This document shows, piece by piece, positions 1 through 20,828 of a stretch of 20,828 bases of DNA. The stretch is from a virus. The notes beneath the pieces were generated by a model. That model saw only the letters and a list, made by a program, of their open reading frames with translations, was not told the DNA's origin and ran no database searches. The number at the start of each line of letters is the position of its first letter. Position 1 is the first letter of the stretch. Where the stretch lies: IMG/VR virus record IMGVR_UViG_3300029906_000004, positions 82,176 to 103,003 of that record. The stretch is one strand, 5' to 3'. The position numbers were made by a program, and so were the translations under genes.

Positions 1-882
1 GCTAAAAATAAGGACTTATTAGGATTAGGACTAGCTGGTCTAGGATTAATTCCTTTCGTACCTAGAATAGGAAGAACCCGTGTAAAAACAGACAGACCTC
101 CTATACCTACTGTAAACAAAGATGCTATTCAAAGATAGATTGACTTATCTGTATCACAGACGGATAAAAATAAGAGAGTATTAGACGACTTTTATGATTA
201 GAGAAATAGAGTATATGAAAGTCTAATAGAGAATGAAGATGCTTTTAGAAGAGCGGCTAGAGCAGATAGAAGAAGTGGTACAAGTTACATGTAGACTTAT
301 TAGGACATGGTTAGAGAATATGGGAGAGATGGTTCTAATCTAAATCCTAATCTAGCACAACCTGGATATGATAGAAGTCTATATGAACAACCAGTTAAAG
401 CTCAAGTTAGTACAAGTAATCCAGATTTAATACGTCTCAATCCAAGATATAAAGACCCAGAAGAACTAGATGAAACATTCTAGTCATTGAATCCTGGACT
501 AATACGACATGAGATGGGGCATAGTGCAGATATAAAATCTGGTTTAGATTATACTAAAAGCTTAGCAGATCCTAGTAAGTTTGAGCCAGAAAGTAGAATA
601 AAAGAAATGTACCCTAAGAGTTATAAAACTATTTAGGATTATTTACTTAACGGCAGTGAGATTAAATCCCACATGAATGAATTTAGAGACTTTCTATTTA
701 ATAAAGGTGAATACTAGCCTAAAGAAACTATAAATAGCATTAGAAAGAAATTAGATAAGTATGGATCTTAGTTTAAGAATCTTAACATACTTTTCAATTT
801 ATATAAAAATAAACGGTAGTTTGTAAACGATTATAATCTAATACCTATTACAGCTACTGAGAATAACAATAACCTGGTTTAA
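1..882 (+). CDS. Zincin-like (HEXXH) metallopeptidase-domain protein, 5'-partial, TAG=Gln
   Basis: Frame +1 is open from base 1 to TAA 880-882 apart from 9 in-frame TAGs (136, 199, 292, 301, 481, 634, 715, 769, 817). It contains HEMGH (508-522) and a downstream GSEIKSHMNE segment that could supply a third Glu ligand. Confidence 0.75.
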
Positions 883-904
883 AAAAATCTAATTATATAT
901 AATT

Positions 905-2050
905 ATGGAAACAAATATACTAAACGGTTTTGAAGCATTTGTAGATGGTTTACTTCCTGGAAATATGAAAACGGAAGAGAATAAGATTGATTAGAGCGCT
1001 GCTTCAGAAGAACTAACAGATGAGGAGTTAGAAGCTATACGTAAATAGAATAAACCTGAAGAATCTGAAGATGATGAAGAGGAAGATAATAAACCTATAA
1101 AAAAGACTAAAGATACTAAGAAAGTAGAGGAAGAAGATGATGAAGACGATAGCGCTGATGATACTGTGGACGATAATGTGGATGATAATATATCTAGCGA
1201 TAGTGATGAAGCTATTGCAATTATCGGCTTCTTTGATGCTCTTTCTGAGAAACTTGGGTGGGACGATGTGGAGGAAGATGAAAAACCAAAGACAGCTCAA
1301 GATTTGGTAGAATACTTCAGAGAAGTGATTGAAGATAATTCTAAACCCGATTATGCTAGCGAAGAAGTAGAAAAGTTAGATGAGTTCGTACGTAACGGTG
1401 GTAATCTTAGAGATTATTTTCAATTAGATGCAGATCTCGATCTAGATAATCTAAACCTTGAAGATGACGAAGTTGCTCAAAAAGCAGTAGTAAGAATGCT
1501 TCTTAAAGAGAAAGGTTTTAGCTCTACTCGTATTGATAAGATGATTACTAAGTATGAGGATGCTGGCATCTTAGAGGACGAAGCTCAAGACGCTATTGAG
1601 GATTTAAAGGAGATTAAAGAGTCTAAAAAGAAACAGCTATTAGAAGAATAGCAAAAGCAGGCACAGGCTGTAAAGCGACAACAACAGGAATTTTTCAATA
1701 ACGTTATGAACGAAATAAAAGGCATGGATAATATCTATGGCATTACTATACCTGAAAAGGATAAAAAAGCATTGCTAGAATATATATTCAAGCCTAACTC
1801 TAAAGGCGTTACTAAATATCAAGAAGATTACGCTAAGAGTTTAAAGAATCTAGTTACCTCTGCTTACTTTACTATGAAGGGTGATAGTATTATCACAATA
1901 GCAAAGAAAGAAGGTAAAAAAGACGCTATTGACAATTTTAAGAATACTTTAACCAAAAATACTGGTGTCAATAAGCGGTCTAAACGAATGATTGAAAAAG
2001 ATGATAACGGCTCTATCTGGAGTACGTTTACGCGACAACTACGCGCATAA
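905..2050 (+). CDS. Acidic scaffold-like protein upstream of MCP (crAss 'gene 77'-like), 381 aa, TAG=Gln
   Basis: ATG 905 is in frame with track ORFs 1166..1651 and 1706..2050. Three TAGs are read through and the gene ends at TAA. It has a D/E-rich N-terminal region and a coiled-coil Gln-rich middle (LLEE*QKQAQAVKRQQQEFF), and lies immediately before MCP. Confidence 0.8.
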
Positions 2051-2091
2051 TATTAAAGTATAACTTTTAAAAGTAAACTAACTAGTATTTT

Positions 2092-3555
2092 ATGGATAAT
2101 AATATTCTTAATAATCTACAACTTTATAAAGGCAAATGGTTTTCGGATCTGATTGATACCGCTAAGATCTCGATTGCCTCACAACAGCGCCCTTACGAAG
2201 TAGCAACAGTTTTATCTTATGTATTTGGTACTAAGGACAATGGTTATAGCACGTCTTTGGATATGCTGACTGGTGGTCTCGGTAATGTAATGACGATTGA
2301 TCAGCCTTCGTTCGAGTGGAACGTGATCATTGATACCGATCGTGCTGTTACTATTCGTGATGCTAAGTGGAATGGCACAACCGTTACTTCTACGTCTACG
2401 GCAGGTTTGGGTAATACTCCTATAATGCTCTGGCTGGAAGATAACTGGTTTGCATCTGGTGCTATTCTGGAATTCGACAACAAGGACTTCCAGGTACGTG
2501 TATCTGGTGCTCCTTATCAGGATGGTAATCTCTGGGTTTATACTTGCTTCGTAGCAGATGGTAATCCTGCATCGTATATTCCTGCTGAATATTTGGAAGC
2601 TGGTAAACAAGTATCTCGTCTTGCTTCGGCATATGAGGAGTACAGTGAAGAAGGTGATATCCTGAACTATAACACTCACTTTAAGATGCGTAACTATCTT
2701 ACCACGATTCGTATTAACTACGATATTACGGGTTCTGCTTACTCCACTGTAATGGCTATTAAGCTGAAGGATCCTGCAACCGGTAAGAGTTCGTATTTGT
2801 GGGCTGATTATCAGGAATGGAAAGCTCTTCGTGAATGGTATAAGCGTTGTGAGCGTATGCTTGTTTATATGAAGTCTAATGTTAATAAGGATGGTAGCTG
2901 TAACCTGAAAGGTACAAACGGTCGTCCTGTTTACATTGGTGCTGGTCTGCTGGAGCAGATTGCTCCGTCTAACCGTCGTACTTATACTAAGTTGACTGCT
3001 GAACTGTTGGAAGACTTCTTGTTCGATCTGTCTTATAACTGTCTGGGTACTAACGAACGTAAGTTTGTTGCTCTGACTGGTGAAATGGGTATGCGTGAAT
3101 TCGACCGTGTACTGAAGGAGAAGGTTGCTAACATGAACTTGATCGATACTGTATTTGTAACTGGTTCTGGTGATAGCTTGACTTTCGGTGGTCAGTTCAA
3201 GACTTATAAGATGACGAATGGTATTGAGTTGACGTTGAAGTATTTCCCGCTGTATGACGATATCGTTTACAATCGTGAATTGCATCCGGTAACCGGTAAG
3301 CCGAAGGAATCTTATCGTATGACGTTCTTGGATCTTGGTCGTCGTGACGGTGAAGCTAACATTGTTAAGGTAGTACGTAAGGATCGTGAATTCGTTACTT
3401 GGTACACTGGTGGTGCTGTAGCTCCGTCTGGTTATGCTCATTCTAAGGATACTTTAAGATCGAACGGTAAGGATGGCTATACTGTGTACTTCCTCGGAGA
3501 AATGGGATTGCTCGTGAGGGATCCTCGTGCGTGTGGGGAATTAGTATTAGCGTAA
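2092..3555 (+). CDS. Major capsid protein, crAss-like, 487 aa
   Basis: Size and sequence resemble Crassvirales MCP (YEEYSEEG, MRNYLTTIR, GAGLLEQI, FVALTGEMGMREFD, DPRACGEL). Codon bias is strongly high-expression (CGT, GGT, CTG) with no in-frame TAG, and synteny fits. Confidence 0.92.
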   Translation: MDNNILNNLQLYKGKWFSDLIDTAKISIASQQRPYEVATVLSYVFGTKDNGYSTSLDMLTGGLGNVMTIDQPSFEWNVIIDTDRAVTIRDAKWNGTTVTSTSTAGLGNTPIMLWLEDNWFASGAILEFDNKDFQVRVSGAPYQDGNLWVYTCFVADGNPASYIPAEYLEAGKQVSRLASAYEEYSEEGDILNYNTHFKMRNYLTTIRINYDITGSAYSTVMAIKLKDPATGKSSYLWADYQEWKALREWYKRCERMLVYMKSNVNKDGSCNLKGTNGRPVYIGAGLLEQIAPSNRRTYTKLTAELLEDFLFDLSYNCLGTNERKFVALTGEMGMREFDRVLKEKVANMNLIDTVFVTGSGDSLTFGGQFKTYKMTNGIELTLKYFPLYDDIVYNRELHPVTGKPKESYRMTFLDLGRRDGEANIVKVVRKDREFVTWYTGGAVAPSGYAHSKDTLRSNGKDGYTVYFLGEMGLLVRDPRACGELVLA

Positions 3556-3606
3556 GTCATTAGCTTAAAGATTGTTAATTACATACAGTTATCGACAACA
3601 TTGTGG

Positions 3607-3641
3607 TTCGTTAAGCGTTATAGAGATATAACCAAAACGAA
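3607..3641 (+). promoter_or_regulatory. Hairpin just upstream of the endonuclease start codon
   Basis: GTTATA-GAGA-TATAAC (3617-3632) is a 6-bp stem with a GNRA loop. It is extended by TTCGTT (3607-3612) pairing with AACGAA (3636-3641) and ends 6 nt before ATG 3648. Confidence 0.5.
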
Positions 3642-3647
3642 ATTAAT

Positions 3648-4637
3648 ATGATGAGATCATACGATGTTTATAAGATAACAAATAAGATTAACAATAAAGT
3701 ATACATTGGAATTACAAGTAAAGGGATTAGTGCTCGGTGGAAGGAGCATCTCTGGAATGCCGAGCACGGATGTCCTTTCAAACTTCATAACGCTTTACGC
3801 AAATACGGTAAAGAAAACTTTACTATTGAACTAATAGACTTCTGTAATAGTTGGGAAGAGCTTACCGAAAAAGAAAAGTACTATATAGCACAATATAAGT
3901 CTACTGAAGACGAATTTGGTTACAACCTCACTGAAGGTGGTGATGGTACATTTGGTAGACTTCACTCTGAAGAAACTAAAGAAAAGATCAGACAAAAAGC
4001 TATAGGTAGAGAAGTAAGTGATGAAACTAGACAGAAATTATCTGAAGCAGGTAAAGTAAGAACAGAAGGTAGAGACGCCTACTGGTCGTCTGGCAATATT
4101 GGAAGCTCTCGTAGAAAACCGATACTTCAATATACTAAAGAAGGTAACTTCATTAGAGAGTTTGAAGGAGTAAATCTAGCATCTAAAGAAACTGGCATTG
4201 GAGTAACAAATATAGTTTCAGCTTTAAAACATAGGAATATAGTTGGATCTAAAAAGAATCCTTATATCTGGGTTTACAAAGAAGAGTATCCTGACGTTCC
4301 TGCTACAGTTCCTGCTAGTTTATTTGCCAAAGATCCTGATTGGAAACCGACTATTAGTGAAGAATGCCGTAAAGCTAATCTAGAAAATAGAAAAAACAAG
4401 AAGCTTACAGATAAACAAAGACAATCTGCTATTGAAAACGGAATGAAAACCGCTAAGTCTATTTGTCAATACAACAAAGAAGGCAATTTGATAGCTACTT
4501 ATCCTAGTATAATAGAAGCTAGTAGAGCTACCGGGTGTGACCGTAGAGGAATACAAAGACAGTTACAAAATCCTGTAGATCCCTCTAATGGTAGAGCTTG
4601 GAATAATGCAAAGTTTATCTGGAAGTATGCTAACTGA
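3648..4637 (+). CDS. Free-standing GIY-YIG homing endonuclease with NUMOD3- and NUMOD1-like DNA-binding repeats, 329 aa
   Basis: N-terminal VYKITNKINNKVYIG...RW..H...E...GYN fits the GIY-YIG catalytic domain. HSEETKEKIRQKAIGR and VSDETRQKLSEA are NUMOD3-like. Two (I/C)xQYxKEGNxIxx(F/Y)...ASxxTG repeats are NUMOD1-like. No TAG; ends at TGA. Confidence 0.92.
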   Translation: MMRSYDVYKITNKINNKVYIGITSKGISARWKEHLWNAEHGCPFKLHNALRKYGKENFTIELIDFCNSWEELTEKEKYYIAQYKSTEDEFGYNLTEGGDGTFGRLHSEETKEKIRQKAIGREVSDETRQKLSEAGKVRTEGRDAYWSSGNIGSSRRKPILQYTKEGNFIREFEGVNLASKETGIGVTNIVSALKHRNIVGSKKNPYIWVYKEEYPDVPATVPASLFAKDPDWKPTISEECRKANLENRKNKKLTDKQRQSAIENGMKTAKSICQYNKEGNLIATYPSIIEASRATGCDRRGIQRQLQNPVDPSNGRAWNNAKFIWKYAN

Positions 4638-4659
4638 ATAAATCTAATATAGTAATATT

Positions 4660-5412
4660 ATGGAAGTAATCGTTAGAATCTTAAAAGTTAATCCCTGGAC
4701 TGGATTGACTAAATGGCCTACTACTTTTGATTACGTAGGTCCTTACTGGACTAGATCCGGTAATATTTATACAGGTCTTACAAATGAAGATGCACGTAGA
4801 CTTGAGAAAGCATTAGGTAAACAAGAAGGAGAATTAAATCCTAATAGTGATTTCTGGACTACATTCGCAGTACGTATTGGTGCAAAAGACCTCATTCTTA
4901 ATACAGATAGACCTATGGATGAACTCTAGTATCTGTTCCTTAAGAATCATAAAAGAGTTGCTGTTGGCTTAAATAACATTGATCCTTCTAAAGATTATGT
5001 AATGATTAATAGTGACGCTGAAGCCGAACAGCAGAATAAAGCTAACAAAACTAAGCGTGAAGCCTATCGTGAGTTAGATAAGATGTCAATTGAAGATATG
5101 CGTAAGTGTTTACGTCTATACGGTATGAAATCTGACACAATGTCTAATGAGTTAGTCGAAGCTAAACTTACAGAACAAATTGAGAAATCACCTGAGAAGT
5201 TTATGCTTAAATGGGTTAATAACGCTGATAAAGATATTAACTATCTGATCGAAGAAGCAATCGCTAAAAACATTATACGTCGTAATAGATCACAGTATTT
5301 CTTCGGTACAGATATGATTGGTAATGGTTTAGATGATGCTATTGCTTATCTAAAAGACAAGAAGAATTAGGAAATTAAACTTGCTATATTGCAAGAGATT
5401 AAATCTAAGTAA
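4660..5412 (+). CDS. Conserved crAss-like protein downstream of MCP ('gene 75'-like), 250 aa, TAG=Gln
   Basis: Joins track ORFs 4660..4929 and 5002..5370 through TAG 4927 and TAG 5368, ending at TAA 5410-5412. Position fits the conserved capsid module. Confidence 0.8.
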
Positions 5413-5414
5413 TA

Positions 5415-6182
5415 ATGACAGTATCTGAAATACATAAAGCATTTAAAGTATAGATGGATAAGAACGCTGAGGCTGTAGCTTTTGGTGGATGCCCTGCATT
5501 CTTACCTGAAGAAATAGATCTGTTTTTAAACTAGGCTTATATAGAAGTTATCAGTAATAAGTTTACAGGAGCTAATCCTTCACAAACTCCATTTGAAGGA
5601 AGCGTAAAACGTATTGCAGACTTAGAGAGTCTTGTTAAAACAGATACAGGTGTTTCTGTATCCCTAGATTCTAGTTCTAATGTACTTACTTTAGAAGATT
5701 ACTATAATACGGATGGTACATATCATAGAATGTTTTATGTAACTGTTGTTTTACATGGTAATTTTTAGCGTATAATGGGCATTACTTAGTCTACTTCAGA
5801 TGGAGTTGAACAAGTAGACAAAGTAATAACTAATGATATACCTGATGGTGCTACATGTGTTCTCATGGATCACGATACTGCTAGAAAGTACTTAAAGACC
5901 TATAACAATGATCCTTGGATAGATACTCCTATATCTACATTAGAAAATAACAGATTAAAGATATATATTGACACGTATAAGATGTTAGGACCTTATACAA
6001 TCGATATAACCTACGTTAAGTACCCTTAGGTAATAGATAATACTCAACCTAATACAGAAATAGATGAAGTACCAGATAGAGTATTATATGAAGTAATCAA
6101 TAGAGCAACAGTAATAGCATTAGAGAATATTGAATCTAAACGAGCAGAATCTAAATTACAAATTAATAATATACAAGAATAA
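5415..6182 (+). CDS. Tail ring (head-tail connector) protein, 255 aa, TAG=Gln
   Basis: Open from ATG 5415 to TAA 6180-6182 with 5 TAGs. Motifs AFLPEEIDLFLN*A, FEGSVKRIADL and YVKYP are typical of crAss ring proteins. Confidence 0.75.
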
Positions 6183-7303
6183 TGAATAGTAGAGAAATGT
6201 AGATGGAATTTGAACGTCGCATTACTTTGATGAATCCTGCATTTGAGCTTAAAGAGAAGCTTACATCAGATACGATATTCTCATTCCTAAACGCATATAC
6301 CGAAAGATTTGTACGAAACAATTATCTACAAGAAGACCAAGTTGGAGATGGCACTAGAGCTTAGAAGAAGAACGCAGACGCCTTAAAAGGTCTTATTGTA
6401 AGAACTTTGTTGTCTAAGAATCAAAAAGACGTATAGAATACAGACGTTAATTCCGAAAAATTCGTGCTCCCTGCCGATTACTTCCTATATATTAGAAGTA
6501 ATAGTAGAGTAAGCGCTACTTACAAAGGTTTAGTGCAGAATATTGCTCATGCTGATATCAATAATTCACAGGCAACTGACTATTTCGTTAATGAACAAGT
6601 AAGTGGTAGTGGAACTAACACCTCAACTTGGAGGATTGTTTACGATGGTGACACATTTAATATGATATATGTAAGCGGAAGCGCTTTATCTCCAAGTGCG
6701 ATCGATAACATCAAATTCTATGATAATTCTAATGTAGTAAAAACTGTAAATAATTACAACACAGAATTAACAGGAGTAGCTGACGGTACTATTACAAAAT
6801 TATCTTTTCAGTTAGCCAGTTTAAAGTTTACCAAATTTGAACTATGTAAAGATAGTAGCGTAGTATCCACTTTAACCGTAAAGTCTTATTAGGAGTTTTC
6901 AAATCTAGATGTAGATGACGATGACTACTTAGATTTTTTATAGACTGTACCAAATAAAACAATTAGAGAGGATGACGTTGAAAAAATTATTTCTACTTAT
7001 TATAATAGAGCTATTCTTCGTTCACCTTATGTAGTATTAAATTCTGGCAGAGCTGATGATACTACCGATAATACGTATTTAAATGTTATTCATGACACTT
7101 ATACAGTAATAGAAGCAGTTGATTTAGTATATTATAGAAAGCCTAAACGTTTTGACGTAATCGGTGTAGATGGTGTGAATGTATTAGATCATTGTGAATT
7201 GCCTGAAAACGTACACATGGAATTAGTAGAAGGTGCAGTAGAGATGTTTATTACAGAAGCCAAGTATCGTCTTAATATGAATTCTAACAATAGACAGCAA
7301 TAA
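6182..7303 (+). CDS. Tail ring protein paralog with a ~130-aa insertion, 373 aa, TAG=Gln
   Basis: TAATG overlap start, includes track ORF 6464..6892, ends at TAA 7301-7303. Ring-like motifs LPADYFLYIRS, YYRKP and CELPENVHMELVEGAV are present. Confidence 0.75.
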
Positions 7304-8028
7304 TGAAGTTCATTCAACTATAGGAATCTTTTGAGTATGAGATAAATAAGTTAGATGATGGTTTAAATAAACCTAAGTCATCTGATACAGAATACTGGCT
7401 TAATGTAGCTTTAGACAAATTCTGGAAAACTAGATATTCTGCTAATAATTATAAGGTAGAAGGGTTTGAACAGACACAAAAACGTATCGATGATCTTCGT
7501 ACTTTAGTAAAAGAGATTACCTATACGGATGATATAACTACTGTTAATAACTCATTATATACAGTTCAATTACCTACAGACTATGTAATACTATTAGGAG
7601 ATAAAGCTGGTATAGCTCCTGCTGATGGATATACAGATCCTTGTTGGGAATTAGATGAAGACGGTAATCCTGTAGTTCACTACTCTGATACAATAGAAGG
7701 ATAGATAGAGACAATTGACCGTATAAAAGAAAATTCTCTATCAGAATATCGCTTAAGATATACTAAAGCTAAACCTATTAGGTTAGTAATGAATGATACG
7801 GTATATCTGCATACTGATGGTAAATATAAAGTTGCAGTATATACTATGTAGTATTTACGTAAACCGGAGTATATAAATATCCATAAAGATCCGTTTGCGG
7901 AATACACAGATATGCCTGAGCATACTCAAATTGAAATAGTTAAGTTAGCGGCTTAGCTATATCTGCAAAATCAGGCAGATCCTAGGTACTCTTCTTATAC
8001 GTAGGAAGTACTACCTAGTATGGAATAA
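7303..8028 (+). CDS. Tail ring protein paralog, 241 aa, TAG=Gln
   Basis: TAATG overlap start, ends at TAA 8026-8028. GFEQTQKRIDDLRTLV, LPTDY, YLRKP and MPEHTQIEIVKLA parallel motifs in the two preceding genes. Confidence 0.78.
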
Positions 8029-8034
8029 TTTAAC

Positions 8035-8100
8035 GCGCTTAGTGACGTGGAAATGCTATATTAGACGAGCAAAGTAGAAACTAAGCAGTAAGCTAAGCGC
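8035..8100 (+). ncRNA. Candidate structured cis-regulatory RNA in the 5' leader of the auxiliary capsid gene
   Basis: GCGCTTAG (8035-8042) pairs with CTAAGCGC (8093-8100), or alternatively GCTTAGT (8037-8043) pairs with ACTAAGC (8080-8086). There is an inner TGCT/AGCA stem (8054-8057 / 8068-8071). The region is GC-richer than neighbouring spacers. Confidence 0.45.
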
Positions 8101-8128
8101 TATGTTTAACTTAAAAATAATTTTATAA

Positions 8129-9112
8129 ATGATTCAATCTGTCCACAATGTAATGATTGGTAAGAAAGCTCCTGCTTCTTACTCTAATATTGACGCTTTA
8201 GCAGACGGTGATGTTGCTCTGTTTGACCAGAATCGTCAGCTGTTAACGACTGCTGCTTTGGCAGCTAAAGCTACGTCTCTCTATGTAGGCGTTTGCAAAG
8301 GTAAAGTAAAGGTAGTTAACCCTACTTCTGGTGCTCTGGAAGATAAGGCTAATATTGAGTTCTCTCAGGAGATTCAGAAAGCTGGTAAACCTTCTGCAGT
8401 AATTGGTGAGTATACTGCTCCTGTTCAGCAGAAGATTACTATTACGCTTACTTCTGCTACAATCGTAGCTGGTAATCGTTATGTTCTTCGTATTGTTTAT
8501 AAGGACTTGAGTGATGTTAAGTTCCAATTTACTCACAGCTACGAAGTATACGCTTCTTCTACTACAGCTTCTGATTTGGTAACTGCTCTTGCTAACAAGA
8601 TTAATGCTCATAAAGGTCGTCGTGTTGAAGCTCAGGCTTCTGCCGGTGTACTTACGTTGACTGCTTTAGAAAAGGATGACAATGAGGGTGTATATTCTAT
8701 TAACGAATATAGCGTAGTAGATATGGAAGCATTCTTGTACACTACTATCCCTGGTGCTCTTCTAAGCAATCAGCCTGAATCCGTACCCGGTGCAACGATT
8801 GCTAAGACTGTAGGCACTCCTGGTAAGGGTTATTGGAAGCAGGTACGTGATACTGAGTTCCGTAACAGTCCGTATAAAGGTCATGTATTTATTGATGCAT
8901 ATCCTGAAATCCGTCAGGAAATGCGTACGGTAGTTAATGCTCAGTACGATTATGCTATCATTGAATGTGATAACATGTACTTGTCTAACGATAACCAGTA
9001 CATTAAGACTACTCCTATGACGGTTGAGGTCTACTGTCCTGATATGAAAGACAGCATTGTTGACCTTGGTATTCAGTCCTTTATTGCAGGTTCTGAAGTA
9101 ACGGGTGACTAA
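8129..9112 (+). CDS. Auxiliary capsid protein (phiCrAss001 gp36-like), 327 aa
   Basis: Intact TAG-free ORF with the same high-expression codon bias as MCP, followed by a terminator. Size and position after the ring genes match the crAss auxiliary capsid gene (synteny inference). Confidence 0.72.
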   Translation: MIQSVHNVMIGKKAPASYSNIDALADGDVALFDQNRQLLTTAALAAKATSLYVGVCKGKVKVVNPTSGALEDKANIEFSQEIQKAGKPSAVIGEYTAPVQQKITITLTSATIVAGNRYVLRIVYKDLSDVKFQFTHSYEVYASSTTASDLVTALANKINAHKGRRVEAQASAGVLTLTALEKDDNEGVYSINEYSVVDMEAFLYTTIPGALLSNQPESVPGATIAKTVGTPGKGYWKQVRDTEFRNSPYKGHVFIDAYPEIRQEMRTVVNAQYDYAIIECDNMYLSNDNQYIKTTPMTVEVYCPDMKDSIVDLGIQSFIAGSEVTGD

Positions 9113-9134
9113 TCCATATTATATAAACCGTATT

Positions 9135-9175
9135 TAGGGCTATTGGGCTTATTAGCCCTTTAGCCCTATTTTTTT
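9135..9175 (+). terminator. Intrinsic (rho-independent) terminator
   Basis: TAGGGCTA-TT-GGGCT-TATT-AGCCC-TT-TAGCCCTA followed by T7 (9169-9175), 22 nt after the stop codon. Confidence 0.88.
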
Positions 9176-9186
9176 ATCTTAAAACC

Positions 9187-9732
9187 ATGAATATAGAGAA
9201 AATAACATTCGTCGATGATATTATTACTATTACGCTAAGCGAAGCTACTGCAGTTAGTAAAGTATGGATAGATACTTTAGATAATGTGGATAATCTATAC
9301 GCTGAAGATGATGATTCTCATTCATATACTATTACGCAAGGTGGAACGCCTGTATTAAGCGTTTAGATCGATTCTAAGACACTTTCGCCGGAGTTAGATA
9401 CTAGCGCCTTCATGGTAACTATAAATGGCGTATAGGGCTTCTATTACGACGAGGAAGAGCTTTATTATAAAGAAATAGATTTACTTACTAAATTCTGTAG
9501 TACCTGTTTAGATAAACATTAGAAGGAACGTATTGTATTATTTATGACGAAGTATCATCTAATGCAATACGCTATAGAAAATAATTTAGTAGAGGACCAA
9601 ATGAATTACTACATAGACTTAGCTAGAATGCTTAATATAGACTTTAAATATAATGCTAGATTAAACTGTTTGTGTAGTGGTAAGTGTAAAAGAGTAGTTA
9701 AATGCTGTAACGGTTGCTGTGCTTTATGTTAA
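9187..9732 (+). CDS. Putative tail hub-like protein with a Cys-rich C-terminus, 181 aa, TAG=Gln
   Basis: ATG 9187 is in frame with track ORF 9544..9732 through 3 TAGs. It contains CSTC and the terminal CLCSGKCKRVVKCCNGCCALC. The hub call rests on synteny only. Confidence 0.62.
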
Positions 9733-9923
9733 CAAAGGAATTATATAAGATAGGTAAAACCTATAATCTTATTACAAAGTATAATATAGAATATGACCGT
9801 AGGTGTATGCTTGATTTTGTATGTGCTATTCATATTAATGATCTACTTAACTCCAAATATGAATTAACAGATTTGTAGAGAACCAAATTAACTAACATAC
9901 TTAATAATTTAGTAGTATTATGA
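9726..9923 (+). CDS. Small putative tail hub-like protein, 65 aa, TAG=Gln
   Basis: ATG 9726 overlaps the previous stop, has one TAG, and TGA 9921-9923 overlaps the next ATG (ATGA). It fills the gap exactly. Function is by synteny only. Confidence 0.58.
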
Positions 9924-10600
9924 CACAGCAAGAGATAGAAACTTTATTGAAACAACTATAGTAGCAAGTAGAACTTAATACTACTGCTATATAGTAGATT
10001 GCAGATAGATTTAATAGTTATTCTACTCTGTCTAGTCTTTACTCTATAAATTCCGCAGTATCTGCAGTATAGGCTAGCGTATCTACTCTATAGACACAGG
10101 TAGCTACTTTATAGACTAGTATCGGTCTAGTAAATAAACTATCTAAACTCATAGACGTTAACATAACGAACAGCCTTGCTAAAGATGATCTGTTACAGTG
10201 GGATGGAGATAGATGGACCAATATCAAACCGTCGAAATTAGGTATATCAGACTCTTCTGGTAGTATGTCTTTAGAAGGATTATCCGACGTATCGATAAGT
10301 AATAAGTCTAATGGTCAAGCGTTAGTGTGGAGTAATTCATTAGGTAAATGGACTAATGGTACTGTATCTGGTGGAGGTAGTGGTTTAGACGTTACTGCAA
10401 TGTGGTAGGAATTAGCTTCCAGTTCATCTAATCAGATTAATCCTAGTCATATTACCGGAGCGTTAAGTCTAAGTGGTTTAACTGTTAATGGCTCTACTAC
10501 ATTAAAGAATCAAAGTACTCAATTAAATGTAACTACATCTGGTATTAGTATTAATGGTAATACTGTAGGTACTGGAGAAATAACTGCTTATTCAGTTTAA
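9920..10600 (+). CDS. Short fibre protein (N-terminal coiled coil plus LxDVxI...LxW...WxN repeats), 226 aa, TAG=Gln
   Basis: Open to TAA 10598-10600 with TAGs, including tandem TAG-TAG at 9959-9964 and 9992-9997. Heptad pattern at the N-terminus. Its repeats and the C-terminal GEITAY motif are shared with the long fibre. Confidence 0.75.
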
Positions 10601-10602
10601 TT

Positions 10603-13600
10603 ATGAATATAAATAGAGACAAACATAACAAATATGTAGCTGGATGGACTCCCAATATAACTACGTCTACTGGATCTGAAACAAGTAGTGGATCTACTAC
10701 TTCTACTATCATATACGTTGGTGGTGGAGGAAGTAGTAGTGGAGGAGATTCTGGTACTGTTACGCAATAGAATACTTTCATGTATTATGTAATAAGTGAT
10801 GGTACTAACTCTATTACTTAGACTGCTACAATACCTACAGATACTGCTATATTAACTTTAATAGGAAAGAACGGAGTAACTGTTACCGCTAGTTAGGAAA
10901 AGAGTATACCTGAAACAGAGTTTGTCTCTACAGGTACTAATACTGGTACTTATAAGATTTCATACAATAAATTAGTAACTACTCCAGATCCTACAGAAGA
11001 AGTACCTGAACCTCAACCAGTTACTACATATCCTGTTACTATTACTTATGTGAGCGGTGATAAGATACTAACTTCATCCTTTGATACTCTTACTTTATAT
11101 AATACAGTTGATGAAACAGAGTAGGTAGTAGCTACTTATAATCAGACTTAGTTATAGATAGACGGAGATACTACAGGTATTAACTCTATTGTAGCAGATG
11201 CAAACAATACTGTATTTTCTAGAATAACTCTATCTATTACAGCAGAGGAATAGACTACTATAGTACTAGACTTTGCAGTAACTGTGAATCAGTAGGACAT
11301 ATTATATGTAGAAGGTACTTAGACCGAATAGTACTGGAAACTAGATGATGACGGTAATCTATACACTACTTATAATGCTTACTCTACATAGGAGCTATCT
11401 GCATACGGTATGGGAGAATCTGGTGGTACTCCTACTACAGGAGCAGAATACCTATATCAATTAAAGGACGTATCAGACGCAGTATAGACTCCTATAGATA
11501 AAGGTATACTTCAATATAATGCAGCAACTAGTCAATGGGAAGTAACAGATGGTTCTAATATTACTCCAGACCTAACAGGTTACGCCAAAGAAGATTGGGT
11601 TACTCAGCAAATTACTAATTAGATAAATATACTAAAAGGTAATGCTCCTGAGAATATGGATACACTTGGTGAGATAGCTGGAGTAATATCGTCATTGAGT
11701 GATAAAGTAACCTCTTTAGAAGTATTATTAGAGTGGTTTGAATGGGATGATACTAATGATGCCATTAAAGCTCTATTTGACTTATACGGTGTAGGTGAAA
11801 TATCTGCATACGGTTATAATACTCAGGAGCAACCTTCTGGTGCACAGTACCTAAATGATCTATTAGACGTAACGATCAGTAATCCTACAAATAATTAGAT
11901 ACTCATCTATAATGGTTCACAATGGGTAAATTCCGCATTACCTGAATCAGGTTTAAATGAATCAGAATTAGCATAGTATCTGACAGAACATAACTATATA
12001 CAATCTTCTGATTTAAATCAATATGCAACGATCACTTAGCTAAATCAAGCGATAACGGATCTTATAGGAGGAGCTCCAGCCGAACTAGATACGTTAGGAG
12101 AAATAGCTACTGTAATATAGAGTTTACAGTAGTTATTAGACTGGTTCTCGTTTGTAGACGGTAAGATTAGAGCTAATTACGACTTATGGAGTGTGGGTGA
12201 AGTAAGCGCATATGGTGCTGGAGAATCTGGTGAAACTGGTGGTAAGAATTATTTACATGAACTAGAAGATGTACTATTAGGTGACGATCTTGCATCAGGG
12301 CAATTACTACAATACAATGGTACATACTGGGTAAACATAGATAAAGACGAAGTAGGTTTAAATGAAACAGAGTTAGCTAATTACCTTACTTAGAATAATT
12401 ATCTGCAACAAGGAGATGTTACTTGGTCTAACTTATCAGGTAAACCTAGTACTTTTAATACGACCATAAACTAGATAAATGACTTGAATTCTAGTTGGGA
12501 CTCTTTACTGTTAAATTCTCCTACAGACTATGTAACTAGATGGCCGGCATTCTCAGAAGTAACAGATAAACCCACTACTTTAGCTGGTTACGGTATTACA
12601 GATGCGTATACTAAAACAGAAACTGATGATAGATATGTAAATATCACTGGTGACACGATGACTGGTAATCTTACTTTACCAGCTTTGATTGCCAATGATT
12701 ATATACGTATAGGTAGTACTGCTAGATTAGAGTATGATAGTACTAATAATGCTATTAAAGTAACTAATGCTTCTGGTGGCGTTGTTAATTTCTACGCTAC
12801 TGGAGAAGTATCTGCTTACGGTGCAGGTTCAGGATCCACTATAAGCGGGTATTTAAACGATTTACAGGACGTAACAATTAGTAATGTAACTACAGGTTAG
12901 GCATTAATATATAATGGTTCATAGTGGGTAAATCAAACAATATAGCAAGGATTAGATGAAAATGCATTAGAAGACTATTTAAACGATAACGGGTATCTAC
13001 CTAGTGACGCAACAGTTAATGAAGGTATTGCTGGTAAATTAGCATATTATGTTAATGCCACTACTATAGATGATTATAATTCCACAGTAGGTTCTAATAC
13101 TAAATTCATATACTTAAACGATGGAGTACCTACAGCTAGTAATGGTACAGTAGGTAGTACGCTAACTCCTGTATATCTGAATGCTGGGACGTTTACTACT
13201 TCAGATAAATACAGAGTTAGAGGTCTTAGTGGCGTGTATACCGGAAGCGGGGGAATAGAATATCCGTCGTATTTTACCGATTATGGATTAGCCGTTAATA
13301 TGATGAATACTCCTGTAACTTATTGTGATGTGATATACATTAATGGTTACAATAACGGAGGAGCAGATGTACCCTACATTAATGCTATAGCTTTCTAGAA
13401 GACCGCTGACGCACATGGAGAAGTATATCACGCTCGTGGAGATTATGACGGTGATTCATGGGGTACTTGGTATAGGTTTGTAGATTCGTATAATTATACC
13501 TCGATAATAACTAAATTGGGTACTTCTACTGTTGGCAGTGGTACTAAATTGTGGTATTTAAATGCCGGTACTCCTACTAACTCTAGTTCTACTATAGGAG

Positions 13601-15015
13601 GTCATTATACTCCTGTTTGGTTAAATAGCGGTACAATAACTGCTAGTACTCAGTAGTATATGGTTGATAAAGGAGTACTTAAAGATTACTGGACTAATTG
13701 GAATAGTGCTTTAACCGCAGGTATGTATTCGTTAAGTGAGTGGGGAACTAATGGACCTTCAAATGCAGGTTATCAATACGGAACAGTTGCTATATTCAAA
13801 TCTGGTACTAGTTCGTATGGTGGAGCTATATCATAGCTTTACATGCCTCATTCAAATGCTGAAGCAGGAGTGTATGCCGCATGGAGAACTACATATGGAG
13901 TAAGTAGTTCTAAATGGACTAACTGGCATTATCTGCTAGATACTGGTAACTACGCATACTTCCTGAATAACTATTATGTGAAGAAGTCGGGTGATAATAT
14001 GACTGGAGATTTATACACTTCTGCTAGTTTCACTGCAAATAATGGTTTGTATCTCAGTAATAGCCACGGTAGATTCATATGGGACTCTGGAACATCAGCT
14101 GCTTGGTTACAGGGGGCTAGTAGTGGCAATATGTATCTATCTGGTTTAAACGCTACTACTTTATCATCTTTAAGGCTTTATACTACATCTATACAAACAA
14201 ATTTAGGTGTCCTTTATAAGTATTTGGGTTATAGTACTGACGGAGTATAGAACTATATTGTAGTATCATATGCCTATAATAGTGGTTCTGTTATTAACGG
14301 TAGTGGTTGTGTAGGCTCTTTTATATTAACTCGAGGAAGTGCTGCTGAATGGAACGGTAAAGTTGAGATACATGTCAATGCCGGCGGTCAATATAATACA
14401 AACGTATTTGGTTATTACAAATTCGGTTCCGGATGGACAGTTGAAGGTATGTTTAAAATATATTACAGTGGTTCATATTATTTAGCTATTAGAACTGCAG
14501 CATCTTCTTAGTATAGATGTTACTTTAACGGAGTTACTACAAACAGTTTCTCTCCATTTATAATAAGAGCTTCTGCTGCTAGTAGTGTTGCTGCTATATC
14601 CGGTACAGCAAATGGTACTATAGCTGCGTCTGGAAATATAACCGCATAGGGAGAGATAACAGCGTATGCCGCTTCAGACATTAGATTAAAGACTGATATT
14701 ACTCATCTATCTGCAATAGACGTTGTTCGTAGAATGAACGTAGTTGAATATAATTGGAATGAAACTGCGTTGCAGCTAAAAGCTGATAAGACTGTACATG
14801 GATACGGATTAATTGCGCAAGAGCTAGAATCTCTAGTACCTGAAGCAATTAACTATAATATGTTTAATGCAGATTATCTGGGTATAGATTACACTAAACT
14901 AGTACCATTTGCATTATCAGCTATATAGGAAGTCGATGATGAAGTAACTAAATTAAAGAAAAGAGTAAAGAAACTAGAAGTTAGATTAAGTAAATATGAA
15001 CGTATTATTGACTGA
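10603..15015 (+). CDS. Long tail fibre with C-terminal peptidase S74 intramolecular chaperone, 1470 aa, TAG=Gln
   Basis: One frame with no TAA/TGA from ATG 10603 to TGA 15013-15015, absorbing five track ORFs. It carries GE(I/V)SAYG repeats, APxxxDTLGEIA motifs and two knob-like domains. The S74 domain shows SDIRLK (S at 14674), GLIAQE, GIDYTKLVP, AI*E and a terminal coiled coil. Confidence 0.9.
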
Positions 15016-15157
15016 TAGAGAACTACTTGAATAGATCTACTTATTACTAGTATAGATTTATAATAAAGTAAAAGAGATAGATAATGATGAAAAGTAGTTT
15101 GGTATGAATTTACTTGCAAATCTAGTAAGTACTAAATCAACAAGAGTATAGTCATGA
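14996..15157 (+). CDS. Small hypothetical protein, 53 aa, TAG=Gln
   Basis: MNVLLTDRELLE*IYLLLV*IYNKVKEIDNDEK*FGMNLLANLVSTKSTRV*S. It overlaps the fibre stop, and its TGA overlaps the peptidase ATG (ATGA 15154-15157). Confidence 0.65.
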
Positions 15158-16614
15158 AGTATTTTACATTTAAAGAGATGATTTAGTCTAATACAGCTAA
15201 AGCTAGAGGTATAGAGAACATACCAGATTGGGATGATATATATAGGCTGTAGAGGCTAATAGAGACGATTCTAGACCCTTTGAGGGAATGGTACGGTTCG
15301 CCTATTATAGTCAACTCAGGGTATCGCTGTGAGGCTTTAAATAAGGCTGTAGGAGGTGTTTCTACAAGTTATCATTGTTTTGATAGAAATACAGAAATAT
15401 TAACAAATAACGGATGGAGAACTTACAAAACAATCAAACCTTACGATAAAGTTCTATCTATGAATTTAGATACGCAGCTATTAGAGTTTGTAGATATAGA
15501 TTCGATATAGATACAGCCTTATAAAGGAAATTTGATATATGCCGATAATAAACATGTATAGTTCGCTGTTACAGACGAACATAGGATGGTAGTCAGAAGT
15601 CCGGCTCACAAATATGTTAGAAAAACAGACAGAGTATTAACTGAAGCAGAACAAAAATATTTTGATTCGCTAAAGACAGATAATGATAAGTTTCATATAG
15701 AGTTATCTAAAGATATTATTGGAAAGAGACGAATATTTAAAACAGCGGGTATATCTGCTCACACCAACGAATATAATGTTGATATATTAAGAATGTGTAT
15801 GGCAGTTATTTCTGACGGTTTTATCTAGAAGAAAAAGGGAATAGGTAATCCTTAGATAGCTTTTAACTTAAAGAAAGAAAGAGATAAACAAGAATTAGAA
15901 GATATATTAAATAGACTAGGTTGGAAGTATAATAAACATTATAGTAGTTCTCATGAAAGACATGGAATCAAAGGAGTATATCATTATTACATAAGCTATT
16001 CTGAATGTGCAGAGATATTTGAAATAATCGGTATGACCAAAAAAATACCTCGTTGGTTTTTAACGTTAAAGCCAGAAATACTTAGACAACTAGTAATAAG
16101 TTATGCTAAGTTTGATGGTTCGTTCGATAAACGTGAGGGTAATAGCGGAATCTCCATCTTTTCTATAGACGAACACAACATAGATATGCTTCAAGCAATG
16201 TGTGTATTATGTGGTATGAGGTGTGTCAAGAAGGAGCTCAAAAATTATAAGATAACTTTTGGTGATAAACAATATGTATTAAAAGAGTTCTTCATATTAT
16301 ATATTACTCAAAACACAGATGAGAGTAGAATGCAAGAGAATCTATATCACAGATTCTTTTACAATTCTACTGTGTGGTGTGTAAATAATAAAAATACCAC
16401 TCTCGTGACCCGTCGTAACGGAAAAGTATCTATATAGGGTAACTGCCACGGTTATGCTGCTGATATTACTGCTGGTAATAAGACTGAGAATAAGAAGTTA
16501 TTTAATTATATAAAAGATAATCTACCGTTTACGGAATTAGGCTGGGAAGGTAATGGTACATGGATACATATTGCGTGGACTGGTAGTAACGATAAAGAAA
16601 TATTTTACACATGA
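15154..16614 (+). CDS. M15-family Zn peptidase (putative endolysin) interrupted by an intein; 486-aa precursor, 130-aa spliced product
   Basis: N-extein MKYFTFKEM...LDPLREWYGSPIIVNSGYRCEALNKAVGGVSTSYH and C-extein CHGYAADI...WIHIAW. Splicing restores the M15 SxHxxGxAxD motif plus the downstream WxH Zn ligand. Seven TAGs are read through. Confidence 0.88.
15376..16443 (+). mobile_element. Intein with LAGLIDADG homing endonuclease domain, 356 aa
   Basis: Block A CFDRNTEILTNNGW, block B VTDEH (TxxH), LAGLIDADG-like MAVISDG and SYAKFDG, block F/G VWCVNNKNTTLVTRRNGKVSI*GN with +1 Cys at 16444. Confidence 0.92.
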
Positions 16615-18161
16615 TTACATTATAGAATATGATATTCGCTAATCCGTAGGCATACTAGGTATTCCCTAATATGGTTAATCCATATAATACCGGTACTACA
16701 GAATTAGCTAGGTATACAGGTCATTTAGCGATTACAGATAACAACGGTAATACTTATGACTTTACTGGTACTAGTACTATAGACTTTACCTCTATATCTG
16801 GTCTAGTTACTATAGACAATATAACAGATAGAGGTAGTGTACGGTTAGGTAGATGGTAGATACCTCAGTCTATAGTTATTACTAATGATATCACTATTAC
16901 AGTTACTATTATAGCAGAAGTATCATCAGATGGTGCTACTATTACTCCCCAATACGAAGTAAAGTATAATACATACCATAATGGAGAATTAACTGAATTT
17001 ACTGTAATTACTCCAGATAATGTTACATTATAGTCTAATGTAGAATGGATTACTATCAGTAATAATCAAATAGTAGTAGCAGCTAATACTAATACAGAAG
17101 CTAGACAAGGTCAAGTAACAATACAAGTATCATATCAAGAGTATAATACTAGTGCTAATTATAATATAATACAAGCTGGTTATAGTATAGAAGATGGTAT
17201 TATGGATGCTATGGTATTATGGTATGATTTAGCTAAACAAGGTGCTACTAATGAATCTATGGCTACTACCCCTACGTTAATAGACCATAGTGGCAATGGG
17301 CATGATGCTACGTGCTATAACTTTGCGTGGAGTGGGATGAGCGGGATTGGGGGATTTGATTATCCATTATTTCCAAATGTGTTCTCTTCGGATGGTTTTT
17401 GCAATATTCCTAACAATAGATATTATACACGTTTAACCGACGTATCTGATACGACTTACTCAATAAAGTTTAAAGTATCTAAGATGAGTAATGGAAAGAC
17501 CTTATACGTTAGAAAAGTACTTAACGATGGGGTTTCTACTTCACTTCTATCTATTATAACGGAAAATGGTGAATACTCGTTTACCGTCGATTCAGGCTAT
17601 TTAGCAGTATATCCTTCGGAGAGAAGTAATCCAGAAGGAGTCTATAATGCGGATATAGATATTCAATTAGTCCCTCTCTACCCCAACGCCCTTGTATCTG
17701 ACGGTGTTGACGACTACTGCTTTGTAGAAGGACTGCCGTTGCTGACTAAGGAAAGAGGATATACGGTGATTGCGAAGAGAAAGTGGTTAGATGAGGACAA
17801 TGAAGGTAATTCGTCACTTATAACAAAAGCATCAACGACATCTGGAGTAGATGGAGCGTTTATGTTTGAATGTAAACATCAAAATGCAACACAGAAAATT
17901 ACAAGGAGTTTTGGTGGAACATTGATTCTTGACAATTTTTATACTGACGATATAACTTATCAAATATCTAATTCTTATAATTCGACATCGATACCGCAAC
18001 ACACTTATACTGATACAAATAAAATGGTAATGTTTAGATTTTCTACTAATGCAAATGAATATTATGGCGAATTTGCTCTTTATTCTTTATTACTCTTCAA
18101 CCGCGACCTTACTCCCGAAGAAATAGAATGGGTTAAAACAAACTTAATAGAAGCAGAATAA
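16611..18161 (+). CDS. BACON-domain plus LamG/ConA-like domain protein (putative adhesin or fibre), 516 aa, TAG=Gln
   Basis: ATGA overlap start, joins track ORFs 16671..16859 and 17202..18161. BACON-like SNVEWITI...VAANTNTEARQGQVTI...IIQAG at ~17034-17180. LamG-like LWYD..., DHSGNGHDA, SDGVDDY and FNRDLTPEEI follow. Confidence 0.78.
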
Positions 18162-18430
18162 TGAGATACATAGTAATGCCAATAGAGGATGCTCAAGTAG
18201 TCTTCACTGGAGAAGAACTATCTACAATGAGAAAATCTGTAGATAATACAGAAGTAATAGTACATGAAGAAACTCTAATACGTAAAAGAAATTCTATGGG
18301 ATTAACTACTCTACCTTCAGAAGATACAGGAATAATAGAGTGGACATATCCTACATACGACTATAATAGTAGTGAGCTTGACACTCTACTTTCAAGCGAT
18401 AGATGGTTAACTAAAGATGATAATATTTAA
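18161..18430 (+). CDS. Hypothetical protein coupled to the LamG gene, 89 aa
   Basis: Intact ORF with TAATG overlap, ends at TAA. Confidence 0.75.
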   Translation: MRYIVMPIEDAQVVFTGEELSTMRKSVDNTEVIVHEETLIRKRNSMGLTTLPSEDTGIIEWTYPTYDYNSSELDTLLSSDRWLTKDDNI

Positions 18431-18432
18431 TT

Positions 18433-19023
18433 ATGGATAAAGTAACATACAAAGAATTAAAAAACGCTCTAGTGCACACAGATAACAGCGTAGATGCATC
18501 AAAAACATACGAAATTGCAGCAGACGTTCGGTTGCAAGGACAAAATACAGTAGAGTCTTTTGAGAATGGTATTGTAATTAAAGATAGTACTCAGATTGCC
18601 ACGTTTAATTGTTGGGGAGATATTAGTAATATTAATATTCAATACTATAATGTAAAGAGTCAAGACTAGTGTGGAGTACTGAATGCAGTAACTCAATTCA
18701 TGGAAGCTGTAAAAAATAAAGTTGATTCGACTGATACGGGAGTACTACCTGAAATAGAGACTAGTGAAGAGGAAATTGATGCAATGCAGTTGAAGTTCAC
18801 AAGAATGATTATCAATAATGTAGATATGTCTGTTCAAGACGCATTAGATATGATTGACCTGTTTCCTCATTGGGAAGACTGTATAGGTAAAGAATTATAG
18901 ACGGGCTTTAAACTTCAATATGGTGGTATGCTGTATTAGACTCTAGACAAGACAACTCCGTATGAAGGTAAAGAACCAGGTAAAGAAACTGAAGATATTT
19001 ATAAGTTATTAACAACAGAATAA
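18433..19023 (+). CDS. Hypothetical two-module protein, 196 aa, TAG=Gln
   Basis: Joins track ORFs 18433..18669 and 18700..18900 through TAGs, ending at TAA 19021-19023. The C-terminal LFPHW...G..LQYGGMLY...PG...IY segment resembles a degenerate CBM5/12-like module. Confidence 0.68.
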
Positions 19024-19024
19024 T

Positions 19025-19492
19025 ATGGAAAATACAGAAGTAAAAGAAGAACAGAAAGTATTGAAAGCTAGTCGATTTGAAGTAGAACAACAGCTTAACC
19101 AGTATATCGGTAATATTAAAGTAGAAGGTCTATCAAGTGATGCTAAGTTATCTTTAGTTAAGCTAAAGATTGAGCTATCTAAAATCGTAGAAGATATTAA
19201 TGAGTTTAGAAAGAAGACTCTTGATAGTATTGAGAAACCTGAAAACTATGAAGAGTTGAAAGAGGCTTCACAGAAAGAGGATGCTACTGAAGAAGATAAA
19301 GCTGCATTTAAGAAAGTAGAAGATGAATTCAATAATAAATTCGTAGAGATAGCTTTACCTTACTTTAACGAAGTAGTTGAAATACCTTTTGACTTTATTA
19401 GTGAGAAAGACTTCTATGCATTAGTACAACACAATGATGTAAATGTAGTCTTTGGGTATGAGTATATCTATAATAAGTTAGTTAAGAAATAA
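19025..19492 (+). CDS. Hypothetical acidic helical protein, 155 aa
   Basis: Intact, TAG-free and E/K-rich; TAATG-coupled to the next gene. Confidence 0.78.
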   Translation: MENTEVKEEQKVLKASRFEVEQQLNQYIGNIKVEGLSSDAKLSLVKLKIELSKIVEDINEFRKKTLDSIEKPENYEELKEASQKEDATEEDKAAFKKVEDEFNNKFVEIALPYFNEVVEIPFDFISEKDFYALVQHNDVNVVFGYEYIYNKLVKK

Positions 19493-20736
19493 TGGCTGCT
19501 TTACCTAATTCAAATATAAGTACTAGTCTTGTGGCAAATACGCTACAGACTAGTTCCCATGATGTCGGTACTCTGTGCACGCATAGTAATATTAACAAAT
19601 GGTCTAAGTACAAACCTGTTATATGGCCATATACAAACGTAGATAACCTACCACTTAACGTTCCTCGATACGCAGCCTCGGACGGAAGATGCGGTTTCAA
19701 GGCTATAAATCCTATGGGCTATTCTACATTAATATCTCATTATAAGAATCCTACAGATTGCTGGGAATACCAACCTCCTACGGGAGGGGCGAGTGCTCCT
19801 TATAGATTAGGTGATTTTAGAGGGTATGATCGTGATGCAGAACCATTTATTAGAAGTATTTATAGACAGGGAACTCAAATCTATGTATACAATTACAATC
19901 GTAACGGAGAGTATACTTTTGAATTTGAGAAAGGTGGGCATCAATCTACTAGTATACAGCCGACTGATTTTGAATATGCAGGATCTGTATCAGATATAGT
20001 AAACTGTAAGGTCTGCGCGCTGGTATATTAGGGCCAAGGCTTACCGTATGATATCAATACTGCTCCTGTTGGAATATACTACGGAGACGTAATTTCAGAA
20101 GCAGACAGACCGGCTGTTACTGTAAGTTTTAGTGCTGGCTATACGGGATACTACACAGTTGTATTTGCGCTTGATTATCAAACCGCGTCTCATACATACT
20201 TACCTTTACCAGACTATGACTCAGATCATTATTTTTAGGTTCAAGTTCTAATGACCAAAACCTAGCCTTATAGAGTAAACTTGAGTATACAGCAACTAGG
20301 TTTTACCGGTAGTTCCGTGTCTACTCCAATGTCTTCTATAACAGATTACGTATAGGGAAAGCATTTAGTAATGGAAGAAAGAGGACAATTATAGATGCAA
20401 GTAACTTTAACCGTATAGGATGACGCTGCAGAAAATTATGTTATATACGGTGCAAATCAGTTCTTATTCTTTATTAGAGATACTCTATCCTCTGTAAACA
20501 AGGGTTATGTTACCGCGGTTTAGATTACCGAGATTAATGGATCACCGTTTACTACATATACTGTACCTGTAGGTGGTACAGTTACTTTGACTCTTAACAG
20601 TTTATCTGGTTCTTGGTTAATTCCGTATAATCTGTAGGACGGAGAATATTACATCGGTTTTGATGATTCACGTTTTAGTACGAATCAAGACCCAATGATA
20701 TATTATAATATTTATATTGAAAATGCTAGTAATTAA
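19492..20736 (+). CDS. Putative tail-fibre-associated adhesin, 414 aa, TAG=Gln
   Basis: Track ORF 19492..20031 continues through 8 TAGs to TAA 20734-20736. The N-terminal DVGTLC...INKWSKYKPV...WEY.PP.GG...PYRLGDFRGY signature is one I associate with genes near tail fibres in Bacteroidota phages. The C-terminus is beta-rich. Function is inferred. Confidence 0.65.
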
Positions 20737-20751
20737 AGGAAACTTAATAGT

Positions 20752-20828
20752 GAGACAAGCTCGGAATATTAACCGAGACAAGCTCGGAATATTAACCGAG
20801 ACAAGCTCGGAATATTAACCGAGACAAG
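20752..20828. repeat. Perfect 23-bp tandem repeat, 3.3 copies, running off the window edge
   Basis: Unit GAGACAAGCTCGGAATATTAACC starts at 20752, 20775 and 20798, with a partial copy at 20821. Confidence 0.95.

Follow-up and report, generated by a model that had tools for sequence, protein, structure and literature searches.

Does the tail barrel of some crAss-like phages carry a domain with a relative in the tail fibre, and what might such a domain do there? The question is raised by a 20,828-nt stretch of phage DNA (the window), the final 20.8 kb of a 103-kb single-contig genome, in which the middle of three tandem ring genes is considerably longer than its neighbours. Crassvirales are the most abundant human gut phages, and most of them are without a cultured host or a known receptor. 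To our knowledge, the only structural atlas is that of ΦcrAss001, and the tail barrel is plain in the part of that atlas consulted here.

Reading TAG as glutamine was found to give a clean gene array across the window. The table 11 and table 4 readings were rejected, as both break the genes into short ORFs and TAG=Gln is needed. The phage is a Suoliviridae-type crAss-like phage in which TAG is read as Gln. In GenBank, the closest phages are cr4_1, cr114_1, and cr125_1 of the Suoliviridae, and the gene order of cr125_1 (Aurodevirus, Suoliviridae) is identical to that of the window. As in the Crassvirales structural module, several paralogous ring genes are present, with the capsid gene upstream and paralogs on both sides of the long ring gene; three further genes separate the 241-aa ring gene from the 1470-aa tail fibre gene. 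The genes needed for the argument are the following:

2092-3555: Crassvirus major capsid protein, upstream of the ring genes (PF23898 Crass_capsid, E 4.5e-219)
3648-4637: GIY-YIG homing endonuclease with NUMOD1/NUMOD3, directly after the major capsid gene
Between the homing endonuclease and the three tandem ring genes: a 250-aa protein
5415..6182, + strand: ring paralog without the insert (P0003, 255 aa); hhalign against ring profile A3 91.7%, E 7.8e-7; weak SU10_adaptor Pfam match
6182..7303, + strand: predicted tail-barrel ring protein of the R3/R4/R5 type, host of the insert (P0001, 373 aa), with five in-frame TAG=Gln codons
7303..8028, + strand: ring paralog without the insert (P0004, 241 aa); hhalign against A3 96.8%, E 2.2e-10
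10603..15015, + strand: long tail fibre (P0002, 1470 aa) with 30 TAG=Gln codons and a C-terminal Peptidase_S74 intramolecular chaperone (PF13884, E 3e-12; PHROG tail fibre families)

An annotated, shorter homing endonuclease is present at the same spot in cr125_1 (L042 6834-7505). The genes at 2092-3555, 3648-4637, 8129-9112, 18161-18430, and 19025-19492 have no in-frame TAG at all, and their neighbours carry 2-30 TAG=Gln codons. The absence of TAG from these genes suggests that the recoded codon is avoided by the most abundant virion genes and by the homing endonuclease. The GC content of the capsid gene and of 8129-9112 is 0.40, compared with ~0.33.

With TAG read as Gln, the lengths that had been noted in the first-pass annotation, 373 aa for the middle ring paralog against 255 and 241 aa for its neighbours, were confirmed. 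The two-domain fold of crAss ring 3/4 proteins, consisting of conserved α-helices and a β-sandwich, is present in the 373-aa protein. A profile built from 68 of its homologs matched ΦcrAss001 gp34 (ring 4/5, 7qoj_E) with an E-value of 9.3e-7 and gp35 (R3) with an E-value of 0.0035. The protein alone scored 15 bits against PF25710 (CrAss_Ring_3_4), for which the gathering score is 27, and P0004 matched the same family at E 2.7e-5, below the gathering score. On sequence homology, the middle of the three tandem genes encodes a tail-barrel ring protein of the R3/R4/R5 type. In ΦcrAss001, the fibre-docking hub is built on R1 and R2, with R3-R5 making up the distal barrel on the muzzle side (PMC10172136). 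The ΦcrAss001 rings R3 (gp35) and R4/R5 (gp34; PDB 7QOJ) are 230-238 aa long and have a short loop, compared with 135 extra residues in the present protein, and no mention of decorated crAss ring proteins was found in the part of the atlas consulted (PMC10172136).

The extra residues, which had been placed at about 6530-6930, were found at nt 6542-6943, close to the earlier estimate, and contain the following elements:

6542..6943, + strand: optional insertion, residues ~121-254, two flexible acidic linkers included; absent from homologs 75-89% identical in the flanks
6569..6901, + strand: folded β-sandwich domain of the ring insert as modelled, residues 130-240, about 10 strands
6611..6643, + strand: signature loop and strand GTNTSTWRIVY, residues 144-154, common to the fibre copy and conserved in both families; modelled as coil, then strand 149-154

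The insert lies between an invariant YKG motif (residue ~115) and the sequence VPNKTIREDD (residue ~257). Among 781 ring homologs, most of which are 225-266 aa long, the ~135-residue block was found in one clade only (P0005-P0018, 368-381 aa), and relatives of 242-266 aa, whose flanks are 75-89% identical, have just 10-25 residues between the two motifs. In a library of 50%-identity representatives, most matches were split into two stretches that skip residues ~118-254. The insert was also absent from all 23 GenBank records and from all 40 IMG/VR loci returned by a scan with the ring alignment, none of which held the fibre domain either. Since the block is missing from such close relatives, it is an optional insertion, as the first-pass annotation had supposed, and not a universal part of the ring family; a segment of ~135 residues is inserted in a loop of the ring β-domain. 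In the structural model, an all-β domain of its own is seen at residues 130-240 (pLDDT 81-95), and the linkers at residues 125-127 and 242-250 have pLDDT values below 50. An intein or homing element was rejected as the identity of the block, which is a β-sandwich, has no endonuclease or splicing match, and is translated with the TAG=Gln usage of the phage.

The proposed counterpart of the insert lies in the N-terminal region of the tail fibre, in which three elements are relevant:

10603..10662, + strand: conserved N-terminal ~20 residues of the fibre; alignment columns 1-9 nearly invariant, 50-100% identity across classes
10906..11298, + strand: predicted fibre copy of the domain, residues 102-232, with a ~20-residue Pro/Glu-rich loop past the first strand pair (AF2, hhalign register, PDB neighbours)
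10933..10965, + strand: signature GTNTGTYKISY, residues 111-121; S-T-G-T-N-T-G invariant in all fibre classes

Fibres of 871-2477 aa (P0125-P0144) that differ in their distal parts share 94-99% identity over the first ~260 residues, and the fibre has the classic organization of a constant base and a swappable tip. The shared domain therefore belongs to the constant, proximal part of the fibre. In the fibre alignment (A4), columns S60-G66, Y68, and Y72 are invariant. The N-terminal ~20 residues are likely a hub-docking peptide, by analogy to residues 1-26 of ΦcrAss001 gp22, which sit in the tail hub (PMC10172136). The distal part of one fibre homolog contains a T4 gp36-type domain (PF03903).

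Whether the two segments are homologous was the central point. The resemblance had been proposed from strings covering ring residues 144-221 (nt 6611-6844) and fibre residues 111-210 (nt 10933-11232), and two Thr/Ser/Asn-rich β-regions could in principle look alike through composition or chance, the more so as the fold type is very common. Direct comparison of the two proteins would fit such a chance likeness. BLASTP returned a single 13-residue match (GTNT.T..I.Y, E 0.78), and Smith-Waterman alignments with shuffling gave p values of ~0.017 for the insert against fibre residues 1-260 and ~0.05 against the whole fibre; a z-score of 5.2 was obtained with the hand-picked segments, which makes for a biased and circular test. 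Pairwise alignment by itself is thus weak to marginal evidence for ring-fibre homology, and the pairwise shuffle check suggested in the first-pass annotation did not settle the matter, whereas profile comparison was decisive. When a profile of 15 ring inserts was aligned by hhalign to a profile of the fibre N-terminus, whose members are 44-99% identical to the fibre of the window, a probability of 97.3% was obtained (E 2e-11, score 72.2, 104 columns), with ring residues ~135-239 paired with fibre residues ~102-232. The composition-preserving controls scored at most 30, with maxima of 24 for column-shuffled and 30 for six-column block-shuffled profiles and 20 for the reversed profile. When all 718 six-frame ORFs of the genome were searched, the fibre was the sole match of the ring-insert HMM (E 1.5e-4; next 0.53), and the ring protein was, in turn, the sole match of the fibre HMM (E 7.9e-4; next 0.31). 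Three fibre classes, run separately, each matched the ring insert in the same register with probabilities of 87-97%. The invariant motifs of the two families also coincide, namely TGTNT.T, (I/V).Y, YVSG, (F/I)D.(I/L).(F/L)Y, VV.T, and F.(K/R)(F/I).L. Other β-rich inserts of the same loop, in P0176 and the ~60-aa inserts of P0059-P0109, scored only 9-13, the null level, against both domain profiles, and were rejected as diverged copies of the domain. With strand order and PDB neighbours in agreement as well (see below), a non-homologous origin of the likeness is regarded as highly improbable, and chance similarity is essentially excluded. As judged from profiles and models, the ring insert and the domain at fibre residues 102-232 are remotely homologous, with ~23-25% identity.

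The AF2 model of fibre residues 50-300 is confident solely at residues ~102-227 (pLDDT 61-89), which is the segment aligned by hhalign. Both copies are modelled as separate all-β domains, and their strands correspond one for one in the same order. In a search of 48,161 PDB representatives, 18 rows for the ring model aligned to the insert alone, and 12 of the 18 recurred in the top 50 of the fibre model. The common neighbours include SOD-like chains (1pzs, 2wwn, 6flh, 1s4i, and 8imd), 3fbq, the VirB9-CTD chains 2n01 and 7o3j, the DUF3244 protein 3d33, and the SGBP-B chains 7k44, 5e7h, and 5e7g. The Cu,Zn-superoxide-dismutase-like, DUF3244, VirB9-CTD, and Bacteroides SGBP-B Ig-like domains are all Greek-key β-sandwiches of similar size, and the same chains were retrieved from both copies. 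The models suggest that the domain is a self-contained Greek-key/Ig-like β-sandwich carried on two flexible acidic linkers, and no superfamily is assigned. A SOD-type metal site was ruled out, as the translation has no histidine in ring residues 130-240.

Pfam searches with E-values up to 0.1 gave no match in ring residues 121-254 or fibre residues 1-1350, and the domain is not a member of the Pfam Ig-like families (Big_1/Big_2, I-set, FN3) by sequence. In PHROGs, no match was found for the ring protein and no family for the insert or the fibre N-terminus, and an ESM Atlas search with the insert gave no usable match. The domain is thus an unnamed family, without a Pfam or PHROG model, known from the ring and fibre architectures only. 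With its clear boundaries and signature motifs, it is a candidate for either database. Of the first-pass proposal that one mobile, possibly Ig-like domain decorates two virion proteins, the shared domain has held up, and the interpretation as a whole is partly supported.

The distribution of the domain was surveyed in several collections. No locus was obtained when IMG/VR was scanned with the fibre domain, a degenerate DNA motif search gave one chance match (L041), tblastn of GenBank phages with the fibre domain gave no match, and the domain was not found in a JGI metagenome scan. When longer proteins were searched with a combined two-sequence profile, the matches were confined to long fibres and rings that bear the insert, which is weak evidence. 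At ~10 IMG/VR loci with insert-less rings, a syntenic fibre is present, with homology from residue ~233 on and shorter N-terminal heads that are without the domain. Ring and fibre records were paired by the equal length in bp of their longest contigs, and on this inferred pairing the ring insert and the fibre domain occur together on five contigs of 102,992 (that of the window), 99,050, 101,331, 52,992, and 17,815 bp. By the same inferred pairing, an insert-less 243-aa ring is found with the class-C fibre domain on two contigs of 10,750 and 101,441 bp; for the 10,750-bp pairing, ring and fibre are each recorded on a single contig of that size. Because contigs with an insert-less ring and a fibre domain exist, the fibre copy appears to be older or more widespread, with the ring copy confined to one sub-lineage.

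Among insert-bearing rings, mean identity is 93.3% in the flanks and 56.0% in the domain, which corresponds to a 6.6-fold higher divergence of the domain, whereas the fibre copy in the same lineage is 92-99% identical. This variation is spread evenly, with conservation of 0.70 in strands and 0.69 in loops, and no hypervariable binding face was found. A footprint of recent duplication or recombination was looked for and rejected, as there are no flanking repeats, no DNA common to the two copies, and no GC anomaly. The event was therefore not a recent duplication; the ring copy was either divergent already when acquired or changed fast once inserted. In the proposed sequence of events, a fibre-type domain would have been duplicated or transferred into a permissive ring loop, with fast divergence afterwards.

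Unrelated insertions were observed in other crAss ring lineages, in the same loop and in three or more other loops of the β-domain. These are 60-170 residues long and occupy four or more loops in different lineages, lying after residue ~88 (P0241, P0258, and P0292), in loop 120-255 (P0176 and P0059-P0109), after residue ~287 (P0260, P0286, P0287, and P0296), and after residue ~330 (P0240 and P0224). The two kinds compared with the present domain, those of P0176 and P0059-P0109, are unrelated to it. Rings of the crAss R3/R4 type resemble an all-purpose scaffold for display. Between 7645-7669 and 11335-11359, a stretch of 25 nt with 88% identity encodes W(E/K)LD(E/D)DGN at residues ~115-122 of P0004, in the equivalent β-domain loop, and at fibre residues 245-252, just past the shared domain; this may be chance, or a second short motif common to ring and fibre.

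The placement of the insert on the virion can be approached through the SU10, T7, and KP32 adaptors, in which the conduit is formed by a helix bundle and a β 'fibre dock' domain lies at the periphery; radially protruding loops of this domain grip the proximal fibre (PMC9509320). From homology to these adaptors, the four insertion-prone loops of the ring protein, which all belong to the β-domain, are expected to point outward, and the peripheral position of the related β-domains suggests that the insert would project radially from the distal barrel. By analogy to the known rings, 12 copies would be present per ring, or 24 if the protein, like gp34, makes up two rings, and the fibre copies would be located near the fibre base, close to the ring-borne copies. 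Most likely, the insert would act as an accessory, non-essential surface-binding module of low affinity and high avidity, with the host capsule, another surface polysaccharide, or mucus glycans as putative targets, and would help to keep the tail at the cell surface, a role that has been proposed for the Ig-like domains of other phage tails.

An adhesion module is favoured because an optional, tethered β-sandwich that occurs in two classes of virion protein, diverges fast, and sits on a scaffold with unrelated inserts fits what is seen for the accessory Ig-like domains of phage tails. Such domains are dispensable for assembly and are thought to bind surfaces weakly, and their loss can lower infection efficiency (PMC9022992). 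Like those domains (Big_1/Big_2, I-set, FN3; Fraser et al.), the ring insert is an optional β-sandwich of ~100 residues on a tail-conduit protein, absent from close orthologs, and the same type of domain is found on more than one class of virion protein, in this case ring and fibre; many exposed copies and a non-essential, probably adhesive function are presumed by analogy. Unlike them, it is not Big, I-set, or FN3 by sequence, its host is a crAss tail-barrel ring with the adaptor fold and not a tube protein, and it lies inside a loop instead of at the C-terminus, is not added by frameshifting, and is known from two host architectures. Surface display and an adhesive function are what we infer from this comparison. 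That the ring carries an optional, fibre-related domain as a surface-binding accessory is the best explanation overall, and is held with slightly better than even confidence; the proposal that the insert is an accessory adhesion module is about evenly poised.

The main rival explanation is that the insert braces the fibre. It would pair with the proximal domain of the fibre, or compete for the partner of that domain, and so tether or stow the proximal fibres on the distal barrel, much as the fibre-dock loops of the SU10/T7 adaptors do. β-Sandwich domains frequently pair homotypically, and the copy in the fibre belongs to its constant, proximal region, near the expected position of the barrel. 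All contigs inferred to have the ring insert also have the fibre domain, and the reverse is untrue, although this one-way co-occurrence comes from a single lineage and intragenomic duplication would explain it equally well. A β-domain of this scaffold class is the fibre dock in SU10, T7, and KP32, but the docks of the SU10 gp, T7 gp11, and KP32 are short loops that clamp the fibre coiled coil, whereas the ring insert is an entire domain in itself, with a relative in the fibre, and its contact with the fibre is hypothetical (PMC9509320). Co-evolving partners would not be expected to differ as these copies do, with the insert diverging 6.6 times faster than its scaffold and the fibre copy nearly constant. 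Fibres of ΦcrAss001 dock at the R1/R2 hub, not at R3-R5 (PMC10172136), and the same loop holds unrelated inserts in other lineages. Fibre bracing is considered unlikely on balance. A neutral passenger, that is, a domain-sized segment tolerated in a permissive surface loop and drifting under relaxed constraint, would account for close relatives that manage without the insert, for a divergence that is fast and evenly spread with neither a conserved nor a hypervariable face, and for a loop that tolerates unrelated inserts. However, at least 15 variants, down to 45% identity, have an intact reading frame and a confident fold, 18 positions are invariant with the signature motifs retained, and GTNT.T, YVSG, and F/I..L..Y are retained in both paralogous families, so that mere tolerance of the segment also seems improbable.

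A more far-reaching reading, rated as quite improbable, would give the barrel itself, in this crAss lineage, a part in adhesion or in organising the fibres. On the distal barrel, 12-24 fast-evolving, fibre-derived copies would either pair with their counterparts at the fibre bases, as a latch by which the fibres are stowed and released, or form a second receptor-binding layer that evolves independently of the fibre, with the ring scaffold as a general display platform. The results show that the barrel ring of some Suoliviridae-type phages bears a domain akin to a portion of the fibre, and that ring proteins across Crassvirales accept insertions at several loops. Ring genes, beside fibres, thus stand out as sites where host- or mucus-interaction modules may be exchanged. 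A known pattern, that of promiscuous accessory domains on phage virion proteins, now includes a further scaffold and a further family of domains, and no concept is overturned. Natural variants with and without the insert, on scaffolds up to 89% identical, offer an experimental handle.

Three other genes of the window are of interest in their own right. A 181-aa protein encoded at 9187-9732 has a very Cys-rich C-terminus (10 Cys in the final 22 residues) and no Pfam match; since the tail hub and ring proteins of ΦcrAss001 contain disulfide links, it may, by analogy, be a hub component. The product of 15154-16614, with a Peptidase_M15_3 N-terminus followed by a LAGLIDADG_3 domain, looks like an endolysin interrupted by an intein. 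Downstream of it, 16611-18161 encodes a 516-aa protein with a weak BACON-domain match (E 0.0018, below the cut-off), which is possibly a carbohydrate-binding tail protein.

Follow-up and report, generated by a model that had tools for sequence, protein, structure and literature searches.

Does an intein inside the zinc site of a phage endolysin control lysis, or is it a passenger? This question is raised by one gene of a gut crAss-like phage, in the window analysed here, a 20,828-nt stretch of viral DNA (IMG/VR record IMGVR_UViG_3300029906_000004, positions 82,176 to 103,003). A preliminary description had read the gene as a putative M15 endolysin interrupted by an intein, had called a cell-wall peptidase an atypical intein host, and had suggested that splicing might act as a timer or environmental gate on lysis. 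We examined the gene, the insert and its relatives, and consider it very probable that the gene encodes a LAS/M15 endolysin precursor split by a mobile class-1 LAGLIDADG intein that is a selfish passenger.

A recoded gene with the halves of an M15 peptidase

The whole precursor gene lies on the plus strand at 15154..16614 and consists of 486 codons followed by a TGA stop, open only when TAG is read as Gln. Translated with table 15, the locus is a single 486-aa ORF, as first described, with seven in-frame TAGs (Q11, Q33, Q119, Q136, Q225, Q234 and Q428) and no other disruption of the frame. Neighbouring genes also need TAG as Gln, for example a 1470-aa fibre gene with 30 TAGs. ARAGORN detected no suppressor tRNA with a CUA anticodon, either within the window or genome-wide. 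Therefore, the assignment of TAG to Gln rests on the ORF structure and on codon 428, a TAG that aligns with a true Gln codon in the standard-code phage BF766P4. Standard calling had been said to break the locus into three fragments and to leave it invisible. Table 11 does give three ORFs of at least 60 aa (76, 80 and 134 aa), but the seven TAGs divide the gene into eight pieces; moreover, an identical full-length 486-aa protein is already present in a public protein collection, so the locus is not invisible. A small upstream ORF (14996..15157, plus strand; 52 aa, four TAGs) overlaps the lysin start and is conserved in cr114_1, a crAss-like phage whose MCP, like that of cr125_1, is 92% identical to that of the present phage. 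No holin-like hydrophobic stretch was seen in this ORF, and it had no PHROG match.

The N-extein (74 aa; 15154..15375, plus strand) ends in S72-Y-H74, and the C-extein (56 aa; 16444..16611, plus strand) starts with C431-H-G-Y-A-A-D437. Both halves matched the Peptidase_M15_3 profile (PF08291), the N-extein at profile positions 1-66 (E 5e-14) and the C-extein at positions 69-108, with a score of 59.7 bits against a curated Pfam cut-off of 23.2. They also matched PHROG 894, 'endolysin' (E 1e-27), covering profile positions 47-112 and 114-165. Because the two halves adjoin on both profiles, the insert interrupts a contiguous profile.

The insert also separates the ligands of the LAS zinc triad, H-x6-D...H. 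His74 (15373-15375, plus strand), the first ligand, is invariant in the alignments; Asp437 is the second; and H472, also invariant, is the third, within W-I-H472-I-A-W (16561-16578, plus strand). In intein-free alleles the counterparts D81 and H116 are invariant. As H74 is split from D437 and H472 in the sequence, the contiguous motif is predicted to exist only after splicing, in agreement with the original reading. We modelled the intein-free allele P0131, which is 71% identical, and obtained a pLDDT of 97 and a best match to the Streptomyces albus Zn DD-peptidase 1lbu (TM 0.74, E 7e-6); other structural matches were LdcB/VanY and the endolysins LysB4, LysECD7 and Ply500. Through P0131, His74 aligns to His154 of 1lbu, and the triad was aligned to H154 and D161 of that enzyme, which we take to be zinc ligands. 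All of these enzymes, and the endolysin of cr114_1, have the same fold and the same triad; they are single unbroken chains, whereas here the triad would be assembled only by splicing.

Profile matches, fold and triad thus all point to a host protein of the M15 endolysin type. When the complete 103-kb genome was searched for eight families of peptidoglycan hydrolase, the M15 peptidase was the sole match. The genes next to it had no PHROG match and included no recognisable holin or spanin; hence homology, together with the lack of any second hydrolase in that search, is the basis for calling it an endolysin.

Hedgehog N-domains were the second-best structural matches of the extein. In Hedgehog proteins a LAS-like zinc domain ('Hedge') is joined to an autoprocessing domain of the Hint fold ('Hog') (PMC6027127). 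There the Hint domain follows the zinc domain and only cleaves, with cholesterol transfer, whereas here a full intein lies inside the zinc motif and is predicted to religate its flanks. We set this parallel aside as coincidence, since no evidence that we saw supports common descent of the combination.

Boundaries, motifs and fold of the insert

The insert comprises 356 aa from Cys75 to Asn430 (15376..16443, plus strand), a Hint domain with a nested LAGLIDADG endonuclease, as indicated by Pfam, by AF2/Foldseek and by its absence from a sister genome. The junctions read S72-Y-H74 / C75 FDRNTEILT ... VSIQ-G429-N430 / C431 HGYAAD, and the boundaries directly after the first zinc ligand, His74/Cys75 and GN430/Cys431, were exactly those claimed. 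The splicing and endonuclease motifs, all on the plus strand, were then located. Block A (CFDRNTEILT, 15376..15405) carries Cys1, which was found in all 108 M15-hosted copies. Block B is V-T140-D-E-H143 (15568..15582), and its TxxH occurs in 176 of 179 copies. LAGLIDADG motif 1, LRMCMAVIS-D221-G-F (15787..15822; Pfam LAGLIDADG_3, E 2e-6), keeps DG in 166/179, and motif 2, LRQLVISYAKF-D321-G-S (16081..16122), in 164/179, with D/G in 63/66 outgroup copies. Block F is V-W-C409-V-N-N (16372..16389), with 'WC' in 178 of 179 copies and position F:4 assigned by pattern. Block G, VSIQ-G429-N430 (16426..16443), has its Gly and Asn in 108/108 copies.

Among the M15-hosted copies the +1 residue is Cys in 107 and Ser in one. 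Two positions depart from the usual pattern. The penultimate residue is Gly429 in place of the usual His, and Gly is also found there in 59 of the 66 outgroup copies; block F position 4 is Cys409, whereas Asp is usual in class-1 inteins. Lack of the penultimate His does not in itself prevent splicing, although some such inteins splice poorly. By its sequence marks, namely Cys1, TxxH, the terminal Asn and Cys+1, the insert is a class-1 intein. Class 3 inteins, of the mycobacteriophage Bethlehem DnaB type, are defined by a Trp-Cys-Thr motif and the lack of an N-terminal nucleophile, and have Cys at block F position 4 in common with the present one. However, Cys1 is invariant here, B:12 is Met/Leu rather than Trp and G:5 is Gln rather than Thr, and a class 3 assignment was rejected.

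In profile searches for the two expected domains, LAGLIDADG_3 scored 28 bits against a Pfam cut-off of 22.5, but Hint_2 alone stayed below its cut-off (E 0.04). A sequence search of the PDB with the intein gave no match, nor did NCBIfam. In the AF2 model of the precursor (pLDDT 89), the top Foldseek matches were PI-SceI (Sce VMA1; 1vde/1ef0), TliVMA/PhoVMA (7qsu/7qst) and PI-PfuI (1dq3), with E from 1e-14 to 1e-11 and probability 1.0; the Hint fold of the split intein 6zgq was matched as well, and the endonuclease part matched I-SceI, I-DmoI and I-OnuI (probability 1.0). PI-SceI, TliVMA and PI-PfuI have a Hint domain with a nested double-motif LAGLIDADG endonuclease, as here, together with Cys1, TxxH, terminal Asn and Cys+1. 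Identity to them is only about 10%, Gly here replaces their penultimate His and Cys their block-F Asp, and their hosts are an ATPase or replication protein rather than a small cell-wall peptidase. Residues 73-76 form a helix in the mature-type model but not in the precursor model, in which residues 69-72 have a pLDDT below 50.

These features suggest the following course. The 486-aa precursor would be made late in infection in the cytoplasm, with no signal peptide. Cys75 would form a thioester at the His74-Cys75 bond, Cys431 would take over the N-extein, cyclisation of Asn430 would free the 356-aa intein, and an S-to-N shift would yield a 130-aa enzyme reading S-Y-H-C-H-G-Y-A-A-D. Since the complete H74/D437/H472 zinc site is predicted only in the spliced product, lysis by this enzyme would depend on splicing. 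The released intein may then act as a site-specific endonuclease that cuts empty endolysin alleles in co-infection and copies itself in (homing). Such a selfish passenger would be lodged in an indispensable motif, and its imprecise loss would kill the enzyme.

Distribution, empty sites and mobility

Searches for the same insertion site and for intein-free alleles found both. Representative proteins with this insert at this site numbered 108, and among the clusters examined the largest had 1014 members, which removes the rarity that the preliminary description had implied; the count was HMM-based, with no residue requirement at the junctions. The 108 copies have diverged to 36-89% identity. One carrier is BF766P4, a cultured, plaque-forming Bacteroides fragilis phage whose gp4 is labelled 'hypothetical protein'; others are the very common cr53_1-type crAss phages, whose protein is labelled 'phosphoesterase' (VOG2995). 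A further annotation met for intein-split lysins is 'Hom-end-associated Hint'. The intein explains these wrong or empty annotations.

Intein-free alleles read SxH-x-x-G-x-A-A-D without a break. The uninterrupted counterpart in cr114_1, gp035, is an annotated endolysin with the site ..SQH/CLGEAAD.., and in a sister genome (L010) precisely 1068 nt are missing, the deletion being in frame at both junctions. In the closest intein-free sister found the flanking DNA is only about 73% identical, too distant to date a gain or loss as recent. The zinc-ligand His is followed by Cys in 107 of 108 occupied alleles but in just 1 of the 44 without the intein. Matches in BF503P1 and BF486P2 spanned extein DNA alone, which makes these phages candidate intein-free siblings of BF766P4. 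One intein-free M15 domain (P0117) is fused to a long tail. No mini-intein was found at the lysin site among the sequences gathered, the short matches being fragments. A search for related loci with single proteins gave one distant match in a candidate phylum and one close viral contig.

Inteins and exteins have not diverged together: their identities are decoupled (88% versus 53%, and 56% versus 29%). Whereas the type-II exteins group in one clade (support 97), the inteins they carry fall into two, and a single clade for these inteins was rejected by the AU test (p 6.6e-5, delta lnL 153). This conflict between the intein and extein trees indicates that the element moves between endolysin lineages.

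Beyond the lysins, the family HMM identified relatives in metagenomic phage proteins, including the RNR small subunit, Mu-F-like and T4 gp19-like proteins and multi-intein proteins of 900-3000 aa. The present intein is one member of a large family across gut Bacteroidota phages. The GN-terminated inteins of other hosts belong to the same HMM family at 24-30% identity and have Cys1 in 65/66, the block-F Cys in 56/66 and the Gly-Asn end in 59/66, with the acidic LAGLIDADG residues kept; their exteins and insertion sites differ, and their +1 residue is often Ser or Thr.

In published surveys, intein hosts are almost exclusively proteins of replication, repair, nucleotide metabolism and packaging. 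In mycobacteriophages they occupy TerL, a RecB-like nuclease, an RDF metallophosphoesterase and TOPRIM (Kelley et al. 2016, PMC5050341). As in the present case, those inteins sit directly after an invariant active-site residue, are sporadic among related phages and have spread horizontally; insertion into an active-site motif is the normal intein habit (Kelley et al. 2016, PMC5050341). Unlike here, no lysis enzyme is named among their hosts. No lysin or peptidase host appears in that survey or in a 2025 survey of actinobacteriophages, and Payne & Hatfull recorded 0 of 224 LysA genes as interrupted, so in the searchable literature the view of a cell-wall peptidase as an atypical host was borne out. 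Searches of mainly openly accessible papers, InBase excluded, revealed no published case in which an endolysin, lysin or M15 peptidase carries an intein. The intein is common in gut-phage metagenomes, yet no description of it in print was found in the literature searched.

Selfish passenger or regulator of lysis

Conditional splicing might gate or time lysis, with Zn, redox state or temperature acting through the cluster of His(-1), Cys1, Cys409 and Cys+1, but we regard this as unlikely. Some inteins are Zn-sensitive, and three Cys and a zinc-ligand His do converge at the splice centre. The zinc site would require splicing, and this is the only hydrolase detected in the genome. Holins, however, normally set lysis timing in Gram-negative hosts, and read-through of TAG, the first at codon 11, may contribute to timing here. 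Related inteins in unrelated host proteins conserve the residues that might suggest a switch (Cys1, the block-F Cys, the Gly-Asn end) to the same degree, so these are not lysin-specific adaptations. Close relatives carry intein-free lysin genes and presumably lyse their hosts with them. In keeping its endonuclease motifs and hopping between extein lineages, the element behaves as a parasite does. The proposal has a precedent in conditional inteins, which respond to redox state or to interactions with the extein (PMC6195587, PMC5790916). Expression of late crAss genes, however, takes tens of minutes (review, PMC10136315), within which ordinary splicing could readily be completed. Together with the usual active-site habit of inteins, these observations leave the proposed timer or environmental gate without support.

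A more specific form, rated slightly lower still, is that the centre of His(-1), Cys1, block-F Cys and Cys+1 could be a metal or redox trap that delays endolysin maturation until Zn or thiol status changes. If true, some of the most abundant phages in the human gut would have a lysis checkpoint that began as a selfish element. Selfish behaviour does not preclude a regulatory side-effect.

It is highly improbable that the element no longer splices, leaving an inactivated lysin or an endonuclease-only element, with lysis performed by an unrecognised enzyme. The penultimate His is missing, Asp at F:4 is replaced and the genome holds many ORFs of unknown function. Against this, the nucleophiles and the zinc triad are invariant across the 108 diverged copies, indicating selection on both splicing and enzyme. 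The frame is intact besides the recoded TAGs, the same architecture is found in the plaque-forming BF766P4, and the eight-family search of the whole genome found no alternative hydrolase. That the insert is not an intein at all, but a homing endonuclease ORF, whether borne by an intron or free-standing, or a domain permanently inserted into the peptidase, has a negligible probability: the weak Hint_2 score and the empty PDB sequence search favour it, but the frame is continuous across both junctions, all four intein blocks (A, B, F and G) can be recognised, the modelled fold of the whole insert, splicing domain included, matches intein-endonucleases, the family HMM finds copies bounded by C...GN/S/C/T in many proteins, and the sister deletion is exactly in frame at the junctions.

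With the selfish, mobile intein as the preferred reading, a large and apparently actively moving intein family in the zinc site of an endolysin would extend the known intein hosts to lysis enzymes. Some of the commonest crAss-like phages of the human gut are among its carriers. Since the 130-aa spliced product, rather than the 486-aa ORF, is the predicted active enzyme, annotations of these genes matter for gut-phage lysin mining. Whether inteins are purely parasitic or regulate their host protein is a long-running question. As BF766P4 is cultured and uses the standard code, this question becomes directly testable on lysis, an easily timed phenotype.

Gene structure and the M15 endolysin host

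When the bacterial code was applied, the region fell apart into ORFs of just 76, 80 and 134 aa. Under translation table 15 (TAG=Gln), it was read as a single 486-codon gene at 15154-16614 (+), with seven in-frame TAGs, the earliest at codon 11. The table 15 reading of the entire window gave a tight array, on a single strand, of genes that require TAG=Gln, including the fibre gene (1470 aa, 30 TAGs). At the position of precursor TAG428, a homolog that uses the standard code has a true Gln codon, which is consistent with this reading. The complete genome comprises 103,003 bp with terminal repeats, and the window is its final 20.8 kb (G000:C1:82176-103003). ARAGORN identified only four tRNAs in this genome (Arg-tct, Leu-tag, Leu-taa and Met-cat) and none with a CUA anticodon, yet nearly all of its late genes need TAG read-through. 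A small ORF of 52 aa with four TAG codons (14996-15157) overlaps the end of the fibre gene and the start of the lysin; a counterpart is kept upstream of the endolysin of the relative cr114_1 (L001:2810-3004). This ORF had no family match and no obvious transmembrane stretch.

The preliminary description placed an intein within this gene, and its boundaries proved exact: ...S72-Y-H74 / C75-FDRNTEILT ... VSIQ-G429-N430 / C431-HGYAAD, with the 356-aa intein at 15376-16443. Of the Peptidase_M15_3 profile, positions 1-66 were covered by the 74-aa N-piece (E 5e-14) and positions 69-108 by the 56-aa C-piece, and the PHROG 894 'endolysin' profile was matched at 47-112 and 114-165. These contiguous ranges indicate that the two pieces are adjoining halves of one domain; uninterrupted M15 relatives of ~130 aa are abundant. 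In profile searches of the complete genome, the present gene was the single M15_3 match, and no match to phage lysozyme, Amidase_2, Amidase_3, SLT, GH25 or M23 was found in the 103,003 bp. No holin or spanin was recognised beside the gene.

P0131, the closest intein-free allele (71% identical), could be aligned to 1lbu, a Zn DD-peptidase of Streptomyces albus whose zinc ligands are H154, D161 and H197, across S-R-H154-M-Y-G-H-A-A-D161. In a structural comparison with the AF2 model of P0131 (pLDDT 97), 1lbu also ranked first (TM 0.74), followed by Hedgehog N-domains, LdcB/VanY and the phage endolysins LysB4, LysECD7 and Ply500. From this alignment and fold match, the insertion point is placed directly 3' of the codon for the predicted first zinc-ligand His (H74). 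The zinc triad H-x6-D...H (H74, D437, H472) is thus contiguous only once the insert is removed, and H74, D81 and H116 were invariant in 32 intein-free alleles. Hedgehog proteins too have a Hint-domain fusion, which oddly parallels the Hint-fold intein of this phage enzyme with its Hedgehog-N-like fold; we saw no evidence for common ancestry of the two combinations of Hint and Zn domains.

The intein and its family

The insert carries the marks of splicing (Cys1, block B TxxH at T140 and H143, terminal Asn, Cys+1) and of a homing endonuclease, with two LAGLIDADG helices ending in D221-G and D321-G. The best structural matches of the precursor model (pLDDT 89, pTM 0.75) were PI-SceI, the TliVMA and PhoVMA inteins and PI-PfuI (E 1e-14 to 1e-11, probability 1.0), and the next were free LAGLIDADG endonucleases. 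Extein secondary structure was retained in this model. The short helix 73-76 of the mature-type model was absent and residues 69-72 had pLDDT <50, suggesting that the active site is unformed in the precursor.

A word-indexed search returned >100 clusters of 456-535-aa proteins (query coverage 85-100%, identity 36-89%), and an exhaustive HMMER search agreed on this large family. Junction residues were counted by HMM, with no residue required, in 108 representatives with S-x-H before the intein. Cys1, penultimate Gly and terminal Asn were each present in 108/108, and the +1 residue was Cys in 107 and Ser in 1. TxxH was retained in 176/179 intein copies, and the first and second endonuclease DG motifs in 166/179 and 164/179. 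The sole M15-hosted copy with Ser+1 is P0011 (487 aa, 81% identity to the precursor of this phage; GN / S-I-G-A-A-A-D). As a natural variant, it could reveal whether the enzyme itself needs Cys+1 or splicing alone does.

Among the carriers are the cultured Bacteroides fragilis phage BF766P4 (gp4 of 472 aa under the standard code, labelled 'hypothetical protein'), crAss-like phage cr53_1 (gp75, L002:1882-3387, labelled 'VOG2995; phosphoesterase') and two clusters, of 1014 and 402 sequences, whose contigs measure ~95-102 kb. One NCBI entry was auto-named 'Hom-end-associated Hint', indicating that annotation pipelines caught the domain and missed the host protein. POG2995 is the intein-bearing mycobacteriophage RDF metallophosphoesterase (Kelley 2016, PMC5050341), and the intein (15376-16443) also matched PHROGs named 'thymidylate synthase' and 'PhoH-like'. 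Such names probably stem from inteins within family members, not from the host proteins.

Two features of the intein are unusual: the Gly-Asn end, and a block-F Cys (by pattern position, F:4) that is Asp in most class-1 inteins. The family HMM identified 66 full-length related inteins in other host proteins; precomputed Pfam labels on such hits name, among others, the ribonucleotide reductase small subunit, Mu-F and T4 gp19. Several of the hosts are very large (900-3000 aa) and contain two to four copies of the intein, including the metagenomic P0147, P0141, P0154, P0184 and P0202, all with the GN-terminated family. The 66 relatives had Cys1 in 65/66, block-F Cys in 56/66, Gly in 59/66 and Asn in 65/66. 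Since the same residues occur within unrelated host proteins, sequence comparison argues that they are family traits and no adaptation to the zinc peptidase. Assignment as a class-3 intein was rejected, as the element has Cys1 and lacks both Trp at B:12 and Thr at G:5.

Related inteins were also observed at other positions. In P0218 (459 aa, metagenomic), whose host resembles a Peptidase_M15_4 enzyme (weak Pfam support, E 1e-3), the intein lies one residue further on in the motif (S-A-H-Q / C...GN / S-G-K-A-V-D, Ser+1). The M15-like P0133 (metagenomic, 410 aa, truncated at its N-terminus) keeps the S-Q-H-K-F-G-R-A-L-D motif unbroken, and a related intein follows its third zinc-ligand His (..S-W-L-H / C...GN / C..), which gives this enzyme family a second site of insertion.

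Intein-free relatives and movement between endolysin lineages

cr114_1 and cr125_1 (Crassvirales, Suoliviridae, Aurodevirus) share 92% major capsid protein identity with this phage, and their endolysin is uninterrupted (131 aa, motif ..S-Q-H/C-L-G-E-A-A-D..). In an intein-free sister contig (L010), both gene flanks were alignable at ~73% nucleotide identity, and the gap between them differed from that of the window by 1096 - 28 = 1068 nt, exactly 356 codons. The residue after His in 44 intein-free alleles was usually Leu, with Cys in 1/44, indicating that Cys+1 travels with the intein. In cr114_1, which has no intein, this Cys may be the trace left by a lost intein or a position already suited to insertion.

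Pairwise identities showed that intein and extein divergence are decoupled (P0014, intein 88% and extein 53%; P0039, 56% and 29%; P0063, 39% and 54%). Two extein subfamilies carry the intein: type I, an ordinary M15_3, and type II, which has diverged, has an extended Cys-rich N-terminus and gave no Pfam match. In the extein tree, type II grouped as a single clade (support 97), its groups IIa and IIb being 46% identical to each other and ~22% identical to type I. In the intein tree, type-II-hosted inteins fell into two separate supported clades, and the AU test, on a group fixed before the tree was seen, rejected a single clade (delta lnL 153, p 6.6e-5). The phylogenies therefore indicate that the intein crossed between endolysin lineages at least twice, each time into the same motif.

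Lysis timing and biological meaning

It had been proposed from the sequence that splicing could act as a timer or gate on lysis. We regard this as unlikely: nothing specific was found in its favour, and three results count against it: the close relatives cr114_1 and cr125_1 carry an intein-free endolysin, the intein moves between endolysin lineages, and its unusual residues are family traits found in unrelated hosts too. Intein insertion beside invariant catalytic residues is usual behaviour (Kelley 2016, PMC5050341). If the gene is gated at all, its early TAG codons would be the more obvious candidate.

The full-text literature searched yielded no published intein within an endolysin, a lysin or an M15 peptidase; as it did not extend to InBase or to most subscription journals, this silence is no proof of absence. 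The intein host named in Suoliviridae is TerL, with endolysin unmentioned (Yutin 2021; 2023 Crassvirales review, PMC10136315); 0/224 LysA genes were interrupted (Payne & Hatfull 2012), and actinobacteriophage surveys of 2016 and 2025 listed no lysin among intein hosts. The present analysis contributes a test for extein switching, a comparison that shows the unusual residues to be family traits, and a connection to the cultured phage BF766P4. The sequences are best read as a selfish intein, competent for splicing and homing, that occupies the indispensable zinc motif of a phage endolysin. The endolysin would be synthesised as an inactive precursor, and cytoplasmic splicing would be required to yield the 130-aa peptidase.
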